Below are positions 1 through 52,609 of a DNA stretch of 52,609 bases, piece by piece. The notes beneath the pieces were generated by a model, which searched no databases, had not been told where the DNA came from, and saw only the letters and a program-made list of their open reading frames with translations. Each line of letters opens with the position of its first letter. The stretch's first letter is position 1. The DNA is from Deltaproteobacteria bacterium (GTDB lineage: Bacteria; Desulfobacterota; Binatia; DP-6): the NCBI GenBank assembly GCA_005879585.1, contig VBKG01000337.1, positions 1 to 52,609 on the forward strand, read 5' to 3'. The position numbers were made by a program, and so were the translations under genes.

Positions 1-1227
1 GACGTAGCCCGCGTCGACCGCGGCGCTGAACAGGTAGAACTTCCCCGTGAACCCCGCGGTGGGCGGGATGCCGGCGAGCGAGAGCATGAAGACGGCCATC
101 GTGAGCCCGAGGACGGGATGGCGGAAGCCGACGCCGGCGAAGTCCTGCAGCATCTCGTTCGGCTCGCCGCGGCGGCCGAGCGCGATCAGCACCGCGAAGG
201 CGCCGAGGTTCATGACCGCGTAGACGACCAGGTAGTAGAGGAGTGCGGCGCCCCCTGCCTTGCTCGCCGTGACCAACCCGACGAGCGCGTAGCCCGCGTG
301 CGCGATGCTCGAGTAGGCGAGCATGCGTTTCACGCTGCGCTGGGTCACGGCGCTGACGTTTCCGACCGTCATGGTGAGCGCCGCCAGCACCCAGAGGACC
401 CCGGTCCAGCCTGCGGCGACGGGCAGCAGCGCGTCGAGGAGCACCCGCGCGAACGCGGCGAACGCCGCGGCCTTGACGCCGACCGCCATGAACGCGGTGA
501 CGGCCGTTGGCGCGCCCTCGTACACGTCGGGGGTCCAGACGTGAAACGGGATCAGCGCCACCTTGAAGCCGAAGCCGACGAGGAGGAGGGCCAGGCCGAG
601 CACCATGAAGGGCGTGAGCCCGTCGCGGGCGGCCACGCGCGCCACGACGTCGAGCCGGGTGCTGCCCGTCGCGCCGTAGAAGAAGGCGATGCCGTAGAGG
701 AGGAAGCCGGTCGCGAAGGCGCCGAGCAGGAAGTACTTGAGCGAGGCCTCGTTCGAGCGGACCTCGCGGCGCAGCATGCCGACCAGCACGTACACCGCGA
801 CCGACATGATCTCGAGCGCCAGGAAGATCACGATCAGGTCGTTGGCGGCGGCCATGAAGACCATTCCGGAGGTCGACAGCAGCATGAGCGCGAAATATTC
901 GCCCGCCGGCAGTGCGTGGAGACGCAGGAAGTCGACGGAGAGGAGCACGGTGAGCGCCGTCGCGCCGACGAGGAGCAGGGTGAAGAAGAGCGCGTAGCGA
1001 TCGCCGCGGAGCGTCTCTCCGAAGCCGCCGCCCGCGCCCTGCGCCCAGAGCCAGAGGGCGGCGCCCGCGGCCGTTGCCAGGCCGACGAGGGCGAGGCCGG
1101 CGAGCGCATCGCGCTCGACGCCGGCCACCAGCACGTCGGCCACCATGATGATCATCGCGGTGACGGCTATCAGGAGGCCGGGGAGCGCCACCTCCCAGTG
1201 CGCGACGAAGGGGCCGACGTCGATCAT
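1..1227 (-). CDS. nuoN: NADH-quinone oxidoreductase subunit N (3' end runs off the window)
   Basis: Hand translation from ATG 1227 (ATGA overlap with the nuoM stop) gives a hydrophobic protein with the NuoN motif FKVALIPFHVWTPDVYEGAPT. It follows nuoM. Confidence 0.93.
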   Translation of the reverse strand, partial: MIDVGPFVAHWEVALPGLLIAVTAMIIMVADVLVAGVERDALAGLALVGLATAAGAALWLWAQGAGGGFGETLRGDRYALFFTLLLVGATALTVLLSVDFLRLHALPAGEYFALMLLSTSGMVFMAAANDLIVIFLALEIMSVAVYVLVGMLRREVRSNEASLKYFLLGAFATGFLLYGIAFFYGATGSTRLDVVARVAARDGLTPFMVLGLALLLVGFGFKVALIPFHVWTPDVYEGAPTAVTAFMAVGVKAAAFAAFARVLLDALLPVAAGWTGVLWVLAALTMTVGNVSAVTQRSVKRMLAYSSIAHAGYALVGLVTASKAGGAALLYYLVVYAVMNLGAFAVLIALGRRGEPNEMLQDFAGVGFRHPVLGLTMAVFMLSLAGIPPTAGFTGKFYLFSAAVDAGYV

Positions 1228-2726
1228 CGCGCTGCCAGCCGCGGCGCGCGCTCGGCCTCGACGTGCGCCAGGATGCGATCGATCGACGGCTGCATGCGGG
1301 AGAGGAACGGCGCCGGATAGAGGCCCATCGCGAAGCAGAGCGCGATGATCGGGACCAGCACGGCGAGCTCGCGCCCGCTGAGGTCCTCGAGCGCCGCGTT
1401 CTCGGGTCGCGCGAGCGGACCGAAGATGACACGCTCGTACATCCAGAGGAGATAGAGCGCGCCGAGGACGACGCCGCTGGTCGCCACCGTGGTGGCCCAC
1501 GGCCAGGGGCCGAACGCGCCGAGCAGGATCAGGAACTCGCCGACGAAGCCGTTGAGACCGGGAAGGCCGACCGAGGCAAGCATGACGACGAGGAAGCACG
1601 CGGCGTACACCGGCACCGCCGTCCAGAGCCCGCCGAAGTCGGCGATCATCCGCGTGTGCCTTCGCTCGTAGATCATGCCCACCAGCAGGAAGAGCGCGCC
1701 GGTCGAGAGGCCGTGGTTCAGCATCTGATACAGGCCACCGGACACCGCCGTCGGCGTGAGCGCGAAGAGCCCGAGCATCACGAACCCGAGATGCGAGACC
1801 GAGGAATAGGCGACGAGCTTCTTCAGGTCCGGCTGCACGGTCGCCACGAGCGCGCCGTACACGATGCCGGTGACGGCGAGCGCGACGACGACCGGCGACG
1901 CGGTCGCCACGGCCCCCGGAAACAGCGGGATCGCGAAGCGAAGGAATCCGTACGTCCCCATCTTCAGCAGCACCCCCGCCAGGATCACGGAGCCGCCGGT
2001 CGGTGCCTCCACGTGCGCGTCGGGCAGCCAGGTGTGGAGCGGGAAGAGCGGCACCTTGACGGCGAAGGCCAGCGCGAACGCCGCGAAGAGATAGAGCTGC
2101 TCGCGCGCGCCGAGGTGAAGGGCGAGAAAGCGCTCGTAGGCGAACCCGAAGTTCCCGGTCTGCGTCTTCACCTGCCACGCGAGGTAGAGGATGGCGACCA
2201 GCATGAGCAGGCTGCCGGTCATCGTGTACAGCACGAACTTGATGGCCGCATAGATGCGCCGCGGGCCACCCCAGACGCCGATCAGGAACGCCATCGGGAT
2301 GAGCATGACCTCCCAGAAGACGTAGAAGAGGAAGAGGTCGAGCGCGAGGAACGTGCCGAGCATGCCCGTCTCGAGGACGAGAAGGAGCGCGAAGAACTCC
2401 TTCACCCGGCGGTGGATGTCGCCCCACGACGCGAGCACGACGAGCGGCGTGAGAAAGGCGGTCAACAGGACGAGGAAGAGGCTCACGCCGTCCACTCCCA
2501 GCCGGTACTCGATCCCCCATGCCGGGATCCACGCCGCGCGCTCGATCAGCTGGAAGTCCGCCTCGCCGGCCCGGAAGCGCGCGAAGAGCCACAGCGAGAG
2601 CGCGAAGGGCACGAGCGCGAAGACGAGCGCGGCGCGGCGCACGGCGGCGAGCGGCTCGCGCGGCAGGAGGGCGAGCAGCACGGCACCCAGGAGCGGCGCG
2701 AAGACGAGCAGCGTGAGGAGCGGCAC
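1224..2726 (-). CDS. nuoM: NADH-quinone oxidoreductase subunit M
   Basis: C-terminal half of ORF 1224..4577; GTG start just after the nuoL stop. Motifs FYVFWEVMLIP, KVPLFPLHTWLPDAHVEAPT, LKKLVAYSSVSH. Confidence 0.95.
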   Translation of the reverse strand: MPLLTLLVFAPLLGAVLLALLPREPLAAVRRAALVFALVPFALSLWLFARFRAGEADFQLIERAAWIPAWGIEYRLGVDGVSLFLVLLTAFLTPLVVLASWGDIHRRVKEFFALLLVLETGMLGTFLALDLFLFYVFWEVMLIPMAFLIGVWGGPRRIYAAIKFVLYTMTGSLLMLVAILYLAWQVKTQTGNFGFAYERFLALHLGAREQLYLFAAFALAFAVKVPLFPLHTWLPDAHVEAPTGGSVILAGVLLKMGTYGFLRFAIPLFPGAVATASPVVVALAVTGIVYGALVATVQPDLKKLVAYSSVSHLGFVMLGLFALTPTAVSGGLYQMLNHGLSTGALFLLVGMIYERRHTRMIADFGGLWTAVPVYAACFLVVMLASVGLPGLNGFVGEFLILLGAFGPWPWATTVATSGVVLGALYLLWMYERVIFGPLARPENAALEDLSGRELAVLVPIIALCFAMGLYPAPFLSRMQPSIDRILAHVEAERAPRLAAR

Positions 2727-2728
2727 GG

Positions 2729-4882
2729 TCAGCGTCCCACGTAGTAGCCGAGGAGGGCGAGCGCACCGAGGAGGAAGAAGAGCGCGTAGTGCTGGACGTT
2801 GCCCGTCTGGAGCCGGCGCCAGACCCCGCTCGTCGCCGCGACGAGCATCCCCGTGCCGTTCACGGTCCCGTCGATCAGCTTCGGGTCGATGCCGCGCGCC
2901 GCGACGTCGGCGGCCGCGAAGAGCGGCCGGATCACCACGGCGTCGTACAGTTCGTCGACACGGAACTTGTCGCGCACCAGCTGGTAGAAGCCGCCGAGGC
3001 GGGCCGCGACCTGAGCCGGCACGGCCGGGTGGACGACGTGGAGCTGGTAGGCGAGCCACAGCCCTCCGACGGCAAGCCCGGTCGCGAGCGCCATCAGCGC
3101 GAGCGGCGCGCCGGCTTCGCCCCGGTGCCCGAGCAGCGCCGGCACCGGGAGAAATCCTCCCGCCACCGCGCCCACGGCCAGGATCGCGAGCGGCAGCGTC
3201 ATCACCGGCGGCGACTCGTGCACGTGGTGCTCCGCCTCGTGCGACAGCCGCGATCGACCGAGGAAGGTGAGGCAGAGGAGCCGTCCGGTGTAGTACGCGG
3301 TGAGCGCCGCCGCGACGAGACCGACGACGCCGAGGACAGGCATCTCGCGGAACGCGCTCGACACGATCTCGTCCTTGCTGAAGAACCCCGCAAGCGGCGG
3401 CACGCCCGCGATCGCGAGCCCGGCGGCGGCCATTGTCCAGAAGGTGACCGGCATGCGCTCGCGGAGCCCACCCATCCGCTGCATGTCCTGCTCGCCGCCG
3501 AGCCCGTGGATCACGCTGCCGGCACCGAGGAAGAGAAGGGCCTTGAAGAAGGCGTGGGTGACCAGGTGGAAGACCGCGGCGCCCGTCGCGCCGACGCCGA
3601 GACCGAGGAACATGTAGCCGAGCTGGCTGACGGTCGAGTACGCGAGCACCCGCTTGATGTCGGTCTGGGCAGTCGCGATGACGGCGGCGAAGAGCGCCGT
3701 CGCCGCCCCGACGACCGCCACGACGGTGAGCGCCGCAGGGGCCAGCGCGTAGAGCGCGTGGAGCCGCGCGATCATGTAGACGCCCGCCGTCACCATGGTG
3801 GCCGCATGGATCAGCGCGGAAACGGGCGTCGGCCCGGCCATCGCGTCGGGGAGCCACACGTAGAGCGGGAGCTGCGCCGACTTGCCGGTGGCGCCCATGA
3901 ACAGGAGGAGCCCGACGACGACCGGCACCGGCCAGCCGCCGATCGTCGCGGTGCGGAGGACGTCGAGGTGCCGCTCGATCTCCGCGACGTCGAGCGTCCA
4001 GAATCCGTGGCGGCCGAGCGTCCAGACCAGCACGAAGAGGCCGAGCAGGAAGCCGGCGTCGCCGATCCGGTTCACGAGAAACGCCTTCTTCCCCGCGGCC
4101 GCGTTCTCGGGCTTCTCGTACCAGAAGCCGATCAACAGGTACGAGCAGAGCCCCACGCCCTCCCAGCCGACGAAGAGGAGCACCAGGTTGTCGGCGAGGA
4201 CGAGGATGAGCATCGCGGTGGTGAAGAGGTTCAGGTAGGCGAAGTAGCGCGCGAACCCGCGGTCGCCCGACATGTAGCCGACCGAATACACGTGGATCAG
4301 GAAGCCGACGCCGGTCACGACGAGCGCCATGACCGCCGAGAGCGCATCGAGGCGGAGCACGGCATCGGCACGGAACGGTCCGGCGGCGATCCACGTGTAG
4401 ACGTGGTCGCGGAGGATCCCGCCCTCGGGCAGCGCGCGTAGCCGGAACGCGGCCACGACGGCGACCGCGAACGCCGCCCCGACGAGCCCGGGGCCGACCA
4501 CCTTCACGGCCGCAATGGCGCGTCGCCCGAGAAAGACGTGGAAGAAGACGCCCGCCGCGGGGAGGAGGACGATCCACCGGAGCGTCACCAGCTCGTCGGC
4601 GTTCGTCGTCTCACGGTTCCGGAAGAGCGCGAGGATGATGGCGAGGCCGACCGCCGCCTCCGCGGCGGCGACCGTCATCACGAAGAAGACGATCACCTGG
4701 CCGTCCATCGAGCCGAGGCTCCGGGCGAACGCCACGAACGTCAGGTTGACGGCATTCAGCATGAGCTCGATCGCCATGAAGATGACGATGATGTTCCGGC
4801 GCACGAGCACGCCGACGGTGCCGATCGCGAACACGACGGCGCTGAGGCCGAGGTACCAGGTGAGCGGCGCCCCCGGCGGCAT
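2729..4882 (-). CDS. nuoL: NADH-quinone oxidoreductase subunit L, in one open frame with upstream NuoK (NuoL part about 4588->2729)
   Basis: NuoL motifs [64 protein letters not shown]. No stop between the NuoK and NuoL sequences. Confidence 0.93.
4574..4882 (-). CDS. nuoK: NADH-quinone oxidoreductase subunit K portion (no stop codon of its own)
   Basis: ATG 4882 directly after the nuoJ stop. [20 protein letters not shown] and [12 protein letters not shown] motifs; the NuoK-like tail ...[14 protein letters not shown] runs straight into NuoL. Confidence 0.9.
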
Positions 4883-4883
4883 G

Positions 4884-5378
4884 TCACCCCTTCCGGCTGG
4901 CGAGGCCGACCGCGCCCACGATGGCGACGAGCAGCAGCACGGACGTGAGCTCGAAGGGGAGCACGTACGCCGTGAACAGCCGGCGGGCAAGCGCGGCCGT
5001 GTCGCCGAAGCCCTCGGGGAGAGCCGGGGCGCCCGCTGGGGGCACCCGACGAAGCGCCGCCGCGACCAGCGCCGCGATCCCGATCCCGCCGCCGACCGCG
5101 ACCGCGACCACCGGCACGCCTGCGGTGGGACGCGATTCGGGCTGCGTCAGGTTGAGCAGCATGATGACGAAGAGGAAGAGCACGACGATGGCGCCGGCGT
5201 AGACGATCACCTGGAGGACCGCGACGAGCTGGGCGTCGAGCGCCACGAAGAAGACCGAGAGCAGGAAGAGCGTCACGACGAGCGCGCACGCGCTGTAGAC
5301 CGGGCTCGGGTGAGCGACGACCGTGAGCGCCGCCGCGACGACGAGGACCGCGAGCAGCAGGAACACGGGCGCGGTCAC
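4884..5378 (-). CDS. nuoJ: NADH-quinone oxidoreductase subunit J
   Basis: GTG 5378 overlaps the nuoH stop (GTGA). Motifs [20 protein letters not shown] and [16 protein letters not shown]. Confidence 0.93.
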
Positions 5379-6472
5379 GCGCCCCGCCCCGCGAGGAGCA
5401 CGAGCAGCGCCGAGACCATCACGTTGGCGAGCGACACCGGGAGCAGACCCTTCCAGCCGAGCCGCATGAGCTGGTCGTACCGGAAGCGCGGCAGCGTCCA
5501 GCGGATGACGATCTGCAGCCAGGTGAAGGCGATCACCTTGAGCGCGAACGCGGTCACCTGCAGGAGCGCCACGACGAGCGACGGCAGCGCCACCGCCGTC
5601 CCCCAGGGGAAGTGGAATCCGTCGCGCGCAAGATAGGGCACCTGCCAGCCGCCGAAGAAGAGCGTCGTCACGAGTGCCGCGACGAGCACCACCTCGACGA
5701 AGTCGCTCATCATGAACATCAGGTGCTTCGCCCCGGAGTATTCCGTGAAGTAGCCGCTCACGAGCTCCGACTCGCTCTCCGGGAGGTCGAACGGGATGCG
5801 CTTGCTCTCGGCGATGCCGGCGACCAGGAAGACGACGAAGGCGAGCGGCTGGTAGAGGATGCCCCACGCGGGCAGCCACCCCCAGAGGAGTCGGCCCTGC
5901 GCGCGGGCGATCTCCTGGAGGTCGAGCGTGTTGTAGGTGAGGACCACGCCGATCAGCGCGAGCCCCATCGCCACCTCGTACGAGATCATCTGCGCCGAGC
6001 CGCGGATGCCCCCGAGCAGCGACCAGCGGTTGTTCGATGCCCAGCCGGCGAGCACGACGCCGTAGACCCCGAGCGAGGCCATCGCGAGCACGAAGAGCAG
6101 CCCGACGTTCAGCTCGGCGCCCTGCAGGTTGATCAGCCGCCCGCCCAGCGCGAGCACGTCGCCAAAGGGCACGACGGCGAAGGTGGCAAGCGCAGGCACG
6201 AGGCTCGCGCATGGCGCGATGAAATGCAGCAGCCGGTCCGACTGTGCCGGCGTGATGTCCTCCTTCAGCAGGAACTTGATCGGATCGGCGATGAGCGTGT
6301 TCACGAGGCCGAGGCCGGCAAAGCCGAAGATCGCGGCGCGATTCGCCCCGATGCGGTCCTGGATGAGCGCGCTCACCTTGCGCTCGAAGAAGACGCCGAG
6401 CCCCATTATCTGGAGCGCGAGGAAGAGGGCGAAGAGGACCTTCGCCGTCGCGATGGCGACGTCGGCGGGCAC
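5375..6472 (-). CDS. nuoH: NADH-quinone oxidoreductase subunit H
   Basis: ERKVSALIQDRIG, AQMISYE, PFDLPESESELVSGYFTEYSG, RWTLPRFRYDQLM. Confidence 0.96.
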   Translation of the reverse strand: MPADVAIATAKVLFALFLALQIMGLGVFFERKVSALIQDRIGANRAAIFGFAGLGLVNTLIADPIKFLLKEDITPAQSDRLLHFIAPCASLVPALATFAVVPFGDVLALGGRLINLQGAELNVGLLFVLAMASLGVYGVVLAGWASNNRWSLLGGIRGSAQMISYEVAMGLALIGVVLTYNTLDLQEIARAQGRLLWGWLPAWGILYQPLAFVVFLVAGIAESKRIPFDLPESESELVSGYFTEYSGAKHLMFMMSDFVEVVLVAALVTTLFFGGWQVPYLARDGFHFPWGTAVALPSLVVALLQVTAFALKVIAFTWLQIVIRWTLPRFRYDQLMRLGWKGLLPVSLANVMVSALLVLLAGRGA

Positions 6473-6473
6473 G

Positions 6474-6965
6474 TCAGGTGCTGGCCAGGCGATCGATCAA
6501 GGCGAGCGTCCGCTCGACGGTCAAGCTCTCGTGGTACTCGGTGTTGTTCACCTGGAGCACGGGGGCCGTGTCGCACGACGCGAGGCACTCGACCTCCTCG
6601 AGCGAGAAGCGGCCGTCCGCCGTCTTCTCCCCGGAGCGGATCCCGAGCCGCTCCTCCACCGCGGCCCGGATGCCTTCGGCGCCGCGGAGCGCGCACGGCA
6701 GGGTCCGGCACACCTGGAGGTGCCAGCGACCCGGCGGCTGCTTCCAGTACATCGTGTAGAACGACGCGGTCGCGGTCACCCAGGCGAGCGGCAGCTCCAT
6801 CAGCTGCGCGACGTACTCGAGGACCGGCGGCGAGAGCCACCCGAACTCGCGCTGCGCGAGCCAGAGCGTCGGCAGCAGCGCCGCGCGGCGCTCCGGGTAG
6901 CGGCCGAGGATCGCCCGGTACTCGGCGAGGGCCGCCCCGGAGAATTGGGGGGCCTCAGTGGTCAC
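6474..6965 (-). CDS. nuoE: NADH-quinone oxidoreductase subunit E ([2Fe-2S])
   Basis: ASFYTMY plus the four-Cys motif CRTLPC...CLASC. Confidence 0.93.
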   Translation of the reverse strand: MTTEAPQFSGAALAEYRAILGRYPERRAALLPTLWLAQREFGWLSPPVLEYVAQLMELPLAWVTATASFYTMYWKQPPGRWHLQVCRTLPCALRGAEGIRAAVEERLGIRSGEKTADGRFSLEEVECLASCDTAPVLQVNNTEYHESLTVERTLALIDRLAST

Positions 6966-8154
6966 ATTCCCCCCCGATCATGTTGATCTGCCCGAAGGTG
7001 GTGATGATGTCCGCGATCATGTGCCCCCGAAGCATGTCGCCGAGCGCGGCCATGCCGTAGAAGCAGGGCGGCCGCACGCGGACGCGATACGGCCGGCCGC
7101 TGCCGTCGCTCACGAGGTAGAAGCCGAGCTCGCCATTCCCGCCCTCGGTGGCGACGTACACTTCGCCCGCCGGCACCTTCTGGCCCTCCATCACCAGCTT
7201 GAAGTGGTTCATGAGCCCCTCGATCGTCGTGTAGACCTGCTCCTTCGGGGGCAGCACGAAGCGGGGATCGTCGGCGAGGATCGGGCCGGGCGGCAGCTGT
7301 GCGAGCGCCTGGTCGATGATGCGCATGCTCTGTTCCATCTCGGCAAAGCGCACCATGAAGCGGTCGTAGTTGTCGCCGGTGGTGCCGGTCGGAATCTCGA
7401 AGTCCATCCGGTCGTAGACGAGATAGGGCTCCGCCTTGCGGACGTCGTACGGGACGCCCGTCGCGCGGAGGAGCGGACCGGTGAGACCCCACGAGACGGC
7501 GTCCGCCGACGGGAGCTTGCCGATGCCGACCATGCGGTCGACGAAGATGCGGTTCCGGGAGAGCAGCCGGTCGCAGTCGCCGAGGATGTCGCGGACGTGC
7601 TTCAGCGCGACGCGAGTCCGCTCCGTCATGTCGGCCGGCAGGTCCGTCATGACGCCGCCGAGCCGGCAGTACGTCACCGTGAGGCGCGCGCCGCAGATCG
7701 CCTCGACGAGGTCGTAGAGGAACTCGCGCGCCTCGAGCATGTAGAAACCAGCCGAGATCGCGCCGAGCTCGTTGGCCGCCATGCCGAGGCACGTGAGGTG
7801 ATCGGTGATGCGCGAGATCTCGCCGCCGATCACCCGGATGTATTGGGCGCGCTCGGGCGCCGTGAGGCCCGCGAGCTTCTCGACTGCGAGCGCGAAGCCC
7901 ACGTTGTTGAGCAGCGGCGAGGCGTAGTTCAGCCGATCGGCGTAGGGGAAGACGTGGTTCCACGTCCCCTGCTCGCACATCTTCTCGAAGCCGCGGTGCA
8001 GGTAGCCGATCTCGACGTCGACGTCGATGATCGTCTCGCCGTCGAGGCGGAGGTTGAACTTCACCGTGCCGTGCGACGCGGGGTGTGACGGCCCCATCTG
8101 GAGCGCCATCACCTCCGACGTCGGTTCCGCCTCGACGAAGCGCTGCGGCGTCAT
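6955..8154 (-). CDS. nuoD: NADH-quinone oxidoreductase subunit D
   Basis: ATG 8154 overlaps the nuoC stop. MGPSHPASHG, IGYLHRGFEK, DRLNY, GELGFY motifs. Confidence 0.96.
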   Translation of the reverse strand: MTPQRFVEAEPTSEVMALQMGPSHPASHGTVKFNLRLDGETIIDVDVEIGYLHRGFEKMCEQGTWNHVFPYADRLNYASPLLNNVGFALAVEKLAGLTAPERAQYIRVIGGEISRITDHLTCLGMAANELGAISAGFYMLEAREFLYDLVEAICGARLTVTYCRLGGVMTDLPADMTERTRVALKHVRDILGDCDRLLSRNRIFVDRMVGIGKLPSADAVSWGLTGPLLRATGVPYDVRKAEPYLVYDRMDFEIPTGTTGDNYDRFMVRFAEMEQSMRIIDQALAQLPPGPILADDPRFVLPPKEQVYTTIEGLMNHFKLVMEGQKVPAGEVYVATEGGNGELGFYLVSDGSGRPYRVRVRPPCFYGMAALGDMLRGHMIADIITTFGQINMIGGECDH

Positions 8155-8666
8155 GGACGCGGAAACCACGGGCGCTCGAGCGGATCGCGCTCGGCCACGA
8201 GCGGCTGCCGGCGGAGCAGCGGATAGTCCTTGCGCAGCGGGTAGCCCTCGAACTCCGGGTACATGAGGATGCGCCGGAGGTCGGGGTGACCGGTGAACCG
8301 TATGCCGAACATGTCCCAGGTCTCGCGCTCGGCCCAGATCGCCGACTTCCACAGCGACGAGACGGACGACACCACGGGATCCTCCTCCGGCACCGCAACC
8401 TTGACGCGCAGCCGGTGATTCCGCGCGATCGAGTAGAGCTGGTACACGACTTCGAACCGCGGGACGCGGCCGAGGTAATCCACGGCGGTCAGGTCCGAGA
8501 GCATCTCGAGCCGTACGTCGGGGTGGTCGCGGAGCGCGGCGAGCGCGTCACGCATCAGCGTCCGCTCGAGGTCCGCGACGGCCTGCCCGCGCACGACGTC
8601 GCTCGACCGGAGCGCGCCGGCGGGCAGGATCGAGGGCAGCCGCTCAAGAAGCTCCGCTTGCGTCAT
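8151..8666 (-). CDS. nuoC: NADH-quinone oxidoreductase subunit C
   Basis: DLTAVDY, RFEVVYQL, ERETWDMFGIRFTGHPDLRRIL, GYPLRKDYPL. Confidence 0.95.
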   Translation of the reverse strand: MTQAELLERLPSILPAGALRSSDVVRGQAVADLERTLMRDALAALRDHPDVRLEMLSDLTAVDYLGRVPRFEVVYQLYSIARNHRLRVKVAVPEEDPVVSSVSSLWKSAIWAERETWDMFGIRFTGHPDLRRILMYPEFEGYPLRKDYPLLRRQPLVAERDPLERPWFPRP

Positions 8667-8689
8667 GCACCGATCGGCGGCGGGCGCCG

Positions 8690-9046
8690 TCAGTCCCACT
8701 CGAGCGCGCCCTTGCGCCACACGTACACGAGTCCGACCGTGAGTACGAGGACGAAGACGCTCATCTCGACGAGCCCGAAGACGCCGAGCGGACGGAACAG
8801 AACTGCCCACGGGTACATGAACACCACCTCGACGTCGAAGACGATGAACAGAATCGCAGTGAGATAGAATTTCACCGAGAAACGCCCCCACGCGGGGCCG
8901 CTCGGCGGATTGCCGCACTCGAAGGCCGCCTCCTTCACGGGCGAGGGACGGCGCGGGCCGAGGAACATGCCGGCCGCGACGAACACCGCCGCCACCAGCC
9001 CCCCGAGCCCGAATGCGATCAGCACGGGAACGTACTGGAACTTCAT
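8690..9046 (-). CDS. nuoA: NADH-quinone oxidoreductase subunit A
   Basis: FECG, FYLTAILFIVFDVE, WRKGALEW motifs. Confidence 0.96.
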   Translation of the reverse strand: MKFQYVPVLIAFGLGGLVAAVFVAAGMFLGPRRPSPVKEAAFECGNPPSGPAWGRFSVKFYLTAILFIVFDVEVVFMYPWAVLFRPLGVFGLVEMSVFVLVLTVGLVYVWRKGALEWD

Positions 9047-9155
9047 CGCCGCGCTCCGGTCAGACGGCCACCTAATGGCAATCGACCAGGGCTGTCAAGG
9101 CAACGTCGCGTCTTTTGACTCCGCCGCGACGCTCTGGTACGCGCCCCTTCGGGCG

Positions 9156-10229
9156 ATGTCGGAGCCGATGCCGCTCGAGGCGCTGGCGGTGGCCGTGCGG
9201 ACGGCGTTCGGCGCGCGCGCCCGCGTCGTCGCCGCGGAGCCGCTCGCCGGCGATGCCTCCACGCGACGCTACGTCCGGCTGCGGCTGGCGGACGACGCGT
9301 CGCCGCCGACCGTCGTCGCGATGCTGTTCGGCAGCGATCGGCTGCCGCTCGGGTCGGAAGAGATCGGCGGCGAGGTGGGCGGCGACGAGCTGCCGTTCGT
9401 GAACGTCGGACGCTATCTCGCAGAGCACGCCCTCCCCGTCCCGCGCGTCCACCATCGGACGGACACGTTTCTCCTCCTCGAGGACATCGGCGACACGACG
9501 CTCTTTGCCGCGGCCCGCGCGGACACGGCTCGCGTGAGCGCCCTCTTCGGCGCCGCGGTCGACCTCGTCGTCGCTCTGCAGGTCGCCGGCGCGCGGCAGC
9601 CGGCTCCCGGCTGCTACGCGTTCCGGCAGCGCTTCGACGGCCGGCTGGCGCGCTGGGAGCTCGAGCACTTCGTCGAGCACGGGATCGAGACGCGGCATGG
9701 CCAGCGGCTGCCGGCCGCCGAGCGGGCGGCGCTCCTGACGGCGCTGGCGCCGCTCGCCGAGCCCTTCGAGCGCGCAACGCCCGTGCTCGCGCACCGCGAT
9801 TTCCACGCCTGGAACCTGCACGTGCACGACGGCCGCCTCCGCCTCATCGACTTCCAGGACGCGCTGCTCGCACCCGATGCCTACGACGTTGCTTCCCTCC
9901 TCACGGACCGCACGACCGCCGAGCTCGTGCCGCCAGCACTCGAGACGTCGCTCCTCGAGCGATTCGTCCGCGGGCGGGCCGCCGCCGGTGTCCCCGTCGA
10001 GCCGGGGTTTAGCGAGCGCTACCGTCGCTGCGCGCTCCAGCGCGCGCTCAAGGTGATCGGCCGCTTCTACTTCCTCGAGCGCGTCAAGGGAAAGCCGGGC
10101 TACCTCGCGTACCTGCCCGCCGTGTACGGTGTCGCGCGCCGACTGCTCCGCGCCGAGCCCGCGCTCGCTTCGGTGCTGCCGGAGCTCGTCAGGTGGGTAC
10201 CAGAGCTCGGCGAGGAGCCGCGCGCATGA
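9156..10229 (+). CDS. amgK: APH-family phosphotransferase, likely anomeric MurNAc/GlcNAc kinase
   Basis: GDASTRRYVR, HRDFHAWNL, IDFQDA. Translationally coupled to a nucleotidyltransferase, as in the amgK-murU recycling pair. Confidence 0.78.
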   Translation: MSEPMPLEALAVAVRTAFGARARVVAAEPLAGDASTRRYVRLRLADDASPPTVVAMLFGSDRLPLGSEEIGGEVGGDELPFVNVGRYLAEHALPVPRVHHRTDTFLLLEDIGDTTLFAAARADTARVSALFGAAVDLVVALQVAGARQPAPGCYAFRQRFDGRLARWELEHFVEHGIETRHGQRLPAAERAALLTALAPLAEPFERATPVLAHRDFHAWNLHVHDGRLRLIDFQDALLAPDAYDVASLLTDRTTAELVPPALETSLLERFVRGRAAAGVPVEPGFSERYRRCALQRALKVIGRFYFLERVKGKPGYLAYLPAVYGVARRLLRAEPALASVLPELVRWVPELGEEPRA

Positions 10230-10954
10230 TCCGGCGCGCCATGGTGCTCGCCGCCGGCCGCGGCACGCGCCTCGCGCCGCTCACCGACACGACGCCGAAG
10301 CCGCTCCTACCGGTCGCGGGGCGGCCGCTCATCGAGCACATCCTCGAGTTCCTGCGCGCCGGCGGCATCCGCGAGGTCGTCATCAACCTCCATCACCTCG
10401 GGCAGCGGATCGAGGAACGCATCGGCGACGGCCGCCGCCTCGGGCTCCAGGTGAAGTACTCGTGGGAGGATCCGATCCTCGACACCGGCGGCGGCATCAA
10501 GCGCGCCGAGCCGTTGCTCGCCGGCGAGCCGTTCGTGGTGGTGAACGGCGACAGCCTCCTCGAGCTCCGCCTGGAGGACGTCGTCGCGTTCCATCGCGAG
10601 CGCGGCGCCGTCGCGACGATGGTCGTGCGGCCCGACCCGGAGGCCGCGCGCTACGGCCTCATCGAGCTCGACGCCGACGACCGCGTCCGCCGCGTGGTCG
10701 GCCTGCCCGCGGGCGTCGAGGGCGACTTCCGCGGCTTCATGTTCCCGGGGCTCCACGTGTTCGAGCCGGAGATTTTTCGCTGGATGGAGCCCGACGCTGC
10801 GTACAGCGTGATCCGGGTCACCTACGTCAAGCTCCTGACCTCCGGCGGGCCCGTCTACGGATTCGTGACACGGGCACGGTGGGTCAACATTGACACCCCC
10901 GCGGCGCTCGAGGCGGCCGATCTGACTCTGCGCTCGGCTCCGTTCCGGTTCTGA
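10226..10954 (+). CDS. murU: Nucleotidyltransferase, likely MurNAc-alpha-1-phosphate uridylyltransferase
   Basis: AMVLAAGRGTRLAPLTDTTPKPLL and DTGGGI; ATGA overlap with the amgK stop. Confidence 0.75.
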   Translation: MIRRAMVLAAGRGTRLAPLTDTTPKPLLPVAGRPLIEHILEFLRAGGIREVVINLHHLGQRIEERIGDGRRLGLQVKYSWEDPILDTGGGIKRAEPLLAGEPFVVVNGDSLLELRLEDVVAFHRERGAVATMVVRPDPEAARYGLIELDADDRVRRVVGLPAGVEGDFRGFMFPGLHVFEPEIFRWMEPDAAYSVIRVTYVKLLTSGGPVYGFVTRARWVNIDTPAALEAADLTLRSAPFRF

Positions 10955-11162
10955 ACCGCTGAAGCGCGGCGCATCGCGCAACCGGGCCAGATGTGGGACG
11001 GCTGCACGAAAACCCCATAGCAACGACGGCCCTGTGCGGGTCTGCCCGTCGGGACCCGGGCGGTTTTCTTGACTTGCAAGCCCCGGCCTAGTAGGCGAAT
11101 GCTGCAGCGCGCCATGGTATTACAGGGTGCAGGAAGTCCTGGGGGCCCACGGGGATGGTGGC

Positions 11163-11178
11163 TGGCATAACGCTTGCT
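11163..11178 (+). promoter_or_regulatory. sigma54 (-24/-12) promoter of the patatin gene
   Basis: TGGCATAACGCTTGCT fits TGGCA...TTGCW with exact GG-N10-GC spacing, 58 nt before the ATG. Confidence 0.7.
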
Positions 11179-11236
11179 GGCCCTGGGTGTAGACAGCCGG
11201 ACCGCGAATGAGCGAGTTCCGGTTGCGTGAGGGGAC

Positions 11237-12589
11237 ATGGGGCTCACCATTGTTCACAAGAGTGACCTCTGGACGCGGAAGCGAGACCCGCGCGTGGCTC
11301 TCGTGCTGGCCGGCGGGGCCGTCACGGGCGGGGCCTACAAGCTCGGCGGGCTGAAGGCGCTCGACGACTTCCTCGTCAATCGCAAGACCAACGACTTCGA
11401 CATCTACGTCGGCCTGTCGGCTGGCGCGTTCCTCGCCGCGCCGCTCGCCGGCGGCGTCAACCCGGTCGAGATGCTGCGCTCGATCGACGGGACGTCAGAG
11501 GACTTCAGTCAGCTCACGGCGCTCGAGTTCTACCGGCTGAACGTCTCCGAGTTCGCGCGCAAGCCCCTCGAGTTCGTGGTCGACCTCGCCACGTACGTTC
11601 CCGGTCTCCTCTACGGCTTCATCTCGCGGACACCCGACCTGGTTCGTCAGCTGCGGGAGCCGCTCGAGCAGTGTCGCCGCGAGCCGTCGCTCACGAACCT
11701 GATCGAGTGCGTGAAGCCGCTCATCGACACCATCGGCTCCGCGCGCGAGTTCCCCTTCCCGCTCTCGTACCTTCCCTCGGGTCTCTTCGACAACTCGTCG
11801 CTCGAGCGCTACCTCCGCCAGAACATCGAGCGGCGCGGACTCTCGAACGACTTCCGGGTGCTGCGCCGGCTGCGCGGCGTCGAGCTCTACATCGTCGCCA
11901 TGAACCTCGATACGGCCGAGCGGGTCGTGTTCGGCCACGACGAGGACACCTCGCTCACCATTTCCGAAGCGGTCCAGGCGTCGACGGCGCTGCCGGGCTT
12001 CTACAAGCCGGCGCGCATCAAAGGCGTCGACTACGTCGACGGGGGCGTGCGCCGGACGGCGAACCTCGACACCGCCATCGAGCACGGCGCCGACCTCGTC
12101 ATCTGTTACAACCCGTTTCGCCCGTTCTCGAACCGGGTGTCCCGCCGCTACATCCCCGAGCGCCACGAGTACGTGATCGACGGCAAGCCGCTGGCCGACC
12201 AGGGCATGCTCGTCGTCCTCAACCAGGTGCTGCGCACGCTCCTTCACTCGCGCCTCCAGCTCGGCATCCGCCAGTACCAGGACGACCCGAACTTCCAGGG
12301 CGACATCATCCTCATCGAGCCTGCCGAGACGGACCTCGCGTTCTTCAAGATGGCCGCCCTCGACTTCTGGGCGAGCCGCAGCGCCGGCGCGCACGGCTAC
12401 CTCTCGGTCACGCAGTCGATCGAGACGCACTACGAGCTGATGCGCCAGATCCTCCAGACCTACGGCATCCAGATGACCCGCCGCGACGTGCGCGAAGGCC
12501 TCGAGCGGCTCACCCGCGCCGAGTCGAGCGACTCGCCCGACGACATCCTCATGCGGGACGTCCCGAAGCGCAGCCTGCACGTCGCCTGA
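11237..12589 (+). CDS. Patatin-like phospholipase
   Basis: Gly-rich loop LAGGAVTGG, nucleophile GLSAG, DGG motif; SD GAGGGG. Confidence 0.9.
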   Translation: MGLTIVHKSDLWTRKRDPRVALVLAGGAVTGGAYKLGGLKALDDFLVNRKTNDFDIYVGLSAGAFLAAPLAGGVNPVEMLRSIDGTSEDFSQLTALEFYRLNVSEFARKPLEFVVDLATYVPGLLYGFISRTPDLVRQLREPLEQCRREPSLTNLIECVKPLIDTIGSAREFPFPLSYLPSGLFDNSSLERYLRQNIERRGLSNDFRVLRRLRGVELYIVAMNLDTAERVVFGHDEDTSLTISEAVQASTALPGFYKPARIKGVDYVDGGVRRTANLDTAIEHGADLVICYNPFRPFSNRVSRRYIPERHEYVIDGKPLADQGMLVVLNQVLRTLLHSRLQLGIRQYQDDPNFQGDIILIEPAETDLAFFKMAALDFWASRSAGAHGYLSVTQSIETHYELMRQILQTYGIQMTRRDVREGLERLTRAESSDSPDDILMRDVPKRSLHVA

Positions 12590-12609
12590 GTACCTAGGCT
12601 GTTCGCCAC

Positions 12610-12718
12610 GGGCGGGGGTGGGCCCCCCGGCTCACGCTCTCGCCGGAAACGCGGCGTCGCGCGCCCGACCCCGCGATACGTCCGGCTCGAGAGATCGCCT
12701 GGGGACCCACCCCCGCCC
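12610..12718 (+). repeat. ~110-bp self-complementary repeat, copy 1
   Basis: Ends GGGCGGGGGTGGG / CCCACCCCCGCCC pair; internal CTCTCG/CGAGAG and CCGGA/TCCGG pair. Matches the reverse complement of 12840..12946. Confidence 0.85.
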
Positions 12719-12839
12719 GCGGCTCGCGTCTTGGGTTCGCAGCGCTCGTGCCGGCGGCGTTTCGAGGACAGCCCGACTCGTTTCCAGTAGAGGATTATCG
12801 AGCGGGTGCCTGCATCCGTGTGGCCCGCGCGCGGCGGCG

Positions 12840-12946
12840 GGGCGGGGTGGGTCCCGCGGCGATCTCTCGAGCCGGACGTGTCGCGGGGTCGTGGTTGCGG
12901 CATGCGCGTCCGGCGAGAGCGTGAGCCGAGGGGCCCACCCCGTCCC
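12840..12946 (-). repeat. ~110-bp self-complementary repeat, copy 2 (inverted)
   Basis: Its reverse complement shares GGGGTGGGCCCC, CGGCTCACGCTCTCGCCGGA and CGACCCCGCGAYACGTCCGGCTCGAGAGATCGCC with copy 1. Confidence 0.85.
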
Positions 12947-12976
12947 GCCGCCGCGCGCGCGATTACACCGAGCGAC

Positions 12977-14119
12977 CTACACCCTCTCGATGATCGTCGC
13001 GATGCCCATGCCGTAGCCGATGCACATGGTGCAGAGGCCGACCGTCTTGTCCTGGCGCTCGAGCTCGTCGAGGAGCGTGCCGATCAGCATGGCGCCGGTG
13101 GCGCCGAGCGGGTGGCCGAGGGCGATCGCGCCGCCGTTCACGTTCACCTTGTCGTGCGGGATGCCGGCTTCCTGCATGGTGATCATCGGCACGGGAGCGA
13201 ATGCCTCGTTGATCTCGACGAGGTCGATGTCCCGCATCGTCATGCCGGTCCGGCGGAGGATCTTCTGCGTGGCGGGAATCGGCCCGGTCAGCATGATCAC
13301 CGGCTCGGAGCCGACGATCACCGTGTCGACGATGCGGGCGCGGGGGGTGAGGCCGAGCTCGTCGATGCCGCGGGCCGAGGCGATGAGGACGCCGGCGGCG
13401 CCGTCGACGATCCCGCTCGAGTTGCCGGCGTGGATCTTGCCGTCGGGCTTGAACGAGGGCTTCAGCGCCATCAAACCCTCGAGCGTCGTCTGCGGCCGCG
13501 GATGCTCGTCGGCCTCGACGGTCTTCCGCGTTCCGTCGGGCTGGGGCGCGTCGACGACCGGGACGAGGCCCTTCACGAAGCGGCCCTCCTGGATCGCGTG
13601 CCACGCGCGCCGCTGACTCTCCAGGGCAAAGCCGTCGAGCTGCTCGCGGGAGTAGTTCCAGCGCTCGGCGATCATCTCGGCCGAGATGCCCTGCGGCACG
13701 AGGTTGTACCGCTCGGTGAGACTCGGCGGCAGCGGACCCATGTCGGAGCCCATCGGGCAGCGGCTCATGCTCTCGACGCCGCCGGCGTACACGAGATCGT
13801 ACGCACCCGACGCCGCGCCCTGCGCCGCCAGGTTCACGGCCGTCTGGCCCGACCCGCAGAAGCGGTTCAGGCTCACGCCGGCGATCTCGATCGGCCAGCC
13901 GGCCGCCAGGACCGCGGCGCGCGCGACGCAGGCGCCCTGCTCGCCGGTCTCGGTGACGCAGCCGATGATCGCGTCGTCGATCCGCGTGGGATCGACGCCG
14001 GTGCGCGCGACGATGGCGTGCATCGGCACCGTGCAGAGGTCGATCGGATGCACGCCCGCAAGGCCGCCGCCACGGCGTCCGCGAGGGGTGCGACAGGCAT
14101 CGATGATGAAGGCGTTCAT
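12977..14119 (-). CDS. Acetyl-CoA C-acyltransferase (thiolase)
   Basis: NRFCGSG, EINEAF, NVNGGAIALGHPLGATG, CIGYGMG. Confidence 0.95.
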   Translation of the reverse strand: MNAFIIDACRTPRGRRGGGLAGVHPIDLCTVPMHAIVARTGVDPTRIDDAIIGCVTETGEQGACVARAAVLAAGWPIEIAGVSLNRFCGSGQTAVNLAAQGAASGAYDLVYAGGVESMSRCPMGSDMGPLPPSLTERYNLVPQGISAEMIAERWNYSREQLDGFALESQRRAWHAIQEGRFVKGLVPVVDAPQPDGTRKTVEADEHPRPQTTLEGLMALKPSFKPDGKIHAGNSSGIVDGAAGVLIASARGIDELGLTPRARIVDTVIVGSEPVIMLTGPIPATQKILRRTGMTMRDIDLVEINEAFAPVPMITMQEAGIPHDKVNVNGGAIALGHPLGATGAMLIGTLLDELERQDKTVGLCTMCIGYGMGIATIIERV

Positions 14120-14126
14120 CCTTCGA

Positions 14127-14155
14127 TGGCTAACAGCCCCGTCCAGTCGTGTCAA
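14127..14155 (-). promoter_or_regulatory. sigma70-type promoter, likely leaderless thiolase transcript
   Basis: TTGACA-N17-TAGCCA with extended TG, 7 nt before the ATG. Confidence 0.55.
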
Positions 14156-14180
14156 AGATGACGTCGCGCGTCGTGCTGCG

Positions 14181-14209
14181 TTGCCGGTGCCATACCCCTA
14201 TGTTACGGT
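14181..14209 (+). promoter_or_regulatory. sigma70-type promoter, likely leaderless cysH transcript
   Basis: TTGCCG-N17-TACGGT with extended TG, 6 nt before the GTG; no SD. Confidence 0.5.
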
Positions 14210-14215
14210 CGCGCC

Positions 14216-14908
14216 GTGTCGCTGACGGAGTGGAACCGCGAGCTCGAGCACGCCACCGCCGAAGACATCGTCGCCTGGACCTGGCGGCGGTTCGCCCCCG
14301 ACGTAATGCTCACCTGCTCGTTCCAGCACGACGGGGTGGTGCTCGCCCACATGCTGCACGCGATCGCGCCCGAGGCCCCGATCGTCTTCATCAACACCGG
14401 CTTCCACTTCCCCGAGACGCTCGCCTATCGCGACGAGATCGTGCGCCGCTTCGGTCTGCGGCTCGTCGAGCTCGAGCCGATCATGCCGCGGCCGGAGTTC
14501 GCCGAGCGCTACGGTCTCGACCTCTACGCCCGCAATCCCGACCTCTGCTGTCACATCAACAAGGTGGAGCCGCTCAAACGCTATCTCCCGAACATGCGTG
14601 CCTGGATCAACGGCCGGCGACGCGACCAGGCGTCGACGCGCACCGCGATCCCGATCGTCGAGGAGCACCAGGGCGGGCTCTACAAGGTGAATCCGCTCGC
14701 GTCGTGGACGTCGAAGGACACCTTCTACTACCTCGAGCGGCACGGCATTCCGACCCACCCGCTCTTCGAGCAGGGCTACACGAGCATCGGCTGCGCGCCG
14801 TGCACGCGGCCGCCGCTCGCGGGCGGCGACGAGCGGAGCGGCCGTTGGGCGGGACGGGAGAAGACCGAGTGCGGCCTGCACACCTTTCTCGAGCCGAAGG
14901 CCGAGTAA
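14216..14908 (+). CDS. cysH: APS/PAPS reductase (CC...CxxC Fe-S type, so probably APS reductase)
   Basis: NTGFHFPET, CCHINKVEPL, GYTSIGCAPC, ERSGRW, C-terminal ECGLH. Confidence 0.92.
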   Translation: MSLTEWNRELEHATAEDIVAWTWRRFAPDVMLTCSFQHDGVVLAHMLHAIAPEAPIVFINTGFHFPETLAYRDEIVRRFGLRLVELEPIMPRPEFAERYGLDLYARNPDLCCHINKVEPLKRYLPNMRAWINGRRRDQASTRTAIPIVEEHQGGLYKVNPLASWTSKDTFYYLERHGIPTHPLFEQGYTSIGCAPCTRPPLAGGDERSGRWAGREKTECGLHTFLEPKAE

Positions 14909-14912
14909 CGGG

Positions 14913-15704
14913 CTACGGCTCGGCGTCCTCGTCGCGCTCGGCCGTCGCCTCCGCGTAGCGCTCGAGCAAGGGCTCGCCGAGCCGCTGGACGAGCCAGCGG
15001 TGGACGAGCCCGACACAGCGCTGCCACGCCGGCCCGGCGAGCAGCCAGTGGCCCGCGCCGTCGAGCGCCTCGTGCTGCGCGCCGATCGTGCGCGCGAGAG
15101 CCGCGGCGGCCGGTGCCGGGAGGAACGGGTCGCGGTCGCCGGCCACGACGAGCGTCGGCACGCCGGCAACGGGCGACGGCGCCAGCCGCGGTCGGACGAC
15201 GTCCCGCACGACGCGGGCGCTGTCGGGAGCGAGGGCGGAGACCACGGCACTCCGGAGTGGCGGCGGCAGCTCCCCGCAGAGCGGCGCGGCGGCGGCGAGC
15301 GTCGGGGGCGGCACGGCGCGGCCGAGGAGGAGCGGCACGACGGTGGCCGGGCGCATGGCCAGCGCGCGCGCCGGCGCGCTGCCCGGGACGACGGGCGCGA
15401 GAAGCACGACGGCAGCCGCCGGGGCGCGGGCGGCGGCCGCGAGCGCGACGACGCCGCCCACGTCGTGACCGATGAGCACAGGCGGCGCGGACAGCGCGGC
15501 TGCATGCGCGGCCACCGCCGCGGCCCGCGTCGCGATGCCACCGTCGACCGCGCGAACGTCGAGGAGCTGGCTCTCCCAGCCCCGATGCGCCAGGTAGCTG
15601 GCGAAGCCGCGCCACACGAGCGGCGCCGACCAGAGGCCCGGGATGCAGAGCAGCGACGTCGTGTAGCGCGCGCTCTCGGCGCGGACGATGTCGGCGCTCA
15701 GCAT
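14913..15704 (-). CDS. Alpha/beta-fold hydrolase
   Basis: Elbow LIGHDVGG, acid in GDRDPF, His in GAGHWL. Confidence 0.8.
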   Translation of the reverse strand: MLSADIVRAESARYTTSLLCIPGLWSAPLVWRGFASYLAHRGWESQLLDVRAVDGGIATRAAAVAAHAAALSAPPVLIGHDVGGVVALAAAARAPAAAVVLLAPVVPGSAPARALAMRPATVVPLLLGRAVPPPTLAAAAPLCGELPPPLRSAVVSALAPDSARVVRDVVRPRLAPSPVAGVPTLVVAGDRDPFLPAPAAAALARTIGAQHEALDGAGHWLLAGPAWQRCVGLVHRWLVQRLGEPLLERYAEATAERDEDAEP

Positions 15705-15728
15705 GCGCGTCGCTCCATCAGTCCAACG

Positions 15729-15759
15729 AAAAAGGCCCTTCGTGACTCGAAGGGCCTTT
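15729..15759 (-). terminator. Intrinsic terminator of the Lys-rich micro-protein RNA
   Basis: Minus strand AAAGGCCCTTCG-AGTCA-CGAAGGGCCTTT: perfect 12-bp stem ending in a U5 tract. Confidence 0.85.
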
Positions 15760-15859
15760 CCGTGGGCCCGTCGACGGGGCCCATTCTCGCCTGAGACGAA
15801 TCTTTTGTCTTGGTGTTACGTGCCTAGCAACTGCGGATCGGAACCAACCAACGTCGTCA

Positions 15860-15952
15860 CTACTTCTTCTTGGACCCCTTCTTCTTCGAGGGGGCCTTTT
15901 TCTTCGCCTTGCTCTTCTTCTTCGCCTTCTTCGCCTTCTTCTTTGCCGCCAT
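15860..15952 (-). CDS. 30-aa lysine-rich micro-protein MAAKKKAKKAKKKSKAKKKAPSKKKGSKKK (histone H1 tail/protamine-like composition)
   Basis: Perfect SD AGGAGGT 4 nt before ATG; tandem stops TAG TGA; 17 of 18 Lys codons are AAG; own promoter and terminator. Too short for the ORF track. Confidence 0.85.
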   Translation of the reverse strand: MAAKKKAKKAKKKSKAKKKAPSKKKGSKKK

Positions 15953-16040
15953 AGTTACCTCCTGTTGGAATCGAGAATGTTCCCTTCCGTCCCTCTCTCA
16001 GGCGAGAACCCCACTCCACACCTCAACCACCACGGCACGG

Positions 16041-16070
16041 AGTATAGAGGTGCGTCCGCGCAAGAGTCAA
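16041..16070 (-). promoter_or_regulatory. sigma70 promoter for the micro-protein RNA, with upstream A-tract (UP-like)
   Basis: TTGACT-N18-TATACT; A9 tract at 16093-16101 in otherwise GC-rich DNA. Confidence 0.75.
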
Positions 16071-16247
16071 TAGACGACCGGCGTTTTGGAAATTTTTTTT
16101 TAAACCGGCGCGACCCGATCTGCCCTCGGCGATCGGCTCCCTAGAATGACGTTCCCCTTCATCCGACGCCGATGAGTAACAGATCGTTTTACTCCTCCGC
16201 CGTTGCCTCCGTGCACGCTTTCCGTTAGGCACTTTCGCGGAGTGCGC

Positions 16248-16553
16248 ATGGCGGGTGGACGGCTGCTGAGCATGGTGCTGCTGCTCGCCAGCGTGACGGT
16301 GACGGCGTCGGCGCTCGTCGGCGAGCACGGGATCCCGCACCTCATCGGACTCCGCGCCGAGCGCGAGGATCTCGGGCGAACCGCGTTCGCGTTGCTCGAA
16401 GAGAACGCGCGGCTCCGCGACGAGCTCCGCCGTCTCAAGAAGGACGACCTCTATCTCGAGCAGCTCGCGCGCCGCCAGCTCGGACTCGTGAAGCCGGGAG
16501 AGATCGTCTACCGGTTCCGTCGCTCGACGCGCGACGGACGGCCGAGGCGTTAG
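16248..16553 (+). CDS. ftsB: Septum formation initiator (FtsB/DivIC family)
   Basis: One N-terminal TM, coiled coil, LEQLARRQLGLVKPGEIVY motif. Confidence 0.85.
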   Translation: MAGGRLLSMVLLLASVTVTASALVGEHGIPHLIGLRAEREDLGRTAFALLEENARLRDELRRLKKDDLYLEQLARRQLGLVKPGEIVYRFRRSTRDGRPRR

Positions 16554-16555
16554 CC

Positions 16556-16942
16556 TCAGCCCTCCTCTTCGCCGGACGCGTACTCCTCGTACTCGTCGGC
16601 GTCCATCAGGTCCTCGAGCTCGGCTTCGTCCGTCAGCTCGATCTCGACGAGCCACCCCTCGTGGTACGGGTCCTCGTTGACGATCGCGGGATGATCGTCG
16701 AGCTCGTTGTTGGTGGCGACGATGGTGCCGCTGAGCGGCGCGAGCAGCTCGGAGACCGTGCGCACGGACTCGATCTCGCCGAACGGCTCGCCCTTCTCCA
16801 CCTCGTCGCCGACGTCGGGCAGCTCGACCGCGATCACCTCGCCGAGCTCGACCTGACCGTACTCCGAGATCCCGAGGTGTGCGCGATTGCCCTCAATGCG
16901 CACCCACAGGTGATCCTCGGTGAACTTCAGGGCTTCCGCCAT
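16556..16942 (-). CDS. gcvH: Glycine cleavage system H protein-like
   Basis: GISEYGQVELG, NEDPYHEGWL. The lipoyl motif reads IESVRTVSE, with Arg where the lipoylated Lys normally sits. Confidence 0.88.
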   Translation of the reverse strand: MAEALKFTEDHLWVRIEGNRAHLGISEYGQVELGEVIAVELPDVGDEVEKGEPFGEIESVRTVSELLAPLSGTIVATNNELDDHPAIVNEDPYHEGWLVEIELTDEAELEDLMDADEYEEYASGEEEG

Positions 16943-16995
16943 CGGTGGCTCCTGTTCGACGGGCGTGCGGGCTGGATTCCGGCCGGCTGCGGCCT

Positions 16996-17023
16996 CTTAT
17001 AGAAGCGGCTTTTGGCGTGTCAA
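16996..17023 (-). promoter_or_regulatory. sigma70 promoter of gcvH
   Basis: TTGACA-N16-TATAAG. Confidence 0.6.
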
Positions 17024-17035
17024 GCCGTCCGCCAC

Positions 17036-17063
17036 CGCGGGGCGCCTCGAAAGGCGCCCCGCG
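17036..17063 (-). terminator. GC-rich hairpin downstream of nrdJ (terminator or stabiliser)
   Basis: Perfect 12-bp stem CGCGGGGCGCCT/AGGCGCCCCGCG with a UUCG loop on the minus strand; no U tract. Confidence 0.55.
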
Positions 17064-17147
17064 TCCGTCCCACGGACCACCACCCCTCCGGGGAGGCCTG
17101 CCGCCCCGCCGCACCACCACCGCCTCCCGACCTCGGAACCGCCGCGG

Positions 17148-19904
17148 CTACGAGCAGCCGCTCGTCGCACCGCAGTTGAGACACTTGTAACAGGAGCCGT
17201 TGCGGATCATCAGCGACCCGCACTCGGGACAGCTCGGCGCATCCGCCTGCGGGCTGAACGCCACCGGGCCGCGCCCCGGCGCCGCCGCGGGCGCCACCAC
17301 CGGCGTCGTCGCGCTCAGCGACTCGGGACGCTCGGCGAGGCCGATCGCCACGCGCTCGTCAGCGCCGAGGAAGCGCGTGCCGAGGAAGCGGAAGATGTAA
17401 TCGATGAGCGACTTGGCGATCGGGATCTCCGGGTTCTTCGTGAAGCCCGACGGCTCGAAGCGGACGTGGCTGAACTTGGAGGCCAGCACCTCGAGCGGCA
17501 CGCCGTACTGCAACGCCATCGAGGTGAGTACGCCGATCGTGTCCATGAGGCCGGAGATCGTGCTGCCCTCCTTGGCCATCTTGATGAAGATCTCGCCCGG
17601 CGTGCCGTCGTCGTGGAAGCCGACGTGGATGTAGCCCTCGTGGCCGGCGATGTCGAACTTGTGGCAGAGCGCCTGGCGGTTGATCGGCAGCCGACGCCGG
17701 ACCGGCTCCGCCGCGGTGTCGACGGCTTCGGGCTTGCGCACCGCCATCGCCGTCTCGGTCCGCTCGGCGCCCGGCTTCACGGTGTTCAGCGGCTGCGTCT
17801 TCTTGCAGCCGTCGCGATAGACGGCGACCGCCTTGAGACCGAGACGCCACGCCTCGATGTACGCCTGCTCGATGTCCTCGACGGTCGCCTGCTCCGGGAC
17901 GTTGATCGTCTTCGAGATCGCGCCGGAGATGAACGGCTGGACGGCGGCCATCATGCGGATGTGGCCGAGCGGATGGATCGAGCGGCTGCCGCGCGCCGGC
18001 CGGAAGGCACAGTCGAACACCGGAAGGTGCTCGGGGCGGAGCGTCTGGCAGCTCTCGATCGTCTCGTGCTCGTCGATGTGCTCGACGATCTCCTGCACCT
18101 CGCGCGAGTCGTAGCCGAGGCGACGGAGCGCGCGCGGGACCGTCGTGTTGACGATCTTCAGGAGACCGCCCCCGACGAGCTTCTTGTACTTCACGAGCGC
18201 GATGTCGGGCTCGACGCCCGTCGTGTCGCAGTCCATCATGAAGGCGATCGTCCCCGTCGGGGCGAGGACCGTCACCTGCGAGTTTCGCACCCCGTGCGCG
18301 CGCGACTCGGCGAGCGCCGTGTCCCAGACCTCGCGGGCGGCGGCGAGGACGTCGAGCGGCACGAGGGCGGGGTCGAGACGATGGGCGTGCGCGCGGTGCT
18401 TGTCGACGACGCGGAGCTGCGGCTCGCGGTTCCGCGCGAAGCCCTCGTACGGCCCGAGCGCGCCCGCCAGCCGCGTCGACTGCAGGTAGGCCTCGCCGCA
18501 CATGAGCGCGGTGAGCGCGCCCGCGTACTCGCGCCCCGCGTCGGAGTCGTACGGCATGCCGAGCGACATGAGAAGCGCGCCCAGGTTCGCGTAGCCGAGA
18601 CCGAGCTCGCGGTAGGCCTGCGCATTGGCCGCGATCTCCGGCGTCGGATAGCTCGAGCGATCGACGACGATGTCCTGTGCCGTGATCGCGATGTCCACCG
18701 CGTGGCGGAAGCCGGCGACGTCGAAGAGCCCGGCGCCGTCGACGAACTGCATGAGGTTCAAGCTCGCCAGGTTACAGGCGCTGTCGTCGAGGTGCATGTA
18801 CTCCGAGCACGGGTTCGACGCGTTGATCCGCCCGCTGTTCGGGCAGGTGTGCCAGTCGTTGATGGTGGTGTCGAACTGCATCCCGGGATCGCCGCACTGG
18901 TGGGTGGCCTCGGCGATCAGCCGGAGGATGGTCCGCGCCGGCATCGTCTCGGCGACCTCGCCGCTCGTGACGAAGCGCGTGCTCCACGGCCGCCCTTCGA
19001 GCGCCGCCCGCATGAACTCGTCGGTCACGCGCACGGAGTTGTTCGCGTTCTGGAAGAAGATCGAGCCGTACGCCGGCCCGTCGAGCGACCGGTCGTAGCC
19101 GGCGGCGATGAGTGCCCAGGCCTTCCGCTCCTCGTCGGCCTTGCAGCGGATGAACTCGACGACGTCCGGGTGGTCGGCGTTCAGTACCACCATCTTGGCC
19201 GCGCGCCGCGTCTTCCCGCCCGACTTGATGACCCCGGCCGACGCGTCGGCCGCGCGCATGAACGACACGGGGCCCGAGGCCGTCCCGCCGCCGCCGAGGC
19301 GCTCCTTCGACGAGCGCAGCCGCGAGAGGTTCACGCCCGAGCCCGACCCGCCTTTGAAAATGACCCCTTCCCTGCGATACCAGTCGAGGATCGAATCCAT
19401 CGTGTCGTCGACCGACAGGATAAAGCATGCGGAGCACTGCGGCTTCGGCTCGACGCCGACGTTGAACCAGACCGGGCTGTTGAAGGAGAGCTTCTGATGG
19501 AGGAGCAGGTGGGTCAGCTCGTCGGCGAAGGCGCGCGCGTCGTCCGCCGTCGCGAAGTAGCCCTGCTCCGCGCCCCACGAGCCGATCGTGTTCACGACCC
19601 GGCCGACGAGCTGGCGGACGCTCCGCTCGCGCGCGGGGCTGCCGAGCGGGCCGCGGAAGTACTTCGACACGACGACGTTGGTCGCGAGCTGCGACCAGCC
19701 ACGCGGCACCTCGACGTCGCGCTGCTCGAAGACCGTCTCGCCGCCCTCGCCCTGGATGACGGCGGCGCGCACCTCCCACTCGACCTCGTCGAAAGGGTTC
19801 GCGCCGGCGGTCGTGAATCGCCGTGCGATCCTGACGCCGTGCCGGGCCGAACCCGCCTCCGCCCCAGACCCCTGCACCACGTCGCCTGCCGGCTCCTGCG
19901 CCAT
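17148..19904 (-). CDS. nrdJ: Vitamin B12-dependent (class II) ribonucleotide reductase
   Basis: QCSACFI, SNPCSE, SACNLASLN, APTGTI, GAISKTIN, C-terminal CPEC...CLNCGATSGCS; SD GGGAGG before ATG 19904. Confidence 0.95.
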   Translation of the reverse strand: MAQEPAGDVVQGSGAEAGSARHGVRIARRFTTAGANPFDEVEWEVRAAVIQGEGGETVFEQRDVEVPRGWSQLATNVVVSKYFRGPLGSPARERSVRQLVGRVVNTIGSWGAEQGYFATADDARAFADELTHLLLHQKLSFNSPVWFNVGVEPKPQCSACFILSVDDTMDSILDWYRREGVIFKGGSGSGVNLSRLRSSKERLGGGGTASGPVSFMRAADASAGVIKSGGKTRRAAKMVVLNADHPDVVEFIRCKADEERKAWALIAAGYDRSLDGPAYGSIFFQNANNSVRVTDEFMRAALEGRPWSTRFVTSGEVAETMPARTILRLIAEATHQCGDPGMQFDTTINDWHTCPNSGRINASNPCSEYMHLDDSACNLASLNLMQFVDGAGLFDVAGFRHAVDIAITAQDIVVDRSSYPTPEIAANAQAYRELGLGYANLGALLMSLGMPYDSDAGREYAGALTALMCGEAYLQSTRLAGALGPYEGFARNREPQLRVVDKHRAHAHRLDPALVPLDVLAAAREVWDTALAESRAHGVRNSQVTVLAPTGTIAFMMDCDTTGVEPDIALVKYKKLVGGGLLKIVNTTVPRALRRLGYDSREVQEIVEHIDEHETIESCQTLRPEHLPVFDCAFRPARGSRSIHPLGHIRMMAAVQPFISGAISKTINVPEQATVEDIEQAYIEAWRLGLKAVAVYRDGCKKTQPLNTVKPGAERTETAMAVRKPEAVDTAAEPVRRRLPINRQALCHKFDIAGHEGYIHVGFHDDGTPGEIFIKMAKEGSTISGLMDTIGVLTSMALQYGVPLEVLASKFSHVRFEPSGFTKNPEIPIAKSLIDYIFRFLGTRFLGADERVAIGLAERPESLSATTPVVAPAAAPGRGPVAFSPQADAPSCPECGSLMIRNGSCYKCLNCGATSGCS

Positions 19905-19942
19905 CACGCCCCTCCCAGGAATGGTATGGCGAGCCGCATACA

Positions 19943-19958
19943 CCACCACATATTGTGT
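19943..19958 (-). promoter_or_regulatory. NrdR box in the nrdJ promoter spacer
   Basis: ACACAATATGTGGTGG matches the NrdR consensus acaCwAtATaTwGtg, directly after a TTGACA -35 (19959-19964). Confidence 0.8.
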
Positions 19959-19993
19959 TGTCAAGGGATTTTTTGCAATGGCGGGTCGACGTG

Positions 19994-20308
19994 ATGCGAC
20001 GCCGCGTCGCGCACGATCCGACCCGCCTCGGCGACGTGCTCCGCCGCGTGCTGGCAGAGCTGCCGGCCGGCGCCGGACTCGAGGACTGGGCCGTGTGGAG
20101 CGAATGGGACGCGGCGGTCGGTCCGACGCTCGCGCGCCATGTGCGGCCGCGGCGGCTCGTGCGCGGCGTCCTCGTCGTCGTGGTCGACAGCTCGGAGTGG
20201 ATGCAGGAGCTCCAGTTCCTGAAGCACGATCTCCGCACGCGGCTGAATGCGCGCCTCGGCCGCGAGGCGATCCAGCGCATCTTCGTCGTGCTAGCGACCA
20301 ACGACTGA
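19994..20308 (+). CDS. dciA: DUF721 / DciA replicative helicase loader-like protein
   Basis: WDAAVG.TLARH..P, GVLVVVVDSSEWMQELQF, LNARLG pattern. Confidence 0.75.
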   Translation: MRRRVAHDPTRLGDVLRRVLAELPAGAGLEDWAVWSEWDAAVGPTLARHVRPRRLVRGVLVVVVDSSEWMQELQFLKHDLRTRLNARLGREAIQRIFVVLATND

Positions 20309-21520
20309 GCGCGCCGCCGGCGCCGCTGCGTCCTCGCCGTCGCGTAGCCGCACCCGCTCGGTCGCGGCCACCCCGAGCGCGACCAGCGCCGGCACGTCCA
20401 CCCGCCGCTCCGCCGCCTCCACGTCCTCCGGATGCGCCCGCGTCGCGGGATGCGGCGGCACGAAGAGCTGGCAGCAGTCCTGGTCGGGAATGATGGAGGT
20501 CTCGAACGTCCCGAGACGGGCAGCCTGATCGGAGATCTCCCCCTTGTCCATGCCGATCAGCGGGCGGAGCACCGGCAGCGTCGCCGCCGCCTCGATCACC
20601 GCGAGGTTCGGGAGCGTCTGCGACGCGACCTGCCCGAGGCTCTCACCGGTCACCAGCGCCTCCGCGCCCGTCGCGCGCGCGATCGCCTCGGCGATGCGGA
20701 ACATCATCCGCCGGTAGAGAACGACGCGCAGCGGACGCCCGATCGCCGCGACGATCTGGCGCTGCACCTCGCCGAAGGCGACGAGGTGCAGGACGGCCTC
20801 GTGCTCCCAGCGGACGAGCTCGGCAGCGATGCGCTGCGCCTTCTCCTGGCTCGTCCGATCGTGGAACGGCGCACTGTGGAAGTGGACGAAATCGACGGCG
20901 CATCCCCGCCGCATCATGCGCCAGGCGGCGACGGGCGAATCGATCCCCCCGGAAAGCAGCGCGAGCACGCGACCGCTCGTGCCGACCGGCAGGCCGCCCG
21001 CGCCCGCCACCTTCTCGAGCGCGAAGAACGCGCGTCCCGGCAGGATGTCGACGGCGACCGTGAGAGCGGCATGGTCGAGGTCGACCCGTGCGCGCGTCGC
21101 CTCCTGGATCGTGCGTCCGAGCCGCCGGTTCACCTCCGGCGACGGCAGCGGGAAGCGCTTGTCGGCGCGCTTGGTCAGCACCCGGAAGCTCGACATGGAG
21201 ACGGCCGAAAGCCGCACGAGGATCGCCGCGCCGAGACGGTCGAGGGCGGCGTCCGGCTCCCCGTCGAGCGCCACCTCGTGCGCGAGCGAGAAGTTGGCGA
21301 GCCCGAAGACGCGCGCGAGCCGCCCCCGCGTCTCCGGCCACGCGGCGAGGTCGTCGAGCGGCAACAGGAGGCGCGCCGAGGCGCGTGCGAGCGCGCCGAC
21401 GGGCAGCCCGGCGGTGGCGCGCCGCACGTTGTCGCTCAGGCGGCGCACGAAGAACGGCCGGTTGCGTCCCTTGAGCGCGATCTCGTGATAGCGGAGCACG
21501 ATCACGTGCGCGGCGCCCAT
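20291..21520 (-). CDS. thiI: tRNA 4-thiouridine synthase ThiI (THUMP plus PP-loop, no rhodanese domain)
   Basis: EIALKGRNR, LLSGGIDSPVA, GESLGQVASQT, DCC; SD GGAGGGAG. Confidence 0.93.
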   Translation of the reverse strand: MGAAHVIVLRYHEIALKGRNRPFFVRRLSDNVRRATAGLPVGALARASARLLLPLDDLAAWPETRGRLARVFGLANFSLAHEVALDGEPDAALDRLGAAILVRLSAVSMSSFRVLTKRADKRFPLPSPEVNRRLGRTIQEATRARVDLDHAALTVAVDILPGRAFFALEKVAGAGGLPVGTSGRVLALLSGGIDSPVAAWRMMRRGCAVDFVHFHSAPFHDRTSQEKAQRIAAELVRWEHEAVLHLVAFGEVQRQIVAAIGRPLRVVLYRRMMFRIAEAIARATGAEALVTGESLGQVASQTLPNLAVIEAAATLPVLRPLIGMDKGEISDQAARLGTFETSIIPDQDCCQLFVPPHPATRAHPEDVEAAERRVDVPALVALGVAATERVRLRDGEDAAAPAARSVVGR

Positions 21521-21539
21521 TAGCTCCCTCCTACCACAG

Positions 21540-22139
21540 ATGCTACTCTCGACGGATCCACGCATGACGGCACATCTCGCTGACGCGCTCGCGCCGCTCC
21601 TCGCCGCGCGCGAGCGCGCCGTGCTCGTGCGGCCGGGGAAGACGCCCGCGGCCGTGCTGGTACCGCTGCTCGCGATCGACGGGGAGCCGCACCTGCTCTT
21701 CACGCGGCGCGCACGCGGGCTGCGCCACCACGAGGGGCAGGTCGCGTTTCCCGGCGGCTGCCGCCATCCCGGCGACGTCGATCTCGTGGCGACGGCGCTG
21801 CGCGAGGCGCAGGAGGAGATCGGCCTCGATCCGGCCGACGTCCGCCTCCTCGGACCGCTCGACGACATCGAGACGATGGCGACCGAGTTCGTGATCACCC
21901 CGTACGTCGGCCTCGTCCCCCATCCGTACGGGTGGACGCTCTGTCGCGACGAGGTCGACGTCGTGTTCACGGTGCCGCTCCGTCTGCTCGACACCCCCGA
22001 GGCCGAGCGGCGCGAGCTCTGGGATTTCGAGGGCCAGCAGGTCCCGATCGAGTACTATCCGGTCGGTGAGCACGTGATCTGGGGCGCCACCCACCGGATC
22101 ACGCGCAATCTGCTCGCCGTGCTCCGGACGATCGCCTGA
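21540..22139 (+). CDS. Nudix hydrolase, CoA pyrophosphatase type (start may be 21564)
   Basis: AAVLVPL, GQVAFPGG...TALREAQEEIG, IWGAT. Confidence 0.88.
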   Translation: MLLSTDPRMTAHLADALAPLLAARERAVLVRPGKTPAAVLVPLLAIDGEPHLLFTRRARGLRHHEGQVAFPGGCRHPGDVDLVATALREAQEEIGLDPADVRLLGPLDDIETMATEFVITPYVGLVPHPYGWTLCRDEVDVVFTVPLRLLDTPEAERRELWDFEGQQVPIEYYPVGEHVIWGATHRITRNLLAVLRTIA

Positions 22140-23491
22140 TGCGCCGATTGCTGGCGATCATCCTCCTCTTCGGGGGCGCTGCGCTCCTCCTCACCCGCGC
22201 CGAGCCGCTCGCTCCGACCGTGGTCCTCGAGACACCGGTCGACGTCGTCGGCCGCGCGACAGCCCTGGTCGTCGTGGCGCGCGATCGCGGTACCGGGCTC
22301 GCGCACGTCGAGGTGCGGCTCGTGTCGGGCACCGAGGGCGCGCCCGCGGTCGTGGCGCGTGAGGACTTCCCGCGCCGCTCGTGGCTCGGGAGCGGCGTCC
22401 ACGAGGTGCGCCTGACGCCCACCGTCGATGCCGCCGCCGCGCATCTCGTCGAAGGGCCCGCGCGCCTCGAGATCGTCGCGACGGACCACTCCTGGCTCGC
22501 CGCGCTCCGACGGGCGCCGCGGCTCTCGCGACCGGTCACGATCGACCTGACGCCGCCCACGCTCGAAGTGCTCTCGCAGCAGCACGTCGTCCGGCTCGGC
22601 GGCGCCGAATGTGCCGTCTACCGGGTGGGCGCCGATGCGGTGACGAGCGGCATCACGGTGGGCGAGACGACCTTCCCCGGCGTCGCCGGGCTCTTCGCCG
22701 ACGGCGCGCTCCGCGCCGCGCTGTTCGCCGTCCCGCCCGGCACGCCGGCCGGCACGGCGGCCATCGCGGTCGCAGCCGACCAGGCCGGGAACCGCCGTAC
22801 GGTCTGGCTCGATGCGGTGGTGCATCCCCGGCGCTTCGCCGAGAAGTCGCTCGAGCTGAGCGACGATTTTCTGAGCCGCAAGGTCCCCGAGCTCCTCCAG
22901 GCGAACGGCCTCGCCGGCGACGGCGATCTCGTGGCCGGCTACCTCCGCGTCAACCGCGAGCTGCGCGTCGCGACCGAGAAGCGGCTGCGGGATCTCTGCC
23001 GCGACAGCGCGCCGGAGCCCTTGTGGGAGGGCGCCTTTCTCCGGCAGCCCGGGTCGGAGCCGCTCTCCGGCTTCGCCGACCACCGCACCTATCTCTACCG
23101 CGGCCAGCCGATCGACCACCAGACGCATCTCGGCTTCGACCTGGCCTCGCTGCGCGGCAGTCCCGTGCCCGCCGGCAACAACGGTCGCGTCGTGTTCGCC
23201 GCGCCGCTCGGCATCTACGGGAACACGGTCGTCCTCGACCACGGCTTCGGGCTCTTCTCGCTCTACGGCCATCTGAGCGAGATCGCGGCGACCGTCGGGG
23301 CCACGGTCAAGCGCGGCGACATCATCGGCAAGACGGGCGACACCGGCCTCGCGGCCGGCGACCATCTCCACTTCAGCATCATGATCCACGGCGTCCACGT
23401 CGACCCGGTCGAGTGGTGGGACGCGCACTGGATCCACGACCACGTCGAGTCCCGTCTCGCGGCCTTCCCGCGGGCGGGAGCCGCCCATTGA
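22139..23491 (+). CDS. M23 family metallopeptidase
   Basis: N-terminal TM/signal; HLGFD, YGNTVVLDHG, YGHL, GDHLHF. Confidence 0.9.
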   Translation: MRRLLAIILLFGGAALLLTRAEPLAPTVVLETPVDVVGRATALVVVARDRGTGLAHVEVRLVSGTEGAPAVVAREDFPRRSWLGSGVHEVRLTPTVDAAAAHLVEGPARLEIVATDHSWLAALRRAPRLSRPVTIDLTPPTLEVLSQQHVVRLGGAECAVYRVGADAVTSGITVGETTFPGVAGLFADGALRAALFAVPPGTPAGTAAIAVAADQAGNRRTVWLDAVVHPRRFAEKSLELSDDFLSRKVPELLQANGLAGDGDLVAGYLRVNRELRVATEKRLRDLCRDSAPEPLWEGAFLRQPGSEPLSGFADHRTYLYRGQPIDHQTHLGFDLASLRGSPVPAGNNGRVVFAAPLGIYGNTVVLDHGFGLFSLYGHLSEIAATVGATVKRGDIIGKTGDTGLAAGDHLHFSIMIHGVHVDPVEWWDAHWIHDHVESRLAAFPRAGAAH

Positions 23492-24654
23492 CGGCGCGGC
23501 ACGCGCCCGGCACCGAGACGCTGGCGCGGCTCGGGCTCGACGCCGCGGAGCTGGCGGCCGGCCGGGCCTCCGACGACGAGGTGCTCGCGCTGCTCGCCGG
23601 TCCGGACGGCGTCGCGCTGGCCGACGCCCTCGGCGAGCTGCCCCACCCCGCCGTCGCGATGCTGCTCGCCCGGCTCGAGGGACGGGTGGCAGAGAAGGCC
23701 GTCCGGAAGGCCATCCGCCGCACGCTCTATCGTCTGTCGCAGCGTGGCGTCGCGCGACCCGCGCCGGCGGCAGAGCCCGAGCGGCCGCGCGTCGCGGCAC
23801 CCGAGGTGGAAGGACTCGTGTCCGCCTTCGATGGCCGCGGCGACCGCATCCTCTGGCTGCTCCGCCCGCTCACGGGCGGCACGCTGCTGGTCGCCGCGCA
23901 GCTGAACGAGCCGGGCGGGCTCCGCGACCTGCAGGTCGTCGACGCCGGCCGAAAGCAGCTCCGCGCCGCACGCGAGCGGCTCGAGAGCGAGAATCTGCGA
24001 CTCGTCCCCGCGCGCTGGGCTGTGCTCGATGCGCTGCTCGTGGAGGCCCAGGAGCGAGCCGGGACGCCCCAGCCGGGGCACGACTACCTCCGCGTGCGTC
24101 CGCAGTTCACGACCGAACCCGCGGCGCCGCCCGCCGAGCCGGTGTCGCCGCACGCGCGTCCGCCGGCCAACGTCGACGAAGCCTCCGCGCTCGCCGCGGG
24201 CTCCGTCGAGCTCGTCGAGCAGCGGGAGTTCCGGGGCTGGGGACCCGACCCCGAGGCCGCAACGCCGTACGCCGACGACGCGGAATCGATCCGGCGGAGC
24301 CCGATCGTGCTGACCGAGTTCCAGCAGGAGGAGCGCCTGCGCGAGGTCCTGGCGCGCGCCACCGCGGCGCTCTATCCACCCGCCGTCCTCGCGCGACGGC
24401 TCGAAGGCACTGCCTACGTCCTCGCCGAGACGGGGCGCCCCGCGGCAGCGCGGCTCGCGCTGGCCGTCGCCACGCTGCTCCGCGACGCGCCCCAGCGCGC
24501 CCACGAGATCCCGTTCGTCGCCGCGCTCGTCGGCGCGGGGATCCCCGGCCTGTTCGCCCGTTCCGAGGCGCCGCGCGAGGGCGCACTCGTCCTCACCCCG
24601 GAGGAGGTCCTCAAAGCTCGACGATCATCCCGTCCCGGGCACACTCGAGGGTGA
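23488..24654 (+). CDS. Hypothetical helical protein
   Basis: TTG start overlapping the M23 stop with SD GGGAG; C-terminal part of ORF 22381..24654 with normal codon usage. Confidence 0.7.
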   Translation: MTARHAPGTETLARLGLDAAELAAGRASDDEVLALLAGPDGVALADALGELPHPAVAMLLARLEGRVAEKAVRKAIRRTLYRLSQRGVARPAPAAEPERPRVAAPEVEGLVSAFDGRGDRILWLLRPLTGGTLLVAAQLNEPGGLRDLQVVDAGRKQLRAARERLESENLRLVPARWAVLDALLVEAQERAGTPQPGHDYLRVRPQFTTEPAAPPAEPVSPHARPPANVDEASALAAGSVELVEQREFRGWGPDPEAATPYADDAESIRRSPIVLTEFQQEERLREVLARATAALYPPAVLARRLEGTAYVLAETGRPAAARLALAVATLLRDAPQRAHEIPFVAALVGAGIPGLFARSEAPREGALVLTPEEVLKARRSSRPGHTRG

Positions 24655-25372
24655 TGTCCGAGAGGTGGCGCAGCGGCTCCGCGCCGAGGTGAGACAGCAG
24701 GAGCCGCTTGCACCCGAGATCGCGCGCGCGGGCGGCGATCTCCGGGTACGCGACGTGAATGTCGAGGCGGGTTTCGTACGTCGAGCATTCGCAGATGAAG
24801 AGGTCGGCACCGCGCGAGCGCGCGATGAAGTCCTCCGTCCACGCGGAGTCGCCCGAGTAGAGGATCGAGCGGCCGTCGATCTCGATCCGGTAGCCGAGGG
24901 CGACGAGCTCGGGCGTGTGCGGCACGCAGAAGGCGCTCACCCGGACGCCGCCGATGTCGCGCGTCGTCCCCGGCTCGAGCTGCTCGAAGCGAACGGGAAA
25001 CGGCGTGGGCATCTGCGCGTTCTTCTCGTAGAGGGCGGCGAAGAGCGCGTGGACGCGACGCTCGGTACCGAGTGGGCCATATACGCCGAGGGGACGACGT
25101 CGCGGCCGCTCGTAGATGTACTCCATGAAGAGGAACGGGATGCCGCCGAAATGGTCGCCGTGCAGATGCGACACGAGCACGAAGTCGATGCGGCCGGTGT
25201 CGTGCTGTCCGGATTTCAAAGATTGGAGGATCGTCGGACCGCAATCGATCAGGAAGGTCACGCCTGCGCTCTCGACCATGTAGGCGCTGTGCAGGCGTCC
25301 GCCCGAGCCGAAGGCGTCGCCCGAGCCGAGCACCGTCACGCGGACCAACGCCGTCCTCTTTCCGGCCCGCAC
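24611..25372 (-). CDS. MBL-fold metallo-hydrolase (RNase Z/BN-like; start may be about 25348)
   Basis: VLGSGDAF, IDCG, SHLHGDHFGG, YSGDS, LSHL. Confidence 0.88.
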   Translation of the reverse strand: MRAGKRTALVRVTVLGSGDAFGSGGRLHSAYMVESAGVTFLIDCGPTILQSLKSGQHDTGRIDFVLVSHLHGDHFGGIPFLFMEYIYERPRRRPLGVYGPLGTERRVHALFAALYEKNAQMPTPFPVRFEQLEPGTTRDIGGVRVSAFCVPHTPELVALGYRIEIDGRSILYSGDSAWTEDFIARSRGADLFICECSTYETRLDIHVAYPEIAARARDLGCKRLLLSHLGAEPLRHLSDITLECARDGMIVEL

Positions 25373-25443
25373 AGCCGTGAACGTCGCGTCACGTCGGCGC
25401 CGGCGCTAGCTCGTCGTCGGCGGGACATCGAGAGGTATCGTGC

Positions 25444-25459
25444 TGGCATGTCCCTTGCT
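25444..25459 (+). promoter_or_regulatory. sigma54 promoter of a small membrane protein gene
   Basis: TGGCATGTCCCTTGCT, exact GG-N10-GC spacing, 13 nt before ATG 25473. Confidence 0.7.
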
Positions 25460-25472
25460 CTCCCTATCATTA

Positions 25473-25772
25473 ATGCGGCCGGACCCGGAACTCCTCCGCG
25501 AGGGCACCCGGCTGGCTCACCTGGTGCTCCTGTCGGCGGCGGCCGGGCTGACCGCGGAACGCTTGCTGCGCCCGGGGCTCGCGGTTCGCGGCCTCGCGCT
25601 GCTCGTCGGCCTCGGCGGCTTCTATGCCGGGAGCTGGCTCTGGGCGCTGGCGGACTGGTCGCCCGGTCCCGCGCTCCTCGGGCAGCCGCTGCTGCCGCCG
25701 ATCGTCGGCGCGCTCGGGGTCTGCCTGCTCGTCAAGCTCGCCGCGATCGGCGCCGCCGGCCCGCGCTGGTAG
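25473..25772 (+). CDS. Small three-TM membrane protein (GlsB/YeaQ/YmgE-like composition)
   Basis: Three Gly/Ala/Leu-rich hydrophobic segments ending ...PPIVGALGVCLLVKL. Confidence 0.65.
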   Translation: MRPDPELLREGTRLAHLVLLSAAAGLTAERLLRPGLAVRGLALLVGLGGFYAGSWLWALADWSPGPALLGQPLLPPIVGALGVCLLVKLAAIGAAGPRW

Positions 25773-25775
25773 CCG

Positions 25776-26075
25776 TCACGGCGTGGCGCCGGGCCGCCGC
25801 CGCTCGTCGAGCTCGCGCTGCAGATCGTGGAACCGCCGCTCGAGATCGGTGAACGACCCTTCCATGCGCCCGGCGCGCGCCACCACGTCCTCGAGCTGGC
25901 GGCCGAGCTGGTCGCGCTGCTGCTCCATGTCGTGCAGCCGCCGCTCGAGGTCCTGCACCGGCTCGGTCGCACGCAGGATCGCGACGCCTGCGCCCGACTG
26001 GAGCATCCACACCGTCGTGCCGACCCCGAGGATGAACCCGAGCAGGAGCGCGAACAGCACACGCACGATCGTCAT
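25776..26075 (-). CDS. Hypothetical protein, N-terminal TM plus coiled coil
   Basis: ATGA overlap with the GDH stop; MTIVRVLFALLLGFILGVG followed by the heptad-rich LERRLHDMEQQRDQL. Confidence 0.75.
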   Translation of the reverse strand: MTIVRVLFALLLGFILGVGTTVWMLQSGAGVAILRATEPVQDLERRLHDMEQQRDQLGRQLEDVVARAGRMEGSFTDLERRFHDLQRELDERRRPGATP

Positions 26076-29000
26076 CGGTCCGGTCCCTCCTGCGCGAGAC
26101 GTCTGATCTCGCGGACGACCACCTGGAGCGCGGCAAGCGAGACGCGCGGCGCCGCGCGCAGGTCGCGGACCAGCGCCTGCACGGCCCCGAGCGCGCGCTC
26201 CGACAGCGCGCCGTCGGGGTCCTCGAGCCGCCGGCGCGTGAGGCGCCGGCGGGCGTGCAGCAGGTCCTCGATCAGCCCCTCCGCCGCGCGCCGCCGCCAG
26301 CGGTCGTCGTCGCCGCTTTCGGCGAGACGCCCGAGCGCCCAACCGAAGTCGACGTACTGCCCGAGCGCGTAGTACGCCGCGCCCGCCTCCTCCGCATCCC
26401 TCTCCGTCTGCCGCGCGACCGTCGCGACGTCGAGCGGGCCGACGAGCCACTCGGTCGTGGCGAGATCGTGCGCGAGGTCGGGTGACAGCCCCGCGATCGT
26501 CAGCTCGGAGATGCGCTTGTGGAAGGTCTCGGCCTCCGGGCCCGTCACCCAGTCGACGAGCCGGGCCCGGATGGTCGCCACCGCCGGCTCGAGCTCGGCG
26601 ACCACGCCGGCCGCGGGCCGCCCCGCCTCGGTGTTGGCCAGCACCCACTTGGCCAGCCGCTCGGCGCCCGCCTCGAGCGCCAGCCGGCACGCGCCGTCGA
26701 CGTCGGCGGCCGCGGCGCTCGCGCCGATCGCGGCGGCGAGCGCCTCGCCGCCCGCGATGCGCCAGCCGATCACCCACGCACGCACGACGTCGGCCGCCGC
26801 GGCGCCGGTGTCGCGCGCGATCCGCGACACGAAGGTGACGCCCACGTGATCGACGAGCGCGTTCGCCACCTCGGTGGCGATGATCTCGCGGCGGAGGCGA
26901 TGGGATCGGACCGCCGCCGGGTAGCGGGTCGCGATCTCGCCCGGGAAGTACGCGAGCAAGTACGGCTCGACGAGCGGATCGTCGGGCAGCGGCGAGGCGA
27001 GGATCTCCCGCTGCAGATGGATCTTCGTGTAGGCCGCGAGCACGGCGAGCTCCGGCCGGGTGAGCCCGAGGAACGCGCCGCGGCGTGCCCGGAGCGCCTC
27101 GCGGTCCGGCACGGTCTCGAGGGCGCGATCGAGGCCCGCGTCGCGCTCGAGCTCCGTGATGAGATCGCGAAAGTCGGCGAGCCGGCTCCGGCTGCGCAGC
27201 TGGTCGAGCCCGAGGAGTCGGCTCTGCCGGCGGTTGTGCGCGAGCACCCGGGCGACGACCTCGTCCGTCACGGCGTGCAGCAGCGCGTGGCGGGCGTCGG
27301 GCGTGAGCTGTCGCGCCTCGACCACCGGCTGGAGGCAGATCTTCAGGTTGACCTCGTGGTCCGAGAGGTCGACGCCGGCGGAGTTGTCGATCGCGTCGGT
27401 GTTGATGTGCCCGCCGGCGAGCGCGAACTGGATCCGCGCGCGTTGCGTGAAGCCGAGATTGCCGCCCTCGGCGACGACCCGCACGCGCAGCGACTCGGCG
27501 TCCACCCGCACCGTGTCGTTCGCGGGGTCACCGACGGCGGCGTGCGGCTCCTCGGCGGCCTTCACGTAGGTGCCGATGCCGCCGTTGAACAGCAGGTCCG
27601 CGTCGAGCGTCAGGACGGCCTGGACGAGGCGCTCGCCGCTCACCTCCGGCGTCGCGAGGCCGAGGAGCCGCTGCGCCTCCGGTGCGAGTCTCACGCGCTT
27701 GGCGGTGCGCGATACGACCGCGCCGCCCGCCGACAGGACGGCGGGGTCGTAGCCGTCCCAGCCGAGCGCGGCGCGATAGCAGCGCTGCCGCTCGGCGAAG
27801 CTCGCCACCGGGTCGGGATCGGGGTCGAGGAACACGTGACGATGGTTGAAGGCGGCCCGTAGCAGGACGTGCGGGGAGCGGAGCATGCCGTTCCCGAAAA
27901 CGTCTCCGCTCATGTCGCCGATGCCCGCGACCGTGAGCGGCGCCGTGTCGGCGTCGACCCCGATCTCGCGGTAGTGCGTCCGGACCGACTCCCACACACC
28001 GCGCGCCGTGATGCCGAGCGCCTTGTGGTCGTAGCCGTGCGCGCCGCCCGACGCGAAGGCATCGCCCAGCCAGAAGCCGCGCGCCTGCGCGATGGCGTTG
28101 GCGAGGTCCGAGAAGCCGGCTGTCCCCTTGTCCGCGGCGACGACGAGATAGGGATCCTCCTCGTCGTGCACGATCAGCCCGCGCGGGTACACGATGGCGC
28201 CCCCGACGACGTTGTCGGTGAGCTCGAGGAGCGCGCCGATGAACACGCGATACGCTTCGGCGGCCGTCCCGCGGCGCACGACGAACCCGCCCTTGGCGCC
28301 GACGGGCACGATGACGGCGTTCTTCACCGTCTGCGTCTTCATGAGGTTCAGGACCTCGGTGCGAAAGTCCTCGGGCCGATCACTGTGCCGGATGCCGCCG
28401 CGCGCCACGCGACCGGCCCGCAGATGCACGCCCTCCACCGTCGGGCCGTGGACGTACATCTCGTAGAGCGGGCGCGGCCGCGGCAGGTGGGCCAGACCCG
28501 CGGAGTGGATCTTGAAGCTCAGCGTCTCGGACGGCGGAACGGCGAAGTAGTTGGAGCGCACCGTCGCCTCGACCGTGTCCAGGAGCGCGCGGAGAATCGT
28601 GTCGTCGCGCAGGGTGGCCACTGTCTCGAGGCTCTCGAGAAAACGCCGGCGGAGGTCGGTCCCGTCGGCGCGTCCGGAGAAGCGCCCGGCGAAGCAGTCG
28701 AACAGCGCGGCCGCGGGCTCGGGGTGTCGAACGAGCGCGTCGATCACCTGCGAGCGTGGGCCGAGGCCCGCCTGCACCGCGTGCCCCGCGTACGCGCGCA
28801 GGCAATCCACCGCGCGCCAGTCGAGCGCCGCCTCCAGGACCAGGCGGCCGAGCGGGTCGCTCGCGACGCGTCCGGCGCGCACCGCCAGCAGCGCGTCGAT
28901 CAGCCGCGGACCGGCCGCGGCGTCGAGCCGCCGCCCCTGGCGGTCCTGGACGAAGAACGTCTGCACGAAGAGCCGTGGCGCGTCGGCCGGTGTCACCGCG

Positions 29001-30799
29001 ACCTGGTCCTCGGCGATCACCCGGAGCCCGAGGTTCTCGAGCACCGGCACGAAGTCGGAGAGGACGAGCGGCTCGCCCGCGATGTAGACACGCAGCGCGC
29101 TCGTGTCGGGCAGCGTGCGGTCGTCGCCGAGCGCGACCCGCATCGTCCCCTCGGCGAGCGCCGCCTCGAGCAGCGCGACGTCCACCGCCGCCCGCGCCGG
29201 CGGCGTCGCCGCGCGATACGCTTCCGGGAACGCGCTCCGATAGCGGGCGCCGAGCCGCGTTCCCTCCTCGGCGCCGTGGTGGGCGCGGAGCTCGTCGTCG
29301 AGCCGTTCCTTCCAGCCGCGGACGAGGTCGCGCACCGCGTTCCGCGCCGCGGCGAGCTCCGCTGCGGTTGCCGCCGCCGGTCGGTCCCCGGCGAAGGTGA
29401 ACGACAGGAGCGCCAGGTCCTCGTGCAGGACGAGATGGTCGGCGACGCAGGGACCGCCGGCGCGGGCGGCGAGCGTCTCGAGGATGCGCTCGCGGGCCTC
29501 GCCCGACAGCCGGTCGCGCGGCAGCGCGACGAGCGCCGCGAGGCCCGCGGGCCGGGGGCGGAGGGAGACGACGACGTCGCCCGTCCGCCCGGCCGTCAGG
29601 ACCGCCTCGATGTCGGCGCGGATCTCCGCCGGCGTCGCCGCGAAGAGGTCGTCCTTCGGGAGCACGTTGAAGATGGCGACGATCGCCTTGTAGTCGTGGC
29701 TGCCCGCGACGACCTGCTCCGCGGCGAGGATCTGGCCGAGCACGCGTCGCAGCAGCGGGATCTCCGCCGCCTCCTCCGCGTAGGCCTTCGAGGTGAAGAG
29801 GCCGATGAAACGCCGCTCGCCGATCACCTGGCCGGTGGCATCGAGCTGCCGGATGCCGATGTCGTCCATGCGCGTGCGGCGGTGGACGGGCGAGGTCGCG
29901 ATCGTCTTGGTGATGGTGAGGAGGCGGTCGCCGAGGAGTCGGGCGCGGACCGTCTCGGGCAGCTCGGCGACCGGCCGCGGGCGGGAGAACGCCGAGCGGC
30001 TCTCGCGCCGCAGCAGGCCGAGGCCGGATCCCGAACGCACGAGGAGCACGCGGCTCCCCCCGAGCGTCAGCACCTGGTACTCGCGGTAGCCGAGGAAGAC
30101 GAAGCCGCCGTCCACGAGCCAGTGGAGGAAGTCCGCGGCGGCGCTGGCCTCGGAGCCGGTGGCGGCGCCGCTCCGCGCGAGCCCGTCGAGCTCGGCCGCG
30201 GCCTCCTGCGCCCGGGCGAGCATCGGGCGGAAGTCGTCGGTCACGAGCCGCACGTCGCCGAGCCGGTCGCGCGCGAGCTGCTCGAGCCCGGCGAGCGCCG
30301 CGGCGTCGGTGGTGCGCGGGACGGCGACGTGCACGAACGACTCGCGCCGCGCGCTGCCGTTCGGCGGCGCAAGCGAGATCAACCGCCCCGTGAGATCCCG
30401 CTCGGCCCCGACGATGGGGTGGAGCAGCCCCCGCACGGCGACTCCCTCGGCCTCGAGCGCGGCCTCGAGGGTGTCGACGATGAAGGGACGGTCGGCCATG
30501 ACCGTCTCGATGACCGACACGGACGCGTCCCAGCCCTCGGTCGCGTAGGTCGGCGCGATCGCGCGGACCCGCAGCTCGTCCCCCGGCCCGGCGTAGAACC
30601 GGAACGCGGAGGCGACGAGCGCGGCCACCTCCTCCTCGGCGAGCGTCGCGACGTAGTCCTGCGCGCGCTGCAGCAGGAGCTGCGCGAAGGTCTCGAGCGC
30701 GGTGGCCTCCGCGTCCGACGCGCGCCGCTCCAGGAGCGAACGCAGCCGCTCGCCGACGACCGCCACGCCGCGCGGTCCCCGCTGCTCGTGGGCCGACAT
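26072..30799 (-). CDS. gdhB: Large NAD-specific glutamate dehydrogenase (GdhB type)
   Basis: 1575 aa; RGGIRHSDR, VKNAVIVPVGAKGGF, DPYLVVAADKGTA, GIGDMSGDVFGNG, DNSAGVDLSDHEVN. Confidence 0.95.
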   Translation of the reverse strand: MSAHEQRGPRGVAVVGERLRSLLERRASDAEATALETFAQLLLQRAQDYVATLAEEEVAALVASAFRFYAGPGDELRVRAIAPTYATEGWDASVSVIETVMADRPFIVDTLEAALEAEGVAVRGLLHPIVGAERDLTGRLISLAPPNGSARRESFVHVAVPRTTDAAALAGLEQLARDRLGDVRLVTDDFRPMLARAQEAAAELDGLARSGAATGSEASAAADFLHWLVDGGFVFLGYREYQVLTLGGSRVLLVRSGSGLGLLRRESRSAFSRPRPVAELPETVRARLLGDRLLTITKTIATSPVHRRTRMDDIGIRQLDATGQVIGERRFIGLFTSKAYAEEAAEIPLLRRVLGQILAAEQVVAGSHDYKAIVAIFNVLPKDDLFAATPAEIRADIEAVLTAGRTGDVVVSLRPRPAGLAALVALPRDRLSGEARERILETLAARAGGPCVADHLVLHEDLALLSFTFAGDRPAAATAAELAAARNAVRDLVRGWKERLDDELRAHHGAEEGTRLGARYRSAFPEAYRAATPPARAAVDVALLEAALAEGTMRVALGDDRTLPDTSALRVYIAGEPLVLSDFVPVLENLGLRVIAEDQVAVTPADAPRLFVQTFFVQDRQGRRLDAAAGPRLIDALLAVRAGRVASDPLGRLVLEAALDWRAVDCLRAYAGHAVQAGLGPRSQVIDALVRHPEPAAALFDCFAGRFSGRADGTDLRRRFLESLETVATLRDDTILRALLDTVEATVRSNYFAVPPSETLSFKIHSAGLAHLPRPRPLYEMYVHGPTVEGVHLRAGRVARGGIRHSDRPEDFRTEVLNLMKTQTVKNAVIVPVGAKGGFVVRRGTAAEAYRVFIGALLELTDNVVGGAIVYPRGLIVHDEEDPYLVVAADKGTAGFSDLANAIAQARGFWLGDAFASGGAHGYDHKALGITARGVWESVRTHYREIGVDADTAPLTVAGIGDMSGDVFGNGMLRSPHVLLRAAFNHRHVFLDPDPDPVASFAERQRCYRAALGWDGYDPAVLSAGGAVVSRTAKRVRLAPEAQRLLGLATPEVSGERLVQAVLTLDADLLFNGGIGTYVKAAEEPHAAVGDPANDTVRVDAESLRVRVVAEGGNLGFTQRARIQFALAGGHINTDAIDNSAGVDLSDHEVNLKICLQPVVEARQLTPDARHALLHAVTDEVVARVLAHNRRQSRLLGLDQLRSRSRLADFRDLITELERDAGLDRALETVPDREALRARRGAFLGLTRPELAVLAAYTKIHLQREILASPLPDDPLVEPYLLAYFPGEIATRYPAAVRSHRLRREIIATEVANALVDHVGVTFVSRIARDTGAAAADVVRAWVIGWRIAGGEALAAAIGASAAAADVDGACRLALEAGAERLAKWVLANTEAGRPAAGVVAELEPAVATIRARLVDWVTGPEAETFHKRISELTIAGLSPDLAHDLATTEWLVGPLDVATVARQTERDAEEAGAAYYALGQYVDFGWALGRLAESGDDDRWRRRAAEGLIEDLLHARRRLTRRRLEDPDGALSERALGAVQALVRDLRAAPRVSLAALQVVVREIRRLAQEGPDR

Positions 30800-31243
30800 T
30801 CAGCTCGCGGGCACGAGCGCGGCGACGAGCGCGTCGGCAGGACGGAAGCCGCGCGCGAGGAGCACCGCGCGGAGCTCCGGATCGACGCCGTCGATCCGCG
30901 CCGCGAGCTCGCGGCAGCCGCGACGCCGCGCCCGGTCCTCCGCGAAGGCGACGAGCCCCTCGCCGAGCCGCGGCTCGGTCGAGCGACGCGCCACCTCGAG
31001 CACGGCGGCGAGCCCACCGCCGAGGAGCGAGCGGGCATAGGCGAGCGCGATCACGGCGACAATCGCTCCGCCCGCTTCCTCGGCGACGTAGAGGTCGGTG
31101 CCGAGGTCGCGCGTCATGCGCTTGTAGAGGCGCTCCGCGCGATTGCCGGCGGCGCACCCGAGAACGGCCTGCACGCCGGCGAAGTCGTGACGTCGCCCGC
31201 GGCGCACGCGCGTGGTCGTCCCGGGAAGCAATCGTGCCGCCAT
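30800..31243 (-). CDS. Divergent GNAT-like protein
   Basis: VRRGRRHD...LYVAEEAGG...GEGLVAFAEDRARRRGC...ARGF outline of a GNAT fold; stop abuts the GDH ATG. Confidence 0.6.
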   Translation of the reverse strand: MAARLLPGTTTRVRRGRRHDFAGVQAVLGCAAGNRAERLYKRMTRDLGTDLYVAEEAGGAIVAVIALAYARSLLGGGLAAVLEVARRSTEPRLGEGLVAFAEDRARRRGCRELAARIDGVDPELRAVLLARGFRPADALVAALVPAS

Positions 31244-32753
31244 GGGCCTGTTCCGCCTAGCCTCGGAGCCCATGTATTGCAAATCCGCGCGCGTGATCGT
31301 CACCACCGGCTCGAGCGCCATGCCGTCGTGGACCGCGGACGGGCATCTCGTCTTCCACTCGCGGCGCAAGGAGGCCAAGCAGCACGGTATCGCGGCGCGG
31401 AACATCTGGATCGTCGGCGCCGACGGCTCCGGCGAGCGCCAGCTCACGAAGGGCACCAAGGACGAGTATCACCCCGTCGTGTCGCCCGACGGCAAGAAGC
31501 TGCTCTTCGTCTCGGAGCTGAACGGCTCGCGCGACATCTGGATCGCCGATGCCGACGGACAGAACGCCGTGCCGCTGACCGACGACCCGGGCACCGAGGA
31601 TCAGCCCGCGTGGTCGGCCGACGGCCGCCAGATCGTGTATGCCGCCTTTCCGAAGGAGGGCGGAAGCTTCGACCTCTGGCTCATGTACGCCGACGGCAGC
31701 GGCCGGCGTCGCCTCACGACCACGCCGGCCAACGAGATCTTCCCCGCATGGCATCCGTCGGGCGCCTCGATCGCCTACGTCACGGACGTGAACGGCAACT
31801 TCGACCTCTACACGATCGACGTCCGCGACGGGCACACCGCGCCGCTCGTCGTCTCGCCCGACCAGGAGGTGCGGCCCGCGTTCTCGCGCGATGGGACGAA
31901 GCTCGCGTTCGTCCGCTGGCCGGCGCGCGGCCGGAGCAGCGACGCGACGCCGTGGGTGGCCAATGCCGACGGGACCGCACCGATCGAGCTCACGGCCGCG
32001 CCCGCGCCGGCGCTCCATCCCGCCTGGTCGCCCGACGGGCGGACGCTCGCCTTCCAGCATCGGGGCGAGAAGGGCTGGGAGATCTGGACGCTCGCCCTGC
32101 CGGCCGACATCGCGACGGGGGGACGGCTGCGGCTCGCGCAGCAGGTGCGGGGCGGCGCCGACGTCGACACGGCGAAGCTGCGGAGCGGCGACACGCTCCG
32201 CGGGACGCTCGGGGACGCGCGCTTCCGGCTGCGGACGGCGTACGGCGCCGTCGAGCTGCCGCGCGAGGTCGTGACCACCATCATCTTCGATACCGGCGAG
32301 CGGGGCCTCGCCCGCGTCGTACTCGCCAACGGTGATGCGCTGAGCGGCTTCCTCGAGAACGAGACGATCCATCTCGCCGCCGGCGGACGGAGCCAGGGCG
32401 TGCCCGTCGAGGGCATCGCGCAGCTGAGCCTGCGCGCCGCCGGACGCGGCGGCGCCGGGCCGCCGGCACCGTTTCGCGCCCTCCTGCGAAACGGCGACAG
32501 CGTCCGCGTGACCGCAGCGTTCGCCCCGCTCCGCCTCCGCGTCGGTGGGCGGACGATGGAGGTCTCGGCGGCCGAGGTCGAGCGGGTCGACTTCACCGAG
32601 GCGGGCAACAAGGCCGACGTCGCGCTGCGCAGCGGGGACCGGGTGTCGGGCGAGGTCGTCGGCGAGCGGCTACCGCTGGTGCTCGCCTCCGGGGCGCACT
32701 TGAGCGTGCATCCGAGCAGCCTCCGCGCGCTCGAGCGGGCCGGTGGGCCATGA
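31242..32753 (+). CDS. TolB-like PD40 beta-propeller with C-terminal repeated beta domain (start uncertain)
   Basis: Repeats PSWTADG, PVVSPDG, PAWSADG, PAWHPSG, PAFSRDG, PAWSPDG. Confidence 0.8.
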   Translation: MGLFRLASEPMYCKSARVIVTTGSSAMPSWTADGHLVFHSRRKEAKQHGIAARNIWIVGADGSGERQLTKGTKDEYHPVVSPDGKKLLFVSELNGSRDIWIADADGQNAVPLTDDPGTEDQPAWSADGRQIVYAAFPKEGGSFDLWLMYADGSGRRRLTTTPANEIFPAWHPSGASIAYVTDVNGNFDLYTIDVRDGHTAPLVVSPDQEVRPAFSRDGTKLAFVRWPARGRSSDATPWVANADGTAPIELTAAPAPALHPAWSPDGRTLAFQHRGEKGWEIWTLALPADIATGGRLRLAQQVRGGADVDTAKLRSGDTLRGTLGDARFRLRTAYGAVELPREVVTTIIFDTGERGLARVVLANGDALSGFLENETIHLAAGGRSQGVPVEGIAQLSLRAAGRGGAGPPAPFRALLRNGDSVRVTAAFAPLRLRVGGRTMEVSAAEVERVDFTEAGNKADVALRSGDRVSGEVVGERLPLVLASGAHLSVHPSSLRALERAGGP

Positions 32754-33568
32754 AGCGAACGCCGTTGCAGGTCGCCGTCGTCTGCTGGCTCGTCGTCGGG
32801 TGTGCCGGCGTGCATCGCTTCCACCCGAACTTCTACTCGCTCGACGGCGACATCCGGCTCGGCGAGCAGCTCTCGAAGGAAGTGGAAACCGACCTCGTGC
32901 TTCTCCGTCACAGCGCGCTCAACCAGGTGGTGAACACCGTCGGGCGCCGCCTCCTCGACGCGAGCCCCGAGCCTGCGTTCAAGCTCTTCCCCTACAGCTA
33001 CCACGTCGTCGATTCGCCCGAGGTGAACGCCTTCGCGCTGCCCGGCGGTCCGGTCTACCTGAACATGGGCATCGTCGAGGTCTGCGAGACGGAGGACGAG
33101 CTCGCCTCGGTCATGGCGCACGAGATGAGCCACGTCGCGGCGCGACACGCGACCGAGATGCTGACGACGCAGAACCTGAGCCAGCTCGCGATCATCGCCG
33201 CCGTCTCCGTCGTCCCCATCCCGATTCCGCCGATCGCGTGGGAGGGGGCGAAGCTCGGCTACGTGCTGTCGCTGCTGCGCTACAGCCGCGGCAAGGAGGC
33301 CGAGGCGGACCGGCTCGGCCTCCGGCTCATGAACGCCGCGGGCTACGACCCGACGGCGATGGCGTCGGTCTTCCGGAAGCTCTCCGAGCAGCAGCACAGC
33401 CTGCCGAGCGTCGTCGAGCGGTTCATGTCGAGCCACCCGCTCTCCGAAGTCCGGATGCGCGACGCCGAGCGGCAGTCCGCGCAGCTCGAGCGCCCGAACG
33501 CCGCGGCGGTGGCGGCGGCGAGCCCGTCGACCTTCCCGCAGGTGAAGATGATGTTCGCCAAGGACTGA
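32750..33568 (+). CDS. M48 family metalloprotease (BepA-like), probable lipoprotein
   Basis: VVGC lipobox, NAFALPGG, AHEMSH, YSRGKEAEAD, SSHP. Confidence 0.9.
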   Translation: MKRTPLQVAVVCWLVVGCAGVHRFHPNFYSLDGDIRLGEQLSKEVETDLVLLRHSALNQVVNTVGRRLLDASPEPAFKLFPYSYHVVDSPEVNAFALPGGPVYLNMGIVEVCETEDELASVMAHEMSHVAARHATEMLTTQNLSQLAIIAAVSVVPIPIPPIAWEGAKLGYVLSLLRYSRGKEAEADRLGLRLMNAAGYDPTAMASVFRKLSEQQHSLPSVVERFMSSHPLSEVRMRDAERQSAQLERPNAAAVAAASPSTFPQVKMMFAKD

Positions 33569-33570
33569 GC

Positions 33571-34134
33571 ATGCGCCGCGCGCTCGTGCTCGCCGCGCTC
33601 GCGACGGGGTGCGGTTCGCTGCACGCCCCGGTGGCCGACCCGAAGGTCCACGTGCGCGGAGAGCACTACCGCGTGATCCACGAGCCCCCCGATCGGCTGT
33701 GGCCGGAGATCGTGTTCGCGCTCGACGAGGAGGGGTTCCGCGTGGCGCACAGCGACCGTGCGCACCGGATCATCCAGACCGGCGCCCGGCGCTACACGGG
33801 CCGCGACGAGGTGAAGCGGCTCGCCGACATCGCCGACCTCTCGGCCGCCCGCGGCGCCGGCTTCGGGCGTGCGACCGAGTACGAGGTGACGTACGCGCTC
33901 TTCCTCCTCCCGGCGGGCGAGACCGACACCGGCCTCAAGATCACGAGCGTGATCGAAGCGATCGACCGCAGCGAGGCGCTCTTCCTCGGACCCGGCGTCT
34001 TCCAGGTGGTGCCGCGGCGCATCGAGCTGCCGTCGCGCGGCGTCGTCGAGCGGGAGCTCGTGCGGCGGCTCGCCGCCTCGCTCTTCACCGCCGAGGAGAT
34101 GCTCTTCGTCCTCGGCGAGCCCGGCTTTGACTGA
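33571..34134 (+). CDS. Hypothetical lipoprotein
   Basis: MRRALVLAALATGC signal and lipobox; C-terminal part of ORF 32743..34134. Confidence 0.72.
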   Translation: MRRALVLAALATGCGSLHAPVADPKVHVRGEHYRVIHEPPDRLWPEIVFALDEEGFRVAHSDRAHRIIQTGARRYTGRDEVKRLADIADLSAARGAGFGRATEYEVTYALFLLPAGETDTGLKITSVIEAIDRSEALFLGPGVFQVVPRRIELPSRGVVERELVRRLAASLFTAEEMLFVLGEPGFD

Positions 34135-35386
34135 CGTCCTGGCCGTCGAGCGGCTGACGTTCGGCTTCGACGCGCTCGCGCACCGCGACCGTCAGGTGGT
34201 CTTCGTGCCCTACGGCGCGCCGGGCGACCACGTCGTGGCGGAGACCGTGGAGCGCCACGCGCAATTCGTCCGCGCCCGGATCGTCGAGGTGGCGGAGCCG
34301 GGGCCGGCGCGTGTGCTGCCCGGTTGCCGCTACTTCCCGACCTGCGGCGGCTGTCAGTGGCAACACGTGGCGCCGCCCGCACAGCGCGACGCGAAGGCGG
34401 CGATCGTCGCCGAGCAGCTCGCGCGCACCGCCGGCGTGCGCGACGCCGAGGTCCTGCCGACGCTCGCAGCCCGCGACTGGCAGTACCGCGCGCGCATCAC
34501 GCTCGTCGTCGAGGGACGCCGCGCGGGCTACCACCGCGCGCGCTCCCACCGCCTGCTCGAGGTGGAGGACTGCCCGATCGCGGACCCCGTGCTCTCCGCC
34601 CACCTCGACGCCGCCCGCGACTGGGTCGGGGCCCTGCGCGTGCCGCTCCGGCGCGTGTCGCTCGCGGTGGCGCCCGGCGGCGTCGTCCTCACGGCGATCG
34701 CGAGCGCGCTGCCCGGCACCCACGACCTCGAGGTGACGACGGAGCTGCTCGCGCGCATGCCGACCGTCCGCGGCGCTGTCCTCGCCGACGCGCGGGCCGA
34801 GCGGCGGCTCGTCGCCGGCGATCCGCGCGTCCGCGTCGCGCTCGAGCCGGGGCTCGACCTCGAGGTGCCGGCCGACGTCTTCACGCAGGTGAACCCGGAC
34901 GCCAACCGCCTGCTCGTGGCGTCGGTCATCGCGCTCGGCGGCTTCGCGCCAGGCGAACGCGTGCTCGACCTGTATGCGGGGGCCGGCAACTTCACGCTGC
35001 CGATCGCGCGCCGGGGCGCGTGCGTCGTCGGCATCGAGCGGAATCCCGTCGCTGCCGCGGCCGGACCCCGCAATGCGCTGCGGCTCGGCCTCGGCGGCGT
35101 CGCGTTCGAGACGGGTGCGGTGCACGACGCGCTTGCACGCCGCGCGCCGGGAAGCGTCGATGCCGTCGTGCTCGACCCGCCGCGCGCCGGCGCAGCCGAC
35201 GCGATCGCCGCGCTCGTCGCGCTCCGGAGCCGTCGGATCGTCTACGTCTCGTGCGATCCAGCCACCCTCGCACGCGACGTGCGTCTCCTTGCAGCACACG
35301 GCTATCGCGTCGCGCGCGTGCAGCCGATCGATCTCTTTCCGCAGACGTTCCACGTCGAAGCGGTCACGTCGTTGCTGTTGACTTGA
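34127..35386 (+). CDS. rlmD: 23S rRNA m5U methyltransferase (RlmD/TrmA family)
   Basis: TRAM domain, CRYFPTCGGC, DLYAGAGNF, LDPPRAG, YVSCDPATLARD, DLFPQT. Confidence 0.88.
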   Translation: MTDVLAVERLTFGFDALAHRDRQVVFVPYGAPGDHVVAETVERHAQFVRARIVEVAEPGPARVLPGCRYFPTCGGCQWQHVAPPAQRDAKAAIVAEQLARTAGVRDAEVLPTLAARDWQYRARITLVVEGRRAGYHRARSHRLLEVEDCPIADPVLSAHLDAARDWVGALRVPLRRVSLAVAPGGVVLTAIASALPGTHDLEVTTELLARMPTVRGAVLADARAERRLVAGDPRVRVALEPGLDLEVPADVFTQVNPDANRLLVASVIALGGFAPGERVLDLYAGAGNFTLPIARRGACVVGIERNPVAAAAGPRNALRLGLGGVAFETGAVHDALARRAPGSVDAVVLDPPRAGAADAIAALVALRSRRIVYVSCDPATLARDVRLLAAHGYRVARVQPIDLFPQTFHVEAVTSLLLT

Positions 35387-35406
35387 AGAAGGTGCGCCCC
35401 TATCCT
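35378..35406 (+). promoter_or_regulatory. sigma70 promoter overlapping the end of rlmD
   Basis: TTGACT-N17-TATCCT. Confidence 0.6.
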
Positions 35407-35457
35407 CGGCTCTTCGCGTTGGGGTGCGTCGCCGCGCCCCCGGAGGTGATGGCGCCG

Positions 35458-35706
35458 ATGCCCAAACAGCACGAGAAGCCAGCCCGCCCCAAGGTCACCA
35501 TCATCCCGGGCCGTGGGGTGAGCCAGACCATCAACTACCTGCTCGAGGACCGCGACGACCTCGAGTGGCTGGTGGCGGTGGGGCGGAACAAGAGCGGCGA
35601 GATCTTCTTCTACGACACGGGCGGCGACATCGTCGAAGATCTCGGCACCCTCGAGTACCTGAAGGAACGCATCACCCGGGCGCACTTCGGCGACGAGCCG
35701 GAGTAG
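35458..35706 (+). CDS. Small hypothetical protein (82 aa)
   Basis: SD GGAGGT, own promoter, strong GC3 bias; MPKQHEKPARPKVTIIPG...FGDEPE. Confidence 0.75.
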   Translation: MPKQHEKPARPKVTIIPGRGVSQTINYLLEDRDDLEWLVAVGRNKSGEIFFYDTGGDIVEDLGTLEYLKERITRAHFGDEPE

Positions 35707-36060
35707 TCAGTCGTCGGGCAGCGACGCGGGGCAGTCGCCGAGGATCCGGTCGCCCTCGACGCGGAGCGGAATGCGGTGGAGGCGCCGCCCGCAGGGCGGT
35801 CCTGCGACGCATTCGCCGGTGTCGGGCAGGTAGTACGCGCCGTGCGTGGCGCACTGCACGAAGCGCCCGTCCTCGGTGAAGAACTGGTTCTCGACCCAGT
35901 CGAGGCTCATCGGCACGTGGCGGCAGCGGTTCACGTAGGCGTGGTGCTGGCCGGCCCAGTTGAGCACGAAGCCCTCGAGCTCGAGCCCGTTGCACTGGAA
36001 GACGAACTTCTTGGTCTCCCCGGGATGGAGCTCGCCGACGTGCGCGACCGTTACCGTCAT
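35707..36060 (-). CDS. Rieske [2Fe-2S] ferredoxin
   Basis: CRH...CATH Rieske ligands. Confidence 0.92.
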   Translation of the reverse strand: MTVTVAHVGELHPGETKKFVFQCNGLELEGFVLNWAGQHHAYVNRCRHVPMSLDWVENQFFTEDGRFVQCATHGAYYLPDTGECVAGPPCGRRLHRIPLRVEGDRILGDCPASLPDD

Positions 36061-36080
36061 GCCGCGCGCATTCTACCGCC

Positions 36081-37196
36081 TCACAGCGTCTGCCGCACGG
36101 CGGCAACGAGCGCCGACAGGTCGACGCACTCGAACACCGCGTCGCACGCGGGAGCGTAGCGCGAGAGCACGCTGTCGCCCGTGTCCCAGCGGGCGCGCGG
36201 TTCCGGCACGATCCAGACGAGCCGTTCGACGCGATCGCCGACGGCGCGGAGCAGCTCGGCCCGCGGCGGCCGGCGGTTGTTGCGCGCGTCGCCGAGGACG
36301 AGGAGCAGCGTCGACCGCGTCAGCACGTCCCGATGTGTGTGCCAGAGCTCGTCGAGCACGCGGCCGAAGTCGGAGCGCGCGTGGAGGTCGAGTACGCCCT
36401 CGGGCGCGACATGCCCGTCCTCGATCGAGACCGCGCAGAGGCGGTCGACGTATGCGAAGAGGTGGCTCCGCCGGAACCACCCGGCCGCCGGGGCGATCAG
36501 CCCGAGGAGCAGCTCGCTCGCCGCTGCGACGGAGCCCGAGAGATCGCAGAGCACCACGAGGTCCGGACGTCCGGGGCGGCGGGCGCGGAAGCGCGGGCGC
36601 GCGGGCACGCCACCCATCGCGAGGGACGACCGAATCGTCCGCCGGAAGTCGAGCCGGCCGCGGCGCGCCTGTCGCTCGCGACGGGCGAGCCGCGCCCGCA
36701 GCCCGCGCCCGAGCTCGCGGACGACGTCGCGCGCCTCCTGCACGTCGCGGGCGGTGAACTCGCGGAACGGGAGCCGTATGAGCGCGAGCCGCCGCGCGAC
36801 GCGACCGCGGCGGGCTTCGCTCGCGTCCCGCGGCATCTCGCGCCGCCGTGCGCGGCGTGGGATGTCGCCCGGCTCCTCGCGCAGACTGCCGCGTCCCGCC
36901 GCCGTCCCCTGCCCGCTCGCTCTGGTCGCTGCGCCGTCTCCGCCGGCGACGCGCTTCCGACGCTTCCCCGCCTCGCGCGCCGCCCCGACGAGCGGGAATG
37001 CGGCGTCGAACAGCCGGTCGAAGAGTGGCCGATCGTCCTCGTTCTTCACCAGGCACGCGGCGAGCGACTCGCGCAGGACCTCGCGCTCGACGCCCGCCGC
37101 GGCGACCGCGCGCGCCGCGTCCATCGTCTCGGCGACCGAGACGTCGACGCCCTCGGCACGCAGCGTCTGGACGAAGTCGAGGATGCGCGCGCGCAT
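36081..37196 (-). CDS. VWA domain protein (CoxE-like)
   Basis: LDFRRTIRSSL, MIDAS CDLSGS, VLGDARNN. Confidence 0.88.
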   Translation of the reverse strand: MRARILDFVQTLRAEGVDVSVAETMDAARAVAAAGVEREVLRESLAACLVKNEDDRPLFDRLFDAAFPLVGAAREAGKRRKRVAGGDGAATRASGQGTAAGRGSLREEPGDIPRRARRREMPRDASEARRGRVARRLALIRLPFREFTARDVQEARDVVRELGRGLRARLARRERQARRGRLDFRRTIRSSLAMGGVPARPRFRARRPGRPDLVVLCDLSGSVAAASELLLGLIAPAAGWFRRSHLFAYVDRLCAVSIEDGHVAPEGVLDLHARSDFGRVLDELWHTHRDVLTRSTLLLVLGDARNNRRPPRAELLRAVGDRVERLVWIVPEPRARWDTGDSVLSRYAPACDAVFECVDLSALVAAVRQTL

Positions 37197-37214
37197 CCCC
37201 GGGATGGTAGCGGC

Positions 37215-37532
37215 TCAGACGAAGACGAGCGACAGGAGGCGGGCCATCCACGGGATGAACGAGAAGAAGCCGTAGACCGTGGCGAGCAGCACCATCGACT
37301 GGCGCACGAACGGCCGGGGGCCGAGACGGCGGAGCAGCACGAGGAAGCCGCACGCCTTCGCCTTGAACAGGCAGAGCGTACCGGCGAGCCCGAGGTACGG
37401 GATGGCGCCCGCGACGAGCGGATTGCCTTCGCCCCAGAACCGAAGGCCGTGGTAGGTGGCCACCCCGTCGAAGATCTGCAGACAGAGGTTCAGGAGGAAC
37501 AGCTGGTGCAACCGTTGCTCGCTCGCATCCAT
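37215..37532 (-). CDS. Small membrane protein (DUF5658-like)
   Basis: LQIFDGVATYHG...EGNPL pattern with three TM segments. Confidence 0.7.
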   Translation of the reverse strand: MDASEQRLHQLFLLNLCLQIFDGVATYHGLRFWGEGNPLVAGAIPYLGLAGTLCLFKAKACGFLVLLRRLGPRPFVRQSMVLLATVYGFFSFIPWMARLLSLVFV

Positions 37533-37547
37533 CCGGGCGGATGCCGC

Positions 37548-37563
37548 TGCAAGGGCGGTGCCA
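37548..37563 (-). promoter_or_regulatory. sigma54 promoter between the moxR and DUF5658-like genes
   Basis: TGGCACCGCCCTTGCA, near-consensus -24/-12, 15 nt before ATG 37532. Confidence 0.75.
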
Positions 37564-37589
37564 GGTGAGACGGAAAGCGCGCGGCCCCG

Positions 37590-38468
37590 TCAGGACCGCG
37601 CCGCCGCGGCAAGTAGCGTCGACACCTTGCTCTCCGCTTTGCGGAGGTCCTCCTCGTGCTTGACGATGAGTGCGAGGGTCTGGCGAACAGTTGCCGCATC
37701 GAGCTCGTGTACGCCGAGCGCGCAGAGGCCGCGGGCCCAGTCGAGCGTCTCGGCGATGCTCGGCGCCTTCCGGAGGTCGAGCTTCCGGAGACCCGCCACG
37801 AAGCGCGCCACCTGCACGCGGAGCCGCTCGTCGAGCTCGGGCACCTTGAGCGCGACGATCTCGGCCTCGGTGTCGGGGCCCGGGAAATCGACGAACAGAT
37901 GGAGGCACCGCCGGACGAGCGCCTCGGAGAGCTCGCGCGTCCGGTTGGAGGTGAGCACGACCACCGGCCGCTGCTGTGCCCGGATCGTGCCGAGCTCGGG
38001 CACGCTCACCTGGAAGTCGGAGAGGACCTCGAGGAGGAAGGCCTCGAACTCGGGATCGGCCTTGTCGACCTCGTCGATCAGGAGGACGACGGTGCGCGGC
38101 GCGGTGATGGCGCGCGAGAGCGGCCGCTCGAGCAGGAACTCGCGCGAGAAGATGTGGTGCGAGACCTCGTCCCAGCCGCGCCCCTCGGCGCGGTCGGCCT
38201 GGATCCGGAGCAGCTGCTTCTGGTAGTTCCACTCGAAGAGCGCCCGCGCCTCGTCGAGCCCCTCGTAGCACTGGAGCCGGACGAGGTCGGTCTGCAGCAT
38301 CTCGGCGAGCACCTTGGCGAGCTCGGTCTTCCCGGCGCCGGCCGGTCCCTCGGCGAGCAGCGGCTTCTCGAGGACGAGCGCCAGGAAGACCGCCGTCTCG
38401 ACCCGCGCGTTCGTGATGTAGCGCGCGGCGCGGAGCCCGTCGCGCACCTGCTCGCGCGTCACGTCCAT
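37590..38468 (-). CDS. MoxR-family AAA+ ATPase (CoxD-like)
   Basis: EGPAGAGKT, RLQCYEGLD, LLIDEVDK, LTSNRTRELSEAL, KAPSIAETLDW. Confidence 0.92.
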   Translation of the reverse strand: MDVTREQVRDGLRAARYITNARVETAVFLALVLEKPLLAEGPAGAGKTELAKVLAEMLQTDLVRLQCYEGLDEARALFEWNYQKQLLRIQADRAEGRGWDEVSHHIFSREFLLERPLSRAITAPRTVVLLIDEVDKADPEFEAFLLEVLSDFQVSVPELGTIRAQQRPVVVLTSNRTRELSEALVRRCLHLFVDFPGPDTEAEIVALKVPELDERLRVQVARFVAGLRKLDLRKAPSIAETLDWARGLCALGVHELDAATVRQTLALIVKHEEDLRKAESKVSTLLAAAARS

Positions 38469-38857
38469 CAGCGGATGCGCGGCAGTCGCGCGCGGTCGAG
38501 GAAGCGGTGCGGCCGGGCGACCGTGCGGAGCCATGCGATGCACGCGTCGACGTCCGCGACGAGCGCGTCGACGTCGACGCCGTGTGCGGCCGGCCGGTAG
38601 TCGTCGAGCGCGACCAACGCCTGCGCGAGGAGGTGCACCGCGCCGCGCGTCGCGCCGCGGCGCGTGCGCAGGTGGAGTCCCGCGGCGAGCTGCACGAGCG
38701 CCTCGAGGAAGGCGCGGTCGGGCGACGCGGCGTCGCGCCATGCCGCCTCCCAGACCTGCTGCGCCTCGAGGTAGCGGCCGCGGTTGAACAGACGCACGCC
38801 GCTCGGGACGGCGGCGGCGACGTCGCGCGGGGCGTCGAGACGTCGGGCCGTGGTCAC
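38468..38857 (-). CDS. DUF309 domain protein
   Basis: LFNRGRYLEAQQVWE..W, LVQLAAGLH; GTG overlaps the thyX stop. Confidence 0.75.
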   Translation of the reverse strand: MTTARRLDAPRDVAAAVPSGVRLFNRGRYLEAQQVWEAAWRDAASPDRAFLEALVQLAAGLHLRTRRGATRGAVHLLAQALVALDDYRPAAHGVDVDALVADVDACIAWLRTVARPHRFLDRARLPRIR

Positions 38858-39834
38858 CTCCGGTCGACACGCGGCACCGCGGCCTCCATCTCGCGCGCGA
38901 AGTGCTCGGCGGGACGCGCGGCCGTGAGGTCGAGGTCGAAGTCCTCGTCGTCGCGAGCGTCGCCGATCTTCGCGAGGAGCTCGTCGACCTCGCGCTTGGA
39001 CAGCCCGAGGCGGGCGAGCTCCTCGGGCGTCACGCGCCCGGGTCGCGCCTCGAGCCCGCCGCCGGCGACGCCGACCAGGCGACGCAACGCATCGAGCTCG
39101 CCGCGCGAGAGGTGCGTCCCGCGGAACTCGTAGTCCACCCAGGCCTCGAAGCTGAGCGGCGCGACGCGCTTCAGCATCCCGGCGATCACGCGCGCGAAGA
39201 CACGGATCTCGTGCTGGGCATGCGGGTCCGCGCGCACGGTGAGGAAGTGGAAGAGGTTGTGGAGATCGATCTTCCAGTACCACTGGGTGTACGTCGAGAG
39301 CGGCAGGTCGATACGCGCCAGCTCGCGCGCGACGTCGCGCCCGACCAGCCACTCGTACTGCTCGGCGGCGAGACGGCGCAGCGACTCCCAGCGCGCGACG
39401 GCATCCGCGTGGGCCTCGGCCAGCGGCGCCCCGCCCCGCCCTTGCCGGTTGGTCTTGGCCTGCGCCTGGAACGCATCCGGCTCTGGGGTGTAGAACAGGA
39501 GAGGCAGCAAGCTGTATCTCCCGCTATACTCATTTAAATTCGCCGCCCTATGCCGCACCCACTGCCTGGCGACGAAGATCGGGAGCGCGCAGTGGAACTT
39601 GAGCTCCACCATCTCGCTCGGCGTCGTGTGGCGGTGGCGGCGGAGGTAGCGGATGAGGCCGCGCGTCTCGCTCGTGCGGCGGGTGCCGTAGCCGTACGAC
39701 ACGCGCGCCGCGCGCTCGACGTCCTCGTCGGAGCCCATGTAGTCGACGAGTGAGACGAACCCGTGGTCGAGGACCGGGAAGTAGAGCCCGAGGATCTCCT
39801 CCGCGGCCGGATTCGTCGGACGGCGCGTCTCCAC
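38854..39834 (-). CDS. thyX: FAD-dependent thymidylate synthase
   Basis: AARVSY, HTTPSE, signature RHRAANLNEYSGRY, RELARIDLP, HAQHEIR. Confidence 0.95.
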   Translation of the reverse strand: METRRPTNPAAEEILGLYFPVLDHGFVSLVDYMGSDEDVERAARVSYGYGTRRTSETRGLIRYLRRHRHTTPSEMVELKFHCALPIFVARQWVRHRAANLNEYSGRYSLLPLLFYTPEPDAFQAQAKTNRQGRGGAPLAEAHADAVARWESLRRLAAEQYEWLVGRDVARELARIDLPLSTYTQWYWKIDLHNLFHFLTVRADPHAQHEIRVFARVIAGMLKRVAPLSFEAWVDYEFRGTHLSRGELDALRRLVGVAGGGLEARPGRVTPEELARLGLSKREVDELLAKIGDARDDEDFDLDLTAARPAEHFAREMEAAVPRVDRR

Positions 39835-39847
39835 GGTCAGCCCGCTA

Positions 39848-41038
39848 TCACACCCACGGAGGCCCGACGAGCGACAGCACGAGCCCCGTCGCGAGCTTCG
39901 GGTAGAAATACGTCGACTTCTCGCGCATGAGCTCGCCCGCAAGACACACGGCACGCACGGCGGCCATCGACGGCGGGTTCAGGAGAAACGCCGCCGCGGC
40001 ACGGCCGGTGCGCACGGCGTCGGCGGCCTCGTCGTCATCGTGCGTGAACTCGAGGGCAGCCGGATCCGCGCCGAGGATCGGCTCGAGGATGGCCTGGTGG
40101 AGAAGCTCGACGTCGAGCGTGCGAAGCGCGGCGGGCAGCGCCGCAAGCCGCGCGTGCGCGGTTGGACGCGGCCGCAGACGGAGGCGGCGGTCCGGGAGCA
40201 CGCAGTCGATCTCGCCCGCCCGGCGTCGCGCGGCCGGCAGCGGCTCGACCTCGAAGTCCGCGCGCAGGCTCGCGTCGAGATCGGGCGGCAGCGGAGCCCG
40301 AACGAGACGGTGCGTCGGCAGGATGACGACGCCCTCCTCCTCCATGTTCGCGAGGTAGGCGAGCACGAACGCCGCGGCGTCGTTGCCGCGCTGCTCGTCG
40401 CGGTACTCGAGTGCCGTCTCGTAGCGGTGGTGGCCGTCGGCGATGATGACGGTCTCGGGCGCGAGCGCGGCCTCGACGCGCGCGATGGCGGCCGGATCGG
40501 TCACACGCCAGAGCTGATGCCAGCCGTTCACGTCGATGACCGGCTCGCCGACGGGCCCGACGAGCTCCCGGACAGGCTCACGGGGACGCGCGTAGAGGCC
40601 GAAGATCGGGCTCAGGTTGGCGCCGGTGGCACGCAGGACCGCCAGGCGTTCGACCTTCGGGGCCGCCAGCGTGCGCTCATGGCGGCGAACGATGCCCCGC
40701 GCGTATTCTTCGAGACGCAGCCGGCAAAGAAGCCCGTCGCGCCGGCGAGTCGTGCCGTCGGGCAGGCTGAAGCGCTGCGAGTAGAGGTAGACCGCTGGCG
40801 TCCGGTCGCGGACGAGGATCCCGCGCTCCACCCAGTCGCGCAGCGTGCGCGCCGCCGCGGCCGCGCGATCGGCTTCCTGCGACAGGATCAGCCGGATGAC
40901 GTTGTAGGGACTCCGCGCGTGGAGCTCGGCCTGCTCGGACGGCGTGATGACGTCGTAGGGCGGGGCCAGGAGAGAGCCGACGTCGCCGGCGCGGGCCGGG
41001 TCGTAGCGGAGCGCCTCGAGCGGACGGACGACGGCCAT
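39848..41038 (-). CDS. DUF1015 family protein
   Basis: APPYDVI, IADGHHRYETA, KSTYFYPKL. Confidence 0.9.
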   Translation of the reverse strand: MAVVRPLEALRYDPARAGDVGSLLAPPYDVITPSEQAELHARSPYNVIRLILSQEADRAAAAARTLRDWVERGILVRDRTPAVYLYSQRFSLPDGTTRRRDGLLCRLRLEEYARGIVRRHERTLAAPKVERLAVLRATGANLSPIFGLYARPREPVRELVGPVGEPVIDVNGWHQLWRVTDPAAIARVEAALAPETVIIADGHHRYETALEYRDEQRGNDAAAFVLAYLANMEEEGVVILPTHRLVRAPLPPDLDASLRADFEVEPLPAARRRAGEIDCVLPDRRLRLRPRPTAHARLAALPAALRTLDVELLHQAILEPILGADPAALEFTHDDDEAADAVRTGRAAAAFLLNPPSMAAVRAVCLAGELMREKSTYFYPKLATGLVLSLVGPPWV

Positions 41039-41638
41039 TCAGTCGCCCTCGAGCGCCCGCCGGAGCGCCTGCTCGGACACCGGCCCCGTGCGCAGGACGC
41101 GGACGCGGCCCTCCTCGAGCACGGCGACGGTCGACGCTCCGCCCGGCAGCTCGCCGCCATCGAGGTACACGGCGACGCCGTCGCCGAAGGTCGCGCGTGC
41201 CTCCTCGACGCGCCGCGGCGGCGTCCCGCGCGGCGGATTCGCGCTCGGCGCGGTGACCGGCCGGCCGAGCCCGGTGACGACGGCGGCGGCGACCGGATGG
41301 CCGGGGACGCGGACGCCGATCGTGCCCGAGCCGGCGGTGAGCGCCGCGGGCAGACGGTCGCGGGCAGCGAGCACGAGCGTCAACGGGCCGGGCCAGAAGC
41401 GCTCGGCGAGCCGCCGCGCGGGCGGCGGGATCTCCGCCGCCACCGTTTCCGCCATCGCCAGGCCCGCGACCAGCACGAGGATCGGCTTCTCCGGCTCTCG
41501 CCCCCGCACCGCCACGAGCCGCGCGACCGCGTCCTCGGAGAGCGCGTCGGCGCCGAGGCCGTAGACCGTCTCGGTGGGAAAGACGACGAGCTCCCCGGCG
41601 GCGAGCGCCGCGACCGCCGCCTCAGTCGTTGCTCTCAG
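41039..41638 (-). CDS. tsaC: Threonylcarbamoyl-AMP synthase TsaC/Sua5 (non-canonical start, CTG 41638 proposed)
   Basis: [27 protein letters not shown]. No in-frame ATG/GTG/TTG near the expected N-terminus. Confidence 0.85.
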
Positions 41639-42152
41639 GCGAGATCTTCCTCTGCAGGCGGAGATTCTTCCCCTCGACGCTCTCGGCGAGCTCCGTCTTG
41701 AAGCGCTCGAGCCGCTCGCGGAGCGGACGGCTCCGGAGCGCCAGGATCTGCGCCGCCAGCACCGCCGCGTTCTCCGCCCCCGCGCGTCCGATCGCGACGG
41801 TGGCGACGGGGACGCCGCCCGGCATCTGCACGGTGGCGAGAAGCGCGTCGAACCCCTGGAGCGGCGTCGACGCCACCGGGACGCCGATGACCGGCAGCGT
41901 GGTGTAGGCCGCGACGACGCCGCCGAGGTGCGCGGCGCCGCCCGCACCGGCGATGATCACGGCGAGACCGCGCCGCCGTGCCGTCTGCGCGTACTGCATG
42001 ACGGCCTTCGGCGAACGGTGCGCCGAGACGACCTGCACCTCGTACGGGATCTCGAAGCTCGCGAGCCGCTCCGCGGCGCCCTCCATCGTGTCCCAGTCGC
42101 TGTCGCTGCCCATCAGGATGCCGACCTGCGGCCGGCCGTCACGCACCGCCAT
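41622..42152 (-). CDS. purE: N5-CAIR mutase
   Basis: [33 protein letters not shown]. Confidence 0.96.
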
Positions 42153-43440
42153 GCTGCCCGTCCTTTCGCTCCGCCGCCAGCGCGCGATGGCCGATGTCGC
42201 GCCGGAAGTGCATCCCCGGCCAGCGGATCTGGTCGACGGCGGCGTACGCCTCGGTCACCGCCGCGTCGATCGTGTCGCCGAGTGCCGTGACACCGAGCAC
42301 GCGGCCACCGTCGGTGACCAGACGGCCGTCGTCGATCCGCGTACCCGCGTGGAAGACCGTGCCGTTGGCCCAGCCCGCGAGGCGCTCGAGCCCGTCGATC
42401 GGCCGGCCGCGCTCGACGGCACCGGGGTACCCCTCCGCGGCGAGCACGATGCACACCGCCGCGCGCGGGTCCCACTCGAGCGTCTCGCCGGCGAGCCGCC
42501 CCTCGCACGTGCGCGCGAGGAGGTCGAGCAGATCGGAACGGAGTCGTGAGAGGAGAACCTCCGCCTCGGGGTCGCCGAAGCGGACGTTGAACTCGAGCAC
42601 CTTCGGGCGCCCGTCGTGCACCATGAGACCGGCGTACAGCACGCCCGTGTACGGCGTGCCCTGCTTCGCGAGCGCCTGAACGATGGGCTCGATGACCTGC
42701 TGCATGATCTCGCTCTCGAGCGCCGGCGTGACGATGGGCGTCGGTGAGTAGGCGCCCATGCCGCCGGTGTTCGCGCCCTGGTCGCCGTCGAGGACGCGCT
42801 TGTGGTCCTGGGACGGCGCGAGCGGCACGACGGTCGTCCCGTCCGAGAGCGCCATGAACGAGACCTCGTCGCCCTCGAGGAACTCCTCGACGACCACGCG
42901 GCTGCCGGCGTCGCCGAAGAGCCGTCTCCGCATGAGCTCGTCGATCGCCTCGTCGGCCTCGGCGACCGTGCGACAGATGAAGACGCCCTTCCCGCCGGCC
43001 AGGCCGTCCGCCTTGACGACGACCGGCGCGCCGACCTCGTTCACGTAGCGGGTCGCGTCGTCGGGATCGGCGAAGACGCCGAAGAACGCCGTCGGCACGT
43101 GCGCATGGCGCAGCAGCTCCTTCGCGAAGGCCTTCGACCCTTCGAGGCGCGCCGCCGCGGCCGTCGGCCCGAAGGCGCGGAGCCCCGCCGCCGCGAAGCG
43201 GTCGACGAGCCCCATGGTGAGCGGCAGCTCCGGGCCGACGACCGTCAGGTCGATCGCCTGCTCCTTCGCGAAGCGCAGGAGCTTCGCGAGGTCGTCGGCC
43301 GCCACGGGCACGCACTCCGCGACGCCCGCGATGCCGGCGTTGCCCGGGGCACAGTAGAGCGCGCCGAGCCGCGGGCTCTGCCGGAGCTTCCAGCAGAGCG
43401 CGTGCTCCCGCCCGCCGCCTCCCACGACAAGGACCCGCAT
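42139..43440 (-). CDS. purD: Phosphoribosylamine-glycine ligase
   Basis: GGGGREHAL, LEGSKAF, KADGLAGGKGV, NTGGMGAY, EFNVRFGDPE. Confidence 0.97.
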   Translation of the reverse strand: MRVLVVGGGGREHALCWKLRQSPRLGALYCAPGNAGIAGVAECVPVAADDLAKLLRFAKEQAIDLTVVGPELPLTMGLVDRFAAAGLRAFGPTAAAARLEGSKAFAKELLRHAHVPTAFFGVFADPDDATRYVNEVGAPVVVKADGLAGGKGVFICRTVAEADEAIDELMRRRLFGDAGSRVVVEEFLEGDEVSFMALSDGTTVVPLAPSQDHKRVLDGDQGANTGGMGAYSPTPIVTPALESEIMQQVIEPIVQALAKQGTPYTGVLYAGLMVHDGRPKVLEFNVRFGDPEAEVLLSRLRSDLLDLLARTCEGRLAGETLEWDPRAAVCIVLAAEGYPGAVERGRPIDGLERLAGWANGTVFHAGTRIDDGRLVTDGGRVLGVTALGDTIDAAVTEAYAAVDQIRWPGMHFRRDIGHRALAAERKDGQHGGA

Positions 43441-43443
43441 GGC

Positions 43444-44985
43444 TCAGTGCCGGAAGTGCCGCACGCCGGTGAACACCATGGCGGCGCCGCGCGCGTCGGC
43501 CGCGCGGATGACCTCCTCGTCGCGCGTGCTGCCGCCGGGCTGGATGACCGCCGTCGCGCCGGCGGCGAGCGCCTCCTCGAGCCCGTCGGGGAACGGAAAG
43601 AACGCGTCGCTCCCGAGGACCGAGCCGTGGAGCGAGATGCCGAGCCGCTCGGCGCGGGCGCGCGCGGTGCGCACCGGCTCGACGCGCGAGGTCTGCCCGC
43701 CGCCGAGGGCGAGCGTGCGGTCGGCGAGGGTGAACGCGATGGCGTTCGACTTGACGTGCTTGACGACGCGCCACGCGAACGCGAGGGCGAGGAGCTCCTC
43801 GGGGGTCGGGGGCCGCCGGGTGACGACGCGCGCCTCGCGCGGATCCTCGATCGCGCGGTCCTGGTCCTGGACCAGCATCCCGCGCGCGACGCCGCGGACC
43901 GCGGGCGCACGGACCTCGTTCGCCTCGGGGTGCCAGCGGACGAGCCTCCGTTGCTTCTTGCGTTTCAGCAGCTCGAGGGCGTCAGGCTCGAAGTCGGGCG
44001 CGATCAGCACCTCGGTGAAGATCTCGTCGACCGCCCAGGCGAGCGGCAGCGTCCACGGCCTGGTGGAGACGACGAGGCCGCCGAACGGCGACTCGGGGTC
44101 GGTCGCGTAGGCCCGCTTCCAGGCCTCGAGCGGGTCCCGGCCGATCCCGACGCCGCACGGCGTGTTGTGCTTGAGGATCGCGACCGCCGCCCCCGGTGCG
44201 GTCCGGAACTCCTCGGCCAGGGCCAGGGCCGCGTCGATGTCGACCACATTATTATAGGAGAGCTCCTTGCCGTGGAGCGGCTCGGCGACCTTCAGGAACT
44301 CCCCGTACAGCGCCGCCGCCTGGTGCGGATTCTCACCGTAGCGCAGGTCGAGCGCTTTCGATCCACCCCGGTGGAACGACGAGCCGAAGGCCTCGCCGCG
44401 CGACCCGAGGTAGTCGGCGATCGCGCCGTCGTAGCAGGCGGTCGCGCAGAAGACCTTCTGGGCAAGGCGGCGGTTCGTGTCCGCGGAGACCGAGCCGCCC
44501 GAGGCACGGAGCTCGGCCAGGACGGGACCGTAGTCGTCGGGGTCGACGAGCACCGTCACGTGCGCGTGGTTCTTGGCCGCCGAGCGCAGCATCGACGGGC
44601 CGCCGATGTCGATCTGCTCGATCGCGTCATCGAGTGTCACATCCGAACGCGCGACGGTCTCGCGGAAGGGATAGAGGTTCACGGCGACGAGGTCGATCGG
44701 CTCGATGCCGTGCGCGCGCATCTCGGCGACGTGCGCCGGGACGTCGCGCCGGCCGAGAAGGCCGCCGTGGATCTTCGGGTGCAGCGTCTTGACGCGCCCG
44801 TCGAGCATCTCCGGAAAGCCGGTGTGGTCGCTCACCTGCGTCACGCGGAGGCCGGCGTCGGCGAGGAGCTTCGCGGTGCCGCCCGTCGACAGCAGCTCGA
44901 CGCCGAGGTCCGCGAGGCCGTGCGCGAGCTCCACGAGCCCGCGCTTGTCGCTGACGCTCAGCAGCGCGCGCGCGATCCTAGGCAT
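43444..44985 (-). CDS. purH: Bifunctional AICAR transformylase / IMP cyclohydrolase
   Basis: ALLSVSDK, GRVKTLHP, IDIGGP, RYGENPHQ, SDAFFPF, RHFRH. Confidence 0.97.
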   Translation of the reverse strand: MPRIARALLSVSDKRGLVELAHGLADLGVELLSTGGTAKLLADAGLRVTQVSDHTGFPEMLDGRVKTLHPKIHGGLLGRRDVPAHVAEMRAHGIEPIDLVAVNLYPFRETVARSDVTLDDAIEQIDIGGPSMLRSAAKNHAHVTVLVDPDDYGPVLAELRASGGSVSADTNRRLAQKVFCATACYDGAIADYLGSRGEAFGSSFHRGGSKALDLRYGENPHQAAALYGEFLKVAEPLHGKELSYNNVVDIDAALALAEEFRTAPGAAVAILKHNTPCGVGIGRDPLEAWKRAYATDPESPFGGLVVSTRPWTLPLAWAVDEIFTEVLIAPDFEPDALELLKRKKQRRLVRWHPEANEVRAPAVRGVARGMLVQDQDRAIEDPREARVVTRRPPTPEELLALAFAWRVVKHVKSNAIAFTLADRTLALGGGQTSRVEPVRTARARAERLGISLHGSVLGSDAFFPFPDGLEEALAAGATAVIQPGGSTRDEEVIRAADARGAAMVFTGVRHFRH

Positions 44986-46117
44986 CGAACGCCTCGACGT
45001 ACACGCGCGGCACGCGCTTCCCGACCGAGGTGAGGACCTCGTACGCGATGGTCTCGACCCAGCCGGCCACCTCGTCGGCCCAGATCGACGCGCCGTCCTG
45101 GCTGCCGAACAGGACGACCGGGTCGCCGTCGCGAACCTCGCCCGCATCCGTCACGTCGACCATCGTCTGGTCCATGCAGACCCGGCCCGCGAGCGGCGCG
45201 CGGCGCCCGTGCACGAGCACCTGGGCGCGGTTGGACGCGAGGCGGTGATAGCCGTCGGCATAGCCGAGCGGCAGGACGGCGATCGTGCTGGGCCGCGCCG
45301 CCACCCACGTCCCGGCGTATCCGACCGGCGTTCCGGCGACGATCCGCCGGGTCTGCGCCACCCGCGTCCGGAGCCGCATCGCGGGCGCGAGGGGCGCGCG
45401 GGACGCGAGGTGCGCGGCGGGGGCGTAGCCGTAGAGCATGATGCCCGGACGCACCATCGTGAAGTGGGCGGCGGGCGTCGAGAGGACGGCCGCGCTGTTG
45501 GCGAGGTGCACGTCGGCCGGACGCACGCCCGCGGCGGCGAGGGCGTCGACCGCGGCCCGGAACCGCTCCACCTGGGCCCGCGCCGTCGCCGTGTCCACGG
45601 CGTCCGCCGAGGCGAAGTGCGAGAAGACACCGGCGATGCGCAGCCCCGGCAGGTCGCGGACGGCCGTGCCGAAGCCGCCGACGTCGGCCGGGTCGAGCCC
45701 GAGCCGCGTCATCCCCGTCTCCACCTTTATATGGATGCTGGCGGTCCGGCCGAGGGCCCGCGCGGCCCCGGCGAGCGCGTCCGCCGCCGCCCGCGTCCAG
45801 ACCGCGACCTCGAGGTCGCCCGCGACGGCGTTGGCGGCCTCGCCCGGGAACGCGCCGCCGAGGACGACGACCGGTCCGCCGACACCCGCGTGCCGGAGCT
45901 CCATGCCTTCCTCGACGGTCGAGACGCCGAGCGCGCTGGCGCCGGCCTCGACGAAGGCGCGCGCCGCGGCGACGGCGCCGTGCCCGTAGCCGTCGGCTTT
46001 GACGACCGCGAGGACCTTCACGCCGGGACCGACGAGCTCGCGCGCCGCGCGGAGATTCGTCCGCAGCGCCCCGAGGCTCACCTCGGCGACCGTGGGCCTA
46101 CCCTGGTTTTCGAGCAT
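44978..46117 (-). CDS. alr: Alanine racemase
   Basis: AVVKADGYGHG, HIKVETGMTRLG, GYADG, GRVCMDQ. Confidence 0.96.
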   Translation of the reverse strand: MLENQGRPTVAEVSLGALRTNLRAARELVGPGVKVLAVVKADGYGHGAVAAARAFVEAGASALGVSTVEEGMELRHAGVGGPVVVLGGAFPGEAANAVAGDLEVAVWTRAAADALAGAARALGRTASIHIKVETGMTRLGLDPADVGGFGTAVRDLPGLRIAGVFSHFASADAVDTATARAQVERFRAAVDALAAAGVRPADVHLANSAAVLSTPAAHFTMVRPGIMLYGYAPAAHLASRAPLAPAMRLRTRVAQTRRIVAGTPVGYAGTWVAARPSTIAVLPLGYADGYHRLASNRAQVLVHGRRAPLAGRVCMDQTMVDVTDAGEVRDGDPVVLFGSQDGASIWADEVAGWVETIAYEVLTSVGKRVPRVYVEAFDA

Positions 46118-46202
46118 GGAGCGGCAGCGGAGAAAGGTGTCCCAATAGCAAATGGGTCGCCCCCATTCCACTCGGACCCGCTCACCTGTTAGGTTCGCCT
46201 CG

Positions 46203-47699
46203 ATGGCCACGGATTCGCCGCGCCTGGCGATCGTCGGGTCGGGCTTCTCCGGCCTCTGCCTCGGCATCCGTCTGAAGCAGCTCGGCATCGACTGCTTCAC
46301 GATCTTCGAGAAGGCGGATCGCCTCGGCGGGACGTGGCGCGACAACACGTACCCGGGCGCCGCGTGCGACGTGCCGGCGTTCTCCTACTGCTTCTCCTTC
46401 GAGCAGAAAACCGACTGGTCGCGGAAGTGGGCGCCGCAGGAGGAGATCCGCGACTACATGGATCATTGCGCGCGGAAGTACGACGTCCTCCGCCACATCC
46501 GCTTCGGGTCGGAGGTCGCCGGGGCGCGCTGGGACGACGACGCGGCCGCCTGGCGCATCCGCACGGCGAGCGGTGCCGAGACGACCGCCGACGTGCTGGT
46601 GAGCGCCGTCGGGCAGCTGAACCGGCCGGCGATCCCGCCGATCCCGGGCCTCGAGCGGTTCCGGGGCGAGCGCTTCCACTCGGCTCGCTGGAACCACGCG
46701 TACGATCTCGCCGGCAAGCGCGTCGCGGTGATCGGCAACGCGGCGAGCGCCATCCAGTTCATCCCGCAGATCGCGCCGCGTGTCGCGCACCTCACGATCT
46801 TCCAGCGGAGCGCCAACTGGATGCTGCCGCGCGGCGACCGCGCCTACCGGGCGTGGGAGAAGTGGCTCTGCGGCCACGTTCCCGGCGTCGCGCGGCTCTA
46901 CCGCTGGTGGATCTGGGCGAACCTCGAGATGCGCTTCCCGCTCTTCCGCGGCAGCCGCATGCTCGCGAAGGTCGTCGGTCGCCTGGCGGAGCGGAACATC
47001 CAGGACACGATCGCCGATCCGCGCCTCCGCGAGGTCCTGCTGCCGGACTACCCGATCGGCGGGAAGCGCATCCTGATCTCTGACGACTACTACCAGGCGC
47101 TCGGTCGCGCGAACGTCGAGGTCGTGACGGACGGCATCGACCACGTTCGCGAGGACGCGGTGGTCGGCCGCGACGGCCGCGTGCACGCCGTCGACGCCAT
47201 CATCCTCGCGACCGGCTTCGAGTCGACGGCGTTCCTCGCCCCGATGGCCATCGAGGGCGCCGCCGGACGGCGGCTCGACGCGGCCTGGGCCGACGGCGCG
47301 CGCGCGTACCGCGGCATCACGGTCGCCGGGTTCCCGAACTTCTTCATGATGTACGGCCCCAACACGAACCTCGGCCACAACTCGATCATCTTCATGCTCG
47401 AGTGCCAGACGCGCTACATCGTCGAGGCGATCGAGACGCTCCGCCGCCGCGGGCTCGCGTACCTGGACGTCCGCCCCGAGGCGATGGCGGCGTACAACGC
47501 CCGGATCGAGCGCGAGCTCGCACGCACGGTGTGGGCGGCAACGGAGAAGAGCTGGTACAAGATCGCGAGCGGCCGGATCACGAACAACTGGTCCGGCACG
47601 ACGACGCGCTACTGGTGGACGACGCGGCGCTTCGACCGCGCGCAGTACCGGCTGGTCGCGCGCGCTGGGTCGGTCGAGCGCTCTCGATCGGCCGCCTGA
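46203..47699 (+). CDS. Flavin-containing Baeyer-Villiger-type monooxygenase
   Basis: GSGFSG, GGTWRDNTYPG, BVMO fingerprint FRGERFHSARW, ATGF. Confidence 0.92.
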   Translation: MATDSPRLAIVGSGFSGLCLGIRLKQLGIDCFTIFEKADRLGGTWRDNTYPGAACDVPAFSYCFSFEQKTDWSRKWAPQEEIRDYMDHCARKYDVLRHIRFGSEVAGARWDDDAAAWRIRTASGAETTADVLVSAVGQLNRPAIPPIPGLERFRGERFHSARWNHAYDLAGKRVAVIGNAASAIQFIPQIAPRVAHLTIFQRSANWMLPRGDRAYRAWEKWLCGHVPGVARLYRWWIWANLEMRFPLFRGSRMLAKVVGRLAERNIQDTIADPRLREVLLPDYPIGGKRILISDDYYQALGRANVEVVTDGIDHVREDAVVGRDGRVHAVDAIILATGFESTAFLAPMAIEGAAGRRLDAAWADGARAYRGITVAGFPNFFMMYGPNTNLGHNSIIFMLECQTRYIVEAIETLRRRGLAYLDVRPEAMAAYNARIERELARTVWAATEKSWYKIASGRITNNWSGTTTRYWWTTRRFDRAQYRLVARAGSVERSRSAA

Positions 47700-47701
47700 C
47701 G

Positions 47702-48760
47702 CTACCGCCGCGGCCCGCGATGCTGGCGGAAGAAGTCGAGCATCGTCACGGTCCACGACGACGGCCAGCGCGTATGGTTCTGCGACCCTTCGGTGTATCC
47801 GCGGGGATTGTCCGCGAAGTTCACGTCGGCGTCGGGATTCGTGCCGCACCCGGGGTCGCAGGTCAGCACCTGCTGCTGCGAGCCGTCGATGATGACATCG
47901 GTGAACGGCGTCCGGAGCGGCAGGAGCTGGCTCATCAGCAGCTCGCCGTTCGGGCAGATGCCCGCGATGTCGCACGCGTTGTGGACGTGGAGGATCGGCA
48001 GCCGCCGGTGGGGGACCTGGAGCTCCGCGAGGCTGCGCGCCCGGTGCGCCACCGGGTGCTGCGGGCACGGGTCGTTGAACGCCTCGAACGGATCGGGCCC
48101 CGTGTACACCGCCGCCGCGGCGATGCGGCGGCGGCTGAGCGCATAGAGGAAGCCCATCGCGGAGCCATTCGACCATCCGGTGAGATAGATGCGGCGTGTG
48201 TCGACCTTGCCCGTGGCGATCTCCACGTCGATGAAGTGATCGATTGTCGCGGCGTCGACGTTCTGCGGATAGGTAACGCCGCCCGCCACGACGTCGCGCC
48301 CGCGACGCTCGAGTTGGCGGTACCAGTTGTCCCAGCCCGTCCCCTGGTCGTCGGGCTGCGGGTAGTAATGCATCGTCGCCCGCCCTTCGGGCGCCACGAC
48401 GATGAAGCCGGGCCGCGCCGGGTCGTCGGTCAGATTCGCCGTCGTCTGGTAGTCGAGGATGTTCGTGGCGACGGCGAGCGTGTCGGCCGTGAAGAGCGAC
48501 GGATGGAGGTAGACGATCAGCGGCAGCGGCTCCGTGGGCGCCGCCGACGCGGGCTCGTAGAGACATGCGTGGCGCGTCGTGCCGTCGGCGTCGGTCCAGG
48601 GTGCCATCATCGTCCCGTTGACGCACCCGAGCTGCGTCAGGTCCTGGACCATCGGGCGCGGGGAGTTGCCGAACGGATTGCAGCCATCCGCGGCGGCGGT
48701 GGCGGGCAAGGCCATGACAATGGCCACGCAGAAAAGAAGACGCGCTCGCAGGTTCGTCAT
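47702..48760 (-). CDS. Secreted esterase (PHB depolymerase/LpqC-like alpha/beta hydrolase)
   Basis: Signal peptide ending ATAAA, TGWSNG elbow, C-terminal HTRWP; several Cys. Confidence 0.75.
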   Translation of the reverse strand: MTNLRARLLFCVAIVMALPATAAADGCNPFGNSPRPMVQDLTQLGCVNGTMMAPWTDADGTTRHACLYEPASAAPTEPLPLIVYLHPSLFTADTLAVATNILDYQTTANLTDDPARPGFIVVAPEGRATMHYYPQPDDQGTGWDNWYRQLERRGRDVVAGGVTYPQNVDAATIDHFIDVEIATGKVDTRRIYLTGWSNGSAMGFLYALSRRRIAAAAVYTGPDPFEAFNDPCPQHPVAHRARSLAELQVPHRRLPILHVHNACDIAGICPNGELLMSQLLPLRTPFTDVIIDGSQQQVLTCDPGCGTNPDADVNFADNPRGYTEGSQNHTRWPSSWTVTMLDFFRQHRGPRR

Positions 48761-48992
48761 CGTGCCTCCGCGCGGTGTCCGTCCGGACTCCGGCGATCGG
48801 CTCGTAGCGCGTTCTCGCTCGGCGCGGCAGTGCCGTCATGAGGGGAGCGGGCCGCACCGGAGGACGTGACGGCACGCGCGCCACCCGCTTGGGCTCCCCG
48901 GCAAAGTCGCCGTTACCGCGACGGCGCCAACTACTGTCAGGTCCGCGGCAAGCAGACCAGCTTCAGGGTGTCGCGATGGCAGCGACTTGTTG

Positions 48993-49361
48993 TCAGACTG
49001 AGACCAATGCAAGATGCACCGCGAGTGCCCGATCGAGGGCGCGCTGGGCATCGCTCGAGACGCGGCCCGCTCGTTTGACGACTCGACTGCGGTCGTAGGT
49101 CATGACCATCGACGCGTTCGCGACCCTCGCGTCGGTGAGGTTCGAACGTGGCCTGCGGATATCGACCACGTACGCTCTCGCCGCACGCTCCCTGGTATGG
49201 GCTTGTGTCGGAACGACGGTGACGGCTTGACCGAACCGATTGGCGATGTCGTTCGACACGACGACGCAGGTTCGCGTCTTTCGCGGCTCGACTCCCACGG
49301 ACGGATCGCACTGGATCCAGACGATGTCACCGCGGCGGACCTCGACGGGCTCACGTTTCAT
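48993..49361 (-). CDS. mazF: PemK/MazF family toxin
   Basis: RRGDIVW..CDPSVGVE..KTR.CVVVSND, VVPT. Confidence 0.9.
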   Translation of the reverse strand: MKREPVEVRRGDIVWIQCDPSVGVEPRKTRTCVVVSNDIANRFGQAVTVVPTQAHTRERAARAYVVDIRRPRSNLTDARVANASMVMTYDRSRVVKRAGRVSSDAQRALDRALAVHLALVSV

Positions 49362-49596
49362 CGTCGAGCAGATCGAGCTGCGACGACTCGAGGTCTTTCA
49401 GAAGCGCGCGGGCGTCCGCCCGTCCGGCCGCGTAATCCGCGGCGAGCCGCTTGCGGCGCTCGGCCGCCTCGCGGCGCGCCAGGCCCTCGCGCAGGATCTC
49501 GGTCGCCACCCTGGCACGCGGCCTCCCGACCCGTCCGCTGTGCCGATCCAGCTTCTGAAACGTGTCAGCGTCCAGTGTCAGATTGAGTCGCGCCAT
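49351..49596 (-). CDS. Ribbon-helix-helix antitoxin (putative)
   Basis: RLNLTLD beta-ribbon, acidic C-terminus, overlaps the toxin start. Confidence 0.75.
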   Translation of the reverse strand: MARLNLTLDADTFQKLDRHSGRVGRPRARVATEILREGLARREAAERRKRLAADYAAGRADARALLKDLESSQLDLLDDET

Positions 49597-49717
49597 GACA
49601 CTATGAATAGCACGCGTTTCACCTCTGGGACAACGGTGGCAGTGGGCGATGGCGGATCACGCAGTGGCGCACGGGCTCCCGAGGTGGCCGCGATACATTC
49701 GGTTATCACACGCACGA

Positions 49718-49746
49718 TTGTCAGGCCCGCACCGAGCCGCTATCGT
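49718..49746 (+). promoter_or_regulatory. sigma70 promoter of the thiS operon
   Basis: TTGTCA-N17-TATCGT, 11 nt before the GTG. Confidence 0.55.
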
Positions 49747-49757
49747 CGCGCCGTAGC

Positions 49758-49958
49758 GTGCAGGTGGTCGTGAACGATGAGCCGCGCGAGCTGGCCGAGG
49801 GAGCAACCGTGGCCGATCTGGTGATCGCCCTCGGGCTCGGGCCGCGCCGCATCGCGGTCGAGGTGAACCGCGCCGTCGTGCCGCGGGCGGATTACGGCGC
49901 CACCGTGCTGCACGCCGGCGACGCCGTCGAGGTCATCAACTTCGTGGGTGGCGGATGA
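49758..49958 (+). CDS. thiS: Sulfur carrier protein ThiS
   Basis: 66 aa, IAVEVN, C-terminal VGGG. Confidence 0.95.
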
Positions 49959-50728
49959 GCGATCCCTTCGTCCTCGCCGGACGCGAGTATCGCTCGCGGC
50001 TGATCGTCGGCACCGGCAAGTATGCGTCGTTCGCCGAGACGCGGCGCGCGGTCGAGGCGGCGGGGGCCGAGATCGTTACGGTCGCGGTCCGGCGCGTGAA
50101 CATCACCGACCCGGGCAAGGAGAACCTGCTCGACCACCTGCCGCTCGACCGCTTCACGATCCTGCCGAACACCGCAGGCTGCTACACGGCCGAGGACGCG
50201 ATCCGCACCTGCCGCCTGGCCCGCGAGGCCGGCGTCGGGACGCTCGTCAAGCTCGAGGTCATCGGCGACGAGAAGACGCTCTTCCCGGACATCGCCGCGA
50301 CGATCGAGGCGGCGCGTGTGCTCGTCCGCGAGGGCTTCCAGGTCCTGCCGTACATCACGGACGACCCGGTGGCGTGCAAGCGCCTCGAGGAGATCGGCTG
50401 TGCGGCCGTGATGCCACTCGCGGCGCCGATCGGCTCGGGGCTCGGCATCCGGAACCCGTTCAACCTTCGCATCATCGTCGACCAGAGCCGTGTCCCGGTG
50501 ATCGTCGACGCGGGCGTCGGCACGGCGTCGCACGCCTCCGAAGCGCTCGAGCTCGGGTGCGACGGCGTCCTCATGAATACCGCGATCGCGGGGGCGAAGG
50601 ACCCGATCCTCATGGCCGACGCGATGCGCCTGGCCGTCGAGGCGGGGCGGAAGGCGTTCCTGGCCGGCCGGATCCCGGCCCGGCTGCACGCCGCGGCGTC
50701 GAGCCCCCTGGACGGCCTCATCCGCTGA
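49955..50728 (+). CDS. thiG: Thiazole synthase
   Basis: [37 protein letters not shown]. Confidence 0.97.
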
Positions 50729-50745
50729 TCTGCTATACGGTGCCC

Positions 50746-52173
50746 GTGCGCAGGGCCGCGCGCGGGACCGAGGACTGGTGGGCCCTCTGGATCGGCCTCG
50801 GGCTGGTCGCGCTGTCGCTGCCGGTACTGGCCGGCGTCGACGTCCTCGGGTGGGCCGCGGCAACGCAGGTCTGGATCGTGCCCGCGAAGGCCGTCGCCGC
50901 GGTCTCGAAGGCGTACGCCGCGCTCCCCGGGCTCGTGAGCCTCGCCTTCACCTACCTCTTCCTCCTCGCGGCCATGAGCCTCGGCGCCGCCGCCCTCGGG
51001 CTCGACGTCGGCCGCTTCGTCGCGGGCTTCAGCGCCATCTTCTGGGCGAGCTGGCTCTGCTGGCTCGCGGGCAACCACGCCTACATCGCGGCGACGCCCG
51101 ACAAGCGCGCAGGCTTCGGCATCGCGTGGTCGCTGGCGCTCACCGGCGAGGCCGGCTTCATCATCGCGCTCGTCGCCGGCCTCGTGGTCGGCAACTTCCT
51201 GCCGCGCGCGGCCGCGGCGCTCGCCGAGGCGACGCGGCCGGAGTGGTACGTGAAGACGGCGATCGTCATCCTCGGCGCGTCGCTCGGCGTGCAGGCGGCG
51301 GGCGCCCGCGGGCTTGCCACGGCCGTCCTCTTCCGCGGCCTCGCAGCGATCGTCGAGGCCTACCTCATCTACTGGGCGGTCGTGTACCTGGTGGCGCGCC
51401 GGGTCTTTGGCCTCACGCGCGAGTGGGCCGCGCCGCTGGCATCGGGTGTCAGCATTTGCGGCGTATCGGCCGCGATGGCGACGGCCGCCGCGATCCGCGC
51501 GCGCCCTATCGTCCCCATCATGATCTCGTCGCTCGTCGTGCTGTTCGCGGTCGTCGAGCTGCTGATTCTGCCGTTCGCGGCGCAGACGTTCCTCGCCCAT
51601 CAGCCGATGGTGGCGGGCGCGTGGATGGGGCTCGCCGTCAAGACCGACGGCGCCGCCGTGGCGAGCGGCGCCATCACCGACGCGCTCATCCGCGCGAAGG
51701 CGGCCGGCGCGGGCATCGTGTACCAGGAGGGGTGGATCCTCCTCACGACGACGACCGTCAAGGTGTTCATCGACATGTTCATCGGCGTGTGGGCGTTCGT
51801 CCTTGCCGTCGTGTGGACGTCGGCGATCGACCGCTCCGGGAGCGCCCGCGCATCCGATATCTGGCATCGCTTCCCGAAGTTCGTGCTCGGCTACTTCGTG
51901 AGCTTCGTCGTGACGCTGCTGCTCGTGGTGGCGCGGCCGGGCCTGCTCGACGCCGCCAAGATCGCGACCGCCGAAACCAACGTGTTCCGCGTGCTCTTCT
52001 TCGCGATGACGTTCTTCACGATCGGCGTCGCCTCGGATTTCCGGAAGCTCCGCCAGGAGGGCATCGGGCGGCTCGCACTGGTCTACGTCGTCTGCCTCTT
52101 CGGGTTCATCATCTGGGTAGGGCTCGCGGTGTCGTGGATCTTCTTCCACGGCATCGTGCCGCCGCGCGCGTGA
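50746..52173 (+). CDS. YeiH / putative sulfate exporter family membrane protein
   Basis: EDWWALWIG, SGVSICGVSAA, TDGAAVA, RFPKFVLG; many TM segments. Confidence 0.85.
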   Translation: MRRAARGTEDWWALWIGLGLVALSLPVLAGVDVLGWAAATQVWIVPAKAVAAVSKAYAALPGLVSLAFTYLFLLAAMSLGAAALGLDVGRFVAGFSAIFWASWLCWLAGNHAYIAATPDKRAGFGIAWSLALTGEAGFIIALVAGLVVGNFLPRAAAALAEATRPEWYVKTAIVILGASLGVQAAGARGLATAVLFRGLAAIVEAYLIYWAVVYLVARRVFGLTREWAAPLASGVSICGVSAAMATAAAIRARPIVPIMISSLVVLFAVVELLILPFAAQTFLAHQPMVAGAWMGLAVKTDGAAVASGAITDALIRAKAAGAGIVYQEGWILLTTTTVKVFIDMFIGVWAFVLAVVWTSAIDRSGSARASDIWHRFPKFVLGYFVSFVVTLLLVVARPGLLDAAKIATAETNVFRVLFFAMTFFTIGVASDFRKLRQEGIGRLALVYVVCLFGFIIWVGLAVSWIFFHGIVPPRA

Positions 52174-52286
52174 TGGAAGAGCCGCTGCTGCCGGCCGAGG
52201 TGAAGCTGATCGCGTGGAGTCTCGTGCTCGGCGTGGCGCTGCTCGGGCTCCTCGTCTGGGTGAGCAATGCCTTCTTCGCCCCCTAG
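52173..52286 (+). CDS. 37-aa single-TM protein coupled to the YeiH gene
   Basis: TGATG overlap with the YeiH stop; MEEPLLPAEVKLIAWSLVLGVALLGLLVWVSNAFFAP. Confidence 0.65.
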   Translation: MEEPLLPAEVKLIAWSLVLGVALLGLLVWVSNAFFAP

Positions 52287-52609
52287 GCTCGTCCTCATCA
52301 CCGACCGGCACGGCACGGCGGTGGTCGAAGCCGCGCTCGACGCGGGACTGCCCGCCGTGCAGCTCCGCGACAAGGAGCTGCCCGGGCGGCCGCTCCTGGC
52401 GCTCGCGGAGCGCCTGCGCTTGGCGACGGCGCGCACCGGCGCGCTGCTGTTCGTGAACGATCGCGTCGACGTCGCGCTCGCCGTCGGCGCCGACGGTGTA
52501 CAGCTCGGCACGGGCTCGATGCCGGCCGACGTCGCTCGCCGCCTGCTCCCGGCGGGCACGCTGATCGGCGTCTCGACGCACGCGCCGGGCGAGGCCTCCG
52601 CCGGCGCCG
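52267..52609 (+). CDS. thiE: Thiamine-phosphate synthase ThiE/TenI family (runs off the window)
   Basis: Hand translation from ATG 52267: RLVLITDR, VQLRDK, VNDRVDVALAVGADGVQL, IGVSTH. Confidence 0.85.
   Translation, partial: MPSSPPRLVLITDRHGTAVVEAALDAGLPAVQLRDKELPGRPLLALAERLRLATARTGALLFVNDRVDVALAVGADGVQLGTGSMPADVARRLLPAGTLIGVSTHAPGEASAGA

Follow-up and report, generated by a model that had tools for sequence, protein, structure and literature searches.

A conserved polylysine micro-gene in Candidatus Binatia with an mRNA closed by a covarying helix

The stretch of DNA analysed here (the window) comprises 52,609 nucleotides of contig VBKG01000337.1 (assembly GCA_005879585.1) from a member of the Binatia. 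Between ftsB and a gene for an alpha/beta-hydrolase-like protein it carries a self-contained micro-gene for a peptide of 30 residues, 18 of which are lysine. That the micro-gene is real is close to certain. Its expression signals are near consensus and conserved in relatives, its reading frame carries the marks of selection on the protein, its untranslated regions (UTRs) pair in a helix which covaries across the class, and it is present in RNA libraries. On balance, the unit is probably a very strongly expressed gene for a disordered polycation that would bind polyanions, with an mRNA stabilised by the helix.

Layout of the unit and its expression signals

All of the elements named in a preliminary description of this DNA (A/T tract, promoter, Shine–Dalgarno (SD) sequence, reading frame, double stop and terminator) are present, and they lie on the minus strand. 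The features are as follows, in the order of transcription.

16104-16083, minus strand: UP-element-like A/T tract TTTAAAAAAAAATTTCCAAAAC, upstream of the -35 element, read from the sequence
16070-16041, minus strand: sigma-70-type promoter TTGACT-N18-TATACT (-35 at 16070-16065, -10 at 16046-16041)
16034-16009, minus strand: G/U-rich 5' leader with GUGG-type repeats
16008-15996, minus strand: 5' arm of helix P1, UUCUCGCCUGAGA, a 13-bp Watson–Crick match to 15796-15784
15963-15957, minus strand: SD sequence AGGAGGT, 4 nt before the ATG
15952-15857, minus strand: micro-ORF of 30 codons plus TAG TGA (ATG at 15952, stops at 15862-15857)
15828-15817, minus strand: 3'UTR box GCUAGGCACGUA, invariant in the family
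15796-15784, minus strand: 3' arm of helix P1, UCUCAGGCGAGAA
15782-15764, minus strand: hairpin H, GGGCCCCGUCGACGGGCCC, 1 nt after P1
15759-15729, minus strand: intrinsic terminator AAAGGCCCUUCG-AGUCA-CGAAGGGCCUUUUU, a stem-loop followed by U5
15704-14913, minus strand: alpha/beta-hydrolase-fold gene of 263 aa, starting 24 nt after the U-tract

The promoter hexamers match the consensus at 10 of 12 positions, and theirs is the single promoter-like site on either strand of the surrounding 2 kb (15000-17000), where shuffled sequences give an expectation of 0.1. A G+C-rich stretch follows directly on the -10 element, from the position of which transcription would start near 16034. CTTGACT and TATA are invariant in the family alignment (A1), as is TCCAAAAC of the A/T tract across the 20 family loci, and other families keep TTCCAAAA/TTCTAAAA in the tract, which we take to resemble the UP-element consensus of E. 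coli. The AGGAGG of the SD sequence is invariant in 20/20 family loci. Composition, not sequence, is kept in the G/U-rich leader in f1, f2, f3, f5, f6 and f10 (sampled families are referred to by number). A shared regulon was considered and rejected, as the UP-like motif together with TTGAC occurs once in the genome, and so does the 3'UTR box.

The terminator lies 101 nt after the ORF stop. It was read from the sequence and is predicted by both RNAalifold and RNAfold; an automated terminator scan did not list it. Within the family, 96.8% of the cells in its 14 pairs are paired and two pairs are changed on both sides. Hairpin H, in which two of six pairs change on both sides in the family, is present in f1, f4, f5, f6, f10 and f15 and absent in f2 and f8.

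The peptide and selection on its reading frame

The product, MAAKKKAKKAKKKSKAKKKAPSKKKGSKKK (encoded at 15952-15863), consists of 18 lysines, six alanines, three serines and one residue each of methionine, proline and glycine. It has a mass of 3.3 kDa, a pI of 11.2 and a charge of about +17.5, and contains no arginine, no hydrophobic segment and no anchoring aromatic or hydrophobic residue. The lysine codons are 17 AAG and one AAA, and the frame is 81% purine; a Glu-rich ORF of 67 codons in another frame (16019-15816) is dismissed as a by-product of the AAG repeats. When the genome (5,277,337 bp, 70.4% G+C) was searched for ORFs of 10-70 aa with an ATG start, at least 35% lysine and an SD-like motif, the micro-ORF proved to be the only ATG-started one of its kind.

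Across 20 family sequences, the entropy at codon positions 1, 2 and 3 is 0.25, 0.31 and 0.72, respectively. Three or four synonymous codons encode each of the conserved residues Ala2, Ala16, Ala20 and Pro21: Ala2 is encoded by GCG in six sequences, GCT in five, GCC in five and GCA in four, whilst all four proline codons appear at Pro21. Lysine is replaced by arginine in family ORFs, neither AAC nor AAT stands at a lysine codon position in any of the 20 sequences, and the ORFs differ in length mostly by whole codons. These substitutions show the micro-ORF to be under selection at the protein level, with its non-lysine residues under purifying selection.

Pfam and NCBIfam return no family for the peptide at E <= 1, and Rfam returns no match at E <= 1 on either strand of 15000-17000. 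None of 14 peptide variants is present in a collection of 15 billion proteins. The ESM Atlas contains the 30-aa sequence letter for letter, so that the peptide is unnamed rather than never predicted. A profile built from 24 peptides gave no match at E <= 0.001 among 1.84 billion representatives, a search without power for so tiny and low-complexity a profile; run over 151 genomes of the class, the same profile found 12 and missed the genome studied here, and is thus uninformative on range. No description of such genes was found in the literature on polylysine or lysine-rich micro-proteins and lysine leader peptides.

Conservation in the family and across the class

The unit is present in 21 of the 24 same-family genomes examined. 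Its position between ftsB and the hydrolase-like gene holds in all 20 family loci tested, and in every one of these the SD sequence, the ATG and an open lysine-rich frame are kept. The preliminary description had proposed a stand-alone, strongly signalled micro-gene at this position and had named a lack of the SD sequence and ORF in relatives as one ground for refuting it; the proposal withstands this check, and the micro-gene is taken to be conserved and translated as well. The family loci align over about 380 nt at 68-93% identity, the neighbouring hydrolase proteins being 45-77% identical.

Beyond the family, homologues of 13-106 residues occur in 11 of the 19 families sampled from the class Candidatus Binatia, a family being counted only where verified by eye, and the gene is single-copy at a fixed locus across the class. 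The homologues have in common the SD sequence and a start of the form MA(A/V)KKKA. The longer ones consist of repeats, (KKAPA)n in f8 and (KKKAT)n in f12 and f15, and therefore it is composition that is kept, not length or sequence. A candidate from f7 (L093), with a GTG start, no SD sequence and a helix of 4 bp, was dropped. A pattern survey of the class matched 54 of 151 genomes, with 1 of 151 for the reversed-pattern control, figures which are a rough indicator and set no bound; the pattern is unspecific, as six of 27 parsed loci are ordinary proteins of 58-429 aa that begin MAKKKA.

A helix between the untranslated regions

P1 is a helix of 13 bp in which 16008-15996 of the 5'UTR pairs with 15796-15784 of the 3'UTR, enclosing the SD sequence and the ORF in a loop of about 200 nt. 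It appears in both the MFE and the centroid folds, and the fold of the whole RNA is modestly better than those of shuffles (z = -1.94). In f1, 97.7% of P1 cells pair, and the structure as a whole is 96.4% paired, compared with 38-63% when the 3' partners are slid. Eight of the 13 pairs never vary in f1, and within that family alone P1 could equally be a sequence-specific site.

It is only the comparison between families that shows P1 to covary. A contiguous Watson–Crick helix of at least 9 bp between the 5'UTR and 3'UTR is found in nine of 11 family representatives, each at p <= 0.038 against 1000 shuffles in a longest-helix test (Fisher p 1e-9 across families, on rows that are not independent, f1, f5 and f10 sharing one arm sequence). 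Two further loci have helices of 13 bp (f4) and 9 bp (f15). Windowed duplexes show an interrupted helix of 18-23 pairs in all four f2 loci, at -28 to -32.5 kcal/mol versus -18 to -21 for shuffles. Overall, a P1-type helix of 9-15 bp is present in f1-f6, f8-f10, f12 and f15. Between f1/f5/f10, f3, f4, f6, f8, f9, f12 and f15 the arms show no relation in sequence, and yet their position is kept. RNAduplex, applied to whole UTRs, gave sprawling duplexes with uninformative z-scores and was replaced by the longest-helix test and the windowed duplexes. Among the 11 representatives, the ORF stop lies 17-78 nt upstream of the 3' arm, which is the nearest conserved RNA element, and the 5' arm lies at least 30 nt upstream of the ATG. 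This closure of the mRNA by a covarying helix had escaped the preliminary description.

Conservation of the UTRs is roughly on a par with that of the ORF, and they contain invariant blocks of 9-13 nt. The 3'UTR box is specific to the family rather than class-wide; GCTAGGCAC within it is invariant in the 20 family loci, and the folds give it no pairing partner within the RNA. Two readings of the box were rejected. A fixed stop trap outside the frame, or the terminus of an overlapping frame, is inconsistent with its two stop triplets, which fall in frames (0,2) ten times, (1,0) six times and (2,1) five times; as the -24 element of a sigma-54 promoter it lacks, on inspection of alignment A1 by eye, a TTGC at the right spacing.

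Transcripts and neighbouring genes

Contigs of 234 and 227 nt from two metatranscriptomic libraries of one study match 15781/15788-16014 with no mismatch, and the ORF is also spanned, with 1-3 mismatches, by contigs of two further studies; contigs of this kind give no strand, ends or level, and may include DNA carry-over. Some contigs cover gcvH, and none covers the hydrolase-like gene or ftsB, although such lack of cover is uninformative. Since the contig ends at 16014 and 15781/15788 cannot be taken for RNA ends, a processed, helix-footed RNA is only an idea.

The hydrolase-like gene lies downstream of the unit in 20/20 family loci. In four f2 genomes, by contrast, the unit occurs without it and is followed directly by a convergent cysH. 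The gene is thus a conserved neighbour and an unnecessary part of the unit. Its product is a generic protein of the alpha/beta-hydrolase fold that is not known to be connected with lysine, and a search of PDB sequences with it gave no matches. The tight linkage across the class nevertheless suggests a functional tie, which the polycation model leaves open. Elsewhere in the genome there are five matches to the HU/IHF family, so that no gap calls for another nucleoid protein, and RNases Y, J, E/G and III were all found.

A proposed mode of action

In the favoured explanation, the UP-like element and the near-consensus hexamers would drive synthesis of a monocistronic RNA of about 310 nt, which would start near 16034 on the minus strand and end near 15727 at the intrinsic terminator. 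P1, adjoining hairpin H and the terminator, would close a loop holding the perfect SD sequence and the ORF, translation of which would give a peptide that carries a charge of about +17.5 and lacks a hydrophobic core. This would be an abundant, disordered polycation delivering bulk charge to polyanions, foremost DNA and secondarily RNA or polyphosphate, in a manner likened to that of histone H1 tails, chlamydial Hc2, AlgP and the tail of PhaF. P1 and the strong SD sequence may together protect the tiny mRNA from RNases Y, J and E; by analogy with the 14-bp interaction in the hbs mRNA of B. subtilis, the transcript is probably stabilised in a similar way. The model offers no account of the 3'UTR box or the G/U-rich leader.

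The likeness to H1 tails and Hc2 was already drawn in the preliminary description. Composition and the plasticity of length (13-106 aa) speak for it, whilst the Pfam HC2 model is unmatched. The other function suggested there, that of a sensor peptide for a regulatory RNA, is not supported: the non-lysine residues are under purifying selection, in the 11 representatives a gap of 17-78 nt separates the end of the ORF from the closest conserved RNA element, and some genomes keep the unit without the hydrolase-like gene.

It is attractive to consider a more far-reaching scheme, albeit one with a small chance of being correct, in which a protamine-like polylysine micro-protein would serve Binatia as a major, as yet undescribed counter-ion for the nucleoid or RNA, and its gene would form a module of three parts: the closed-loop mRNA, a leaky terminator and the hydrolase-like protein. 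P1, hairpin H and the terminator would form a three-helix foot, which the peptide may bind and so set its own level. The hydrolase-like protein, with its variable 'nucleophile' and conserved acidic tail, would be a partner or chaperone of the polycation.

Alternative explanations

The ribosome also contains tiny and very basic proteins, bS22, bL37, bTHX and eL41, which are about 24-33 aa in length and often missed by gene callers. A ribosome-associated protein of this type, with a promoter that provides co-expression with the translation apparatus, would account for the size and charge of the peptide and for signals reminiscent of rRNA promoters (the UP-like tract and the G+C-rich stretch after the -10). 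It is nonetheless an unlikely identity, as NCBIfam and Pfam models are unmatched at E <= 1 and a range of 13-106 residues arising by repeat expansion fits poorly with a fixed rRNA pocket. Furthermore, the peptide has 18 lysines, no arginine and no aromatic or hydrophobic anchor, and the promoter motif is found at no other locus of the genome.

The conservation of the UTRs at about the level of the ORF, with their invariant blocks of 9-13 nt, raises the question of an RNA with a dual or mainly regulatory function, in which P1, the box and the leader would target other RNAs or proteins, with the peptide in a secondary role. The box without a partner in the RNA and the ending in a hairpin and terminator, as in many sRNAs, are consistent with this. 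However, the clear protein-level selection and the invariance of the SD sequence and ATG make it improbable, the box is family-specific and unique in the genome, Rfam is unmatched at E <= 1 and a search of the genome, which is 99.2% complete, revealed no Hfq. A site for the distal face of Hfq in the (AAG)n run, for which we take (ARN)n to be the binding motif, was rejected for the same lack of Hfq, for the absence of AAC or AAT and because lysine-to-arginine changes break the ARN pattern.

In f1, f3, f6, f8 and f10, 8-40 nt separate the terminator from the start of the hydrolase-like gene on the same strand, which leaves that gene hardly any space, or none, for its own promoter. Together with a run of one codon type and the classical order of promoter, ORF, terminator and gene, this would suit a leader peptide with attenuator, pausing on the 18 lysine codons controlling read-through into the hydrolase-like gene. 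Such a role is quite unlikely because some genomes, namely the four of f2 with a convergent cysH next, keep the unit without that gene. Because 17-78 nt lie between the stop and the 3' arm and at least 30 nt between the 5' arm and the ATG, a ribosome in the ORF touches neither arm, and no competing antiterminator appears in the MFE or centroid folds. Meanwhile, the non-lysine residues are kept through synonymous change, the ORFs reach 96-106 codons and no connection of the downstream gene with lysine is known.

Finally, an mRNA like those of hok and aapA1, toxins which pair a hydrophobic, membrane-active peptide with a cis-antisense RNA, kept inert by 5'/3' fold-back until processed, is extremely improbable, for although there is long-range pairing around a small ORF and polycations can harm cells, the gene is single-copy at a fixed housekeeping locus across the whole class, P1 does not sequester the SD sequence (the 5' arm of the helix precedes the ATG by 30 nt or more), the sole promoter-like site in 15000-17000 is on the sense strand with none antisense, and the peptide has no hydrophobic segment.

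Implications

If the abundance of the polycation matches its signals, a main basic component of the cell is absent from every annotation of a widespread, uncultured soil class, as gene callers and profile searches cannot see a polylysine micro-gene. The 30-mer and the natural length series of 13-106 residues provide a concrete, testable case for bacterial micro-proteins resembling H1 tails or protamines. P1, meanwhile, is a natural and covariation-supported pairing of 5'UTR and 3'UTR in a bacterial mRNA outside the Firmicutes; since the helix covaries, a role for end-to-end pairing in mRNA stability can be tested with compensatory mutants.

Comparison with known systems

The unit shares with leader attenuators a run of regulatory codons before a terminator and differs in lacking abutting alternative pairings and a constant lysine-tied gene. 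With type I toxin mRNAs it has in common the fold-back of the 5' and 3' ends, but neither a hydrophobic peptide nor a promoter on the opposite strand. The ribosomal proteins bS22, bL37 and bTHX have a near-constant length and a mixed arginine and lysine sequence fitted to a site on the rRNA. The Binatia peptide, though similarly tiny and very basic, has lysine without arginine, ranges from 13 to 106 aa and leaves their models unmatched.

Closer parallels can be drawn with H1-like repeat proteins. AlgP of Pseudomonas has been tied to the spacing of polyphosphate granules (PMC9239181) and PhaF is reported to have a disordered RNA-binding region (PMC12818456). Disordered KPAA/AAKP repeats bind polyanions in these proteins, and the KKAPA repeats of f8 resemble them; the Pseudomonas repeats, however, are tails on larger folded or coiled-coil proteins, whereas the polycation of Binatia is the whole protein. 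Chlamydial Hc2 (PF07382) and Hc1 are likewise low-complexity polycations rich in lysine and alanine with variable numbers of short repeats, the length of Hc2 being reported to vary by lysine-rich pentamers (PMC2848022). This is a likeness of kind and not a proof of descent. Hc2 measures 165-237 aa, as against 13-106 aa in Binatia, and the Pfam HC2 model gives no family for the 30-aa peptide or for three homologues of 96-106 aa; the 63-aa homologue of f8 scores 15.6 bits (E 0.018), short of the cut-off of 40.

At the level of the mRNA, the parallel is with hbs of B. subtilis, encoding the HU-like protein HBsu, in which a strong SD sequence and a 14-bp interaction between 5'UTR and 3'UTR are reported to limit attack by RNases Y and J1 (PMC5737220). 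Both are small and presumably very highly expressed mRNAs for a basic nucleic-acid-binding product (presumed to be such in Binatia), both have a perfect SD sequence and a UTR–UTR helix of similar length (13 bp here), and homologues of RNase Y and RNase J are encoded in the Binatia genome. The two are not related in sequence, and their products differ, HBsu being a folded HU dimer and the Binatia product a disordered peptide of 30 aa. In contrast to that of hbs, the helix in Binatia encloses the whole ORF, adjoins the terminator and covaries across the class.

Organisation of the micro-gene

The minus strand of the window carries a real, conserved micro-gene for a polylysine peptide, situated between the divergent ftsB and an alpha/beta-hydrolase-fold gene. 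Every element assigned to it in the preliminary description, from the A-tract and promoter through the Shine–Dalgarno sequence (SD), ORF, double stop and 3'UTR to the terminator, proved correct.

Features of the micro-gene, read in the sequence
16104-16083, minus: A/T tract TTTAAAAAAAAATTTCCAAAAC
16070-16065, minus: -35 hexamer TTGACT, 18-nt spacer to the -10
16046-16041, minus: -10 hexamer TATACT
between -10 and SD, minus: G/U-rich leader
15963-15957, minus: SD AGGAGGT
15952 (ATG) to 15857 (end of stops), minus: ORF MAAKKKAKKAKKKSKAKKKAPSKKKGSKKK followed by TAG TGA
after TAG TGA, minus: 3'UTR of about 100 nt
15782-15764, minus: hairpin H GGGCCCCGUCGACGGGCCC
15759-15729, minus: terminator AAAGGCCCUUCG-AGUCA-CGAAGGGCCUUUUU

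The promoter, described as consensus-like, is the sole promoter-like site in a consensus scan of both strands of 15000-17000 (0.1 expected), with no other in the 170-nt gap separating it from ftsB; within its own genome the UP-like tract with near-consensus hexamers occurs at this locus only. The terminator is absent from the consensus-scan listing, and was read by eye and predicted by folds. A 3'UTR box, GCUAGGCACGUA (15828-15817), is invariant in the family and occurs once in the genome, its stop triplets keeping no fixed frame. A 67-codon Glu-rich ORF (15816-16019, minus strand) overlaps the Lys ORF in another frame; it was rejected as a gene, since it arises from reading the AAG repeats as GAA, in a frame not kept in relatives. 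The divergent ftsB/DivIC gene (16203-16553, plus strand; PF04977, E 2e-15) has its listed start at a TTG (16203), but the ATG at 16248 is the likelier start codon.

Conservation and distribution

A DNA search of 40 relatives recovered the unit in full, from its promoter through to its terminator, in 19 genomes of the same family (f1) with identities of 68-93%, whilst two further family genomes gave split matches whose loci were retrieved later. Of 24 family genomes compared, 21 have the unit, and the three in which no clear match was seen are 80-89% complete. As expected of the gene first proposed, all 20 family loci compared keep the SD, the start codon ATG and, over 21-30 codons, an open Lys-rich frame with the core SKAKKKAPAKKK. 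Synteny holds too, tblastn placing the hydrolase in 20/20 loci and ftsB and gcvH in 19/20 each. Gene order is fixed: class II ribonucleotide reductase, gcvH, ftsB (divergent), the unit and, on the same strand, the hydrolase-like gene, usually with a convergent cysH beyond. Protein identity to the window's copies is 45-77% for the hydrolase and 42-81% for FtsB; the DNA of the unit is equally or better kept.

An exact-pattern scan of species genomes gave 65 loci, of which 17 carry a Lys-rich ORF, all titled Candidatus Binatia, Candidatus Binatus or older 'delta proteobacterium' or 'Thermodesulfobacteriota' MAG labels. The remaining 48 match by chance or belong to an unrelated repeat. In one Candidatus Marinacidobacterium chromosome a 63-65-nt stretch matching the 3'UTR pattern by chance recurs about 25 times (L027, L030, L032, L035 and more); it is evidently a dispersed repeat family unrelated to the micro-gene. 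Lys-rich ORFs with an SD were verified in 11 of 19 sampled families of the class, mostly starting MA(A/V)KKKA.

Homologue lengths by family (f1, family of the window's genome; others, further families of Candidatus Binatia)
f1: 19-30 aa
f2: 16 and 29-31 aa
f3: 13 aa
f4: 78 aa
f5: 27 aa
f6: 33 aa
f8: 63 aa, (KKAPA)n
f9: 36 aa
f10: 40 aa
f12: 101 aa, (KKKAT)n
f15: 96-106 aa

The strict pattern SD-ATG-GCN-(AAR)3-GC occurs in 54 of the 151 class genomes, and its reversed control in 1 of them. The pattern is incomplete (known f1 members are missed) and unspecific (6 of 27 parsed loci are ordinary proteins starting MAKKKA). Composition, charge and N-terminus are kept across the class, and length is not. 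Another genome of f1 (G016) carries at a different locus (L096, 1434-1613, plus strand) a separate second Lys/Pro/Ala-rich ORF of 59 aa, (KKKAPA)n, with no clear SD seen.

Evidence for coding

The peptide comprises 18 Lys, 6 Ala and 3 Ser, with Met, Pro and Gly occurring once each (3298 Da, pI 11.2, charge about +17.5), its Lys codons being 17 AAG and 1 AAA in an ORF that is 81% purine. A six-frame scan of its genome (5,277,337 bp, 625 contigs, 99.2% complete, 70.4% G+C) for ORFs that start with ATG, span 10-70 residues and contain at least 35% Lys returned only this ORF and a 10-residue string without an SD. Pfam, NCBIfam and Rfam gave no match for peptide or region, and none of 14 peptide variants was found in a collection of 15 billion proteins. 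The ESM Atlas contains the 30-aa string; the clusters nearest to it there, which serve as leads only, have 721, 105 and 67 members and consist of unnamed 'hypothetical proteins' of 22-43 aa (scores 0.92-0.94).

Selection acts on the peptide, and not only on lysine codons or an A-A-G RNA repeat, because in the 20 family sequences entropy at codon positions 1/2/3 is 0.25/0.31/0.72, Ala16, Ala20 and Pro21 show synonymous changes only in nearly all, Arg substitutes for Lys by changes of one or two bases, AAC and AAT never occur at Lys positions, and lengths differ mostly by whole codons. The Ala2 codon alone appears as GCG (6), GCT (5), GCC (5) and GCA (4). The unit is very probably a functional protein-coding gene, and is almost certainly translated.

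A helix joining the 5' and 3' UTRs

Two of the invariant non-coding blocks of the family alignment, the 5'UTR block UUCUCGCCUGRGA (16008-15996) and the 3'UTR block UCUCAGGCGAGAA (15796-15784), are the reverse complement of each other, and are predicted by RNAalifold and by single-sequence MFE and centroid folds to form a 13-bp helix, P1, enclosing the SD and ORF. Within f1, 8 of the 13 pairs show no variation at all, 3 show wobble-compatible variation on one side and 2 show variation on both, with 97.7% of cells pairing; for P1, H and terminator together the figure is 96.4%, against 38-63% after sliding the 3' partners by 1-3 columns. The decisive support for covariation is that other families place unrelated arm sequences at the same position.

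P1 arms in other families (5'/3')
f6: GGCGAAGGG/CCCUUCGCC
f8: CUCCGCCUC/GAGGCGGAG
f9: CGGCUCGUC/GACGAGCCG
f12: CGACUGGUA/UACCAGUCG
f15: GUUUCGUCG/CGACGAAAC
f4: 13-bp helix

The longest contiguous Watson-Crick helix between 5'UTR (ATG-100 to -14) and 3'UTR (stop codon to 30 nt before the U-run) reaches at least 9 bp in 9 of 11 family representatives (shuffle mean about 6; each p <= 0.038; Fisher combined p 1e-9), the rows being not independent, since f1, f5 and f10 have one arm sequence in common, and the representatives not chosen blind, the sequences having been inspected before the test was designed. Six additional loci gave 13 bp in f4 (p 0.002), 9 bp in f15 (p 0.02), only 6-8 bp in three f2 loci and 4 bp in a doubtful f7 candidate. 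The f2 helix is interrupted: in 4/4 loci windowed duplexes have 18-23 pairs, with energies of -28 to -32.5 kcal/mol where shuffles give -18 to -21 (p 0.003-0.023). Where the helix is at least 9 bp, the 5' arm stops 30-85 nt short of the ATG, beyond the ribosome's reach, and the 3' arm 30-91 nt before the U-run, directly ahead of H (where present) and the terminator. One f3 locus (L088, G026) carries in its 3'UTR ACCCUCCUUAU, complementary to its G-rich leader (GGGAGGGUUU) and to its own SD, and resembling the anti-SD end of 16S rRNA; a translational switch particular to f3 is possible.

Parts of the window occur in 20 public runs, two metatranscriptomic libraries of one study containing 23% of the window's sampled words. 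When 14800-16700 was compared with these two, contigs of 234 and 227 nt matched 15781-16014 and 15788-16014 without mismatch, each including both P1 arms, in full or for the most part, along with the whole of the intervening sequence; their ends lie at the foot of P1. Two other studies also contributed RNA-library contigs over the ORF (15858-15952), with 1-3 mismatches and differing flanks, as expected of relatives. Such matches are evidence of presence in RNA libraries rather than of a mapped transcript, giving no strand, ends or level, and DNA carry-over is possible.

The hydrolase-like neighbour

In f1, f3, f6, f8 and f10 the hydrolase-like gene starts 8-40 nt past the terminator, often leaving no promoter room, so that it is probably expressed by read-through. 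The linkage is real, and the order of promoter, Lys-codon ORF, terminator and gene resembles that of an attenuator in which the ORF would control read-through. The preliminary description had offered a sensor peptide of a regulatory RNA as an option, but such a leader role is unlikely: four f2 genomes have the unit and no hydrolase gene, with convergent cysH directly next; selection extends to non-lysine residues; the ORF can be as long as 106 codons; both P1 arms are out of reach of a ribosome in the ORF; and the folds offer no antiterminator alternative.

Comparison of the window's hydrolase-like protein (14913-15704, minus strand) with homologues in L088, L089, L102, L104, L106, L114, L116 and L121 suggests a pseudo-enzyme or an unusual mechanism, since at the 'nucleophile elbow' different families have Asp, Gly or Asn (GHD, GHG, AHD, GFD, GQD, AHN, THD), while all keep the Asp and His of the triad, an HRW(I/L)V..LGE motif at the C-terminus and an acidic C-terminal tail. 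A PDB sequence search found no relative.

Proposed mechanism and function

On balance, the explanation towards which we lean is a strongly expressed micro-gene with a P1-closed mRNA and a polycationic product acting by bulk charge. The UP-like tract with near-consensus hexamers would drive very high transcription, and the terminator would yield a short monocistronic RNA. Because the coding loop is almost pure purine it would not fold on itself, leaving the perfect SD free, whilst P1, adjoining H and the terminator, would join both mRNA ends. RNases Y, J, E/G and III are all present in the genome. The peptide would act on a polyanion by bulk charge, since it has no residue able to build a fold, is plastic in length, and uses 18 Lys and no Arg in a genome strongly preferring Arg codons (Lys 1.3%, Arg 14% over long ORFs, a rough count inflated by spurious frames). 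The original interpretation, a polycation condensing a polyanion, seems plausible, and DNA or the nucleoid would be put first as target, ahead of polyphosphate or RNA. The same genome has five HU/IHF-family matches, two of them (contigs C60 and C315) in long open frames of 416 and 678 aa stop to stop, which may be HU fusions or tails, or merely G+C-rich open frames.

Comparison with known systems

Each kind involved is already known: H1-like bacterial proteins rich in Lys and Ala, very small basic ribosomal proteins, small ORFs that were overlooked, and pairing between 5' and 3'UTR. In model-based membership tests the peptide matches neither HC2 nor the ribosomal micro-protein models, and literature searches turned up no account of bacterial polylysine micro-proteins made on ribosomes. 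Precedents exist for each target: chlamydial Hc2 for DNA (PMC2848022), AlgP for polyphosphate granules and nucleoid (PMC9239181; review PMC11894788) and the disordered region of PhaF for RNA (PMC12818456). Hc2 varies in size with its number of lysine-rich pentamers, the same pattern of length plasticity as in the Binatia peptides. The nearest documented parallel to the P1-closed mRNA is the hbs mRNA of B. subtilis, encoding an HU-like protein, in which attack by RNase J1 and RNase Y is limited by a strong SD together with a 14-bp pairing of 5' and 3'UTR, which also couple stability to initiation (PMC5737220). In S. aureus icaR, pairing of the UTRs is reported to block the SD (PMC3868564), whereas P1 does not. 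What is new here is the class-wide series of 13-106 residues, the covarying helix closing the mRNA and the linkage to the hydrolase-like gene.
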